A DNA stretch of 64,000 bases from Candidatus Poribacteria bacterium (lineage in GTDB: Bacteria > Poribacteria > WGA-4E > WGA-3G), in contig JAJECK010000096.1 of assembly GCA_022822085.1 (NCBI GenBank), positions 21,934 through 85,933 on the forward strand, in the 5' to 3' direction. Positions 1 to 64,000 of this stretch are shown piece after piece (the first letter of the stretch is position 1; each line of letters opens with the position of its first letter). The position numbers were made by a program, and so were the translations under genes. The notes under the pieces were generated by a model, which saw only the letters and a program-made list of their open reading frames with translations, did not search any database and was not told the origin of the DNA.

Positions 1-39
1 TCATATTTTATGCAGTTGTCAAGTATTTTTTTGACACAG

Positions 40-355
40 GTGTGTAAAGTTTTTGGCATGTGTTGTCAGAATCGCGGAGGACACCAAACTCGTATGCGTT
101 TTGTAACATAAACTTCAGTTTGTGCTATCCCCTAATGCGCAATCTGGAAGCGGACGGTACAAAGACGCAATCTGGAAGCGGACGGTACAAAGATGGACTA
201 TCGTCCAGACGCAAAACGACTTGGCATCTCCAGGCATATAATCCGCGCAATCGGTAAAATCGGGGGAATGCCTAAAGCAGCATGCGCCATGATGCGGACC
301 TTTGATTTGGCAATAATCAGTGTTCAGACAGATAAGTGACAAAAGCTGGACACAC
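40..355. mobile_element. MITE-like repeat (family C, copy 1) with an internal 28-bp tandem duplication
   Basis: Imperfect terminal inverted repeats GTGTGTAAAGTTTTTG / CAAAAGCTGGACACAC; CGCAATCTGGAAGCGGACGGTACAAAGA twice at 138-193; inverted homologue at 47561-47792. Confidence 0.7.
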
Positions 356-506
356 TCATCTGGTATAATCTAATTTTATTTCGGTAATTGAATGCCTCTG
401 TGATTTTTAATAAATGTCTTGATTTTTCCTGCTTATATGATATAATAATGAAAAACATATTGTATGCTCACTATAAAATATCAGGATAATTACAAGGAAA
501 CATTGA

Positions 507-1655
507 ATGACTTATGTTGATGGAATATTGTCGTCGTTGACGCGTGTGAAAGATGCAAAGACGCTGCGCGCATCCTCGTGGGATACCACAGGACGAAACA
601 ACGACGCATGGGATATTGCCCCCGGTGAAACCCGTGTCCTTGCCGATATTGAAGGTCCGGGATGTATCAATCATATCTGGATGACGCAGCCAAACGGGTA
701 TCGGAACGTGCTGATTCGGATGTTCTGGGACGATGAAGAGCATCCGAGTGTGTTATGTCCGTTGGGCGATTTTTTTGGTCTTGGAAACGAAATTGTGAAC
801 TCTTACGATTCCATTCCATTTTCTGCATCTACGCACAGCAATAATCAGTTTAATTCAGGGTGTGCGCTCAACTGCTACCTACAAATGCCGTTTAACAAAT
901 CGGCAAGGATTGAACTTGTCAACGAAGGTGATACACCCCACCGACAATACTTCTATGTTGACTACGAACTTTATCCCACACCATTCGGAGAGGATACCGC
1001 CTATTTTCATGCGCAATTCCATCGTGAAAACCCGTGTGATGGGTGGGGACATGAAATTATGGTCAATACAGCAGAAGCAAATATCATCAATGCGGAACGT
1101 CTCGCGTGGGATAACAATTATCTTATTCTATCTGCAGAAGGAAGAGGACAGTATATCGGTTGTAACCTTTCTGTGAGCAACTTCCAAGGCACATGGTGGG
1201 GTGAAGGTGATGATATGATTTGGATTGATGGCTACAAGTGGCCTCCCGATTTGCACGGGACTGGGTCAGAGGATTATCTCAATCAAGCGTGGGGCATGCA
1301 ACAGAACGCATTTGCACATAACGGCTCATCTATTCACGAAAACAACACCAACGGTTATCAGACATCTTATGTATTTCATCTGGAAAATCCTATCCGTTTT
1401 GAGAAGGAGCTTCGGGTGACAATTGAACACGGACACGGTAACCATCTTAGCAACGAGACATCCTCTGTTGCGTATTGGTATCAGATAGAACCGCATAAAC
1501 CGTTTGGGGTGCTCCCCGTTGCACAACGTAAACCGGTGCTAAAAGATGAAGATGGGAATTGGATTATAGACAAATCCAGTCAAACACCATCATCCGACCT
1601 TGTTCTTAATGATGAAATGAAACAGAAAAAACAGCAGTGGCAAGAGAAACAGTAA
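507..1655 (+). CDS. DUF2961 / glycoside hydrolase family 172-like protein
   Basis: 382 aa; family motifs GPGCINHIWMT, WWGEGDDMIWIDG, HGTGSEDY, IEHGHGN, SSVAYWYQ. Confidence 0.85.
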   Translation: MTYVDGILSSLTRVKDAKTLRASSWDTTGRNNDAWDIAPGETRVLADIEGPGCINHIWMTQPNGYRNVLIRMFWDDEEHPSVLCPLGDFFGLGNEIVNSYDSIPFSASTHSNNQFNSGCALNCYLQMPFNKSARIELVNEGDTPHRQYFYVDYELYPTPFGEDTAYFHAQFHRENPCDGWGHEIMVNTAEANIINAERLAWDNNYLILSAEGRGQYIGCNLSVSNFQGTWWGEGDDMIWIDGYKWPPDLHGTGSEDYLNQAWGMQQNAFAHNGSSIHENNTNGYQTSYVFHLENPIRFEKELRVTIEHGHGNHLSNETSSVAYWYQIEPHKPFGVLPVAQRKPVLKDEDGNWIIDKSSQTPSSDLVLNDEMKQKKQQWQEKQ

Positions 1656-1694
1656 TACTTATTCTTGCTGAAAATTGACCGGAGGAGATAAAAT

Positions 1695-4600
1695 ATGATA
1701 ACGTTTTTCCATCATCTTTTTATTGGAAAAATGGAAGAAGAAACACAAAATGATGAGGAGGTCCTTGATCAAGAACAACCAGAGTCTGAACACCAAAATG
1801 ACACTCCCGATTCCGATTCTACAGAACCTATTGAAGAGGAACCTGCTCATGACACCGTAAACGAAACTGAAACACCTGACTCTGGAGAAGATACTCAACC
1901 TGAAAAACCACAAGAGGATGTAGATACATCCGAAACCGATGAAATATCGGATAAACAGGAAATTCCTGAAGTTGCTGCGGAATCTGAAACCCAAGACAAT
2001 GCAGATACTGAACAAACTGACGCGAAAGATGATGTACAAGTTCAAGATGTACTGTCTATTGTGGTCCCTTCAGATGATAATGGGACTATTGAGGTGGATA
2101 TACCAAATGAATCTCAGGAAACGGAGGAGGAACAAGAGCCTCCTGCCGTTGAAGAGGTGGACGACACTGAAGGCACACCTGAGCCTGACGAAACACCAGA
2201 AAACGGAGAAGCACAAGAAGCACAAGACTCACCTGAAGTTGAAGAAACACCTACCCCAACTGTGCTTTTTCGTCCATACTCTCTCGGTGAAAGTGATCAA
2301 CTATATGATTTCGTTGAAATGTTTGACGAGAGCGAGTCCTCTGGTGCTGAGCATATATCTGCAAGTAAGTCGGATATTTCTGGCGGTGTTTCAAAGCCTG
2401 CACTCTTTGAACATCCTTCTCCAACCGAACCATCACGAATAGCTTACAAACTTGATCTTCCTAAAGTCAAAGAAAAGGAAACACTATTCCTTCATTTCTT
2501 TACCGGGCTCAGGGACGGTGTGGTATTTGACGATGCCGAAAGACAACCGGGTGGGGTGAAATATTGTATAGAAATATCTGGAGAACAGTGTTTTGAAGCC
2601 GTTTCAACGGAATGTCGTTGGGTACAAAACGGTGTGGATTTATCTCGGTTTGCTGGAGAAACAGTGGAACTCGTTTTTATAACACACTGTAACGTTGAAG
2701 GAAATAGTAACTATGCATGGGGGTTATGGGGAGAACCACAACTTTTAAAACTCATCCGGACGCATGATGTATCAAATGAAGAACAAAAAGGATTGCCGCA
2801 TGAAATACAGAGTGGTATAGCAATAGGAAAGTATCCTGAAAATCACCTTGCAATACTTGGGTTTAATCGTGATGATTTCGTGCAATCCAAAGAAATCGCT
2901 ACTGAAATATACGATCAATTGGAAGATGAACCAATTGAGTTGACGTTATATGCCCCACAACCTAAAATAGAAATTGTGAGCGTAGGTGCAACTGCAGCGG
3001 TCGTGGCTACTGGAGAAGCTTACGAAATTCAATGTACAATCAGAAACGTTGGCGCGGGCCCACTGCCAAAAGGGAGTAAAACACGCCTCAGCATCAGCGA
3101 AGTGAAACTGCGTCGGGGACGATCCGCACATAACGTGAAAACACTTGCTGCTGGAGAGACATCAACTTATGTATGGTATGCGCGAGGAGTTTCACGTCCA
3201 TCCACGATTAATTTTGCTGTCACACTTAAGACACGCCATATCAAAGGTGAAGGACAGATAAAAGGCTCCGTAAAAATTCGTCCGGCTTTGCCGAAACTTG
3301 AAACACAAGTTGTTCCTGAACTCCACACCTTCAATCATGAACAGCATCAGGTATTAGGCAATCAACATCTGCGCGTTGTTTTAGTTCATAATGGCTCACC
3401 CAAACAAAAAAACACACGAAAGACAAGGGGAAGTTCAAATACCCCAGAGAAAACAACGCAAGGATATGAGTATTATGCGATTTTCGTTGCAAAAGGAAGT
3501 ACATATCAACAAGTTGCAACGTCAAAAGGGATTGCTGAGGTATCCTACCTTTCAAAAGATACTGTCCATCACATAAACTTTGTCCCAAACGATGTTCAGT
3601 TGGCAGGAAACAGTCTTGGTGAATCCATACTCTACCTAACTGGAGAACATAAGGATGTGGATGATGTTAATTGGAAACTTCAGTTAGAGTTTAACCTTTC
3701 CGAAGATACAAAGCGAGTCAAGACTACATATCGGTTAACTGTCGATAAAGAACGTGAACTTCTTGCTTTCCGAGGCACAGAAATTTATGCAGGTCACAAG
3801 AGTTCCCGTGAAAAGAAAACCGCCGCTCTCTTCCCTGGTTTGGAATACCTTGAAGGCGACGAACCTTCATCAAATACGCGAGACGCTGCTCCGCCCCTGA
3901 ACAATAGACTTGTCCCGCATCCATATAAAATAACCATACCTGTTATGGCAGTTGAAATACAGAAATCCGTTGTAGGTATCGCTTGGAATCAGTTGCAAAA
4001 TTGGGATGATGAAGCACAGCATGTATCTGCAGTTTTTGCTTCACCCAATTGGCATCATCAAGAAAGAAATCATCTCATGGGACTTTTTCTTCCAACGATA
4101 CCAGATTGGGTTGATGAGAATACTCTAATCGCCAAAACAGCTTATCAACTTACCGCTGAACGTGAAATTACATTAAACTGTGAGATTATCGCTGACGGTA
4201 ATGCAACTATTTTAGAGGCAATTTCACACTGGAATGATGCTTATGGCGCACCGAAACCGTTGGATCCACCGCGTAATGACGAAGAAGAATTATTGCTTTC
4301 ACGACACGGGTTTTTGCACACAGTCTGGGATGTAGAAAATAGGCAATCCAGACATTGTGTTGATTGGGCTTCACAAAATGAACCTGGTTTTGCTACTTTA
4401 CTATGGTATGATTACCTTGTCACGAAATCTGAGGATGTTAAGCAACGGGTTACTGAGATAGCAGAAAAGACGATTGCTGATGTTGACGCGGGTGGGTTAG
4501 CTGCACGCGGTTCGTGCCATATATTAAGCGGTGAATTTCCGTTCTATTATGGGCACTTGGATGCTGCAATCGGTTATTATGAAGCAGAGGTGCAACCGAT

Positions 4601-5654
4601 AATTGAGTCTCAATCTGAAAACGGCAGTTGGGGTTTTCAACCGTCCTCTGAGAAAACACAGAGTCTTGGAAAAACGGGGGATGTTGTACTTGGCACGTGT
4701 GCGGCAAATGCTCTCAAACTGTTAAAGCATGCACGTATCACTGGTAACAAAGTCTCTCTTGAAGCTGGCAAAAAAGCACTGTCTTATATGGATCGTTTTT
4801 CGGTGCCTCGTGGTGCGCAAACGTGGGAATGTCCACTATATGAGCCAGATATTCTTGCTGCAGCCCATGCCATCGGTGCTTATGTGGAAGCGTATGAAAT
4901 CATGGGCAATAAGACATATTTGAAACGCGCAGAATATTGGGCAGAAACAGGCTTGCCATTTCTATATCACTGGTACCTTCCTGACAGACCTGGTATGCAA
5001 TTCGCATCCATTCCTGTATTTGGAACTACTTTCTATACACATTCATGGTTGGGTGTACCTGTCCAATGGAACGGTTTGGTGTATGCATACTATTTGCAAC
5101 GTCTTAATCAACACGCACATGCAGATAAGTGGCGACAGATTGCCGAAGGTATCACTGTGAGTGCTATGTACCAGCAGTGGGAAGAGGGAGAACTTAAGGG
5201 TACTTATCCTGATGGATTCTACGGGTTCTGCACAGAAGGTAAAGGCCCGCATCTCAATCCAGAGGACATTATGGTTAATGTCTATACGCTCAGTGGACTT
5301 GACCCAGGGGTAAAAACGGCAATTGCCGGTTCAATTCATTTGAGTTCTGGTGCTACCCCAGAAAACTTCAATGAATCTCGTTCAGGAGAGTTGAATTGGA
5401 CCCTCAATTATGCAGAAAACGAAGTAAGTTGGACACTGATTACGGGATATGAACAACATCCATCACAAATACGCACACAATGTGCGGAGAGTCGGGAGGA
5501 TAAAGATGAATCTGCTTTTGACATACCTCAGGTAGAATCACTTGAAGAGGTCACTTCCGGATGGCGTTATATCCCCGAAAAGGATGCAATCCTAATTAAA
5601 CAGAAACATATCACTTCGGAAATGCAGTTTCAACTTCTAAAACAAGTTGAATAA
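1695..5654 (+). CDS. Large multidomain hypothetical protein: acidic low-complexity N-terminus, beta-rich/CARDB-like middle, probable alpha/alpha-barrel C-terminus
   Basis: 1319 aa ORF with GGAGG RBS; about 180 aa very E/D/T/P-rich; CTIRNVG...LAAGET Ig-like motif; helical repeats with NGSW and YLKRAEYWA. Confidence 0.7.
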   Translation: MITFFHHLFIGKMEEETQNDEEVLDQEQPESEHQNDTPDSDSTEPIEEEPAHDTVNETETPDSGEDTQPEKPQEDVDTSETDEISDKQEIPEVAAESETQDNADTEQTDAKDDVQVQDVLSIVVPSDDNGTIEVDIPNESQETEEEQEPPAVEEVDDTEGTPEPDETPENGEAQEAQDSPEVEETPTPTVLFRPYSLGESDQLYDFVEMFDESESSGAEHISASKSDISGGVSKPALFEHPSPTEPSRIAYKLDLPKVKEKETLFLHFFTGLRDGVVFDDAERQPGGVKYCIEISGEQCFEAVSTECRWVQNGVDLSRFAGETVELVFITHCNVEGNSNYAWGLWGEPQLLKLIRTHDVSNEEQKGLPHEIQSGIAIGKYPENHLAILGFNRDDFVQSKEIATEIYDQLEDEPIELTLYAPQPKIEIVSVGATAAVVATGEAYEIQCTIRNVGAGPLPKGSKTRLSISEVKLRRGRSAHNVKTLAAGETSTYVWYARGVSRPSTINFAVTLKTRHIKGEGQIKGSVKIRPALPKLETQVVPELHTFNHEQHQVLGNQHLRVVLVHNGSPKQKNTRKTRGSSNTPEKTTQGYEYYAIFVAKGSTYQQVATSKGIAEVSYLSKDTVHHINFVPNDVQLAGNSLGESILYLTGEHKDVDDVNWKLQLEFNLSEDTKRVKTTYRLTVDKERELLAFRGTEIYAGHKSSREKKTAALFPGLEYLEGDEPSSNTRDAAPPLNNRLVPHPYKITIPVMAVEIQKSVVGIAWNQLQNWDDEAQHVSAVFASPNWHHQERNHLMGLFLPTIPDWVDENTLIAKTAYQLTAEREITLNCEIIADGNATILEAISHWNDAYGAPKPLDPPRNDEEELLLSRHGFLHTVWDVENRQSRHCVDWASQNEPGFATLLWYDYLVTKSEDVKQRVTEIAEKTIADVDAGGLAARGSCHILSGEFPFYYGHLDAAIGYYEAEVQPIIESQSENGSWGFQPSSEKTQSLGKTGDVVLGTCAANALKLLKHARITGNKVSLEAGKKALSYMDRFSVPRGAQTWECPLYEPDILAAAHAIGAYVEAYEIMGNKTYLKRAEYWAETGLPFLYHWYLPDRPGMQFASIPVFGTTFYTHSWLGVPVQWNGLVYAYYLQRLNQHAHADKWRQIAEGITVSAMYQQWEEGELKGTYPDGFYGFCTEGKGPHLNPEDIMVNVYTLSGLDPGVKTAIAGSIHLSSGATPENFNESRSGELNWTLNYAENEVSWTLITGYEQHPSQIRTQCAESREDKDESAFDIPQVESLEEVTSGWRYIPEKDAILIKQKHITSEMQFQLLKQVE

Positions 5655-5774
5655 ATTACCTTAATACTGTATAGTATCAATTGTTGTAGGAAATTTGAAT
5701 CAATAAAGTAATAACACCCGAAACCCTTAACTATACTTTTAATAGTATACATTTAGGTCTTAATAGGAGAAATC

Positions 5775-6113
5775 ATGTTAGCGAAAAGAATTGTATCAAT
5801 AACACTCTGTTTGGTTATGGTCTCACTCTGTGTTTTTGCAGTATTTGTTACGACTGCTAACGCACAAGATGGAGATACCCCATCAGAGGACTCACTGTTT
5901 CCTTGGAAAGTTATTGCAAGAGATATTATATTAGTAGCAGTCTTTAGCATTGTCGGCTTAATCATATTAATGGTGGGTTACAAAGTCTTTGATTTAGCCA
6001 CGCCGTATGATCTCAACCGACAAATTGCAGAAGAGAACAACGTTGCTGCGGGTATAGCAGTTGCCGGTGTCCTTGTATCGCTTGGTATAATTGTTGCAGC
6101 TGCAATGGGATAA
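5775..6113 (+). CDS. DUF350 family small membrane protein
   Basis: Motif FDLATPYDLNRQIAEENNVAAGIAVAG; hydrophobic helices; AGGAG RBS. Confidence 0.8.
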   Translation: MLAKRIVSITLCLVMVSLCVFAVFVTTANAQDGDTPSEDSLFPWKVIARDIILVAVFSIVGLIILMVGYKVFDLATPYDLNRQIAEENNVAAGIAVAGVLVSLGIIVAAAMG

Positions 6114-6137
6114 GTTCATAGTTTATTTTATTTAATT

Positions 6138-6162
6138 GGGCAGGGGAGACTCTGCCCTTTTT
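6138..6162 (+). terminator. Probable intrinsic terminator
   Basis: GGGCAG-gggagact-CTGCCC hairpin followed by a T-tract, just after the DUF350 gene. Confidence 0.5.
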
Positions 6163-6182
6163 CAGAATTCAATGAGGTTATC

Positions 6183-6992
6183 ATGGCTGAAACGAGTTAT
6201 TTGTCAGAACAAAATATCAGTCAAGAACAGATACAGGAATGGGTAGAGACCTTCCACCGTGACGGATGTCTTTTTCTTCAGAATGTGTTGACTCCTGACC
6301 ACTGTGCAGAACTCAGAGAGGATTTGGAATGGGCACTCAAAAACAATCCTAACAATCTAAATGGTGGAACCCCTTCATCTACTATGCATCTGAGTCATCG
6401 CATGTTTGAGCATAGTAATTCAAACCTTAGATTATTTGACCTGGAACCAATTGTCTCGTTTGCGGAAGCACTTATTCCAGGGGAATGTCACATAATTCAC
6501 AACAACTCCTTCCAAACACGTCCTGGTGGCGGTATTACGTCATGGCATCAAGATGATTCTCCACATTATCTCGTCACGGAGGGAGAACCCCCAAAGAATG
6601 TAAAACTCCCGGTCCTACTTTTTACTGCAAACTACTACCTTACTGATGTCACTGAGATTGAACATGGCGGGACAGAGGTAATCCCCGGTTCACATCTTTT
6701 CGGTGCATCCCCTCCGAATCCGATTGAAGGCACTGAATGGGAAGATAAAGTGCAATATAATCTCGGTAAAGCTGGAAGCGTCATAATGTTTAACAATCAG
6801 GTATGGCATCGTGGTGGTCCGAATCAGAGCCAACGCACACGCTATATTACACAGATAACTTATGCGCGCCGATTGATCGGTCATAAATTCTATCCGTTCA
6901 TGAATTATAATATGCCTGAATCTGTCTATCAGGATGCAAGTCCACGTCTCCGCCGATTGCTTGGATTTCTCGGTCACGGTGCTTACGGTTAA
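6183..6992 (+). CDS. Phytanoyl-CoA dioxygenase (PhyH) family Fe(II)/2OG dioxygenase
   Basis: WHQD (HxD) motif, GGTEVIPGSH, distal WHRGGPN His. Confidence 0.9.
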   Translation: MAETSYLSEQNISQEQIQEWVETFHRDGCLFLQNVLTPDHCAELREDLEWALKNNPNNLNGGTPSSTMHLSHRMFEHSNSNLRLFDLEPIVSFAEALIPGECHIIHNNSFQTRPGGGITSWHQDDSPHYLVTEGEPPKNVKLPVLLFTANYYLTDVTEIEHGGTEVIPGSHLFGASPPNPIEGTEWEDKVQYNLGKAGSVIMFNNQVWHRGGPNQSQRTRYITQITYARRLIGHKFYPFMNYNMPESVYQDASPRLRRLLGFLGHGAYG

Positions 6993-7150
6993 ACACGCTT
7001 GTCTTGTATTTGCATTTCATAGGCAAAACATTTTGTCAATATAGTAGAAGAGTGTTATAATATTCAGGGAGAACTCCGTTAGGTTCTGCTTGTTTCATTA
7101 TATCAAAAAGGTGTCCTCAGTAATATCTCACAATGGAAAGGAGAGACAAA

Positions 7151-8146
7151 ATGAAATCAATCGCTGTATTCAATAACAAAGGAGGTGTCGGTAAAACGAC
7201 CTTGACTTATCATCTTGGGTACGCGCTTGCTGAGTTGGGCTATAGAACGCTTCTTATCGATTTAGACCCACAATCAAATCTGACACTATTTGGTTTGGAA
7301 CCAGAAAACCTACACAACATCTGGCAAGTCGAGGAGGCATTTATAGATGACTTTGTTCAAGCACGTGATGAAAAACCTATTAGTGAGTTTGAGGATATCG
7401 CACGGGATGTGCGTTCCATCCATTTTCTTTTAAAACCTACTGAGGATGGAACAGATATACCAAAAACTCTTGCTAAACCCCTTGATCTACACGATAACTT
7501 GGGAATGATTCCAGGTAGACTTTCAATACATACTTATGAGGACAAAATTGCGAGTAGATGGAACGATGTTTACGGTGGTGACCCACTTGCAATTCGGACT
7601 GTAACACAAATCCGAAATTTTTGTGAAGTGTATGCCAAATATTATTCCTATGATTATATTCTAATTGATACATCACCTAGTCTTGGAATACTTAATAAAG
7701 TCATCATATCTACTGTAGACGGTTTTCTGATTCCTTGTATGCCAGACATGTTTTCGCTTTATGGCATACAAAATATCGGTAAATCTCTTAAAAGTTGGAA
7801 GCGCGACTTTGATACGATTTTTAACTTATTATCTGATGCAAAGTTAAGCCATTTCCCTAAGAATTTCGTTGGTTTTTTAGGGTTTACAATTTTCAACGCC
7901 AAGAAATTCACCGGCAGGAGCGAATGGGATTTGTCCAGAGCACATCACAACTACGCCATGCAGATTCCTGCTACCATTAAAGAATATATTGACCCAGACC
8001 ACAGGAAACATCTAACTGACGAACAATTAGAAGATCCCGTAGGTGAGACTGCCATTATGCACTCCTATTCAACACTCCCGAATATGGCTCAAAAATACAG
8101 AACACCTATATGGAAAGTACCAAGTTGTGGAAACTTGGAGAAATAA
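7151..8146 (+). CDS. ParA/Soj-like ATPase; probably truncated by an internal TAA (frame stays open to 8257)
   Basis: Deviant Walker A NNKGGVGKTT, DLDPQSNLT, ILIDTSPSLG; 36 further sense codons after TAA 8144-8146 end in a TGA that overlaps the next ATG. Confidence 0.85.
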   Translation: MKSIAVFNNKGGVGKTTLTYHLGYALAELGYRTLLIDLDPQSNLTLFGLEPENLHNIWQVEEAFIDDFVQARDEKPISEFEDIARDVRSIHFLLKPTEDGTDIPKTLAKPLDLHDNLGMIPGRLSIHTYEDKIASRWNDVYGGDPLAIRTVTQIRNFCEVYAKYYSYDYILIDTSPSLGILNKVIISTVDGFLIPCMPDMFSLYGIQNIGKSLKSWKRDFDTIFNLLSDAKLSHFPKNFVGFLGFTIFNAKKFTGRSEWDLSRAHHNYAMQIPATIKEYIDPDHRKHLTDEQLEDPVGETAIMHSYSTLPNMAQKYRTPIWKVPSCGNLEK

Positions 8147-8256
8147 GACATAGGAACTATTTCGGGGAATAGAGGAGCATATGAAAAAACTCGAACAGGT
8201 TTCCAGATTTTCGCTAAAGACCTCTTGACGCGCCCGGAACAACTGGAGGTCAATTG

Positions 8257-8931
8257 ATGGTTGATGAAGCAAGTATAGAAGTTATTATAGAGCAAGTTCA
8301 AAGTAAACTCCATGATATAGATCTCTTTCGCGAGAACACAGCCAGATTCTTTGAAACACATCCAAACCTAACTCAATCGCCGCAAATCGTCCATTCGGTA
8401 AAAAGTCGAATAAAGAATTTGGAACACCTCCGTGAAAAAATACAACGTAAATCGTCAACTGAAGACCCAATCACACCAGAAAGTATCTTTGATCGGATAA
8501 CCGACATTGCCGGTGTTAGAGTACTTCATCTGTGTCAATCGCAATTCACACAGATTCATTCTGTAATAAAACAAAAATTGGATAGCCAAGATTGGGTACT
8601 TTATGAACAACCGAAAGCTTATACTTGGGACCCGGAATCACAAGATTTCTTTGCCTCTCATGATTTAAAGGTTGACGTGAAAGAGAGCTTATACACCAGC
8701 ATTCACTACGTCATTAAACCCAGAGAGGATTCGCCTGTTTCTTGCGAAATTCAGGTCAGAACCCTTTTTGAGGAGATTTGGGGCGAAATAGATCACCTGG
8801 TTAACTATCCTGAACCAACTGATAGTGTGTTTTGGAAAGAACAGATTGGTGTTTTAGCTCGGTTAGTTGGTGCTGGTAGTCGTCTTGCTGATTCAATCTG
8901 GCGCACCTATTCTGACTCAATGGGAAAATGA
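8257..8931 (+). CDS. RelA/SpoT-domain protein (small alarmone synthetase-like nucleotidyltransferase)
   Basis: Motifs KSRIK..L.EKI.RK, DIAGVRV, YTSIHY, EIQVRTLFEEIWGEIDH. Confidence 0.85.
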   Translation: MVDEASIEVIIEQVQSKLHDIDLFRENTARFFETHPNLTQSPQIVHSVKSRIKNLEHLREKIQRKSSTEDPITPESIFDRITDIAGVRVLHLCQSQFTQIHSVIKQKLDSQDWVLYEQPKAYTWDPESQDFFASHDLKVDVKESLYTSIHYVIKPREDSPVSCEIQVRTLFEEIWGEIDHLVNYPEPTDSVFWKEQIGVLARLVGAGSRLADSIWRTYSDSMGK

Positions 8932-9980
8932 TTGCAATGAAAGCAATTGCGTTTACCGAACAAGGTGAAATTGATGTCTTAAAATATCAAGATGTACCTG
9001 CACCTACCCTTATTCCTGATGAAATCCTTGTTAAAGTTAAAGCGTGTGCTGTCAACTACCTTGATATTCACGCGCGACGCGATCGACCTGAAATAAAGCA
9101 GAAACTCGAAAAAACAGGCACCCTCCACGTCCTCGGTTCTGACATTGCAGGCGAAATCGCTGAAATTTCTGGAGAACATCCCGAACTTGCTGTTGGTGAC
9201 CGTGTGCTACTTGCCCCGTGTATTCCGTGCGGTGTGTGTCCCGACTGTATCAACGGTTACGAAAATCTTTGTGACACGCAACAACTACTCGGATTCCAAA
9301 TAGACGGTGGTTATGCTGAATTCGTCAAGGCACCTGCAAAGAATGCGATTCGGATAGCAGAAGAATTATCTTTTGTTGATGCATCAGCATTACCAATCGC
9401 TTATCTCACAGCGTGGCACATGCTCATTACACGCGCGCAACTCCGCGCAGGTGAAGATGTCCTGATACTCGGTGCGGGAGGTAGTGTCGGGAGTGCGGGG
9501 TTACAAATCGCTAAACTTGTCGGGGCACGCATTTTTGCTACTGCAAGCACAGAGGAAAAATTAGTTCGCGCCAAACAGTTCGGTGCTGATGTTACTATTA
9601 ATTACTCACAAGTGGATTTCTCTGAAGCGATAATTGAAGAGACAGAGGGTCGTGGTGTTGATGTAGTTTTAGAACATGTCGGTGCTGCGACTTGGGATAA
9701 AAGTATCAGCAGTCTGGCAAAAAATGGCAGACTCGTTTCGTGTGGTGTCACTACGGGAAATATTGGGGAAATTAACATCCGCAAGATGTATCAAAAACAA
9801 CTCACCATCATGGGGTCTGCGTTAGGCACTCAGAAAGAACTTCGAACACTTGTTCACCTTGCAGAACAAAAAAAGTTAGTTCCCATCATTGATCGGACTC
9901 TGCCTTTAGAACAAGCAGCTGAGGCACATCAGTTACTGGAATCTCGTAAGAACTTTGGGAAAGTCTGTCTATTGCCTTAA
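8928..9980 (+). CDS. Zinc-binding alcohol dehydrogenase / quinone oxidoreductase family protein
   Basis: Structural Zn motif CGVCPDC...C, GAGGSVG nucleotide-binding motif, GroES-like N-terminus. Confidence 0.9.
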   Translation: MIAMKAIAFTEQGEIDVLKYQDVPAPTLIPDEILVKVKACAVNYLDIHARRDRPEIKQKLEKTGTLHVLGSDIAGEIAEISGEHPELAVGDRVLLAPCIPCGVCPDCINGYENLCDTQQLLGFQIDGGYAEFVKAPAKNAIRIAEELSFVDASALPIAYLTAWHMLITRAQLRAGEDVLILGAGGSVGSAGLQIAKLVGARIFATASTEEKLVRAKQFGADVTINYSQVDFSEAIIEETEGRGVDVVLEHVGAATWDKSISSLAKNGRLVSCGVTTGNIGEINIRKMYQKQLTIMGSALGTQKELRTLVHLAEQKKLVPIIDRTLPLEQAAEAHQLLESRKNFGKVCLLP

Positions 9981-10042
9981 AATTGGAAAGATTAACAGAT
10001 TATACCAAATTAACTGGATTTATCTTGTTTTATTGACATTAA

Positions 10043-10070
10043 GTGCGGTTAGGAAACCGCACCTACCGAG
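10043..10070. repeat. REP-like hairpin (GGTT-AGGA-AACC family) between convergent genes
   Basis: GTGCGGTT-AGGA-AACCGCAC-CTACCG; related copies near 26960, 44680, 18951 and 34010. Confidence 0.65.
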
Positions 10071-10091
10071 ACGAATCGCGTTAATTTGGTA

Positions 10092-19100: not shown

Positions 19101-20153
19101 TTATTGTTTTTTTATTGCAGCTCTTCTCCGACGAATCTGTTGGATCATCCGATTATGTTCATCAAGTGTCTCTGAAAAATGGTGTTTTCCTTTCTCAATA
19201 GCCACAAAATAGAAATAAGATGTTTTTTCTGGTCTTAATGCACCTATAATACTTGTCATTCCAGGATTACCGATTGGTCCGGGTGGTAACCCTTTATGAA
19301 GATAAGTATTATAAGGTGATTCAAATTTCAGGTCTGTTCTCGTTAATAATCGCTTAGGATCCCCTAACGCATAAAGCACTGTAGGGTCTGCTTGAAGCCG
19401 CCAATTATGTTTTAGTCTATTGTGAAATACGCCTGCTATTCGAGGAATCTCTTTCTCAGTACCAGCTTCTCTTTGGATAATCGATGCGAGTGTAATCACT
19501 TGATGACGTGTTAACCCTAATGCTTCTGCCTCATCAGCCAAAGTTTCAGTCCATCTTTTATCAGATTCAGCAAGCATCATCTTAACAACTGTTTCTGCTG
19601 GACTCCCTTTAGCAAATTTGTATGTATTGGGAAAAAGATACCCCTCTGCTGAAATACCTTCCGATAAATATTGTTCCAGTAATTCTTTGGATTTTATAGC
19701 ATTCTGAAAAGCTTCAGTATCACCTAATTCAGATTCCTCCCAGAGTTCAGCAATTGCTTCAGCGGTAAATCCCTCTGGTACAGTAAATGTATTATACTCA
19801 ATCTGCCCCTTTTTCAGTTCATCAAGGATCCGTGTTAGCGACATATCCCGGCTGAGTTGGTAATTACCTGCACGGAGTTGTGTTCCAATACCACGATATC
19901 GAACTACGAGTTTGAATACGAGAGGACTCCGAATCAAATTATTCGTAGCCAAGTGTTTCGCGATCGCTGTTGTGCTACTACCGGGCACAATTGTAATTGC
20001 TACAACCTCCTCTGAGGAAGCGATGGGTGAAATATAGTACGCACCGATTAAAACAGTACAAAAGCAGATGATCCCGAGACAACCAAGTGTATATATTCCT
20101 AACCTGACGACTCGTTTCCGAGTTAAGATGGCAACAATATTGTGTATGAACAT
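19101..20153 (-). CDS. mltG: Endolytic transglycosylase MltG (YceG)
   Basis: N-terminal TM; EGYLFPNTY, LASIIQREA, LQADPTVLY, SPYNTY..GLPPGPIGNPG. Confidence 0.95.
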   Translation of the reverse strand: MFIHNIVAILTRKRVVRLGIYTLGCLGIICFCTVLIGAYYISPIASSEEVVAITIVPGSSTTAIAKHLATNNLIRSPLVFKLVVRYRGIGTQLRAGNYQLSRDMSLTRILDELKKGQIEYNTFTVPEGFTAEAIAELWEESELGDTEAFQNAIKSKELLEQYLSEGISAEGYLFPNTYKFAKGSPAETVVKMMLAESDKRWTETLADEAEALGLTRHQVITLASIIQREAGTEKEIPRIAGVFHNRLKHNWRLQADPTVLYALGDPKRLLTRTDLKFESPYNTYLHKGLPPGPIGNPGMTSIIGALRPEKTSYFYFVAIEKGKHHFSETLDEHNRMIQQIRRRRAAIKKQ

Positions 20154-20228
20154 GGACTGTCTCCGAATCAGGGCAGGATGGGATTAATCTTTTGCGTAAC
20201 AGTTCAACTATATTCTGTAATATAATCA

Positions 20229-20651
20229 TTACTCTTCCACTGAATTGCCGCGTAGATACTCATCAAGGATTATCACAGCCGAAACTTGATCTATTATTTT
20301 CTTTCTATCCTTAGGATTCATTTCCATCCGATCTAAAATTTCCTCAGCTTCAGATGAAGTAAATCTCTCATCTTGGAACTCAACCGGCACCTCAAGTCCT
20401 TCAGACAAACGGGCCCCAAATTTTTGTACCTTTTCTGCTTGTGTGCCAATTGTTCCATCAAGTGAGATGGGTAGTCCTATAACGATACGTTCTACATTAT
20501 GTATAGAAACAAGGTCGCCTATTGCGATAATATCACGCTGTCTGTTTGTCCGAGTTAGTGTACACAATGGATGCGCCCCGCTCCCAAGCACATCACTTAC
20601 TGCAACGCCAATTCTTACGTCACCGATATCTAAACCCAGTAATACAGCCAT
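20229..20651 (-). CDS. ruvX: Holliday junction resolvase-like / pre-16S rRNA nuclease YqgF
   Basis: LGLDIGDVRIGVAVSD, IGLP, QDERFTS, IDQVSAVIIL; start set at ATG 20651 after GGAG. Confidence 0.93.
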   Translation of the reverse strand: MAVLLGLDIGDVRIGVAVSDVLGSGAHPLCTLTRTNRQRDIIAIGDLVSIHNVERIVIGLPISLDGTIGTQAEKVQKFGARLSEGLEVPVEFQDERFTSSEAEEILDRMEMNPKDRKKIIDQVSAVIILDEYLRGNSVEE

Positions 20652-20866
20652 ACTCACTCCTTTATATATTCCTCGGGTACGCTTTGGATTTCTATTACTT
20701 ATAGAAATTTTACACCAAAAACTACCAATCGTCAAGAACAATTCTTCTATGTCTACAGTGATAAAGATGTTGATAAATTATACAGATTCTGTTATAATTT
20801 ATCCACAAAAAAGTCACTATTTCACCAATTAATATCATTTTCAGGACACGAATATAAATAAGATAT

Positions 20867-21742
20867 ATGTCTATACATTCGCTATATTATGGGGATAACC
20901 TCACAATTCTTCAAAATCATGTCTCAGATGAGAGCATCAACCTCATATACATAGATCCCCCCTTCAACACAGGAAAATACCAATTACGTACTGAGATACA
21001 GGTTGAACAGGACGTTGAGGGAGATCGTATCGGTTTTCAAGGAAAAACGTACAAGACACATAAAGGAGAAACAAGACATTACTCAGATAAATTTGAGAGT
21101 TCAAATGTCTATTTGAAGTTTTTACAACCCCGTTTTGAAGAAGCGTATCGGGTGCTGCATCCGTATGGCAGCTTTTTCCTGCATATCGATTATCGGGAAG
21201 TGCATTATTGCAAAATTATGCTTGATGAGATATTTGGACGCGAGTCTTTCATCAATGAAATTATCTGGGCTTATGATTACGGCGGACGATCAAAATCCCG
21301 TTGGCCGACTAAACACGATAATATTTTGTGGTACGCAAAAACACCTAAAAGATATACCTTCAATTATGAGGAGATGGATAGGATACCGTATATGGCACCG
21401 GGTTTAGTAGGTAAAGAGAAGGCTGCACGTGGAAAAACACCTACAGATGTCTGGTGGCATACAATTGTCAGCACCAACGGTCAGGAGAAAACGGGTTACC
21501 CAACCCAGAAACCACTCGGAATTCTAAACCGTATTGTCAAAGTCCATTCTTCTCCGGGTGATACGTTACTGGATTTTTTTGCTGGAAGTGGAACATTCGG
21601 TGAAGCTGCTGCATTACACAACCGTTCCTCAATCCTAATTGATAACAATATCCCGGCAATCCATAGTATCATGTCAAGGTTAGCAATCTTTGGTATTGAA
21701 CTGGTAAACGCAAATTATGAGACTTTAGCATCAAATCCGTAA
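20867..21742 (+). CDS. Orphan N6-adenine/N4-cytosine DNA methyltransferase (beta class)
   Basis: IYIDPPFNTG motif IV before YPTQKP and LDFFAGSGT motif I; no adjacent endonuclease. Confidence 0.9.
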   Translation: MSIHSLYYGDNLTILQNHVSDESINLIYIDPPFNTGKYQLRTEIQVEQDVEGDRIGFQGKTYKTHKGETRHYSDKFESSNVYLKFLQPRFEEAYRVLHPYGSFFLHIDYREVHYCKIMLDEIFGRESFINEIIWAYDYGGRSKSRWPTKHDNILWYAKTPKRYTFNYEEMDRIPYMAPGLVGKEKAARGKTPTDVWWHTIVSTNGQEKTGYPTQKPLGILNRIVKVHSSPGDTLLDFFAGSGTFGEAAALHNRSSILIDNNIPAIHSIMSRLAIFGIELVNANYETLASNP

Positions 21743-21943
21743 CTAATGCCTTTGTTTTTTCGGTGTCAACGGTATTCAAATTAAAATAGGAGTTTCAACA
21801 GTTAGATACAGTATTCTATCAGACATTTTCCTATCCTCTCAGGTGTATATGTCTCTATTTAACATTATATCTGTCAAAGAGTTTTAATAGGTCCAGGAAA
21901 ATGTTGATAATTCAAGCGTGTATACAAACGGAGACATATACTG

Positions 21944-22615
21944 ATGAAAAAATTAAGACAATTATCAGAACAAATTATGGGAAATATCAACCAATTCATA
22001 GAAGATGCAGAAACTAACAATTCCTCTATTGATACAACTGTTGAAGTTATGAAAAAGCAGATTCAAAATGCCAAAAAAATTGTTGCCACTGCAATTGCTG
22101 ACGAACAGAAACTCAAACGCGCTTATAGAGAAGCGATTGATGCAGCAAATAGGTGTGAGCATAGGATGAATACTTTACTACAGAATAATAACGAGCAACA
22201 GGCAAGCGAAGTCCGTCAACAAGGAAAAAAGTATCAAGAACTTGCCCACGACTTAGAACAACGGATTCACGCACAAGAGTCATTTATTACAGACCTAAAA
22301 ACCGATCTCTCAGAAATATATGAGCAATTCAGAGGCACATCGAGCCGTGCAGAATCGTTAGCACATCAGCAAAAGCAGACAAAAATACGCGCAGAATTCC
22401 ATAAGTTGTTAGCTGAATTTGAACTAATTGATGCAAACGCTACATTGACTGAGGCAGAACAGCAGTTACAACAGGCTGAAGCAAAAGCAAGAATGTGGGA
22501 AGATAAACGACAACAGAAGGACATCCCAAAAGGGACAATTGAAACTGATTTCAATATAGACGAAGCATTAGCTGATCTCAAAAGGGAAATTCTTGGCAGT
22601 AGTCAAAATGATTGA
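21944..22615 (+). CDS. PspA/IM30 family coiled-coil protein
   Basis: NINQFIEDAE, VATAIADEQKLKR, long coiled coil, IDEALADLKRE C-terminus. Confidence 0.75.
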   Translation: MKKLRQLSEQIMGNINQFIEDAETNNSSIDTTVEVMKKQIQNAKKIVATAIADEQKLKRAYREAIDAANRCEHRMNTLLQNNNEQQASEVRQQGKKYQELAHDLEQRIHAQESFITDLKTDLSEIYEQFRGTSSRAESLAHQQKQTKIRAEFHKLLAEFELIDANATLTEAEQQLQQAEAKARMWEDKRQQKDIPKGTIETDFNIDEALADLKREILGSSQND

Positions 22616-23363
22616 AACTTACAATCTTACCAAATATTTTGGCAATTTGTGCGCTGTAGATTCACTCATGCTGCAAGTAGACTCTGGTGAAATATTTGGG
22701 TTTCTCGGCCCCAACGGTGCTGGGAAGACGACTACAATTAATATGTTGACAGGTCTAATTCGACCTTCTTCTGGAACTGCGACGCTTGCAGGATACGATA
22801 TACAAGAGCAAAGTTTACAAGCAAAGGCAATTCTCGGTTTGATGCCCGATACACCCCATCTATATGAGGCGTTAAGTGGACGCCAGTTTGTTCGAATGAT
22901 AGCAGATTTATATGAAGTGCCACCGCAACAAGCTGAAAATGAGATGGTGGAATTGCTTGAACAACTTGAATTGGATGACGCTGCTGATGATCAAATTAAG
23001 GGGTATTCCTACGGCATGCAGAAGAAAATATTGCTTATCTCTGTCCTCATACACCACCCCCAAATACTCTTCCTTGATGAACCTACAAGTGGATTAGACC
23101 CCAGAAGTGCACGCACAGTCAGAGAAATATTACGCCAACGTTGTGAACAGGGATGTACCGTCTTTATGACAACACATATTCTTGAAATTGCTGAACGAAT
23201 ATGTGACAGAGTTGGAATTATCAGTAAGGGAAAATTAATCGCTGTCGGAACACTCGCTGAACTCCAGCAAAGAAAACAAGCATTTTCTACACAACCTCTC
23301 ACTAATACCGATAAGGTCGAGACATTAGAAGATATATTCCTCGATCTCACCGCAGATGCATAA
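22608..23363 (+). CDS. ABC transporter ATP-binding protein
   Basis: GPNGAGKTT, YSYGMQKK signature, LFLDEPTSGLD, H-loop. Confidence 0.95.
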   Translation: MIETYNLTKYFGNLCAVDSLMLQVDSGEIFGFLGPNGAGKTTTINMLTGLIRPSSGTATLAGYDIQEQSLQAKAILGLMPDTPHLYEALSGRQFVRMIADLYEVPPQQAENEMVELLEQLELDDAADDQIKGYSYGMQKKILLISVLIHHPQILFLDEPTSGLDPRSARTVREILRQRCEQGCTVFMTTHILEIAERICDRVGIISKGKLIAVGTLAELQQRKQAFSTQPLTNTDKVETLEDIFLDLTADA

Positions 23364-23375
23364 AGGTTACGAATA

Positions 23376-23507
23376 CAGGACTTACGCGTTCCCCCTTGAT
23401 AAGGGGGGTAGGGGGGTAAATGGTGCGATATTTCAGTGTTTTTAGTCTTTTTAACCCCCTAAATCCTCTTTATCAAGGGGACTTTAAGAGAAAATGCGTA
23501 AGTCCTG
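23376..23507. mobile_element. MITE family B with 5-bp target-site duplication GAATA
   Basis: TIR CAGGACTTACGC / GCGTAAGTCCTG; GAATA on both sides; internal CCCCCTTGATAAGGGGG palindromes. Confidence 0.9.
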
Positions 23508-23530
23508 GAATAGTTTAACTCCAATACCTC

Positions 23531-25171
23531 ATGTTTAGACATATAACGATTCTTCTCAAAGCAGATTGCAACGCGTGGTGGAACAGCCTTAAACACGATA
23601 AACAAGCATGGCGAAAGAATATCTTTAAGGTAATCGGTTACCTTATCTTCATTGCATCGTTGTCCGTATTAGGTTGGACTCTTTTCTCACATTTACGTAA
23701 AATTGATGCGTCATCTCAACTCATTTTTAGTGTGATTAACGGATTTATGTTGTTCGGTATAATTATCGTTGCAAAGGAGTTGATGGAAAGTTCTTTGAAA
23801 ATACTGTATGAAGCAACTGATACCCAAATGTTATACACCGCGCCAATTCGACCTGTAACTATCTTCGGATATAAGTTCATTCATATAACTGTCTCACGCC
23901 TAATGAGTATGCTCTGTTTCTTAGGTCCACCTTGGGTCGTTTTCGGTTTGGCATATCAATTACCTTGGCATTATTATGCTGTGTTATTACCTATATCTGT
24001 CTGTCTACTCGTCCTAATCGCCAGCTATGTCACCATCAGCATGATGGTAATTGCGCGCTTCTTCTCGTCATCAGTCCTTCTTACAACATTGAAGACTCTC
24101 GGAACTGTTATGGGGGTGATGGTTGGTTTTTTTCTTTCCTTCATGTTGTTTGCTGGGGCTGATGCATTCCCAGTGAAGAAATATATACTTAATTTGACTT
24201 CAACTGGGACATCTGGGACAACCGCTGCTTGGTATCCACATGAATGGATAGGACAACTCTTAGTAAGTTGGGGAAATGAAACTACAATAGGGACGCGATT
24301 GAAATGGGGACTTGGTGGGTTCTCGATTAGTATTATCTCTATTGGATTAGCATTTCTCTCTGCACAATGGATGTACAAAGGTGGATGGGAAAATATACGC
24401 CAATTAAAAACTAAACGTAAACCAGTACGTAAGAACGGTCCTACTGCTACTTCACATATAAATGGTTTTGCATTATTATTAGGACGTGGCAAGATACAAT
24501 CCTTAATGTTGAAAGACTTTCTTATCTTCATAAGACATACTGGACGGGTGGTCGCTATCATAATGTTAACCTGCTTTTTGGTTATCCATATCAGTGTCCT
24601 ATTTTTGGGTAGAGCGGGACCTGATGAATATACAACTGAAATCCTCACAGTTCAAATTCTTATCTATAGTTCCCTTATTACATTTGGTATTAGCTGCAAC
24701 GGTCTTAGGGATGAAGCAAAAACCTGGTGGATGATGAAATCTGCCCCGGTCAAACCGAGATTACTATACAACAGTAAATTCCTGGTCGCACTTTTCTGTG
24801 CATTGCTATATGCAGAATTTTGGTCCATACTTACAGTCCTTTTGCTACGAATTCACATTGATAAGTGGGTTCTTATGTTGATGACACCGATCATAACGCT
24901 TCCAACAGCATGTGCATTGAATACGACAATCGGCACTTTACCTTGGATGGCAGAACTAACACATCAACCCAAACCAATTTTAAGAGTCTTAACTTTTACA
25001 GTAACACTGTTTTTTGATGTAGCGATCATTATAGCACCGATAGTAGCATGGCATTCACAGAATATTCTGATATTCTTAATTTCCATAATATTCCTTGCTA
25101 CTATGTTTGTGATGTTATATAGTTTTGGAGTAGGAAATCTTCGTAGGTTGTTAGTTCCACAGCAGTCATAA
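23531..25171 (+). CDS. Putative ABC exporter permease (multi-TM)
   Basis: 546 aa, two hydrophobic halves, LYTAPIRP and MMKSAPVKP..KF motifs; follows the ABC ATPase. Confidence 0.8.
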   Translation: MFRHITILLKADCNAWWNSLKHDKQAWRKNIFKVIGYLIFIASLSVLGWTLFSHLRKIDASSQLIFSVINGFMLFGIIIVAKELMESSLKILYEATDTQMLYTAPIRPVTIFGYKFIHITVSRLMSMLCFLGPPWVVFGLAYQLPWHYYAVLLPISVCLLVLIASYVTISMMVIARFFSSSVLLTTLKTLGTVMGVMVGFFLSFMLFAGADAFPVKKYILNLTSTGTSGTTAAWYPHEWIGQLLVSWGNETTIGTRLKWGLGGFSISIISIGLAFLSAQWMYKGGWENIRQLKTKRKPVRKNGPTATSHINGFALLLGRGKIQSLMLKDFLIFIRHTGRVVAIIMLTCFLVIHISVLFLGRAGPDEYTTEILTVQILIYSSLITFGISCNGLRDEAKTWWMMKSAPVKPRLLYNSKFLVALFCALLYAEFWSILTVLLLRIHIDKWVLMLMTPIITLPTACALNTTIGTLPWMAELTHQPKPILRVLTFTVTLFFDVAIIIAPIVAWHSQNILIFLISIIFLATMFVMLYSFGVGNLRRLLVPQQS

Positions 25172-25189
25172 TCTGATAATTATAATTTA

Positions 25190-25322
25190 CAGGACTTACG
25201 CATTTTCTCTTAAAGTCCCCTTGATAAGGGGGATTTAGGAGGTTAAAAAGACTAAAAACACTGAAATATCGCACCATTTACCCCCCTAACCCCCCTTATC
25301 AAGGGGGAATGCGTAAGTCCTG
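25190..25322. mobile_element. MITE family B (inverted copy) with TSD ATTTA
   Basis: Same TIRs; near-reverse complement of 23376-23507; ATTTA on both sides. Confidence 0.9.
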
Positions 25323-25349
25323 ATTTACAAACAAAATGGAGAAAGGAAA

Positions 25350-25865
25350 ATGTTGATAGAATATGAAGGAATAACACCAAACGTCCATTCATCGGTCTTC
25401 GTGGCACCCGGTGCAATGCTCATCGGTGATGTAAAAATTGGAGAAGAATCAAGTATCTGGTTCAACTGTGTGTTACGAGGAGACTTAGAACCGATACATA
25501 TCGGGTGTCGGACCAATATACAAGACGGTACAGTAATACACATGGATAAAGATATACCATGCCTGATTGGCGATGATGTTACTGTTGGACACGGGGCAAT
25601 TCTCCATAGCTGCGCTATTGATAACGAAGCACTCATCGGAATGGGAGCCATTCTATTAACAGGATGTAAAATCGGAGAACGTGCAATCGTTGCAGCAGGA
25701 ACACTTGTACGTGAAGGGCAAGAAATTCCGTCTGGAACAATAGCAATGGGTGTACCAGCAGTAGTTAAACGGGAAGCAACAGAAGAAGAATTTGAACGTG
25801 TTCGAAACGGAAAAGACGATTACGTCTACCGTGGGAAAATAATGCAAGAAAGTTTAAATACATAA
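25350..25865 (+). CDS. Gamma carbonic anhydrase family (YrdA-like) protein
   Basis: IGDVKIG..SSIWFNCVLRGD, NIQDG.VIH, VTVGHGAILHSC. Confidence 0.92.
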   Translation: MLIEYEGITPNVHSSVFVAPGAMLIGDVKIGEESSIWFNCVLRGDLEPIHIGCRTNIQDGTVIHMDKDIPCLIGDDVTVGHGAILHSCAIDNEALIGMGAILLTGCKIGERAIVAAGTLVREGQEIPSGTIAMGVPAVVKREATEEEFERVRNGKDDYVYRGKIMQESLNT

Positions 25866-25868
25866 TAT

Positions 25869-26173
25869 AACTCAAGTTGCCACCTATGTAGCACAAACTT
25901 CATGAAGATTAAGAAAATAAATCGGTCCTTTGGCGAGGTTAGGAAGAAATCAACGGTATGAATGCCATTTAGGCATTCCCCGCCTCGCCAGCGGAGGAGC
26001 GAAACCTGCCTCGTACGGATAAAAATTACCGAATTAATATATTAATCTTCATCCAGTTTGTGTCATAAGAGCGCAAACTGGAAGTCCACGCTACAAAATA
26101 TCGGCTAATTATCAGCATTTTTATTAAAGACGGTGTTGCCCTGTCTAAAAACTTAGAGGTAGCAACTTGAGTT
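25869..26173. mobile_element. Nested MITE (family A, copy 2)
   Basis: TIR AACTCAAGTTGC / GCAACTTGAGTT; outer shell is the reverse complement of 18800-19068; inner module 25902-26052. Confidence 0.85.
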
Positions 26174-26207
26174 ATAGTGAATTTTACAATTAACTTTACA
26201 TCTGAAT

Positions 26208-26271
26208 TGTAGGAGGGAACTCCGATTCCCGACTATTAGTGGTTTCGTCGCGATTCGGAGATCGCTCCTAC
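26208..26271. repeat. REP/REPIN-like inverted doublet
   Basis: TGTAGGAGGGAACTCCGATTCCCGAC ... GTCGCGATTCGGAGATCGCTCCTACA long imperfect palindrome. Confidence 0.6.
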
Positions 26272-26459
26272 AGAATATATGTGAACTTATTTACAAAATT
26301 TACTATAATATAACTGAGTTGGGAAAAATAAGATGTTGGACTTCTTGTCCGGATGAGGTCGCCTCGCCAGTCCGGATTAGGAAACCTGAAGATAATTTGC
26401 CTTATGTTTAGAATTTGCCATATAAAAAACTTACGTTGGGATAGAATGGAAATTAACAC

Positions 26460-26887
26460 ATGAAAACCAGATATCTGCTTTTATTACAGTGCTATTGACA
26501 ATAGTAATACTCCCAACCAGTTTTGCGCAAGACAATACACAGGTAGGCTTACCTGAAGGGGCAATAGCATTATGGAGCGTAACACCCACAGGTGTTCAAG
26601 AACGTGGTAGAATTACGAATAAACATCGAGGTTTTAGTAGTGTGCTAATATTTTCACCTGATGGCAAAATCCTGCTTGACACAAGAGGGTCTGGAATTGA
26701 GTTTTGGGATACAAATGGTAACGATTTGGGAACCCTATCTGGACATACGGAGTCAATCACCGCTTTGGTGTTTTCACATGATGGTAAGACGCTTGCAAGT
26801 GGAAGCGATGATGGTACGTTGCTGCTATGGGATTGGGAAAGGATCTCCGCCAAGAGTAAGCCGAACAAGATTAGCGTTCAAAACTAA
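26460..26887 (+). pseudogene. Internally deleted, frameshifted WD40-repeat gene
   Basis: ATG 26460 is out of frame with the signal peptide; QDNTQVGLPEGAIA joins directly to the last ~2 WD40 repeats. Confidence 0.7.
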
Positions 26888-27181
26888 AGGGAAAATTGAC
26901 AAAGTGGAGAAAGAAGATTATTTATTACGTGAGTTTGATAAATCAGATTATTGGACTCGGTGTGGTTAGGAAACCGAACCTACCGGGTCTATTAGAGTAA
27001 TATTTCGGAAAAATGAAGTTCATAATAATATTACAAATATTGACTCCCAATAGTCTGTAAATTGTTTAAACTATAATAAAAACATAGAATATTACTACAT
27101 CCAAAAATTCTTAAGTTTTTAGATTTAATGCGTTTATAGTCTCGCGATTTATTGCGACAATTACATTAACAAGGAGAAATT

Positions 27182-28222
27182 ATGGCAAAACATAGATGTT
27201 TAATGGTTGGTGGCAGTGGTATGGCTGGCGGTTGGATACACAACTTCCGAAATAATTTCAGTGACCGCGTTGAGATTGTCGGTTTAGCTGATGTAAAACC
27301 TGATGTTCTAAAAAATCAGGGAGAGGCGTTAGGACTGAGTTCTTCGCAGCTTTTCACTGATTTCAATGAAGCATGTGCATCTGTTAAGGCAGATTTTTGT
27401 GGCGTTGCAACCCCACCGCCATTTCATAGTCCAGCAGCTGTCGCAGCGATGGAAAACGGTATGCCTGTAATCTGCGAAAAACCGATTGCAGATACATTAG
27501 ATGCAGCAAAAGCGATGGTACGCACTTCACAGAAAACGGGTTTGCCCTGCGCAATTATTCAAAATTACCGCTACGCAAACAATAAACAGGAATTGGTGCG
27601 AATCCGAGAGGAGGGTAGATTGGGAAGACTCCAACACATTGTCGGCAGATACGCTTGTGACTATCGCCGCTACCTGTCCTGGGGTGTTGACTGGCGGCAT
27701 GATATGGATTTTAGTTTGCTCTTTGAGGCATCTGTGCATCACCTTGATATGCTTCGGTTTCTTTCCGGTGGCGATTGTAAAACACTGGTAGGTTTCGGTT
27801 GGAATCCAGAATGGTCAAGTTTTAAACACTTCTCAAGTGGATACTATCTGATGCGTATGGATAATGGCGTACACACCTCTTATGAAGGTAACAGTACCGC
27901 AGCAGGTATCATCAATTGCTGGAATGGTGAACACTACCGTGCAGAATTTGAGGAAGGAACGGTTGAAATCGGTGGTGGCAACCAGATGACTATCCATCGT
28001 GTTGGTGGTGAAACAGAGGTATATGAAGCTCCTGGGATCAGTCACTATGCCCATCACTACCTTTTTAACGAGTTCTTGGATTGGCTTGACGGTGGTGAAC
28101 CTTCTGCAACGCGGATTGAAGACAATATCAAAAGTTTCGTTCTCGTCATCGCTGCGATGGAAACAACGGAAGATGGTCAACCCAAACATATCGCCGATTA
28201 TCTGAGTGATTTGGATTTGTAG
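27182..28222 (+). CDS. Gfo/Idh/MocA family oxidoreductase
   Basis: VGGSGMA, ATPPPFH, ICEKPIA, SVHHLDMLRF. Confidence 0.92.
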   Translation: MAKHRCLMVGGSGMAGGWIHNFRNNFSDRVEIVGLADVKPDVLKNQGEALGLSSSQLFTDFNEACASVKADFCGVATPPPFHSPAAVAAMENGMPVICEKPIADTLDAAKAMVRTSQKTGLPCAIIQNYRYANNKQELVRIREEGRLGRLQHIVGRYACDYRRYLSWGVDWRHDMDFSLLFEASVHHLDMLRFLSGGDCKTLVGFGWNPEWSSFKHFSSGYYLMRMDNGVHTSYEGNSTAAGIINCWNGEHYRAEFEEGTVEIGGGNQMTIHRVGGETEVYEAPGISHYAHHYLFNEFLDWLDGGEPSATRIEDNIKSFVLVIAAMETTEDGQPKHIADYLSDLDL

Positions 28223-28225
28223 ATT

Positions 28226-28525
28226 ATGTTCAACTCAAACCCAGAGATTCCAGTTGTGCTTGACGATATACCTGAAGACGAACAACATGCATTATTGGAA
28301 AAGCTTGCGCAATGGATCGTCCGCAGAAACCTGACGACACCTGCTATACTATTTCTTGAGACTGGGAAACCACTCAACTTTTTGGGATCACAATTATTGA
28401 TTGCGTTCAGTCCATTTGTGCAAGCATTTTTCAAAGGAGAACAGTATCATAAATTAGCACTCATACTGGAAAAAGATGAAAACGTTGAATTACTTTTACA
28501 ATTGATAGAGCAATCCGAAGGATGA
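28226..28525 (+). CDS. Conserved-looking hypothetical protein
   Basis: 99 aa ORF inside the operon; LTTPAILFLETGKPLNFLGSQ. Confidence 0.7.
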   Translation: MFNSNPEIPVVLDDIPEDEQHALLEKLAQWIVRRNLTTPAILFLETGKPLNFLGSQLLIAFSPFVQAFFKGEQYHKLALILEKDENVELLLQLIEQSEG

Positions 28526-28553
28526 TACATGACAAGAAGATAGGAGATATTTG

Positions 28554-29924
28554 ATGGCAGTTGAACTGAGAATGCTCCAAATGGATCAGACAATGACAAA
28601 GGGTAAAATCGGGAAATGGCTTGTTCAGGAAGGGGATACCGTGACTGAGGGACAACCTTTGTTAGAAATCGAAACGGATAAAGTGGTGCATGAACAAGAA
28701 TCGCCCGCAGACGGTATTATTGCACAAATACTGCCAGAAGAGGGAACTGATGTCCCTGTCAACGCCTTGTTAGCCATAATTGCTGCACCGGGTGAAGAGG
28801 TAGAGCGCGTTGAGGCAGGGACAATGGATATACCACAGCAGTTAGAGGAATCAAAGCAGTCTACTACAAAACCTTCAACACCATCAAAAACGCAACCAAA
28901 ACCTACTCCCGTATCGTCAGCTATAAAAGCATCTCCTGCTGCAAAAGAACTTGCTGATAAACTCTCCATTGACTTAACACAAGTCAAGGCATCGGGTCCT
29001 GGGGGACGCGTTCTTGAAAGCGATGTCCATCGTTATGTTGAAACGAGAGAACCCACCCCAACTGAATCCACAAGATTGAAAGCCTCGCCACTTGCGCGCC
29101 GATTAGCGAAGGAATTTGGTCTTGATTTGACATCCATTGCAGGTTCCGGTCCTGACGGTAGAATTGTCCGGGATGACGTAATGCAGTCAGTTGATGAAAT
29201 ACCTGCGCATGTATTCCGTTCTGAATCTGAGCCAGTTGCGTCAGAAGTCATTGAACTCAGTGGCATACGGAAAATCATCGCTGAACGAATGACAATGAGC
29301 CTTCAAACCAATGCAAGTGTGACACTTCATACCGAGGTTGATGGGACAACTCTTGTGAAATTACGTAATCAATTCAACGAAGCACTACAGAAAATAGAGA
29401 AAACCCTTACCTACACAGATCTACTTGTGAAGATAGTTGCTATAGCCTTGTGTGAACATACACGTCTCAATGCGACACTTACAGATGAAGGTATTCAGTT
29501 ATTAACGGATATAAACATCGGGGTTGCTGTTGCGTTGGAAGATGGACTGGTCGTCCCTGTTGTTCGCAATGCGGATAAGATAGGTTTGTCAGATATCTCA
29601 GAACAGATAAAAATGTTAGCAGAAAAAGCACGGGACAACCAACTCACTCCCGGTGAACTACAAGGAGGAACTTTTACAATTACGAATCTTGGAAACTATG
29701 GCATTGATGCGTTTACGCCTATTATAAATCCTCCAGAGACCGGCATCCTCGGTGTAGGAAGGATCATAAAGAAACCGGTTGTCCACAACGATGAAATCGT
29801 TATCCGCAACATGCTTTCCTTAAGTCTAACATTTGATCACCGTGTTGTAGATGGTGCCCCTGCTGCCCAATTCCTACAAACCGTGTCACAATATATTCAG
29901 AACCCATATTTAATGCTTTTATAA
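28554..29924 (+). CDS. 2-oxoacid dehydrogenase E2 (dihydrolipoamide acyltransferase)
   Basis: Lipoyl domain IETDKV, two E3-binding domains (ASP.A..LA...GSGP.GR), catalytic FDHRVVDGA. Confidence 0.95.
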   Translation: MAVELRMLQMDQTMTKGKIGKWLVQEGDTVTEGQPLLEIETDKVVHEQESPADGIIAQILPEEGTDVPVNALLAIIAAPGEEVERVEAGTMDIPQQLEESKQSTTKPSTPSKTQPKPTPVSSAIKASPAAKELADKLSIDLTQVKASGPGGRVLESDVHRYVETREPTPTESTRLKASPLARRLAKEFGLDLTSIAGSGPDGRIVRDDVMQSVDEIPAHVFRSESEPVASEVIELSGIRKIIAERMTMSLQTNASVTLHTEVDGTTLVKLRNQFNEALQKIEKTLTYTDLLVKIVAIALCEHTRLNATLTDEGIQLLTDINIGVAVALEDGLVVPVVRNADKIGLSDISEQIKMLAEKARDNQLTPGELQGGTFTITNLGNYGIDAFTPIINPPETGILGVGRIIKKPVVHNDEIVIRNMLSLSLTFDHRVVDGAPAAQFLQTVSQYIQNPYLMLL

Positions 29925-29935
29925 GGACAATTTGA

Positions 29936-30562
29936 ATGAAACAATTTCTCTATCTACTTCTTATTATATGCCTATTATCAGACGTGTCTGCACAAGAAGT
30001 TGATTTTGACAGTAGACTTGCATCAGACGTTAACGCTGATGGTGTAATAAACATCCTTGATTTGACTTTCGTTGCAGGACATTTTGATGAAATGCCAGAT
30101 GATGATCTATCACCCAATCCAGATATAAACGGTGACGGAATAGTCAACATTCTTGACCTTACACTGATCGCCAGTCATTTCGGGAAGTATTCTGGGATAC
30201 CGCTCATTTTGTCTGATAAGACTTTTAAAAAAGAGATTAGCAATGCAAAACTTCCAGTCTTAGTTGATTTTAAATCCGATACCTGAATTTACTGTATCTT
30301 GATGAAACCGGTGGTTTCTGGAATTGCATTAGAATATCGTGATGTTTTCGCAGTGGCAAAATTAGATGTGAACGAAAATTCTGTAATAACAGCAGAATAC
30401 GGTATCCGTGGAACACCGACATACATCCTATTCTATAAAGGCAAAGTAGTTACCACAATGCTCGGTGCAATGCCGAAAGATAGATTGGTAGAACGAATTC
30501 TTGCTGGATTAATGTCGGTGGTAGAACCACCACTCACACAGGAGCAAACCGACAGCGAATAA
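29936..30562 (+). CDS. Secreted dockerin-domain thioredoxin selenoprotein (Sec at TGA 30284-30286, UxxC)
   Basis: Two in-frame ORFs joined by TGA: LVDFKSDT-U-IYC-ILMKPVV sits at the thioredoxin WCGPC site; YGIRGTPT cis-Pro; SECIS-like hairpin GAAACC-GGT-GGTTTC at 30304-30318. Confidence 0.85.
30304..30318 (+). promoter_or_regulatory. Putative bacterial SECIS apical stem-loop
   Basis: 6-bp stem with a G-starting loop 24 nt after the in-frame UGA. Confidence 0.65.
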
Positions 30563-32392
30563 AACTGACCAATGCCATACCTCTTGCTTGAATGATTGAA
30601 GTTGTCCCTCAGATTCGTTTCCCGCATCCGGGTCCTTTGATTCTGTTGTAGTAGGTGTCAGTGCAGATTCGTCAGCATCAACTAAGTTGACTGCAAACCT
30701 GTCAAAGACTGTATCTCCAACGAAAACAGTATAAACTCCGATTTGATCAGTTTCCGATAAAATATCATCTGCCAATTTAACTAAGGTGTTATCTGGTTTT
30801 TTCACTTGGACAATAGGTTCATCATTATGTTGAATATCAATTTTCAACAACTCACCTGTTCGGAAAAGTTGGTTAGAGGAATTGGTCTGTTCTGTAAGTG
30901 GTTTAATCGGATAGGTATTTGACTCAAACCATTGTAAGCACTGATATATCAATAGCGGTGTATCTGGAATGGTAGTAGCAAACGGAGATACCTCAGGATT
31001 AAATGCATCAAATTCCAGAACCAAAATACGTCTCCCTGATTCCGTACCAAGCCAAATTAGTGTCCCCTTCTCCGTTTCTAAGAGTGAAGTTCCCCAGATA
31101 GGGAGTTCCCTTTTAGCAGATTCTTTGACACCCATCCCAATCAGAGACACGTCTTGCATGAGCGGATGCGTCTTGTTCTCACTGATAACATTGACTGGAC
31201 TGCTGACCATTTCAACGGGAGCATCCGCCAAACTCAATAGTTCAGAGTGCCAGTCTATAAAGATATAGTTATTTACCTGATGCAGCAAACTATGTTCTAA
31301 AGGTATAGCTCCATCAATAATAATGACATCAGCATCACCAGAAGCGTGAAACTCATCTGTAGTTACCCTTTGTAGTTGAACGTTGTCGGCATAATTTCGC
31401 AGAAGATTAATCAGAAATGGTTGCTCTCTATCACTAACAAGAAGGAAATTGAACTGCTTTTTGACATTCAAGATTGCCCACGTTTTATTGTCCAATTCAA
31501 AGTCGTCATCCACATCCACTAAATGCAGACCGATAACCTCACCATCTAACCTATTGGCATTGACTGAAAAGTGGACAGATTTCACATCTCCAGAGGGAAT
31601 AGAAACAGTTTTTTCATCAATAGACCTACCACCTCCTAATTCCAATCGAGCGTCTATAACTCTTGTCGTGTCTGTCCAATTCTGAATGCTGGCAAGCACA
31701 TTGTATTGTTCTGAAATCTTCTCTACATTGAAACTGACTATGCCAATATTATCTGTATTGCTACCTACAATAATTTTGGTAATGGGCACAGATATATCGG
31801 GTATATTATCAAACGAATCGCTAATGAACACGATCTTATCTTGAGGAGAATCCACATAACGAACCGCATGATCAAAGACAGATGTGGACCTGCTACCAAT
31901 ATCTGTTGCTTTTATGTTTTCCACCGCCTGAATCAGTTTATCTTGATCTGTCGTCCAAGTTTGTTCAATATATGGTTTGGGAGAATGTGTTGTCATTATC
32001 ATCATTCCACCACTGACGGATACCAGTTTTATCTGTTTCTTGGCTTCCTGTTTAGCAAGTGTCAATCGAGTCTTCCCTGTTTCTTTTGATTGCATGCTTG
32101 CTGAATTGTCAATAATATATATGATTTTTCCATCAATGATACCGGGGACACGCAACGCAGGACGCGCCACACTGACAACTATTAGGAGTAGAAAAATAGT
32201 TTGGAGTAAAGGAAGTAGTAGATTACGGAGGCGTTGAAATGGCACATTTGCTTTCTGATCTTCAGCACTCTCACGCCAAAGCATGATGCTGGACACAACA
32301 AAACGTTGACGACGTAGTTTCAGAAAATGCAGTGCGATCACAATAGGAATAGCACATAACAGATAGAACGCAGCTGGATTCAAAAATGCCAT
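30509..32392 (-). CDS. BatA/vWA domain membrane-anchored protein
   Basis: MAFLNP...IPIVIALHFLK BatA N-terminus, ARP, IDNSASM MIDAS motif, C-terminal TM ending CEWWFYHR. Confidence 0.88.
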   Translation of the reverse strand: MAFLNPAAFYLLCAIPIVIALHFLKLRRQRFVVSSIMLWRESAEDQKANVPFQRLRNLLLPLLQTIFLLLIVVSVARPALRVPGIIDGKIIYIIDNSASMQSKETGKTRLTLAKQEAKKQIKLVSVSGGMMIMTTHSPKPYIEQTWTTDQDKLIQAVENIKATDIGSRSTSVFDHAVRYVDSPQDKIVFISDSFDNIPDISVPITKIIVGSNTDNIGIVSFNVEKISEQYNVLASIQNWTDTTRVIDARLELGGGRSIDEKTVSIPSGDVKSVHFSVNANRLDGEVIGLHLVDVDDDFELDNKTWAILNVKKQFNFLLVSDREQPFLINLLRNYADNVQLQRVTTDEFHASGDADVIIIDGAIPLEHSLLHQVNNYIFIDWHSELLSLADAPVEMVSSPVNVISENKTHPLMQDVSLIGMGVKESAKRELPIWGTSLLETEKGTLIWLGTESGRRILVLEFDAFNPEVSPFATTIPDTPLLIYQCLQWFESNTYPIKPLTEQTNSSNQLFRTGELLKIDIQHNDEPIVQVKKPDNTLVKLADDILSETDQIGVYTVFVGDTVFDRFAVNLVDADESALTPTTTESKDPDAGNESEGQLQSFKQEVWHWSVLFAVGLLLCEWWFYHRH

Positions 32393-32550
32393 TTTTCAAC
32401 ATTAGCAATGGAGTGGTTTGGAACATAACTTATTCTACTTTACGATAATGTCCCAAGGTTATATTCGGTCTTACCTGTATTGCAGATAGAAATAGAGAAC
32501 TCTATATCCGATTCCTCCAGACCAGTGAAAAATGCGGATATAGAGGGACG

Positions 32551-32988
32551 TTATGAGTTGGATTCTTCTATAGGAGGCACTGAAGGAGGTGATGAATCTC
32601 CATTTTCTCTTTCATTGAGAGTCTTTATAACTTCCTCCGCATCTAACTTACCGACTTCACCGTAGTTCTGCAAGAGTTCACATTCTTCACGAACTCTATC
32701 ATATTCTTCAAGTTCCAAATAGATGTTCGCCAAGTTCTTGTGCATCTCACGGAAAACACCGGGCCAATTGCGTTCACCTTCCTTGTCAACAATCTTCGTT
32801 GCATTTTCAATTGCAATACTCACAACATTGTCAAGTTCAGCCTTTTCTGAGGCGGAAAATGGAACGTTCTCCTGTTTCTGTTTCTCATTGTATGCACGCA
32901 ATTTGCCCAATGCTTTATCACATTGGTTGTAAGTTTTTTCGATGCTCAATACCCCTTCGAACATTCTGGAAAAGAATCCAAGTCTCAT
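32551..32988 (-). CDS. Hypothetical protein with a TPR-like helix pair
   Basis: Helical ORF, MHKNLANIYLELEEYDRV; start uncertain (32988-33006). Confidence 0.65.
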   Translation of the reverse strand: MRLGFFSRMFEGVLSIEKTYNQCDKALGKLRAYNEKQKQENVPFSASEKAELDNVVSIAIENATKIVDKEGERNWPGVFREMHKNLANIYLELEEYDRVREECELLQNYGEVGKLDAEEVIKTLNERENGDSSPPSVPPIEESNS

Positions 32989-33027
32989 ATACGTCATTCT
33001 CCACAAGTGAACTAATTTGTAATTCCG

Positions 33028-33807
33028 TTAATAAGTTGATTTCAGTTGTCCCCATGTAACTGCTAATTTATCTTTCGCTTCAACTGCAAGGACACCTTCG
33101 ACACCAAGTTTCATAGAGGCTTTCACCTCTTCTTCTGATAATGCTTTGGAATAGATAACAACTTCATCAATTATCGCATCTTCAATAGGATGGGTATTTG
33201 GACCTTCACCTGCACCAACAAATATTTGTGCCTGTTTCCACTTTGGAAACACGATGTTTTCATCACGTGAACCAATGAATTTCCCATCAATGTATATTTT
33301 GCCATCTTTTCCATTAGCGACTAAAACATAGTGATACCATTTCTTAAATTCAAATGTGAAGTCAGGAAGACTCTTATCTGCATGATGTCCGGCATCCCAA
33401 AACGGTTTATTATTTCCATCCAACATCAGTCGGAACACACAACAGCCAGCATCTATGGTCTCAATTGATATAACTCCACTATGACTTGTACTATTGTTGA
33501 CGTATAACCAGGCTTCCAATGTAACTTCACCATTTTCGCCAATCGGAACAACAAAATCGTTAGCCGGACTTAATTGGACTACACCGCCATTCAAATGGAT
33601 TGCTTTGCCAAATTGTCCATCAACAAGTTTTCCATTTCTGATTAATTCTGCATCGTTCCCATTTCCAGAGTCATCTTTGAAAGTTGTTCCATTAATTTCA
33701 TCAAACGAATAGTAGACTAAAATGTCTTCTTTCTCAACGGAATGTGTGAAACTTACAGCGAAAACTAATAGTGCTGTAAATCCTATTAGTGATATTCTTC
33801 TTATCAT
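33028..33807 (-). CDS. Secreted LamG-like (concanavalin A fold) protein
   Basis: Signal peptide; YYSFDE..KDDSGNGND, GQFGKAI, WYHYVLV..IYIDGK, IDEVVIYSKALS; C-terminal AVEAKDKLAVTWGQLK. Confidence 0.88.
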   Translation of the reverse strand: MIRRISLIGFTALLVFAVSFTHSVEKEDILVYYSFDEINGTTFKDDSGNGNDAELIRNGKLVDGQFGKAIHLNGGVVQLSPANDFVVPIGENGEVTLEAWLYVNNSTSHSGVISIETIDAGCCVFRLMLDGNNKPFWDAGHHADKSLPDFTFEFKKWYHYVLVANGKDGKIYIDGKFIGSRDENIVFPKWKQAQIFVGAGEGPNTHPIEDAIIDEVVIYSKALSEEEVKASMKLGVEGVLAVEAKDKLAVTWGQLKSTY

Positions 33808-33921
33808 TTATTGTATCTCCTTATTTAGTTTAATTGTGCTAATTTAGCATAAAAATTGAACCGTGTCAATATCTAAATTAGATGAACTTCAAACACATAA
33901 TGTTCGGATTTTAAACATTAA

Positions 33922-34386
33922 CAGGACGGACGCATTCCCCTTGATAAGGGGGTTAAAAAGCCGTTATTTCAGTTATTTAACTCCCTAACCCCGTTCTCTT
34001 CCCAATTCCGCTGGCGAGGTTTCCTAACCTCGCCAATTATTGAACCCCGTTTTAACAGGATAACAATTTTAAAAAAAGTCAAGCAGAATAGAAGTGCGTT
34101 GCCCTTGGGTAAAGGCGAGGTTAGGAAGAAATCAACGGTATGAATGCCATTTAGGCATTCCCCGCCTCGCCAGCGGTAGATGATGAACAGCGAGGGCCTT
34201 GGATAAAGGGAGGTTTTCTAACCTCGCCACATTACCGAAATATTTTCTTAATCTTCATACAGTTTGTACTACAGCATAAGAATTAGTCTCGGTTTTCCAA
34301 CCGAACTGATCATAATGTCCAATTAATTCTAAAGTTTACTATAATCTTCATTCAAGGGGACTTTAAGAGAAACTGCGTAGGTCCTG
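33922..34386. mobile_element. Degenerate family-B MITE expanded by nested REP and family-A inner modules
   Basis: Ends CAGGACGGACGC / GCGTAGGTCCTG, flanks ATTAA/ATGAA; contains GGCGAGGTTAGGAA hairpins and TTAATCTTCAT. Confidence 0.7.
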
Positions 34387-34421
34387 ATGAATTAATGATT
34401 GATTCTGTTCTATAATTTGGT

Positions 34422-36734
34422 TCAAATAGCCTTTGGAATAATCGTATACCTTTTTCCTGCTTCTGTGTGAAAATTAACAACGTGCTTTGATTGAGAAAAC
34501 TTAATTTTTTCACCATCACATGTCACGTTAACCTGTTCAGAAGTCCTAAACCAACAATCATTCCCAAGGTTAGACAACAGTTGTGCCTGGGTGAGCTTTC
34601 CATCTTTCCATTCTATATCTACCTCAAACCCACCACGTGCTCGTAGACCATTTACATAACCGGTGTGCCATGCTTGTGGCAGCGCGGGGAGCGGATGCAC
34701 CTGTCCTGTATGACTCTGTAATAACATTTCTGCGATTCCAGCGGTACCACCAAAGTTACCATCAATCTGAAATGGTGGATGTGTATCAAACAAGTTTGTC
34801 AGGGTACACCTGGCAAGTAGAGTCTGTAAATGATTGAATGCTTCTTCTCCATCCTCAAGTCTTGCCAAGAAGTTGACTAACCATGCCCGACTCCATCCTG
34901 TGCCACCGCCACCGTGTGCTAAACGATGTTCCAACGATTTCCTTGCAGCTTCAGCCAACTCAGGAGTCCCATGCAGTGTAATCTGACAACTCGGATGTAG
35001 TCCATACATGTGGGACATGTGTCGATGTCCGGGTTCTGGTTCGTCATAATCGTATATCCATTCTTGTAGTCTTCCCGTTTTTTCACTAATTTGTAGTGGT
35101 GCCAAATGATCAAGTGCTGAAACTAATTCTTCTCGGAAGTCAGCATCTTCACTGAGTACATCTATACAAGCGATACAGTTTGTAAAGAGTTCATGAATAA
35201 TCTCCAAATCAATCGTTGCTGCGTAGGTGAAAAGGGAACGTGTTCCGTCTGGTTTCAGGAAACTGTTTTCGGGAGAGTGAGACGGATTCGTAACCAATTT
35301 CCCAGCAATCGGTGTTCCTTCTGGTGCCTCAATTAGGAAATCAAGCATAAAACGGGCAGCCCCTTTCATCAAAGGATATGCCTGTTTTTTCAGGAACTCT
35401 ACATCACCACCGAAAAGATAGTGTTCCCACACATGCTCACACAACCATGCAGAACCTATAGGAGAGATACCCCAGATACCATCAGCAGGCGTAGTGAAAC
35501 CCCAAACATCGGTGAGATGATGTACGACCCACCCCTCAGCACCGTAATGCTGTTTTGCTGTCTGGTTACCCGGTTCAACGAGTGTGTCCATGAAATCAAA
35601 TAATGGTTTATGACACTCTGCCAGGTTGCAAACTTCCGGGACCCAATAGTTCATTTGAAGATTGATGTTCGTATGAAAGTCACTGTTCCACGGTGCCTGC
35701 ATGTGTTCGTTCCAAATACCTTGCAGATTGGCTGGGAGACATCCTGGACGTGAACTTCCCATCAACAGATACCTTCCATATTGGAAATATAGAGCGACCA
35801 ACCCTGGATCAGATGCCCCCTCTTTGACAGCAGCCAAACGTTCATCTGTTGGTAGATTGTCAGCATCGGATGTGCCGAGGTTTAGATCTACACGTCGAAA
35901 TAACGATTGATGATCTGCAATATGGTCTGATAGAATTGCTTCGTAAGATTTGTTCTCTACACCAGTAAGATAACTCTCACACAATTCATGCGGGTCACCA
36001 CTTGCATCATTCTGGTTGATATAACTTGTAGCACCAGCAAGCAGTAAAGTTACATCATTGGCATTGCTAACAGTGATCCGATCACCATTTGATTTAACAT
36101 CACCTCCGTCTGTTTGTATCTTTAGATATGCAGAAAACCGCATACCATCATCACCGCACTGTCCACTGAGTCTCAGCAGATTGTCAGAGATAGCTTCAAC
36201 GGTAGCATCCTGTTCACGTGTCATAGTCGCATCAAAAGCTATATTTTCTGATGTATCACATGTCAAACGGAGGACGATGAGATTGTCAATTGCAGTTGAA
36301 AAGACTTCTCTACTGAAACTGGTATCTCCGATGTTATATGTGGTTTTGGCAATACCAGTGTCCAAATCAAGTTCTCTGCGATATTCCGATGCATCAGCAT
36401 CATGAGAAAACTCAAGAATTATATCTCCCAAAGATTGATAGGACTTGATTCGGTGTGGAACACCTAACATCGTTTCACCAGCAAGTTTTGTTGCTTCCTC
36501 GTTTTTGTCTTCAAACAGCAGTTGTTGTACTTTTGGGAGTGCGTCCAACGCTTTTGGGTTATTCGTATCGCGTGGACCACCATCCCAGAGAGTATCTTCA
36601 TTGAGTTGAATTCGTTCACGTTGGACACCACCGAACACCATTGCACCGAGGCGTCCATTTCCGACAGGTAGTGCGTCTGTCCACTGTCCAGCGGGTTTGT
36701 TATACCATAAAATAAGATCGTATGTATCTTTCAT
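34422..36734 (-). CDS. Glycoside hydrolase family 95 (alpha-L-fucosidase-like)
   Basis: [59 protein letters not shown]. Confidence 0.95.
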
Positions 36735-36805
36735 ATTTCCTCTCTCTTATAGAAGTTAGGTTATTACAATCAGATCCGCACGTAAAAAGGGACTAAGGTA
36801 TTAAC

Positions 36806-38098
36806 TTAGCATTCCCAAATACATCGGAATCCAATGTTAGCGATGAATTTAGTATGATATGATGAAGGTAGGACTATGGTGTATTTCGGATTACTAACCT
36901 GATATGCGTCAATGTGTACAGGTTCTGATGAAATAAGCTGTGTACCGCCTCGCAGTATACGATCAGATGTAACGTTCAAGTAATCTGATATAAGAACATC
37001 TAAATCCTCATCATACAAATTAAGACACCACTCCCACACATTACCAACCATGTCATGCAGACCGTAGTTGTTCTCAAGAAATTTTCCAACAGGATATATT
37101 TGGCCAACATCCTTATCACATTCAGCGTAGGTAGAATCCAATACATCTCCCCATGGATATCTTTGTGCTGAAACACCTCCGCGTGCTGCCTTCTCCCACT
37201 CCGCTTGTGTCGGTAAACGTTTTCCTACCCATTCCGCATAAGCCATCGCAGCATACCAACTCACATGCGTTACTGGATGGTTATCTTTCCCGGTAGGAAA
37301 GTCGTTCTCAACCCAATCATTCAGATAGTTCCCTCCGTGATATTTATTAAGTATAGAAGGCGTTCTCTGTTTGGTTCTACTGTTTGTGTCTGGTATTGAT
37401 GGTTTGCGCCATTGTGGATTTTCCTCAATAAATCTCATATATTGGGCATTTGTTACAGGATACTTATCAATACAAAATGCGTCAACATAGACTATATGTT
37501 CAGGTTTTTCACGCTCAGCTGCTTCCACATGGTTACTTCCCATTTGAAACTCACCTGCTGGGATGAGGACCATATTATCTGGAATAGAAGTGCTTAGAGC
37601 TGTTGGATCGTGCTCAGGAATGTCATCCTGTTCTGGTATAGAAAGCACTTCTTCCCAGATAGGAGTACCAGTTTCCCATTTTCCATTCTGTATCGTAGAA
37701 ATGTGTTCAAGCCGTCTATGGTTATTCAGAAGTGTATCGCGTGCTTGGTTTAAAACAGTTCGCCATTGTTCCTGTGTCCTGCCATCTGGTCGAGGGAGTC
37801 CTCCTGCTTGTAATGATTTTCCATAAAGGTCTTTATGTGCAGCTTCAATGGATTTTGCAACCGTACTCTCATCTTGATTCTGTAGTTCTACGAGGGAGAG
37901 TCCCAGGACTTGAAAGTAGTTAATGATTTGCCCGACAATCAGTCCGGATGTTTTCAGAATTTCATCCGCTTCGTCAAATGAGAGACCGTATTGATGTACC
38001 GCTTGCTGGAGAAGTCCAATACGTTGATCTTCTGTTATTGATGCAGATGCTGCCTTGAATATATTAATGGCTGCGATATACTCTTCACGTTTAGACAT
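36806..38098 (-). CDS. J-domain-like + FGE-sulfatase (SUMF1/CLec fold) protein, paralogue 1
   Basis: NYFQVLGLS...LNQARDTL; MVLIPAGEFQMGS, HPVTHVSWYAA, RLPTQAEWEKAARGG, DMVGNVWEW, NIGFRC. Confidence 0.88.
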   Translation of the reverse strand: MSKREEYIAAINIFKAASASITEDQRIGLLQQAVHQYGLSFDEADEILKTSGLIVGQIINYFQVLGLSLVELQNQDESTVAKSIEAAHKDLYGKSLQAGGLPRPDGRTQEQWRTVLNQARDTLLNNHRRLEHISTIQNGKWETGTPIWEEVLSIPEQDDIPEHDPTALSTSIPDNMVLIPAGEFQMGSNHVEAAEREKPEHIVYVDAFCIDKYPVTNAQYMRFIEENPQWRKPSIPDTNSRTKQRTPSILNKYHGGNYLNDWVENDFPTGKDNHPVTHVSWYAAMAYAEWVGKRLPTQAEWEKAARGGVSAQRYPWGDVLDSTYAECDKDVGQIYPVGKFLENNYGLHDMVGNVWEWCLNLYDEDLDVLISDYLNVTSDRILRGGTQLISSEPVHIDAYQVSNPKYTIVLPSSYHTKFIANIGFRCIWEC

Positions 38099-38150
38099 AA
38101 TGTAGTTTACCTAATACACGAGGAAAATTAAGAAATATTGACAGGTATTT

Positions 38151-39527
38151 CTAATTAGATTTAAACCGTGCATCCCAGACACATCGGAATCCGATGTTTG
38201 CCATATACTGTGATAGATATAAAGAACTTGCATAACTGGTAAGAATCGGTTTACCACCCCAACGTGCTGCAGTATAGATCGGTTTAGAAGAGGTATAAAC
38301 AGTACCACCTCGCAGCACGCGAGCAGATGTAACGTTCAAGTAATCTGATATAAGAGTGTTTAAATTCTCATTGGTACTCACACCAGCAATCGGATTGTGT
38401 TTCGGTGAAGATGCATAGTAATCTGCATCGTATAAATCAAGACACCACTCCCAGACGTTTCCAACTATGTCATGCACACCGTAGTTGTTTGCAGGAAATT
38501 TTCCAACAGGATATGTTTTACCAAACCCCTTACCACATTCTGCGTTTGCTGAATCTAACACATCTCCCCATGGATATCTTTGTGCAGACACACCTCCGCG
38601 TGCAGCCTTCTCCCACTCCGCTTCTGTCGGTAATCGTTTTCCTACCCATTCCGCATAAGCCATCGCAGCATACCAACTCACGTGAGTTACTGGATAGTCA
38701 TCCTGATCTGATACAAAAAGGTTGTCTATCCAACCCTTCAGATAGTCCCCACCGTGGTATTTCCTAAGTATAGAGTGCATTATCTGTTTGGTTTTGTTGC
38801 GTGCGCCGCGTTTTGTTGGTTTACGCCAATGTGGGTTAGCATCAATAAACTCTTTATATTGCGCGTTTGTCACAGGATATTTATCAATACAAAATGCATC
38901 AACATGGACTTTATGCACAGGTTTTTCACGGTCAATTGCATTCTCGTTATTATTCCCCATCAGAAACTCACCCGCAGGAATGAGTACCATATCATCTGGA
39001 ATTGAGACGCTTAGAGATGTTGGATCGTGCTCAGGAATGTCATCCTGTTCTGGTATAGAAAGCACTTCTTCCCAGATAGGAGTACCAGTTTCCCATGCAC
39101 CATTCTGTATCGTAGCGATATGGTCGAGACGTTTGTGTAGGACAGTAAGTGTATCACGTGCTTGGTTCAGCAAGTTACGCCACTGTTCCTGTGTCCTGCC
39201 ATCTGCACGCGGTAGGCCACCCGCACGTAACGAAGCACCGTAAAGTCTTTTATGTGCTTGATAAACGAGCGTATTTATTTCAGAATCACTTTGGTTTTGT
39301 ATCTCTTCAATGGACAGTTCTAATACATCAAAAAAGTTTATGTTTTCTCGGACAGCTAATCCTGATGATATGAGAAGTTCCTTCGCTTCATCAATGGAAA
39401 AACCGTGCTGTTGAACTGCCTGCTGTAGTAGTCCTTTCCGCTGTTCATCGGTTATCGTTGATGAAAGTGTTTTGAGGGTGTTGATAACTGTAAGGAATTC
39501 TTCGTGTTTTGTGTTATGTAGGTTCAT
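38151..39527 (-). CDS. J-domain-like + FGE-sulfatase protein, paralogue 2
   Basis: Same architecture; RLPTEAEWEKAARGG, GNVWEWC, NIGFRC. Confidence 0.88.
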   Translation of the reverse strand: MNLHNTKHEEFLTVINTLKTLSSTITDEQRKGLLQQAVQQHGFSIDEAKELLISSGLAVRENINFFDVLELSIEEIQNQSDSEINTLVYQAHKRLYGASLRAGGLPRADGRTQEQWRNLLNQARDTLTVLHKRLDHIATIQNGAWETGTPIWEEVLSIPEQDDIPEHDPTSLSVSIPDDMVLIPAGEFLMGNNNENAIDREKPVHKVHVDAFCIDKYPVTNAQYKEFIDANPHWRKPTKRGARNKTKQIMHSILRKYHGGDYLKGWIDNLFVSDQDDYPVTHVSWYAAMAYAEWVGKRLPTEAEWEKAARGGVSAQRYPWGDVLDSANAECGKGFGKTYPVGKFPANNYGVHDIVGNVWEWCLDLYDADYYASSPKHNPIAGVSTNENLNTLISDYLNVTSARVLRGGTVYTSSKPIYTAARWGGKPILTSYASSLYLSQYMANIGFRCVWDARFKSN

Positions 39528-39570
39528 GTTTCTTGATTGCTATTTAAAAACTGCATTTGAGTATTATGAA

Positions 39571-40389
39571 TCACCACGTTGGTGTGTCCGCAAGGACAGA
39601 TCTATTTATAGGTGCTGCCAAACCGTAGCGATTTGCAACTTGTTTGACTAAATCAAGTAACCATTCTGGAGCAAAATGTGCAATTACTATCTCTTCAATT
39701 AAAAGATTAAGTTCCACTTCATAATGAATACCGTTTGAACAAATATCATGCCATTGATCTATTTCTCTTATTGACAAGGTGTCTATGCGTTCTTTTATTC
39801 TGATCAAATCCAATCCGATAGGAAGTTTCTGAATGATGACTCTCACTTCCTGTTCATGTTCAAAACTCTTTCGTTTATGTAGATATGGAAATAACAGATC
39901 GTCTTCAGATATCCTGTCATTCTCATAGTCAACGTATCGCACCTTTCCGATATGGATTTTTTCATTAACTTTGAGAGAATTAATTAGAGAATTTAGATTT
40001 GATCTTATAGCAATGCCACCGTTTACACTTGTATACAATTTCCACATCGCTTCAGATTCATAAGGACTTTCATGCCAACAACTAATCAATGAAAATCGTG
40101 GTAACTGTTGAATTATTAATCCATACATGATTATTTCATCATCTGTAAAATCAGGATTTAAGATTGAACGTGAAGCAATGTTGGATTTTGGGACAGAACC
40201 CTCAAAAGGGTCTCCAAGTTTGTCTGCTCTCGCAAAAAACAGTGCTTTGTTTTCCAGAATTGATAGGAGTTTTGTGAAGTCCATATATCTCCACAAAATA
40301 GGATTCACAGACAACGTATCATGAACACAAACAGGACAATGTAAATCTGACATCACAGGATAAGTTTTTCGTTTAAATTCCTTGATCAT
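39571..40389 (-). CDS. DUF2971-like hypothetical protein
   Basis: LWRYMDFTK, DPFEG, ISCWH...SEAMWKLY, GIAI, KRKSFEHEQEVR. Confidence 0.75.
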   Translation of the reverse strand: MIKEFKRKTYPVMSDLHCPVCVHDTLSVNPILWRYMDFTKLLSILENKALFFARADKLGDPFEGSVPKSNIASRSILNPDFTDDEIIMYGLIIQQLPRFSLISCWHESPYESEAMWKLYTSVNGGIAIRSNLNSLINSLKVNEKIHIGKVRYVDYENDRISEDDLLFPYLHKRKSFEHEQEVRVIIQKLPIGLDLIRIKERIDTLSIREIDQWHDICSNGIHYEVELNLLIEEIVIAHFAPEWLLDLVKQVANRYGLAAPINRSVLADTPTW

Positions 40390-40462
40390 TTATTTTTATG
40401 GCGAGATACTTAGTTAATTACTCAACAACAAGCAATACAACAGAACATTTATATCAATTTTT

Positions 40463-40801
40463 TCAAACTGTCTGATTTCTATAATTTTTCTGTTCCGCTT
40501 TCAATAAAGTGATCGCCTGTGAAATTGTGGACTCGTCAAGTGCATTTTCAAACAAGTTTTTTGAAACTTCACTGATAACACTTTGAAATGCTGTAGTTCC
40601 TTGTGAATTAACGTTGGCAATGTTACCATCTCGAATCCGATTTATTATGACACCTATAACGTGTCCAGCAGCATCTAAAACTATAGATCGCAGAAGGTTA
40701 TCATCCTCAATTTTCAAGAGTTCTTCGGGACCAAGTGAATTTTTTACTTGATCTGCTATCAGATTCGGAAATTCATTTAAATAATTCATCTGATTCACCA
40801 A
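40463..40801 (-). CDS. Hypothetical protein
   Basis: 112 aa helical ORF co-oriented with its neighbours; start uncertain. Confidence 0.55.
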   Translation of the reverse strand: MVNQMNYLNEFPNLIADQVKNSLGPEELLKIEDDNLLRSIVLDAAGHVIGVIINRIRDGNIANVNSQGTTAFQSVISEVSKNLFENALDESTISQAITLLKAEQKNYRNQTV

Positions 40802-40838
40802 GTTCTATGATTAATTGCATTTATCTATTTCTTTTTCT

Positions 40839-41177
40839 CTATACCCATTCTGCATATCCACTGTAGACCATCATAGCACTTACGAATACCTGATTTGGGT
40901 ATCGCCACACATCTGCAACAACAAGATCATAGGAAATATCAGTAGGTTTGAGAACTACACGTTTCCCTTCCAAGAGGCTTTTCAGATAGAGCATCGCTCT
41001 TTCACCCAAAGGGGTATCTATCTCTGTAGCATTGATATTTGCTATGCGAACTTTTGTGTATGCGTTTATATTTCCAACTTTGCAAATTAATGGTTCTAAA
41101 TCAATATCTCGAGAAATCGGAGGGTCCACCTTAAATGTATCCCCATCAATCACTTTTGTCACTTGATAAAGTTTCAT
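40839..41177 (-). CDS. Thermonuclease (SNase-like) domain protein
   Basis: VTKVIDGDTF, KVRIANINATE, MVYSGYA; GGAGG RBS. Confidence 0.8.
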   Translation of the reverse strand: MKLYQVTKVIDGDTFKVDPPISRDIDLEPLICKVGNINAYTKVRIANINATEIDTPLGERAMLYLKSLLEGKRVVLKPTDISYDLVVADVWRYPNQVFVSAMMVYSGYAEWV

Positions 41178-41310
41178 ATTGATTCCCTCCTAAATATGTA
41201 GAATAAGGTATATTGAATATACGAATTTTAGCATAGCACAGGATGAAATACAAGCAAAATGACATATCTCATCAATAAGACTATCAGTATATTTGAGAAA
41301 AAATTAATGG

Positions 41311-42675
41311 TTAAGAAGTAACAGTTTTGACACAACGAAAACCGATTCTTCCGAGCGTCCGCGTCGGATTATTCTTATATCGGAAGGCAGTCTGTAATGA
41401 TTGTGGAGCATCAAGCCAAGAACCACCACGTAAAACACGTAACACACTACCAGGAGTCAATCTATTCGTAACTGCACTGACTGAATTCGCGCCGGAAATA
41501 GGATTGTGTTCAGGTGATTTTAGATAATAACCCGCATCATACACATCAAGACACCACTCCCAAACATTTCCTGCCATATCATAAAGACCGTAGGCATTTG
41601 CCGGATATTTCCCAACTTCAGTAGTATCACCGATTATGTCGTGATAGTTTGCCAAAGTAGCATCAATTGTGTTTCCCCAAGGATAGTTTTGTCCAGAGAT
41701 ACCGCCACGAGCAGCTTTCTCCCATTCAGCTTCAGTTGGTAGACGTTTACCCATCCACTCCGCATAAGCCATTGCAGCGTACCAACTCACCCATGTAACA
41801 GGATGATTCGCTTTATCATCGGGATAGTTATTTTCATGCCAGTGTTTTAAGTAATCGCCATCGTGTTCAGGTTTTTTCTTAGCAGTGTTCCATTTTATAT
41901 TCAATAAATATAAGTCTCTGGATCCACGCCATTGTGGATTATCATCTACAAACATTTTGAATTGTGCGTTAGTGACTGGGTAGGTGTCCATAAAGAACGA
42001 ATCCACATAAACAGAGTGTAATAGGTTTTCGTCACTTTCTCCATTTTTATCATCGCTGCCCATCAGGAAGTCCCCAGCGGGAATGAATACCATGGCCTGA
42101 GGTGTTTTCTCAGGAGTTTGTGTCTTTTGGAGAGAACTGGAATTGGATAACGTAGGGCTTATGTTTGTTTGTGGAGGTATAAGTAAAGTGGGTTTAGATT
42201 TCTGTATTTCAGGTTCTGTTTTTTGAATATCTTCTGTGAGTGTCTTTGTTTTGTTTTCTTGGTGTATGTACTTTTCCAAATAATGACGGCGTTTATGTGG
42301 ATGTGTTAACGTCTCACGCGCTTGATTTAATATCGTACGCCACTGTGCCTGCGTTCTACCGTCCGGACGAGGCAACCCACCTGCCTGTAATGATGTACTA
42401 TACGCTTTTCTGTGTGCTTCATTAACGAGGACCAGTATGGCAGCATCGTTCTTGTTTTCAATTTCATCTAAAGTTAGTCCTAATGCATCTAAATAGTTAA
42501 TTCCTTCACCGATAATCAATCCTGAAGCATTTAATATATCTGTCCCTTCATCAACCGTAAGACCATATTCCTGTACCGCCTGTTGAAGGAGTCCCGTCCG
42601 TTGTTCTGGAGTAATAGTCTGTGAAGCACCCCGAAGGACATTAATTGCTGTGATAAATTCTTCTCTTTTTGCCAT
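41311..42675 (-). CDS. J-domain-like + FGE-sulfatase protein, paralogue 3
   Basis: Same N-terminal domains, P/T-rich linker, RVLRGGSW...RIGFRC. Confidence 0.88.
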   Translation of the reverse strand: MAKREEFITAINVLRGASQTITPEQRTGLLQQAVQEYGLTVDEGTDILNASGLIIGEGINYLDALGLTLDEIENKNDAAILVLVNEAHRKAYSTSLQAGGLPRPDGRTQAQWRTILNQARETLTHPHKRRHYLEKYIHQENKTKTLTEDIQKTEPEIQKSKPTLLIPPQTNISPTLSNSSSLQKTQTPEKTPQAMVFIPAGDFLMGSDDKNGESDENLLHSVYVDSFFMDTYPVTNAQFKMFVDDNPQWRGSRDLYLLNIKWNTAKKKPEHDGDYLKHWHENNYPDDKANHPVTWVSWYAAMAYAEWMGKRLPTEAEWEKAARGGISGQNYPWGNTIDATLANYHDIIGDTTEVGKYPANAYGLYDMAGNVWEWCLDVYDAGYYLKSPEHNPISGANSVSAVTNRLTPGSVLRVLRGGSWLDAPQSLQTAFRYKNNPTRTLGRIGFRCVKTVTS

Positions 42676-42715
42676 GTGTTTATCTACCAAATACATCCAT
42701 AACTAAGATTCGCAC

Positions 42716-44077
42716 TCATTTGGATTTTAACCGTACGTCCCAAGCACATCTAAACCCAATATTTGCCGCATACTTTGTAGAATATGTGGGATCCCGTTTA
42801 GCTAAAAGCCTAATACGTAGGGTCGTGTTGAGAGGAGAACAACCATACCTATTTGCAATTGGCATCGGTTCTGATGTTGTGAACAACGTCCCTCCCCTTA
42901 TAACACGGTCAGTTGAGAAAATCCTGAAATTACTCAATAAATCATCCAATTCTTCTGCTGTATTAGCTCCAGCAATTGGATTTTCTTTATGTGATGTCGC
43001 ATAGAAATTTAATGCATACTCATCAAGACACCACTCCCACACGTTCCCCGCAATATCATGTATACCGTAGTTGTTAGGTGGGTATTGTCCAACAGAATAG
43101 GTCGTCCCCACATCTTTTCCAAAATAAGCCATGTCATGATCCAGAGTATTACCCCAAGGATATTGTTGTCCAATCAATCCACCACGTGCAGCTTTTTCCC
43201 ATTCGGCTTCAGAGGGAAGGCGTTTTCCTGCCCATTGTGCATACGCCATCGCCGCATACCAACTCACATTAGTGACAGGATGGTTTTCCATTCCGATCGG
43301 AAAATTATTTTCATACCAATGATTTAGGTAGTTTCCATCATGGTAACGTCCAAAAATAGACATCTTCTTTTTTGATTTGTTCCATTCATTACGTCTTTTT
43401 GCTTTTCTCCACAACGGATTGGTATCAGTAAATGCCTTAAATTGTGCATTTGTCACTGGATGTTTGTCCATATAGAACGGACCAACATAAATAGTGTGAT
43501 TCGGTGTATTCATTTGGGATTTGCCTATAGATTCAATACTACTCCCATGATATTCACCAGCGGGAATCAACATCATGTCTTCTGGTATCGCAAGTTGCAT
43601 TGAAGTTTGATTAAAATTCGGAGTTCCGTCTTGTGGAAAAGCATCGTCAAAATGTGAAGTTTCTGTATTTATGGTGGCTATGTGCTCCACTCTTTTTTGC
43701 GGATCTATCAGCACATCCCGCGCTTGATTCAGCATAGTTCGCCACTGTTCCTGCGATCTACCATCAGAGCGCGGAAGTCCACCTGCCCGCAATGATTCGC
43801 CATAGCATTTTTTGTGTGCATCCTCAATACTAACGAGGATGTCATTTTCACTAATTCCCTGGATCTCCTCTAAAGATAGTCCCAACACCTGAAAGTAGTT
43901 TACACTTTCACCAACGACTAATCCAGAGGTTTTCAGTATTTCTCCAGCTTCATCTGCAGAGAGTCCATACTGCTGCACTGCTTGTTGAAGTAGGAGAACA
44001 CGTTGATGTGTAGTTATGGTCGGGAAAGTTGCTTTGAGTGTATTGATAACACTAACGAATTCTTCGCGGTCAGCCAT
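42716..44077 (-). CDS. J-domain-like + FGE-sulfatase protein, paralogue 4
   Basis: NYFQVLGLS, LNQARDVLIDPQKR; FGE motifs RLPSEAEWEKAARGG, GNVWEWC, NIGFRC. Confidence 0.88.
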   Translation of the reverse strand: MADREEFVSVINTLKATFPTITTHQRVLLLQQAVQQYGLSADEAGEILKTSGLVVGESVNYFQVLGLSLEEIQGISENDILVSIEDAHKKCYGESLRAGGLPRSDGRSQEQWRTMLNQARDVLIDPQKRVEHIATINTETSHFDDAFPQDGTPNFNQTSMQLAIPEDMMLIPAGEYHGSSIESIGKSQMNTPNHTIYVGPFYMDKHPVTNAQFKAFTDTNPLWRKAKRRNEWNKSKKKMSIFGRYHDGNYLNHWYENNFPIGMENHPVTNVSWYAAMAYAQWAGKRLPSEAEWEKAARGGLIGQQYPWGNTLDHDMAYFGKDVGTTYSVGQYPPNNYGIHDIAGNVWEWCLDEYALNFYATSHKENPIAGANTAEELDDLLSNFRIFSTDRVIRGGTLFTTSEPMPIANRYGCSPLNTTLRIRLLAKRDPTYSTKYAANIGFRCAWDVRLKSK

Positions 44078-44105
44078 GTCCGATGATACCTATAATTCAC
44101 TAATT

Positions 44106-44519
44106 ATTACGCCTTGCGCCAGTTAACTATTTGTTTGTATTCACATAAAATGGATTTAACATATATAGGACTTACGCATTCCCCCTTGATAAGGGGGTAG
44201 GGGGTTAAATGGTGCGATATTTCAGTGTTTTTAGTCTTTTTAACCCCTAAACCCCCTTATCAAGGGGACTTTTAGAGGTATTGCGTAAGTCCTGATATAA
44301 ACATATCGTCCCTACCAAATCAACGCCAAATGCGCGTGGCAGAGGACGCGTGCGGTATTCTGCATGATTTGTCGGGACTAAAGAGGGGGTTACAGACGTT
44401 TTTCTATTAACATATCGTCCGGACGGGACTAAAGATCATCCAAAGCAAAGATATACGGTCAAATTCTCATCCTTATGTAAAACAATGTTTAACATATAGT
44501 TATTTAGCACAACTCGTAA
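44106..44519. repeat. Composite repeat: possible outer MITE shell containing a family-B MITE and REP-like AACATATCGTCC repeats
   Basis: Imperfect IR TTACGCCTTGCGCCAGTTAACTA / TAGTTATTTAGCACAACTCGTAA; further end-like copy near 44525. Confidence 0.5.
44166..44294. mobile_element. MITE family B with TSD ATATA
   Basis: TAGGACTTACGC / GCGTAAGTCCTG; ATATA on both sides; body matches 23376-23507. Confidence 0.9.
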
Positions 44520-44758
44520 ATATTATGCTTGTGCCAGTTAACTAATTGTTTATTATATTTTTCACATGTATTGGTTTTGTTTTGCATCCCGAAATGCGGT
44601 TTCAATCTGCTACCGGTTCTTAGAGTGTCAGAGCAACTCGTCTGGGTGCGTGCTGTATCAGAGCAAAATAAAAGAAAATGCAGTTAGAAAACCACACCTA
44701 CCGAGGTGATATGCGTAGCATGCTAACATAAAAACACAGTGATTCTCATACACCGAAC

Positions 44759-45880
44759 TCAAATTGTTCTACGAAGTTTTGTAGTTGTCCGGTATGTATC
44801 AACCCTTTTTGCTAAATCAATAAGTCCTTTTTCCGATATATTTCCTGATTGTTCCAAATCTTTAATAAGGTTTGAAAGGACTGCTTCATCATCATCCAAA
44901 CCGTGATCTGTCATTTTTTCTAAAAACGTATTTGTATCTAAATTCGGATTTACACGCCACCGGTTGCCTAAATCTACTTTGAATTTATCTCTAATATGTC
45001 CTAAAACATCATCGCGTGTATCGCCCTTTTGATATAACGCAGTCATAGCGTGAACATATTCAGTGCTCAACCTTCTATTTTTTTCTCTGACATCCAACGC
45101 TTTCCCAAATCTTCTACCTCTAAGTGTCATGAAAACGAACAGAATTAGACAGATATATACTGCTGCCAACCCCCACGATGTCTTAAATACGAAGTTAATA
45201 AACGTATTGGACGGTGCGACACTTTGGGCATAGTAGTTTCCTTCTGCAAGTCCAATATGTGCCTTTCGTGGTAATGTTGACATTATGTTGTAGAACAGGG
45301 CTGCGTTTCCGCTATGTTTTAATCCATTCTCATTAAATAGATATGCAGATGTGGAGAAATACACTCTACCCTGACCATATTGCAATGTTGCTACGACTGC
45401 TTGATTGTCTAAACCGTACAAAATTGCCATATCTCGTTTATCGGATTGTATTGCAAAGTACGTGCGAGGATATATTCTCCCAACGGGATTATTAGGGAAA
45501 TACGGTTCTTCCCTGTATCTATTTGCGTATTCCATTCTATTCGGCAAATTCTGCAATTTTAATCCAAAAGAAGAAACAAGCTCTGCCATTGTTTTATGAT
45601 TGCCACCATTGACAATCAATGTGCCACCCTCCTGGACAAAATCATGTATTTTTTCAATCTCCTTTTCTGAGGGAATTTTGGTAAGTTCTTGCAAGAATAG
45701 TACATCATAATTCTTTAGTTTAGAAGGATATTGTGCATTAATCTTTGTTACGCGGAATCTTAATTTTTGAAGAATGTTATATAGGACACTTCCCTCAAAA
45801 AGTGATGTGCAAGAAAATTGAAAACAGGAGAGTACGATAAAAATATAGATATATATTGATAATCTGGGTGTTCGTCTCAT
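44759..45880 (-). CDS. DUF4350-like protein (GATase-like domain plus TM, RGRRFG motif)
   Basis: FVQEGGTLIV, YGQGRVYF....LFNENGL...GNA, RGRRFGK, EYVHAMTALY. Confidence 0.75.
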   Translation of the reverse strand: MRRTPRLSIYIYIFIVLSCFQFSCTSLFEGSVLYNILQKLRFRVTKINAQYPSKLKNYDVLFLQELTKIPSEKEIEKIHDFVQEGGTLIVNGGNHKTMAELVSSFGLKLQNLPNRMEYANRYREEPYFPNNPVGRIYPRTYFAIQSDKRDMAILYGLDNQAVVATLQYGQGRVYFSTSAYLFNENGLKHSGNAALFYNIMSTLPRKAHIGLAEGNYYAQSVAPSNTFINFVFKTSWGLAAVYICLILFVFMTLRGRRFGKALDVREKNRRLSTEYVHAMTALYQKGDTRDDVLGHIRDKFKVDLGNRWRVNPNLDTNTFLEKMTDHGLDDDEAVLSNLIKDLEQSGNISEKGLIDLAKRVDTYRTTTKLRRTI

Positions 45881-45925
45881 TGTCGTTGTTCAGTATCTTT
45901 TTGTAGAAACACAATTATAAGAATG

Positions 45926-46564
45926 TCAACCTTTTAGATAAATCTTCTGTAATAGATCCCGATAATTTGACACAGTACTAGCGTTACAAGGTTTATGCCC
46001 GTACCATACTTCATCGAATACTGAAACAGCAGGACCGAGTGTTTCTTGTAAGTTATTGTCAACTTGTGATTGATGTAGATATTCACGATTGGTAAGGCTT
46101 TTGTCATAAGGTAAAACACCGCGTTCCTGAAGATGTAATATAGCGGATAAATATAGATATCGAAGTGCGCCCCGGAAGTCATCTGCTTCTTCTGCTATGT
46201 CGGCTTGAGCAAGTGCAGCTTCCTCTGTCCTTACATTTTCTTCAATAATCTCATGTTCGATTTCACGCACATTACTAATAAAGTTCATCCGAATCTGTTT
46301 AATGAAGAAAATAAAGACAATTCCGATGGCAATTATACCCAGTGGAAATAGGACATATTTTAATTTAAATTTCTGTACAGGTTTAGGGTTAAGCAGTTTT
46401 GCTAACTCGGATTGATATTTTGGGTATGATAGTGACGATTCTGATGGATTCCACTCCAATTCATTTCGATAAATTTGCTCTTCTGATGCATAGATATTTT
46501 GCATAGTCAAACAAAAGAGACTAATAATTATAAAGAAACAAATACTTAGTTTTAATAATTTCAT
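45926..46564 (-). CDS. DUF4129 domain protein
   Basis: DFRGALRYLYL, SLTNREYL, FDEVWYG. Confidence 0.8.
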   Translation of the reverse strand: MKLLKLSICFFIIISLFCLTMQNIYASEEQIYRNELEWNPSESSLSYPKYQSELAKLLNPKPVQKFKLKYVLFPLGIIAIGIVFIFFIKQIRMNFISNVREIEHEIIEENVRTEEAALAQADIAEEADDFRGALRYLYLSAILHLQERGVLPYDKSLTNREYLHQSQVDNNLQETLGPAVSVFDEVWYGHKPCNASTVSNYRDLLQKIYLKG

Positions 46565-47490
46565 TCTTGGCGATGTTCCGAAGGAATTTGGCCAACATTT
46601 TGTGTTGCCTGCATTTCAAGATCCAAAGCCTCTTTCCGAATACGCATGTCAAAGTAAAGAAGTGTTGTACCGATTGAAGCGATTGGTATTAACAGAGCAG
46701 TTATACCTAATCCAAAAAAACTTCGAATTAAATATACGAACCAACCGATATCTTCAGGAGTGGGGGCAAATATAAATAAAAATGTTTCAATAGGAGTAGC
46801 ACCAGAAGGTATTTCACCTGTGCCAGGGATCAGAAAGAAAACAAAAGTAAATGTAGTAGAAAGAATTGACGAAATCATATAATAAATAAGTATAATAGCT
46901 AATATTATGCCACACACTCTCCCCCAATTTCCTTTCACCAATTCAGAACTACGACGCAATGAAGCCCCTACGGATGTTTCCTCTACAAGTATAGGTAATG
47001 AATATAAACCCCACCGAACAAACATATAGACTGCAAATGGAATTCCAATACATGTTATAGATAATCCAGTAATAACCAGCGTATATATTACAGAACCACC
47101 TAAGAAAGGTAAGTAAACCCGTAATGTATGCTGCATGGCAGCTTGTGGAGTGATGCTCTTACCTAAAAACAATTGTGAACTTGCATAACATATAGCACCC
47201 AAAATAAATAGAGATAATAACCATGAACATATAATTGTGAGAAATAGACCAATAAGAATGTTCCCTATCGTATTCCTTAAAACTAAATAAACACCGATTT
47301 TATCTATCACATAACCAATTATGAAATAATAAATTAAGATATGAAAAAAGAGTTGGAAATTATTCCGGTAAAGCGAGAACATCCCATCCAAAATGTCAGT
47401 GAGACTCAAAGGCTGTAATGGAGGTAAGGATTCTTGACTTTCATATTCAGGCACTAAAGAGTTTGTTTCTTGCATCTTTTCCTCGTCCAA
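46561..47490 (-). CDS. Integral membrane protein (glycerophosphoryl-diester phosphodiesterase membrane-domain-like)
   Basis: LQPLSLTDILDGMFSLYRNNF, SLRRSSELVKGNWGR, LLYFDMRIRKEALDL. Confidence 0.75.
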   Translation of the reverse strand: MDEEKMQETNSLVPEYESQESLPPLQPLSLTDILDGMFSLYRNNFQLFFHILIYYFIIGYVIDKIGVYLVLRNTIGNILIGLFLTIICSWLLSLFILGAICYASSQLFLGKSITPQAAMQHTLRVYLPFLGGSVIYTLVITGLSITCIGIPFAVYMFVRWGLYSLPILVEETSVGASLRRSSELVKGNWGRVCGIILAIILIYYMISSILSTTFTFVFFLIPGTGEIPSGATPIETFLFIFAPTPEDIGWFVYLIRSFFGLGITALLIPIASIGTTLLYFDMRIRKEALDLEMQATQNVGQIPSEHRQE

Positions 47491-47560
47491 GTGAGTATTT
47501 TTAGCAATATGTATATTCTATATCATTTTTGCTTTATTTTCAAGACAATGTAAATGATGG

Positions 47561-47792
47561 GTGAGTAAAGTTTTTGTCCCTTATCTGTCTGAACACGGAT
47601 TATTGCCAAATCAACGGTATGCATCATGGTGCATGCGTCTTTGTACCGTCCGCTTCCAGATTGCGTCTTTGTACCGTCCGCTTCCAGATTGCGCATTGGG
47701 AGATAGCACAAACCGGAAGTTTATGTTCCAAAACGCTTGCGAGTTTGGTGTCCTCCGAGATTCTTACAACACATGCAAAAAACTTTACACAC
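47561..47792. mobile_element. MITE-like repeat family C, copy 2 (inverted)
   Basis: Reverse complement of 40-355, including the 28-bp tandem; lacks ~86 bp present in copy 1. Confidence 0.7.
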
Positions 47793-48033
47793 ACATACTC
47801 CTTAATCGGAGTTGCTTTTTTCTGACAGATTCTGATATAATAATCAGATAAGATTGAACGTCAGAAAAGCAACTCGCTTTTTGAGTTTATTAGGGGTGAC
47901 AACCCCCTAATTTCTTATCTATATTGGACCATATAAACCCAGTCTACACAAAGATTTAGGACACTTTTTTAAAAACTTTTTCCAAGTCCAAAACGACTAA
48001 TTCCGAAACAATATAATACCAGAAACTAAAAGT

Positions 48034-48780
48034 ATGTCCAATCTCAATGTATTAAAAAATAAATTGAAATCGCGAATTGACAAGTATTCGGATGTAAAGA
48101 GAAAAAAATGGTTTGAAAATTATATCAAACACAATACAAAATACCGTGGTGTTGAAATCACAACGGTTAGAACCGAACTAAAAGATTGGTATAAACAGGA
48201 AAAAATTGACGAACTTGCTCTTGATGAACAGTTAAACTTAGCACTTTCCTTCTTTGAAGAGGAATATGCAGAAGATAAATTTTCTGGAATCCTATTCTTG
48301 CAGCTTTATCTATGCGATAAGTTTGACTACCGAGTATTACTGGCAAGATTTGAATCTATATTTGAGAATGGCCTTATATACGATTGGAGTGTGTGCGATT
48401 GGTTTTGTACCAGAGTATTGCGTCAGATGATAAAGTCAAACGGAGATAAATGTGCAGAAGCAATAACCGAATGGAATTCTGCAGAAAATCTATGGCAAGC
48501 AAGGTGTTCTCTTGTGTCATTCACAACATTAACTAAAGACAATAGATACACTACACTTTTATTAGAATCGTGCGATAAACTGATAAGACGCGAAGAAAGA
48601 TTTGCAAAAACTGCAGTCGGATGGATATTGCGGGAATTGTCAAAAGCACAAAAACAAGTTGTAGTAGATTTTATAGAGGAATATCGTCAACACTTTTCAC
48701 GTGAAAGTCATGAAAATGCTATCAAGTATTTTGAAAAAGTTGAAAAGAAAAAATTGAGAGAATTACTAAAATCTTTATAA
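48034..48780 (+). CDS. DNA alkylation repair protein (AlkD-like HEAT-repeat family)
   Basis: YRGV, DWSVCDW, ENLWQAR, FAKTAVGWILRELSK. Confidence 0.85.
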   Translation: MSNLNVLKNKLKSRIDKYSDVKRKKWFENYIKHNTKYRGVEITTVRTELKDWYKQEKIDELALDEQLNLALSFFEEEYAEDKFSGILFLQLYLCDKFDYRVLLARFESIFENGLIYDWSVCDWFCTRVLRQMIKSNGDKCAEAITEWNSAENLWQARCSLVSFTTLTKDNRYTTLLLESCDKLIRREERFAKTAVGWILRELSKAQKQVVVDFIEEYRQHFSRESHENAIKYFEKVEKKKLRELLKSL

Positions 48781-48786
48781 GTCTTA

Positions 48787-50598
48787 CTACAGTTTTTTTC
48801 TGCCTTCCTGCCCCTTATACTGCAGCTGATACAACCGATAATATATACCATTCTTCTGTAATAACTCGTTGTGTGTCCCAGATTCACGAATTTCGCCGCG
48901 ATGCAGGACGATAATCTTATCTGCATTTTGGATTGTTGACAAACGATGTGCAATTACCACTGATGTCCGATCTTCCATCAAACGGCTGAGCGCATCCTCA
49001 ATCAAGATTTCCGTTTCAGTATCAACACTTGAGGTCGCTTCATCAAGGATAAGGATACTTGGATCGGATGCCAATGCACGTGCAAAAGCGACTAACTGCT
49101 TCTGTCCAACAGACAAGCCGCCTCCATCCTCTTTAATTTCTGTGTTGTAGTTGTCCGACATTTTTTGGACAAACCGGTCTAAATGTACATCTTCTGAAGA
49201 TTGACGCACCTGTTGAGGTGAGATTGATGTATCTCGTAAACTAATATTATGTTCAATGGAATCGGAGAAAAGAAAGATATTTTGTTGAACAATGCTGATT
49301 GCACTTCGTAACTCCTCAAGGTTCATCTCCCTAATGTCCACACCATCAATCAGTATCTGTCCTTTATTGATTTCATAGAATCTGCAAAGTAAGTTGATGA
49401 TTGATGTTTTTCCTGCCCCCGTATGTCCTACAAGTGCCACCTTTTCCCCAGGTGAAACCTTAAATGATACATCTTTCAGAACATAATCTTCATCATTGTA
49501 AGCGAACCATACATTCCGAAATTCAATCTCACCTTTCAATGTCTCTCTACCAGTTTTGTCTACTGTGGACACGATAGAGGGTTCTGTGTCAAGTAGATGG
49601 AAGATCCGTTCTGATGAAGCCATCGCATTCTGAAATATAGTATATTTTTCACTCAACTCACGAATTGGCCAGAAGAAACGTTCTGCCAAACGTAGAAATA
49701 AAACCAACACGCCAAATGTCATAGCACTCTGTACCATCTGTCCACCACCATACCAGATTATCACCGCTGTCGCAAGCGATGCCGTTACTTCAATTAACGG
49801 ATGAAAGATTGAGAAATAGAAGATACTCTTCAGGTTTGCTGCGAGATATCTACGATTGCGTTCATTAAATCGATGGTAACTACGCGTTTCCTGTGCAAAC
49901 AATTTCATCGTATTCATACCCACGATATTCTCCTGTAAAAACGCATTAATACGGGCAAGTTGTTTTCGTTGCTCCCGAAAAGCGCGACGCGAATAAATCT
50001 GGTAGACAAGTGTTGCAATGAAGATAATTGGTATCACTGTGAATGTAACAAGTGCGAATTTCCAGTTGTAGAGTAGCATCGTTACCATTATACCCAGAAT
50101 TGACAACAGATTTCCGAAGACTGTGATGACTCCAGACGTAAAGAGTTCGTTTAAAACCTGCACATCACCCATCACCCGTGTCATCAGTCTTCCCACAGGA
50201 TTCTTGTCAAAATACTGTACATCTAAACGTTGTAAATGTGAAAAGAGATTCTGACGAAGGTCGCGCATTACATGTTGTCCGATCATCTGCATACGATATT
50301 CTTCAAAATAGGCAAATACAAACTCACCAACCAAGCCTAGGACAAGTAAACCTGCAATTATACCCAAACCATCCAATTCACCTGGGGTAATATGTTTATC
50401 AATTCCTATTTGAATGAGAATAGGTCCAACCAAACGAGATAGGGTAGTACCAATCATAAGGAAGGAGATTATAATTAATTGAAATGTGTATGGTTTGAGA
50501 TAAGAAAGGAGACGTTTCATCAACACTCGGTCATATACTTTACCAAGATCATCCTCTTCATCGCTATATTCATATAGGTTACTACCCATACCAAACAT
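48787..50598 (-). CDS. ABC exporter, fused permease/ATPase (MdlB-like half)
   Basis: PVGRLMTRV, GHTGAGKTS, LSVGQKQL, DEATSSVD, AHRLSTI. Confidence 0.95.
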   Translation of the reverse strand: MFGMGSNLYEYSDEEDDLGKVYDRVLMKRLLSYLKPYTFQLIIISFLMIGTTLSRLVGPILIQIGIDKHITPGELDGLGIIAGLLVLGLVGEFVFAYFEEYRMQMIGQHVMRDLRQNLFSHLQRLDVQYFDKNPVGRLMTRVMGDVQVLNELFTSGVITVFGNLLSILGIMVTMLLYNWKFALVTFTVIPIIFIATLVYQIYSRRAFREQRKQLARINAFLQENIVGMNTMKLFAQETRSYHRFNERNRRYLAANLKSIFYFSIFHPLIEVTASLATAVIIWYGGGQMVQSAMTFGVLVLFLRLAERFFWPIRELSEKYTIFQNAMASSERIFHLLDTEPSIVSTVDKTGRETLKGEIEFRNVWFAYNDEDYVLKDVSFKVSPGEKVALVGHTGAGKTSIINLLCRFYEINKGQILIDGVDIREMNLEELRSAISIVQQNIFLFSDSIEHNISLRDTSISPQQVRQSSEDVHLDRFVQKMSDNYNTEIKEDGGGLSVGQKQLVAFARALASDPSILILDEATSSVDTETEILIEDALSRLMEDRTSVVIAHRLSTIQNADKIIVLHRGEIRESGTHNELLQKNGIYYRLYQLQYKGQEGRKKL

Positions 50599-50612
50599 GT
50601 CTGTGTCCCTCT

Positions 50613-52376
50613 TTAAAGTTCTTCAAGTTCATCTTGTAGGAGTTGTGTTTCATATATTCCCGCGTAAATTCCGTTCTGTTTGAGTAATTGGTCATGTGTC
50701 CCCGATTCGACTATACTTCCATCATTCAGGACGATGATATGGTCCGCTGCTTTAACAGTTGATATTCTATGGGAAATTAGTATTGTTGTCCGATCTTTCA
50801 TAATGTCATCAAGTCTTTCAAGTATTGTATCTTCAGTTTGTGTATCTACATTTGCAAACGCATCATCAAGTATCAGTATTTTCGGTTTAATTATAATAGC
50901 ACGAGCGAGTGCGCTTCTTTGCCGTTGTCCACCTGAAATTGTAATCCCGCGTTCTCCAAGAAATGTCCGCAATCCATCTGGAAACTCCTCTATTTGTGAC
51001 AATAGGTCAGCATTATGGGCTGCTTGTCTGATCTCTTCATCATTAGGGTCTTCTACACCATAAGCAATATTATTACGTAAATAATCTGAAAACAGAAAGG
51101 GTTCCTGCTCTACGAATCCGATATTTGTACGGAGTAATCTTAAAGGTATATCTTGAATATCAACACCATCAATAAATATTGTTCCTCGTTCAGCTTGACG
51201 AATTCGTGGAATCAGACTAACAAGTGTAGACTTCCCAGATCCTGTTCCGCCAACTATAGCAAGTGTTTTGCCTTGTTCTATGGTTAAATTAATGTCTTTT
51301 AGGACAGGAACGCCATCAGGATAAGTGAAATTTAGGTCTTTAATTGTTATTTCTCCATTGATACTTTTCATATCCCATTTCACACTATCGCCATCATAGA
51401 TTTCTGGTTCTTCACTGAGGATTACGTTGATGCGATCCATTGATGCCGCGCCCCGTTCAAATGTGTTAACTATAAAACCGAGAGTGATTATCGGTCGTCT
51501 CAGCATCATGAGATAAGCCAAAAATGCAACAAATTCACCCAAACTGATGATCCCTTCAATTACATGGACACCCCCCATCCATAAAAGTACTACAGCACTG
51601 ATACCAGGTAGAAAATTAAACAGTGGAAAGAAGAAAGACATAAATCGGATTTGATTGTGATTACGATTGACAAAATCTTGATTTAATTCGTTGAAATGTT
51701 CTATCTCACTTGCTTCAAGTGTATATGCCTTGACAACACGAACACCTGACAGATTCTCTTGAACCTTAGTATTCATCGTTGAAAAACCTTCTTGGATTTT
51801 CTCATATAAGGTATATATATGCTTTCCAAGTAAACGTATAATTATTGCAAGAATAGGATAGGGTATCAAAGCAATAATTGTCAGAGTAGGATCAATGCGC
51901 AGCATGATGGCAAGTGCTAATCCAAAAAAAACAATGGCATCAGCAGTATACATAATTGCACTGCTGAGCACCATCCTGATAGCATTCAGATCACTTGTTG
52001 CACGAGTCATTAAATCACCCGTTCTAACATTATCGTAATAGGATGCGGATAGTTTTTGAAGGTGGAGAAAAAAGTCAGCGCGTAGATGGAATTCCGTCCG
52101 CCGTGCCACACCTTGGATAATGCGACGTTGGGCAAATCGCAAAATTCCCCCTACAAGTGCAACACCAAATATCAGTAGAGCAAAAAACAAAATACGCCCT
52201 TGGGTGACTGACAAGTTCGGGTCATTTGTGGCTTGATCTAACTCGTCAATAATGATCTGCAATATCTTAGGACTAATCAGCAGAAGTCCGTTTGTTATCA
52301 GCACAAGGATGAAGCTGAATAGAATTTGATATTTATAACGTATGATGTATTTCTTGAGACCGAATAGACTGCGAAT
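50613..52376 (-). CDS. ABC exporter, fused permease/ATPase (MdlA-like half); probable ATT start
   Basis: RTGDLMTRATSD, GGTGSGKST, ISGGQRQR, degenerate LDDAFANVD; frame open upstream of 52304 to an ATT at 52376 with AAGGA RBS. Confidence 0.9.
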   Translation of the reverse strand: MRSLFGLKKYIIRYKYQILFSFILVLITNGLLLISPKILQIIIDELDQATNDPNLSVTQGRILFFALLIFGVALVGGILRFAQRRIIQGVARRTEFHLRADFFLHLQKLSASYYDNVRTGDLMTRATSDLNAIRMVLSSAIMYTADAIVFFGLALAIMLRIDPTLTIIALIPYPILAIIIRLLGKHIYTLYEKIQEGFSTMNTKVQENLSGVRVVKAYTLEASEIEHFNELNQDFVNRNHNQIRFMSFFFPLFNFLPGISAVVLLWMGGVHVIEGIISLGEFVAFLAYLMMLRRPIITLGFIVNTFERGAASMDRINVILSEEPEIYDGDSVKWDMKSINGEITIKDLNFTYPDGVPVLKDINLTIEQGKTLAIVGGTGSGKSTLVSLIPRIRQAERGTIFIDGVDIQDIPLRLLRTNIGFVEQEPFLFSDYLRNNIAYGVEDPNDEEIRQAAHNADLLSQIEEFPDGLRTFLGERGITISGGQRQRSALARAIIIKPKILILDDAFANVDTQTEDTILERLDDIMKDRTTILISHRISTVKAADHIIVLNDGSIVESGTHDQLLKQNGIYAGIYETQLLQDELEEL

Positions 52377-52611
52377 GTTAAGTATCCTTTACGCAACAGT
52401 TAATCAGTGCGGTATAATGTGAAACTTGATAATGAATTTTGACGTGTATTTATGTTCGGTGTTTATTTTCGTTTGCAAATCAGATAAACCAGGCGCAAAC
52501 CCAAACGTCAGTCGCGCTGATAACTGATCAAAAAGTGCATCCAATTATACGTATAAGTGTAGAATTTAAAGTATTCACAAATTAAAATAAAATACACTTA
52601 AGAGGTGAAAT

Positions 52612-53076
52612 ATGAACGAAAGATTTGAACCACAAAATATGGAAGAAGTTGAGAAGGCATTAAGCTATTTCAAAAGCTTCCATGACGGATATGTTGAAGG
52701 AATAGAAATAAAATTTGAAAACTACAAAGGATTTAATGAGGATGGTGAGGCAAATGGGATAAGAAGGGCTGATATGACAATTGTCCTTACTGTCAATGCC
52801 TACCCTTATGGAAAGGACCACAATCAATTAGTGCAAGTTGAATTCATAGATGTAAAATCTTTTGAAATCATACATGAACGAGATGAAAGCGGATTTGGTG
52901 GTCCAGATTGGGGTATTTCCAATGCATTTGCAGATTCTGCTCCCAAACCTCATGAAAATGACATCTTCTGGGACTTCTATTTTCTATGTGAAAAAGCAAA
53001 GTATGAAGTCACTTGTTCAAAATTAGTCTTTATCAATCTCGGTTATATTATGAATAAAACTGAATCCTTGGGTTAG
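52612..53076 (+). CDS. Hypothetical protein
   Basis: 154 aa ORF with GAGGTG RBS; SFHDG motif near the N-terminus. Confidence 0.7.
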   Translation: MNERFEPQNMEEVEKALSYFKSFHDGYVEGIEIKFENYKGFNEDGEANGIRRADMTIVLTVNAYPYGKDHNQLVQVEFIDVKSFEIIHERDESGFGGPDWGISNAFADSAPKPHENDIFWDFYFLCEKAKYEVTCSKLVFINLGYIMNKTESLG

Positions 53077-53362
53077 AAGGACTTCAATTAACAAACACCC
53101 CTCTCACTTTGTATGAGGGGGGTCCCACCCTTGACACACTCTCACATTGTAGCTGGGATTCCAATCCTGATTCAAAGTAGTATCTATAAAGGTTGGTTGA
53201 GAAACAAAACCCAACCTCTATAGATATTGCAATGGTTTCTGTGATATTAGCACATAAGCTCTACATGCCCTATAACCCTACGTACATCTAATTTGCTGTT
53301 GACTTACTGTCATTTACAGTGTATGATATACATAGCATATCATATAATAGGAGGAGACAAAT

Positions 53363-54826
53363 TTGGCAGCAGATATTGGACTCATCGGATTAGCAGTGAT
53401 GGGTGAAAACCTCGCTCTGAATATGGAAAGCAAAGGTTTTGAAGTGGCGGTTTTTAACCGAACCGTCTCGCGAGTTGATGATTTCATTGCAGGTGCAGCA
53501 AAAGGAAAAAATATTGTTGGGACACACTCTATTCCTGAATTTATAAAACAATTAGAAATACCGCGTAAAATCATCTTGATGGTGAAAGCAGGGGAACCTG
53601 TTGATGCGTTCATTGAATTACTCGTGCCACACCTCTCAAAAGGCGACTTGATTATTGATGGAGGTAACTCCAATTTCAATGACACTATTCGTCGACACGC
53701 GGAACTTGCAGAACAGGACATTCTATTTATCGGCACGGGAATCTCTGGCGGTGAGGAAGGCGCATTAAAGGGCCCTGCGATGATGCCTGGTGGGTCAGAG
53801 GAAGCATATACGCTCGTTGAACCGATCTTCACGAAGATTGCAGCACAGGTCCAAGGCACACCGTGCTGTTCGTATATCGGGCCGAACGGTGCGGGACATT
53901 ACGTCAAAATGGTGCATAACGGCATTGAGTATGGTGACATGCAATTGATTTGCGAAGCATACTCCCTCATGAAGAACATATTGTGTATGAATGCTGATGA
54001 AATGCATGAAGTGTTCAACAAATGGAATCGAGGTGAACTCAACTCGTATCTCATTGAGATAACTGCAGACATCTTTACACAACGCGATTCCAACGGCACA
54101 CCATTTGTTGATGTTGTTTTGGATAAAGCGGGGCAGAAAGGCACTGGAAAATGGACAAGCATTTCTGCATTAGATCTCGGCATATCCGCACCTACTATCG
54201 CTGAGGCAGTTTTTGCACGTTGTATCTCTGCGATTAAAGACGAACGCGTAAATGCATCTGATAAAATAGATGGACCGTCTGGCACCTATGATGGAGATAG
54301 GGAAGCAGCTTTGCAGGCTATTCATGACGCACTTTATGCAGCAAAAATCTGTTCCTACGCACAAGGATTTGCACTTATGCGTGAAGCAGGCACTGAATAT
54401 GAATGGAATCTTGACCTTGGAAAAATCGCTTTAGGTTGGCGTGGCGGATGTATCATTCGTGCGAAGTTCCTACATCGTATTGCAGAGGCTTATGAACGAA
54501 ATCCTGACCTGCCAAATCTATTACTTGACTCCTATTTCCGTGGCATTATAGAAACAGCACAACCCCATTGGCGGAATGTGATTAGCACTGCAACGCAGCT
54601 CGGTGTGCCGATTCCAGCGTTCAGTTCTGCATTAGCTTATTTTGATAGTTATCGTAGTAGCAGACTTTCTGCTAACCTTATCCAAGCGATGCGTGATTAT
54701 TTTGGAGCACATACATACAACAAATTGGACCTTGATGGAAATACAATTGTCGGTGAAGATGGAGAACCAACAGTGTTCCATACCGAATGGATGCTGGAGA
54801 ACCGCCCAGAAGTTATTGTTGAATAA
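53363..54826 (+). CDS. gnd: 6-phosphogluconate dehydrogenase, decarboxylating (NADP)
   Basis: IGLAVMGENLALN, SGGEEGA, GHYVKMVHNGIEYGDMQ, QKGTGKW, RDYFGAHTY; TTG start after AGGAGG. Confidence 0.97.
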   Translation: MAADIGLIGLAVMGENLALNMESKGFEVAVFNRTVSRVDDFIAGAAKGKNIVGTHSIPEFIKQLEIPRKIILMVKAGEPVDAFIELLVPHLSKGDLIIDGGNSNFNDTIRRHAELAEQDILFIGTGISGGEEGALKGPAMMPGGSEEAYTLVEPIFTKIAAQVQGTPCCSYIGPNGAGHYVKMVHNGIEYGDMQLICEAYSLMKNILCMNADEMHEVFNKWNRGELNSYLIEITADIFTQRDSNGTPFVDVVLDKAGQKGTGKWTSISALDLGISAPTIAEAVFARCISAIKDERVNASDKIDGPSGTYDGDREAALQAIHDALYAAKICSYAQGFALMREAGTEYEWNLDLGKIALGWRGGCIIRAKFLHRIAEAYERNPDLPNLLLDSYFRGIIETAQPHWRNVISTATQLGVPIPAFSSALAYFDSYRSSRLSANLIQAMRDYFGAHTYNKLDLDGNTIVGEDGEPTVFHTEWMLENRPEVIVE

Positions 54827-54883
54827 GGTTGCAGGCACACTCCGCTGTGCCGTAGCCCAAGGTATTCTTTTAAAGGAGAATTC

Positions 54884-55777
54884 ATGTCCCAAGAACCACA
54901 ACAAGAATTGTATGATTTTAAACCGCAACACGATTTTTTTGTCGGCATTGATTCAGACGGTTGCGTTTTCAATAGTATGGAGGTCAAGCATAACGATTGC
55001 TTTAGCGTGAACGTCGTCAAGCATTTTGGATTGGCATCTATTTCACGGCAGGTGCATCAGGCGTGGGATTTTGTCAATCTCTATTCCACGATGCGCGGCA
55101 CGAATCGCTTTAAAGCAGTCCTGCTCGTTTTTGATTATCTGCGTGAAATGTCCCTTGTGCAGAAGATGGGTTTAAAAATTCCAGAATTGTCACACTTGCG
55201 AGAATGGACTGAAACTGAAACAAAACTTGGAAATCCTGCACTTCAGGAAGCGATTGATAACGCCACAGGTGAGAGACACGATGAGTTGAGTCAAGTTATG
55301 CAATGGAGTCTTGGTGTGAATGAAAGTGTTACGGAAATTGTCTACAATCTGCCACCATTTCCCGGTGTGCGCGAAGCACTGCAACGACTCCAAGGAAAAG
55401 CGGATGTTATTGTCGTTTCTGCTACGCCTGATGAGGCACTCAAACGGGAATGGGATGAGCATGACATTGACCAATACGTGGCACTGATTGCCGGACAGGA
55501 AATGGGAACGAAAACGGAACATCTTACTATTACAACAAAGGACAAATATCCTGAAAACCACGTACTGATGATTGGCGATTCCCCCGGTGACCTAAAAGCA
55601 GGTCGTAGTGTTGACGCTCTGTTTTTTCCTGTCAATCCCGGGGCTGAAGACACATCTTGGGCACACTTCCTTGACGAAGGCATAGATAGATTCTTTAACG
55701 GGCAATATGCTGGCGAATATGAAGACGAGTTGCTCAGCAAATTTCAGGAATTGCTACCAGAAACGCCTCCGTGGTAA
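54884..55777 (+). CDS. HAD-superfamily hydrolase
   Basis: IDSDGCVF motif I, VVSAT, MIGDSPGD motif IV. Confidence 0.88.
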   Translation: MSQEPQQELYDFKPQHDFFVGIDSDGCVFNSMEVKHNDCFSVNVVKHFGLASISRQVHQAWDFVNLYSTMRGTNRFKAVLLVFDYLREMSLVQKMGLKIPELSHLREWTETETKLGNPALQEAIDNATGERHDELSQVMQWSLGVNESVTEIVYNLPPFPGVREALQRLQGKADVIVVSATPDEALKREWDEHDIDQYVALIAGQEMGTKTEHLTITTKDKYPENHVLMIGDSPGDLKAGRSVDALFFPVNPGAEDTSWAHFLDEGIDRFFNGQYAGEYEDELLSKFQELLPETPPW

Positions 55778-55813
55778 CACACCATAGAAAACTGACTAAC
55801 GAAAGGATTATAT

Positions 55814-56761
55814 ATGAAGATTTTGTTACAACATCGAGTTGAGGGTGAACAGCTAAAGCGGTTAGAAGACATTATTGGTGATGAACATACATACATAATG
55901 CCGGGTTCGCGCGAGGAAATCGCTGAGGAAGGTAAGGGGACCGATATTTTCTTCGGTTTTTGTAGCGAGGATATTTTTCCACTTCTACCGAATATCAAAT
56001 GGATTCAGGCATCCAGCGCAGGTATGGACAAACACGTGTATCCTGCGATGCGTGAGAGCGATGTGATTTTGACAAACGCTGCAGGACTTTACGGTACACA
56101 CGTCGCTGACCAAGCGTTTGCGCTTCTGCTCGGATTAACCCGCGGCATTCACCATTTCGCACGGAACCAAGATAACCATAAGTGGGGTGGTAGTAAATCC
56201 CCTATGATTGAGATTGATGGGTTCAAAATTGGTATTGTCGGTTTAGGTGGTATCGGCATGCAGATGGCAAAACGTGCAAAAGGTTTTGATATGTACATTG
56301 TTGGTGTTGATGCATATCGCACAGAAAAACCTGATAATGTAGACGAACTTGTGCCAATGAGTAAACTATCAGAAACGATGAGTCGTGTAGATGTTGTAAT
56401 GATTGCTTGTCCATTGACTGAGGAAACGCGCGGATTGATTAATGCTGAAAACTTATCAGTGATGCAACCGACTGCATATCTGATAAACGTTGCCCGTGGT
56501 CCGATTGTTAAGGAAGACGAATTGATTGCGATTTTACAAGCCGGTAAAATCGCGGGGGCAGGATTAGATGTTACCGAGGTAGAACCGTTGGATAAAGAGA
56601 GTCCGTTATGGGATATGGATAACGTTATCATTACGCCGCACGCTGCGGGAGGCTCTCAGCACCGTATGCGGCGTATCACAGAGTTTTTCTTGGATAACTT
56701 GGAACGCTATCTAAAAGGTGAAGAACTGAAAAATGTTGTGGATAAGCAGCTTGGGTTTTAG
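55814..56761 (+). CDS. D-2-hydroxyacid dehydrogenase family protein
   Basis: GIVGLGGIG, CPLTEETRGLI, INVARG, LDVTEVEPL, ITPHAAG. Confidence 0.93.
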   Translation: MKILLQHRVEGEQLKRLEDIIGDEHTYIMPGSREEIAEEGKGTDIFFGFCSEDIFPLLPNIKWIQASSAGMDKHVYPAMRESDVILTNAAGLYGTHVADQAFALLLGLTRGIHHFARNQDNHKWGGSKSPMIEIDGFKIGIVGLGGIGMQMAKRAKGFDMYIVGVDAYRTEKPDNVDELVPMSKLSETMSRVDVVMIACPLTEETRGLINAENLSVMQPTAYLINVARGPIVKEDELIAILQAGKIAGAGLDVTEVEPLDKESPLWDMDNVIITPHAAGGSQHRMRRITEFFLDNLERYLKGEELKNVVDKQLGF

Positions 56762-56763
56762 TC

Positions 56764-57114
56764 ATGATCGAATACAAAGGTTATATCGGAGTCGTAGATT
56801 TTGATCCGGAAATAGACCTTTTCCATGGCACAGTGATTAATACACAGGATGTGATTACATTCTACGGTGCATCTGTAGCTGAACTTCGTAAGGAAATGCA
56901 GAAATCACTTGACATCTATTTTGAGGTTTGTGAGGAACAAGGAAAAGTACCGGATAAACCTTTCTCAGGAGAGCTGACGATCCAAACAAGCCTTGAGTTG
57001 TACTGTCGGATTGCCAAGAACGCCGCGCGTCGTCAGTTAGAGATAGAGGTTTATCTTCAAGAGATCGTAGAAAAGGCTGTTTCGGCAGACTCGCATGAAA
57101 CCATAAACATATAA
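56764..57114 (+). CDS. hicB: HicB-family antitoxin (no adjacent hicA)
   Basis: YKGYIG.V.FDPE..LFHG.V....DVITFYG.SV.EL...YFEVC...GK.PDKPFSG. Confidence 0.85.
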   Translation: MIEYKGYIGVVDFDPEIDLFHGTVINTQDVITFYGASVAELRKEMQKSLDIYFEVCEEQGKVPDKPFSGELTIQTSLELYCRIAKNAARRQLEIEVYLQEIVEKAVSADSHETINI

Positions 57115-57223
57115 AGAGATTGGCATTTTTGCCACGCAACTGCTGTAATGTCTACAACTAATGCAAATCTTATGATAGGACTCAAGGCTGGGAAAAACAC
57201 TTAAATGTCTGAGAGGAAACATA

Positions 57224-58870
57224 GTGAGAAGGTTTGGAACACTGGGACCCGTGAACCCTGAACAGCACTATATTGTCGCACGAACGGAAGAGCTGACCGA
57301 TTTCATCAAGCGCGTCAAAGAGGGACGTTATATCGTCATCTTTGCACCCCGGCAAACAGGAAAGACAACTTTCTTTCAACGCGCTCTTGCAGCACTTACC
57401 ACTGAAGACCTAACCTATTTTCCCATTCAACTGAATTTTGAAATATATGTAGACTGTGACCGTACCGAATTTTACGAGTCTCTCGGCAAACAGATTTGCA
57501 AGGAAATTAAACGTGTATTCCAAATGCGCGGAGAGGAACTTGACGAAGCATTAAAGCACTTTCTTGACAATGCCCAAATAACTAACCATCTGTCAATGAT
57601 GGAGTTCTTTGAACAGGTGCAGCATTTCCTGAAGGCTGGGGAAAATTGGCAGAAAGTTGTTCTCATTATTGACGAGTTTGATGGCATTCCCACAACCGCC
57701 CTGAAAGGATTTCTGCACGCGTTCCGACATACTTACGTCACTCAGGCTACGTTTCAATGTCCCCACAGCCTTGGTATTGTGGGTGTCAAAAATATCACAC
57801 AACTGGATTATGATCGTTCTGTCTCCCCGTTCAATATTCAGGACGATTTTGCTTTGCCCAACTTTACACTTGATCAGGTGCAAGAACTCATCGGACAATA
57901 TACAGACGAAGTAGGACAGACTTTCAACCCAGAAGTCCTTGAATCCATTTACAAACAGACAGGGGGACAACCCTTCCTTGTCAACCGGTTCGCGCAGATA
58001 ATCACTGAGGAACTGGATATCCCAAAAACCGAAACTATTACGTTGGCACATTTTTCAGCAGCACGCCTCCAACTCGTGGACGAAAACAATACCAACTTAG
58101 CACATTTGACCACCAACATCCGTCGAAATCCCCGATTTGAGATTCTATTGATGCGAATTATGTTGTATGAGGAAGGGTTGCCTTTCAGTCTACGCAATGA
58201 ACTTATTAATGAACTTGCAACATACGGAGTTCTTGCAAGAGGTAATGATAGAATGTGTGAGATTGCCAATCCAATTTATTTACATTGCATTCTACAGGTA
58301 TTCAAGCCGATAGTCAACGGATTGGAGGACGACTACTTTCCCCAAGACACCGATGGAAATCAATATCTCACACCCGATGGACACATTCAGATGGAGCGCG
58401 TCCTGAATAACTTTATGGATTTCATTGCCCGCGCAGGATACAGGATCCTACAAGTCCCTGAAACACCTCAAGAATTCATCGGACAGCATCTCCTCTTTGC
58501 CTACCTCGATCAGTTTGTTAGTAGCGTGAACGGGGTAATGTATTTAGAAGTTCCAACAGGACGCGGTAGAATGGATCTACTCATTCTACATAACGGAAAG
58601 AAATACATCGTTGAAACAAAGATCTGGAGAAGTGAAAGAGCGTATGCTGAAGGGAAACAACAGCTCGCCGCGTATCTATCAACAGAAGGCGTAATAGAGG
58701 GTTTCTACGTGGTGTTTGATCACCGCGAGGCACCTGAACCGCGCACAGAGACAGAAACGATAGACGGATTAATGATTCGAAGTTACGTTGTTCCTGTCGT
58801 GCAAGAACGTCCTTCCCGTTCTGTCGAACAAGAGGTATTAGATTTGCTTGATGAACCCGTATCCCAGTGA
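57224..58870 (+). CDS. AAA-like (STAND-type) ATPase with a C-terminal PD-(D/E)XK nuclease domain
   Basis: APRQTGKTT, LIIDEFDG, SPFNI, TGGQPFLV, EVPTGRGRMDL..IVETKIW..QLAAYL. Confidence 0.85.
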   Translation: MRRFGTLGPVNPEQHYIVARTEELTDFIKRVKEGRYIVIFAPRQTGKTTFFQRALAALTTEDLTYFPIQLNFEIYVDCDRTEFYESLGKQICKEIKRVFQMRGEELDEALKHFLDNAQITNHLSMMEFFEQVQHFLKAGENWQKVVLIIDEFDGIPTTALKGFLHAFRHTYVTQATFQCPHSLGIVGVKNITQLDYDRSVSPFNIQDDFALPNFTLDQVQELIGQYTDEVGQTFNPEVLESIYKQTGGQPFLVNRFAQIITEELDIPKTETITLAHFSAARLQLVDENNTNLAHLTTNIRRNPRFEILLMRIMLYEEGLPFSLRNELINELATYGVLARGNDRMCEIANPIYLHCILQVFKPIVNGLEDDYFPQDTDGNQYLTPDGHIQMERVLNNFMDFIARAGYRILQVPETPQEFIGQHLLFAYLDQFVSSVNGVMYLEVPTGRGRMDLLILHNGKKYIVETKIWRSERAYAEGKQQLAAYLSTEGVIEGFYVVFDHREAPEPRTETETIDGLMIRSYVVPVVQERPSRSVEQEVLDLLDEPVSQ

Positions 58871-58881
58871 GGGTTGGCTTT

Positions 58882-60477
58882 ATGAGAAGGTTTGGTACAC
58901 GAGGACCCGTGAATCCAGAACAGCATTATGTTGTCGCTCGGACAGAGGAGCTCACTGAGTTCATTAAACGCGTTAAAGAGGGACGTTATATCGTCATCTT
59001 TGCACCCCGGCAAACAGGAAAGACAACTTTCTTCTATGCTGCTATGGATATCCTCGCCACTGAGGAACCAAATTATCTCACTATTCACTTGGATTTTGAA
59101 GCGTATAGAAACCTCACACCGTTGGATTTTTACAGTAACCTCACCGAAGACATTCGCGAGGAAATCGAGAATATTTACCATAAACGTGGAGAAGTCCCCC
59201 CTGAGGCGTTAAGAGATTTTTTAGAAAACACAACCCTAACTGACAATGTGTCAATGCTCAGAGGTTTCAGGACATTGGCGCGGGTGTTAGAGATTCAACA
59301 GGTTGTCATCCTCATTGATGAGTTTGATGGCATTCCTCCGGCAATCGTGAATGATTTCTTGTATACACTCCGTCGCATCTATATCTCCAGAACTTCTCCC
59401 CGATGTCCGCATAGCCTTGGTATTGTCGGTGTCAAGAGCATCGTGCAACTTAACTATGATCGCTCTGTCTCCCCGTTCAATATCCAGGACGATTTTGCTT
59501 TGCCTAACTTTACGCTTGCTCAGGTGCAAGAACTTTTCGGGCAATATACAGACGAGGTGGGGCAGGCTTTCGAACCAGAAGTCCTTGAATCCATCCACAA
59601 ACAGACAGGGGGACAACCCTTCCTTGTCAACCGGTTCGCGCAGATACTCACCGAAGAGATGGACATTCCGAAAACTGAAGCACTCACAATGACACATTTT
59701 GCCCTGGCACACGGACAACTTTCGGAGGAACGGAACACCAACCTATCACATTTGACAACCAATATCCGCCGAAACCGTCGCTTTGAAAACTTTTTGATGC
59801 GAATCGTCCTGTACGAGGAAGGGGTGCCTTTCACCCTACGCAATGAGCTTATTAATGAACTCGCAACGTACGGAGTACTCACGAGAGGCACTGATAGGAT
59901 GTGTAAAATTGCCAATCCAATTTATCTACATTGCATTTTGCAAGCATTCAAACCATTAGTCAACGGATTGGAGAACGACTACTTCCCCGAAGACGCTGAT
60001 GGATTTCAGTACCTTACCGACACTGGACATATCCTGATGGAGCGGCTCTTGGATAACTTCCGAGACTTTATTGCCCGCGTTGGATTTAGGATTCTACAAG
60101 TCCCCGACACCCCTCAAGAATTCATTGGACAACACCTGCTCTTTGCCTATCTGGACCAGTTCGTTACAAGCATAAACGGGACAATGTACATGGAAGTTCC
60201 AACCGGGCGGGGCAGGATGGATATAATCATTCTTCACAACCAGAGAAAATATGTCATTGAAACAAAGATATGGCGAAGTGATAGGTACTATGCCGAAGGT
60301 AAGCAGCAACTCGCCGCGTATCTGTCAACAGAGGGAGTAACCGAGGGCTACTATGTGGTGTTCGATCATCGCGAGGCACCGGAACCGCGCACAGAGACGG
60401 AGGGAATAAACGGAATGACTATTCGGAGTTACGTTATTCCTGTGGTGCAAGAGCGTCCTTCCCACTCCGTTGAATAG
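58882..60477 (+). CDS. AAA-like ATPase + PD-(D/E)XK nuclease, tandem paralogue
   Basis: Same motifs as 57224-58870; start at ATG 58882 (MRRFGTRGPVNP). Confidence 0.85.
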   Translation: MRRFGTRGPVNPEQHYVVARTEELTEFIKRVKEGRYIVIFAPRQTGKTTFFYAAMDILATEEPNYLTIHLDFEAYRNLTPLDFYSNLTEDIREEIENIYHKRGEVPPEALRDFLENTTLTDNVSMLRGFRTLARVLEIQQVVILIDEFDGIPPAIVNDFLYTLRRIYISRTSPRCPHSLGIVGVKSIVQLNYDRSVSPFNIQDDFALPNFTLAQVQELFGQYTDEVGQAFEPEVLESIHKQTGGQPFLVNRFAQILTEEMDIPKTEALTMTHFALAHGQLSEERNTNLSHLTTNIRRNRRFENFLMRIVLYEEGVPFTLRNELINELATYGVLTRGTDRMCKIANPIYLHCILQAFKPLVNGLENDYFPEDADGFQYLTDTGHILMERLLDNFRDFIARVGFRILQVPDTPQEFIGQHLLFAYLDQFVTSINGTMYMEVPTGRGRMDIIILHNQRKYVIETKIWRSDRYYAEGKQQLAAYLSTEGVTEGYYVVFDHREAPEPRTETEGINGMTIRSYVIPVVQERPSHSVE

Positions 60478-60579
60478 GGTTATAGATGATGGACTTGATG
60501 AATCTATATCTTAGTCTTAGTGAGATTGAAGATAGTGCAAGACACAGAGGCCTCACACCACAACACAATTGGTTCACAC

Positions 60580-62703
60580 CTACGAATTATCTGTCTCAAT
60601 CCGCACGGCACAGAATTTCAACTCCGGTTGTTTAGACACTGGATCAAACGCTGAATTTGTTACATAATTGGCATTCGTCTCTGAGTGGTAAAGATCACCC
60701 CAATGGAACGGTGTAAACAATAATCCGCGCCGAATAGTATCTGTAACACGTGCACGCGCATAACATCTGCCACGTCGTCCAACAAGATAAATCCATTCTC
60801 CATCTTCAACTTCGTTTTCCGCTGCATCGTCAGGATGAATTTCAACGAAAGGCTCAGGGTCTTTTTTTGTAAGTTGCGGTACTTTGCCAGTCCGTGTTCG
60901 TGTATGCCATTGACTCGCAATGCGACCAGTCGTCAATCCAAATGGAAATTCTGTATCAGTCGTTTCATCAGGCGGTTTGTAGACCGGTGTTTTAAATTGT
61001 GCTTTTCCAGATGGCGTGAAAAACTTCCTACGTGTATAGCGGCGGAGTGTTCCGGGGTGTCGTGGATTTGGGCAGGGCCAACGGAGCGATGTTGTCTTAA
61101 GTCGTTCATTCGTCATTCCCATCTGATCACAAGGTGTTCCAGCAGTCAAAAATCGGTATTCATCCCAAATCTCCTCGTGATTGTGAAAATCGAAATCTCG
61201 TTTGTATCCCATCACTTTAGCTACTTGTGAAAATATCCACCAATCAGGTTTCGCTTCTCCAGGAGGGTCAAGGAATTTCTCGCTTCGTACCACCAGCCGT
61301 TCACTATTTGTCATTGTTCCGCGTTTTTCACCCCACTGCGCTGCAGGTAGTAGCACATCTGCGTATTCAGCAGTTTCAGTCGGATAATAACAATCTTGCA
61401 CAATCACCAAGTCAGCGCGTTTTAGTGCCGCTTGAGTAACCTTTGTATCAGGCATACTCACTGCGGGATTAGTACAGACAATCCAGAGTGCGCGGACATC
61501 CCCAGCAGCGGCTGCTTCAAACATCGGGACTGCAGTCAAACCCGGTTCCGGATCAATACTTCCCGGTGCAATTCGCCATGCACCTTCAAGATAGGCTCGG
61601 TGCATATCATTTGTCACTACACGATAGCCGGGTAGTTGGTGAGAAAGATAACCTACCTCTCTACCTCCCATTGCATTGGGTTGACCTGTTAAAGAGAATG
61701 GACCTGAACCACTTTTACCTAACTCACCTAACTGAAGATGTAAATTGATAAGAGCATTGTTCTTTTCAATACCACTTGTGCTTTGATTTGTTCCTTGACA
61801 GTAAAAGCTGAGTAACCGACTGTTTGGTTTTGATAGAAATTCAACTATTTCATCAATACGACCAGGATGGACATCGCAGATAGAAAGCAAAGTCCCTTCG
61901 TTAAGATTTTCAAGTTGATGTTGATAAGCACTATAGTTTTCACTGTTTCTTTGGATAAAACGTCTGTCAACCCGTCCATTAATCAGTAGCCGTTTTGCGA
62001 TGAGCTGTAGAAAAGCCACATCACTTCCTGGGGCAAGTGGTACATGTACATCAGAAAATTCTGCTGTTTGTGTCCGGCGAGGATCTACTGCGATAATTCG
62101 GGTGTTAGGTTCTGATGCACGTCGTTTCCGAATCATTTGGAAAAGGACAGGATGATTAACAGCCATATTCGCGCCAATAATCAAAAACACATCGGCGTGC
62201 TGAATATCTTCGTAGCAAGTCGGTGGACCGTCTGATCCAAAAGCTTGCATATATCCAACTACCGCAGAAGACATGCAAAGTCTGCTATTGGTATCTATAT
62301 TATTCGTACGTAGAAATCCTTTGAATAACTTATTGAAAATGTATGATGTTTCTGTGTCCAGTTGTCCTGATCCGTAAAGTGCAAGTGAGTCTTTTCCGTG
62401 TTCCGTTCTTATTTCTTGAAGACGATTTGCTGTATATGTTATAGCTTGTTCCCAAGAGACTTGACGCAAGATTTCTCTTTTGCTTTCCCGTATCATTGGG
62501 TATGCCAGTCTACCATCGTGATTCTGAAATACCTGTTTTAGATGTGCTCCTTTAGGGCAAAGCATCCCAAAATTTGGAGCAACATCATCGTCGGTTGAGA
62601 TTTTTGTAATTTTATTATTCTCAACCGTTGCCCGGATTACACAGCCGACTCCACAATAGGGGCAGACTGCTTTACCTGTAGAATTCTTCACTGTTTTCTC
62701 CAT
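60580..62703 (-). CDS. Assimilatory nitrate reductase catalytic subunit (NarB/NasA-like molybdopterin enzyme)
   Basis: CPYCGVGC...LCPKG 4Fe-4S motif, NIDTNSRLCMSSA, SLTGQPNAMGGRE, QWHTRTRTG, DPVSKQPELK. Confidence 0.92.
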   Translation of the reverse strand: MEKTVKNSTGKAVCPYCGVGCVIRATVENNKITKISTDDDVAPNFGMLCPKGAHLKQVFQNHDGRLAYPMIRESKREILRQVSWEQAITYTANRLQEIRTEHGKDSLALYGSGQLDTETSYIFNKLFKGFLRTNNIDTNSRLCMSSAVVGYMQAFGSDGPPTCYEDIQHADVFLIIGANMAVNHPVLFQMIRKRRASEPNTRIIAVDPRRTQTAEFSDVHVPLAPGSDVAFLQLIAKRLLINGRVDRRFIQRNSENYSAYQHQLENLNEGTLLSICDVHPGRIDEIVEFLSKPNSRLLSFYCQGTNQSTSGIEKNNALINLHLQLGELGKSGSGPFSLTGQPNAMGGREVGYLSHQLPGYRVVTNDMHRAYLEGAWRIAPGSIDPEPGLTAVPMFEAAAAGDVRALWIVCTNPAVSMPDTKVTQAALKRADLVIVQDCYYPTETAEYADVLLPAAQWGEKRGTMTNSERLVVRSEKFLDPPGEAKPDWWIFSQVAKVMGYKRDFDFHNHEEIWDEYRFLTAGTPCDQMGMTNERLKTTSLRWPCPNPRHPGTLRRYTRRKFFTPSGKAQFKTPVYKPPDETTDTEFPFGLTTGRIASQWHTRTRTGKVPQLTKKDPEPFVEIHPDDAAENEVEDGEWIYLVGRRGRCYARARVTDTIRRGLLFTPFHWGDLYHSETNANYVTNSAFDPVSKQPELKFCAVRIETDNS

Positions 62704-62781
62704 AGTTATACTTAAAAATCCAAATAAGTTAATACTGTTCTACTGTGGTTCTTAATTGTTCGTTTTCAACACATTATTTGA

Positions 62782-64000
62782 TTATGCAGGTGCATTTCCT
62801 GCTTCCGCTTTCAAACGTCGTCTTTCTGCAAGTGCAGCAGCAAATGCTTTTTTCTCTGCATCTTGGACTGCTGGTGAAAACCTTACCAAAAGAGTTGCAA
62901 ATGAAGCAATAATCACCATTCCGCCAAGGAAAAGTAATGCTTGTGGTGTAGTGATACTTTCTGATCGGAATAGAAAACCAGCTGCAACTGCCCCTGCGTT
63001 GCCTCCTGCACCAACAATACCTGCAACCGCCCCTAAAGCCTTTTTATTGATAAATGGAACGATTCCATACGTTGCCCCTTCAGACATCTGCACAAATAGA
63101 CTGAATACAATCATTGTTCCGATAGCAAGTAACAGGACTGACATTTGGGAAAACACCATAAGCATAATTCCTTCTCCCAATAGAACGATAAACAGGAATA
63201 TGACACGACCTCTCAACCCTATCTTTTTTGCAAAGAAGTCAGAGAAATAACCGCCTACGGTGCGTGCAAATATGTTCATAAGTCCGAACATGCCTGCTAT
63301 GAGCCCTGCTGTTTTCACATCTAAGTGGAACCGGTCATGATAGTAGAGTGCCGCAACATTGTTGATGGTAAGTTCAACACCGAAACATGCTGCATAGATA
63401 AAAAACAGTGCCCAAACCCGATAATCCTTCATCGCGAGGATAAATGATTTCATACCTTTTCCTTCCGTAGGTTCAAGTTCACCTATTTCACGAAGTTCAC
63501 TATAATCGCCATCGGGTGCATCTTGTGTTGTGAAGTAATATACGAATCCCATAATAAGAAGTGCAATCCCTGGTATAATCATTGCCAACCGCCACCCAAG
63601 AAATTCATTCACACCAAAACTTAACACTGCAGTGAATATAAGTGGCATGACCATTTGTGTTACACCACCACCCAAATTTCCCCATCCTGCTGTCGTTGCG
63701 TTTGCAGTGCCAACACAATTTGGAGCAAACATAACTGATGTGTGATACTGTGTAATAACAAATGATGCACCTATTGCCCCGATTGCCAAACGAAATAGTA
63801 GAAACGATGTATAATCTTGTGCAAGTCCAATACACATCACTGGTATTGATCCGAGAATCAGCAACCATGTATATGCCTTTCGCGAACCAATGCGGTCGCA
63901 AAGTGGACCGATCAAGATACGCACCAACACTGTAATTGCTACAGAAGCTATGATGGTATTTCCAACTTGTGCTTTTGTTAGCATTAAGTCTTCTCGCACA
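62782..64000 (-). CDS. Nitrate/nitrite MFS transporter (NarK/NRT2 family); 5' end lies outside the window
   Basis: Nitrate signature AGWGNLGGG, YAACFGVEL, GIVGAGGNAG. Confidence 0.92.
   Translation of the reverse strand, partial: VREDLMLTKAQVGNTIIASVAITVLVRILIGPLCDRIGSRKAYTWLLILGSIPVMCIGLAQDYTSFLLFRLAIGAIGASFVITQYHTSVMFAPNCVGTANATTAGWGNLGGGVTQMVMPLIFTAVLSFGVNEFLGWRLAMIIPGIALLIMGFVYYFTTQDAPDGDYSELREIGELEPTEGKGMKSFILAMKDYRVWALFFIYAACFGVELTINNVAALYYHDRFHLDVKTAGLIAGMFGLMNIFARTVGGYFSDFFAKKIGLRGRVIFLFIVLLGEGIMLMVFSQMSVLLLAIGTMIVFSLFVQMSEGATYGIVPFINKKALGAVAGIVGAGGNAGAVAAGFLFRSESITTPQALLFLGGMVIIASFATLLVRFSPAVQDAEKKAFAAALAERRRLKAEAGNAPA

Follow-up and report, generated by a model that had tools for sequence, protein, structure and literature searches.

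A probable selenoprotein gene of Candidatus Poribacteria encoding a thioredoxin with an N-terminal dockerin and a predicted signal peptide

Poribacteria form an uncultured, sponge-associated phylum. Cohesin-dockerin assemblies are known mainly for carbohydrate-active enzymes, and selenocysteine (Sec)-containing thioredoxin is known as a plain protein of the cytoplasmic type. The gene described here, encoded in a window of 64 kb (the whole stretch of DNA that was analysed), links selenoproteins and cohesin-dockerin assemblies, two fields that have so far been far apart. According to a 2026 review of prokaryotic selenoproteins (PMC13188914), Sec-containing thioredoxin (PF00085, UxxC) is an experimentally verified prokaryotic selenoprotein, and exported selenoproteins with a thioredoxin fold have been predicted from metagenomes, namely thiol:disulfide interchange proteins of PF13098 and Prx-like, TlpA-type and DsbA-like proteins. 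The Poribacteria protein has the thioredoxin fold, Sec at the first position of CxxC, a UGA with a downstream hairpin and Cys orthologues in common with the Sec-thioredoxin portrayed there, yet it adds a signal peptide and an N-terminal dockerin and carries T-U-I-Y-C instead of W-C-G-P-C. With the exported metagenome selenoproteins of that review it shares the UxxC site, the thioredoxin fold and, by prediction, action outside the cytoplasm; those proteins represent the TlpA, Redoxin and DsbA branches, whereas the Poribacteria domain is TrxA-type (PF00085 matches best) and would be anchored by its dockerin rather than by the alternatives of a lipid or a membrane helix. Compared to non-cellulosomal type I dockerins (PF00404), two F-hand-like Ca-binding repeats and the presence of cohesins in the same genome are common features, but the cargo is a redox selenoenzyme instead of a carbohydrate-active enzyme and the dockerin is N-terminal, right after the signal peptide. 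Dockerin, Poribacteria, signal peptide and periplasm are not mentioned in the main text of the review, and we found no description of a dockerin combined with a Sec-thioredoxin there or in the full-text literature outside subscription journals. The locus is almost certainly a real selenoprotein gene, which places a known enzyme type in an architecture for which no description was found.

A first-pass annotation had proposed that the open reading frames at 29936-30286 and 30299-30562 form one hidden selenoprotein gene. Under translation table 11 they are listed separately, as 116 aa and as 87 aa with a TTG start, and they do lie in one frame. Translation of 29936-30562 with TGA as Sec (U) yields the announced 208 residues, with U117 as the sole recoded codon and no second stop or frameshift within the 208 codons. 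The features of the locus are the following.

29923..29927, forward strand: Shine-Dalgarno-like AAGGA, 8 nt 5' of the ATG, read from the sequence
29936..30562, forward strand: complete selenoprotein coding sequence, 208 codons plus a TAA stop, split into two ORFs under table 11
29936..29992, forward strand: probable Sec-type signal peptide, residues 1-19, cleavage after V-S-A, assigned by eye
30023..30175, forward strand: type I dockerin, residues 30-80, with two Ca-binding repeats (D-x-N-x-D-G...D), Pfam PF00404
30206..30499, forward strand: thioredoxin domain, residues 91-188, spanning the TGA, Pfam PF00085
30284..30286, forward strand: UGA codon of U117, the nucleophilic first Cys position of CxxC, from the sequence, its translation and alignment to solved thioredoxins
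30284..30295, forward strand: redox motif U-I-Y-C, from the translation, with C120 invariant
30299..30332, forward strand: possible outer stem around the hairpin (30299-30304 with 30327-30332), from the 62-nt fold and the sister-genus consensus
30304..30318, forward strand: candidate SECIS core, a 6-bp hairpin with a GGU loop, from folding and the RNAalifold consensus

The AAGGA overlaps the TAA stop of the upstream ORF (28551-29924), which encodes a 2-oxoacid dehydrogenase E2 acyltransferase. Full-length Cys homologues of 194-221 aa align with the 208-codon product over its whole length, and the genetic code is otherwise standard, with TGA terminating 5 of the 28 open frames of at least 300 codons in the 64-kb window. 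Contigs from three other sequencing runs, 90-95% identical, span 30284-30318, and among 40 of their 61 differences none falls in this interval. What looks like a broken gene at 29936-30562 is almost certainly one gene for a putatively exported Sec-thioredoxin with a dockerin. As a side observation, the contigs of the four runs indicate that the same DNA including the TGA occurs in other samples; no RNA runs are listed as containing positions 29700-30700 of the window.

The predicted signal peptide consists of MK, a hydrophobic stretch and VSA before QE. Orthologues retain the hydrophobic stretch, a small-x-small motif and the Q/E pattern, and the structure model (mean pLDDT 80; U modelled as C) has a low-confidence N-terminal helix at residues 3-17. 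Anchoring as a lipoprotein was ruled out, Cys12 having no lipobox and not being conserved. Both dockerin-type Ca-binding repeats that had been read from the letters are present in the translation, where Pfam places Dockerin_1 at residues 30-80 (PF00404, E 6.2e-12, 46 bits against a cut-off of 22.9), and D31, N33, D35, G36, D42, D63, N65, D67 and D74 are invariant in the A1 homologue alignment. The thioredoxin match (PF00085, E 8.9e-20, 71.1 bits against a cut-off of 23.5) is stronger than that to PF13098 (E 2e-10), and the domain aligns with residues 6-102 of solved thioredoxins of 106 aa. In Foldseek the model superposes on 2yn1_A with a target-normalised TM of 0.91 and an rmsd of 1.4 A. When compared to TrxA (E. 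coli thioredoxin 2trx; ancestral thioredoxin 2yn1), residues 92-188 align end to end with residues 6-102; in the structural alignment of the predicted model, the identity is 36-40%, with a TM of 0.85-0.91, an rmsd of 1.4-1.7 A and the buried Asp and cis-Pro in common. The Poribacteria protein differs from TrxA in being exported (as predicted), fused to a dockerin and Sec-containing, and in the dipeptide between the redox residues. The TrxA equivalog cut-offs are not reached (71.9 versus 96.8 bits for TIGR01068 and 68.8 versus 138 for NF006898), and the product is thus thioredoxin-like in fold but not the housekeeping TrxA, given its motif T-U-I-Y-C in place of W-C-G-P-C. Redoxin and AhpC-TSA (Pfam) and TlpA-type NCBIfam models are absent from the matches to the product.

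The middle pair of U-x-x-C is I-Y here and P-Y, F-Y or P-F in relatives, unlike the reducing G-P of thioredoxin, and the genome exports many large repeat proteins. Both points would suit an oxidase or isomerase, produced from the same gene by the same decoding, that acts on exported cohesin/dockerin, WD40 and LRR proteins by introducing or rearranging their disulfides instead of reducing them. We consider this role unlikely, since the domain is nearest to the reducing TrxA type and retains the buried Asp of V-D-F and the cis-Pro of T-P-T, since the match to the DsbA family is not significant (E 0.081, below the Pfam cut-off) and since the genome encodes a DsbD-type electron importer, although none of these three points is decisive.

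The proposed decoding of UGA as Sec is accompanied by a full set of Sec genes, which the first-pass annotation had recommended to look for. Present and above their curated cut-offs are selD (366.6 bits), selA (611.5 bits), selB (354.4 bits) and tRNA-Sec (78.1 bits), the last directly adjoining selB on contig C94, while selD itself contains one TGA. The UGA of this selD is itself followed, at 16 nt, by a comparable hairpin of 4 bp whose loop is CGGGU.

At the selenoprotein gene, the hairpin GAAACC-GGT-GGTTTC exists as described earlier, but the distance of 24 nt given for it is that of the first loop base: the stem starts 17 nt and the loop 23 nt after the UGA. The bSECIS model, as given in the review, combines a loop of 3-9 nt, an upper stem of 4-16 bp and a G in the first two loop positions with a distance of 16-37 nt from the UGA and an energy of at most -7.5 kcal/mol (PMC13188914). 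The proposed fit to the bacterial model holds for three of the four constraints of this description and fails for the energy, which is -5.5 kcal/mol at 30304-30318 instead of -7.5 kcal/mol or below; 12 of 200 shuffles fold equally well. The minimum-energy fold of 62 nt (-11.9 kcal/mol, loop UGGUUU, 4-bp upper stem, 25 nt from the UGA) fits all four constraints but is not unusual (z = -0.98; 31/200 shuffles), and its inner stem is different from that of the GAAACC-GGT-GGTTTC hairpin. Folding of 30-nt windows gives a mean energy of -6.4 kcal/mol for 58 Sec forms, compared to -3.3 kcal/mol for the Cys forms, of which there are only four; the hairpin is absent from all four Cys-form genes with DNA.

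Conservation of the hairpin, on which its interpretation had been made to depend, is found within the window's genus, including one compensatory pair, but its shape changes in the sister genus. RNAalifold returns it as the consensus for 28 Sec-form orthologues of the former (5 bp, columns 21-25/31-35). Its columns have 91% of their cells paired versus 22-68% when the partners are slid, a value matched by 7 of 500 shuffles. Pair 23-33 is the only one that covaries (AU/GC/CG/GU), with G-G at this place in 8 of the 28 sequences. In the sister genus the alifold consensus consists of the outer stem plus small inner pairs, and the best local fold of most members has other loops (UGU, GUCA, GGUC). 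One SECIS structure common to both genera was rejected for this difference in consensus. The outer stem shows no covariation in the window's genus, where mismatches are tolerated and the third-position column 45 varies freely. Because the consensus folds differ and the outer stem does not covary, our claim is limited to a G-loop hairpin of small size, situated 22-27 nt past the UGA. A single SECIS structure is not established, since only 16 of the 58 Sec forms reach -7.5 kcal/mol within a 30-nt window and the sister-genus loops differ.

With a SECIS candidate that is weak and an inserted residue that cannot be told by computation, one may think of near-cognate or alternative decoding, in which readthrough of the UGA would insert Cys, Trp or Gly. 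Such readthrough is very unlikely in a genome with the full Sec machinery, a selD with a canonical Sec-TGA and a TGA that acts as a stop elsewhere in the window; moreover, the recoded column is that of the catalytic Cys, and its repeated TGA-TGY exchange is the signature of a Sec/Cys pair.

The position of the TGA at the first Cys of the thioredoxin motif had been read from VLVDFKSDT-U-IY-C-ILMKPVV. This local sequence is as given, and in alignments to solved thioredoxins U117 indeed falls on the first Cys of WCGPC. The TGA is conserved across about 100 species. Column 117 was checked in 60 orthologous loci and is TGA in 57 of them (28/30 and 29/30 in the two locus sets) and TGC or TGT in the other three, and a TGA in the same column of 57 of the 60 loci is well beyond chance. 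When 176 genomes of the phylum were searched in six frames, 106 orthologue-level matches (E <= 2.4e-50, counted by hand) were obtained, of which 94 contain TGA, 10 no stop and two TAA only; the no-stop class for G093, G099, G073, G156 and G065-G067 is based on the six-frame search table rather than on DNA inspection. An in-frame TGA occurs in 61 of the 63 matches from the sister genus. The relatives that carry orthologues are labelled Candidatus Poribacteria. Homologues with Cys at this site or a conserved TGA had been suggested as a check, and both kinds exist: among the best 120 database matches, Cys occupies column 117 in all 28 full-length proteins. The remaining 92 are dockerin-only proteins of 115-138 aa, which, as judged from protein records rather than their DNA, are consistent with gene calls that end at the TGA.

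Selection acts on both sides of the codon. For 57 Sec forms dN/dS is 0.146 in the 60 codons 3' of the TGA versus 0.164 in the 31 codons 5' of it; purifying selection on the downstream codons equals that on the upstream ones. On the tree, the Sec/Cys state has changed at least seven times, with at least three changes forced by well-supported branches. This repeated exchange within one orthologue group offers natural matched pairs on the benefit of Sec to an exported thioredoxin. Public annotation splits the gene in about 100 Poribacteria species, and the selenoproteome and exported redox capacity of the phylum are therefore under-counted.

Since both ORFs exist under table 11, the locus could also be imagined to yield two products, a 116-aa dockerin-only protein ending at the UGA, which selenium scarcity might favour through termination, and an 87-aa protein from the TTG at 30299. 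We hold this to be highly improbable as the normal output: the thioredoxin domain (91-188) crosses the TGA, the 87-aa piece would begin too late to include strand 1, the active site or the first part of helix 1, the Cys-form orthologues run uninterrupted, and the TTG lies within the hairpin region with no evident ribosome-binding site. That the TGA is a nonsense mutation or assembly error in a pseudogene, as gene callers ending at the TGA and the 92 short proteins among the best 120 matches might suggest, is hardly credible against a TGA shared at one column by 57 of 60 loci of different species, a dN/dS of 0.146 that is as low 3' as 5', 208 codons free of a second stop or frameshift and three other runs whose contigs span the site with no difference there among 40 of 61.

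The locus is thus, very probably, a single Poribacteria gene whose UGA is decoded as Sec by the organism's own SelA, SelB, SelD and tRNA-Sec, giving a signal peptide, a dockerin and a Sec-thioredoxin. In the mechanism we propose, this machinery would insert Sec at 30284-30286, probably directed by the small G-loop hairpin some 20 nt 3' of the UGA, and behind its signal peptide the product would carry a type I dockerin and then a thioredoxin domain of classical fold with Sec as the attacking residue. After export by the Sec pathway, the dockerin may bind, with Ca2+, one of the cohesin modules of the genome, which would tether the enzyme within the cell envelope or on its surface, in line with the extracellular docking that the first-pass annotation had suggested. 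There it would perform thiol-disulfide exchange: the selenolate would attack either the disulfide of a substrate or an oxidised partner in Cys/Met repair, and C120 would resolve the selenenylsulfide. A membrane electron conduit, for which the genome's only DsbD-type protein is a candidate, could recycle the enzyme. If the enzyme acts as a reductase, Sec would be a faster nucleophile that withstands over-oxidation in an oxidising compartment. A dockerin-anchored selenoenzyme suggests redox chemistry deliberately sited within the envelope or on the surface of the cell.

A search for cohesin-domain proteins, advised in the first-pass annotation, returned 26 cohesin matches in the genome, next to 45 other dockerin-like matches. 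The other dockerin bearers comprise DppA-like binding proteins, two of which have the same layout of a signal peptide followed by an N-terminal dockerin, and WD40/LRR proteins with cohesin and T9SS sorting domains. Tentatively, and with some doubt, we envisage a non-cellulosomal cohesin-dockerin assembly in the Poribacteria envelope, in which unrelated exported proteins would be mounted on cohesin-bearing, T9SS-sorted WD40/LRR surface proteins, the cargoes being the Sec-thioredoxin, DppA-like solute-binding proteins and another, Ig-stalked Sec-thioredoxin that occurs in the sister genus. If true, this would make the Sec-thioredoxin the first known case of a selenoenzyme placed by a dockerin, and the complex would possess a built-in, oxidation-resistant disulfide reductase at the host-symbiont interface. 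Selenium shortage would then lead to termination at the UGA and to a dockerin-only stub competing for the same cohesin sites.

Next to the gene there is no redox partner, the neighbours being the E2 acyltransferase gene and a convergent BatA/VWA gene. The order of these three genes is kept in 30/30 loci of the genus, whereas in the sister genus E2 adjoins in 0/30 loci and BatA in 16/30. A functional link to the neighbours was rejected on this contrast between the two genera, and we interpret the order as inherited synteny rather than an operon. Elsewhere the genome encodes one DsbD_TM gene and a separate, ordinary TrxA of 111 aa.

Window positions 29936-30562 (+) hold a genuine selenoprotein gene that has been mis-annotated and that is conserved across roughly a hundred species of Poribacteria. 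Under translation table 11 it falls apart into two open reading frames in a common frame, 29936-30286 (116 aa, ATG start) and 30299-30562 (87 aa, TTG start). The proposal of the first-pass annotation that both belong together is borne out: translation with TGA as Sec (U) yields a single product of 208 residues with U117 as the sole recoded codon, and the presence of one gene is established. The dockerin and the hairpin downstream of the TGA that were named at that stage are present as well. The gene and its product comprise the following elements:

8 nt upstream of the ATG, + strand: AAGGA, overlapping the stop codon of the preceding gene
30284-30286, + strand: recoded TGA; the next codons ATT TAC TGT give the motif U-I-Y-C
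30304-30318, + strand: candidate SECIS hairpin GAAACC-GGT-GGTTTC, with the stem starting 17 nt and the loop 23 nt past the UGA
residues 30-80: Dockerin_1 (Pfam, E 6.2e-12, above the gathering score)
residues 91-188: thioredoxin domain (Pfam, E 8.9e-20, above the gathering score)

Since the Pfam match covers residues 91-188, the thioredoxin domain spans the TGA. A putative signal peptide, judged by eye, precedes both domains.

The Sec decoding machinery is in place. In the host assembly (5.63 Mb, 96.5% complete, with the window on contig C110), selA (611.5 bits), selB (354.4 bits) and selD (366.6 bits) were all found, together with a tRNA-Sec (78.1 bits versus a gathering score of 47) that immediately adjoins selB on contig C94. 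TGA otherwise works as a stop in this genome; within the window it terminates 5 of the 28 open frames of at least 300 codons. The selD gene (locus L001, G000:C140:29818-30744, -) is a selenoprotein gene in its own right, with one in-frame TGA falling in K-C-A-G-U, the usual Sec/Cys site of SelD.

The homologues to be looked for at this site were those with Cys or with a conserved TGA, and both were encountered. When the read-through product, in which C was substituted for U, served as query in a protein search, 647 matches among 908 candidates were obtained. The best 120 of these comprise 28 full-length proteins (171-221 aa) with both domains, all of which have Cys at columns 117 and 120 (28/28), and 92 proteins of 115-138 aa with the dockerin only. 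The few homologues with a source name are labelled Candidatus Poribacteria, and all but one of the 72 genome-collection loci carry that name. When 176 genomes of the phylum were searched in six frames and the stops inside each match counted, the result was 106 matches at E <= 2.4e-50, all within three genera of one family; by hand count, 94 contain a TGA, 10 are without any stop and 2 contain TAA only. In the sister genus, a match is present in 62/65 genomes and TGA lies inside 61/63 matches. Among the 30 loci fetched per genus, the codon at column 117 is TGA in 28 and TGT in two for the genus of the window, and TGA in 29 and TGC in one for the sister genus (57/60 TGA in total). The TGA stands 31 codons past S-G-I-P and 41 codons ahead of R-G-T-P in 57/57 Sec forms, and the protein sequence 3' of it is uninterrupted and highly conserved in all fetched loci of both genera. 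In one genome (G104), the dockerin part (C1:2148100-2148360) and the thioredoxin part (C1:2149621-2150037) of the orthologue lie ~1.3 kb apart, which may reflect an insertion or rearrangement, and the second of these two matches has two TGA codons. Two orthologue copies occur in G079 (C18 and C195), one with and one without TGA, and in G122 (C7 and C165), both with TGA.

Two separate proteins split at the TGA do not fit, because the thioredoxin fold requires both sides. Among the 57 Sec forms, dN/dS (Nei-Gojobori; identical segments, undefined values and dS >= 3 dropped) is 0.146 over the 60 codons past the TGA (mean dN 0.19, dS 1.30; 1064/1596 pairs kept) versus 0.164 over the 31 codons preceding it (1090 pairs kept); protein-level selection is thus equal on either side. 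The Sec/Cys pair is established as well. Repeated exchange between Sec and Cys is a pattern typical of selenoprotein families. A quick maximum-likelihood tree was calculated from 58 Sec and 31 Cys proteins (89 in total), with the Sec/Cys column masked and leaving out the incomplete P0044 and nine duplicate loci; in it, Cys forms are nested within Sec clades (e.g., locus L177 next to L151). The unrooted tree requires at least seven state changes, of which at least three are forced by well-supported branches.

Domains and fold of the selenoprotein are clear. Over its whole length, the segment of residues 92-188 aligns with residues 6-102 of solved thioredoxins of 106-108 aa (E 1e-19). As anticipated in the first-pass annotation, U117 matches the first Cys of their W-C-G-P-C motif, whereas the selenoprotein reads T-U-I-Y-C; it retains the buried Asp in V-D-F as well as the cis-Pro in T-P-T. 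An AlphaFold2 model from a 29-row alignment, with U modelled as C, has a mean pLDDT of 80 and consists of a helical dockerin followed by beta-alpha-beta-alpha-beta-alpha-beta-beta-alpha as in thioredoxin; superposed on thioredoxins, it gives a target-normalised TM of 0.85-0.91 and an rmsd of 1.4-1.7 A. The selenoprotein is not the housekeeping thioredoxin. It scores under the cut-offs of both the NCBIfam TrxA and thioredoxin equivalogs, and a separate 111-aa TrxA is encoded in the genome. None of the curated selenoprotein family models claims the 208-residue product. PMC13188914 does include a Sec-thioredoxin (PF00085, UxxC) among its verified prokaryotic selenoproteins, and the terms dockerin, Poribacteria, signal peptide and periplasm do not occur in its main text. 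A full-text literature search, judged from titles and abstract openings and with most subscription journals outside its coverage, retrieved no description of a dockerin-tagged Sec-thioredoxin. The kind of selenoprotein is known; its architecture, with predicted export and a dockerin tag, is a new variant.

The hairpin had been proposed to match the general bacterial SECIS model; it is conserved within the genus of the window, and it is weaker than that model asks. Across the 28 aligned Sec forms of this genus, five of its six pairs form the sole consensus structure found by RNAalifold, and pair 23-33 covaries (AU 12, GC 5, CG 2, GU 1, GG 8). The 6-bp structure has 91% of cells paired versus 22-68% with the 3' partners slid by 1-3 columns, and 7/500 column shuffles match the observed pairing or covariation. 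One compensatory change couples Lys->Arg or Lys->Ala with a synonymous change in the second Val codon. The element is lost from Cys-form genes. In these genes, P-V-V-S is replaced by P-I-V-T, P-I-V-A or P-T-V-A; their 25-nt folds reach -1.9, -1.2 and 0 kcal/mol, and those of Sec forms -5.0 to -10.7 (seven) and -4.3 kcal/mol (the eighth). The mean over a 30-nt window is -6.4 for 58 Sec forms versus -3.3 kcal/mol for four Cys forms. The window's own hairpin has an energy of -5.5 kcal/mol (12/200 shuffles fold equally well), whereas the published bacterial SECIS model requires <= -7.5 kcal/mol according to its figure legend (PMC13188914, Fig 2 legend), a value reached in 30 nt by 16/58 Sec forms. 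A 62-nt fold of the window (-11.9 kcal/mol) with a different inner stem conforms to that model in all four constraints but is no better than shuffles (z = -0.98). In the sister genus, most loci show a local fold with other loops, and the consensus is an outer stem (columns 16-21 pairing with 44-49) without covariation. These energies and folds speak against a firm SECIS assignment. Tentatively, we take the core to be a small hairpin, its loop rich in G, at 22-27 nt past the UGA. The selD gene of the same genome likewise has a short G-loop hairpin after its UGA (4 bp, loop CGGGU, beginning 16 nt downstream), resembling this proposed core.

The genome also encodes possible partners of the dockerin, as the search for cohesin-domain proteins recommended beforehand gave 26 matches. 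Among 45 further dockerin-like matches, 19 loci were fetched and frames were scanned around 17. Two loci (L050:1441-3174, +, contig C31; L051:1426-3207, +, contig C25) encode DppA-like ABC-transporter solute-binding proteins with the layout of the selenoprotein, a signal peptide followed by an N-terminal dockerin, and their dockerins are the closest to its own (54% identity). To our knowledge, a dockerin anchoring periplasmic binding proteins is unusual. The remaining scanned bearers are mostly large WD40 or LRR (internalin-like) proteins (loci L055-L068 on G000 contigs C116, C122, C124, C64, C79, C82, C90, C25 and C110), continuing, where the domain rows show it, with cohesin, dockerin and, at the C-terminus, an Ig-like domain. 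This last domain scores above the cut-off of the T9SS type A sorting model TIGR04183 in L056 and L062, the two tested (27.7-28.7 bits versus 23). These cohesin/dockerin proteins suggest a surface network in which eukaryote-like repeat proteins link to one another. No carbohydrate-active enzymes were found among the 17 scanned loci. Another redox-type cargo bearing a dockerin is encoded by L054:154-1767 (-, contig C104), with a copper type II ascorbate-dependent monooxygenase C-terminal domain (E 4.2e-07).

We propose that the selenoprotein would be exported via the Sec pathway and held by its dockerin and Ca2+ on a cohesin located in the envelope or at the cell surface. As compartment, the periplasm is favoured by the binding proteins that bear the same dockerin, the surface by the T9SS-sorted cohesin proteins. 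The selenolate of U117 may attack a disulfide or an oxidised partner, after which C120 would resolve the selenenylsulfide. Electrons could be supplied through a DsbD-type conduit, and one DsbD_TM gene is present in the genome. That the selenoprotein acts as an oxidase or isomerase is a less likely but serious alternative.

The gene is flanked by a GFO/IDH/MocA oxidoreductase gene, a 2-oxoacid dehydrogenase E2 gene ending 11 nt upstream of it, and a convergent BatA/VWA gene (30509-32392, -) that overlaps its 3' end by 54 nt (30509-30562) if the listed stop is real. The order E2-selenoprotein-BatA/VWA is found in 30/30 loci of the window's genus; sister-genus loci have E2 next to the gene in 0/30 cases and BatA in 16/30. 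The one sister-genus locus whose frames were read (L149, genome G132) shows a tandem arrangement, in which a second gene with an in-frame TGA (L149:2163-3578, +; 471 aa) lies directly 3' of the orthologue. In its product, a signal peptide and a dockerin are followed by repeated beta-rich segments; the thioredoxin domain, which has W-U-P-S-C, is C-terminal. Such a paralogue is absent from the window's genome. Matches resembling it (residues ~70-192, one TGA, frames of 388-628 aa) occur in several sister-genus genomes. Additional thioredoxin-domain matches in the sister genus (residues ~85-196, 39-45% identity) lie in 400-495-aa frames with one in-frame TAG each (e.g., G158:C130:47616-47948, G149:C1:2315361-2315693 and G126:C278:11781-12110), and this TAG may be the gene end inside the read-through frame.
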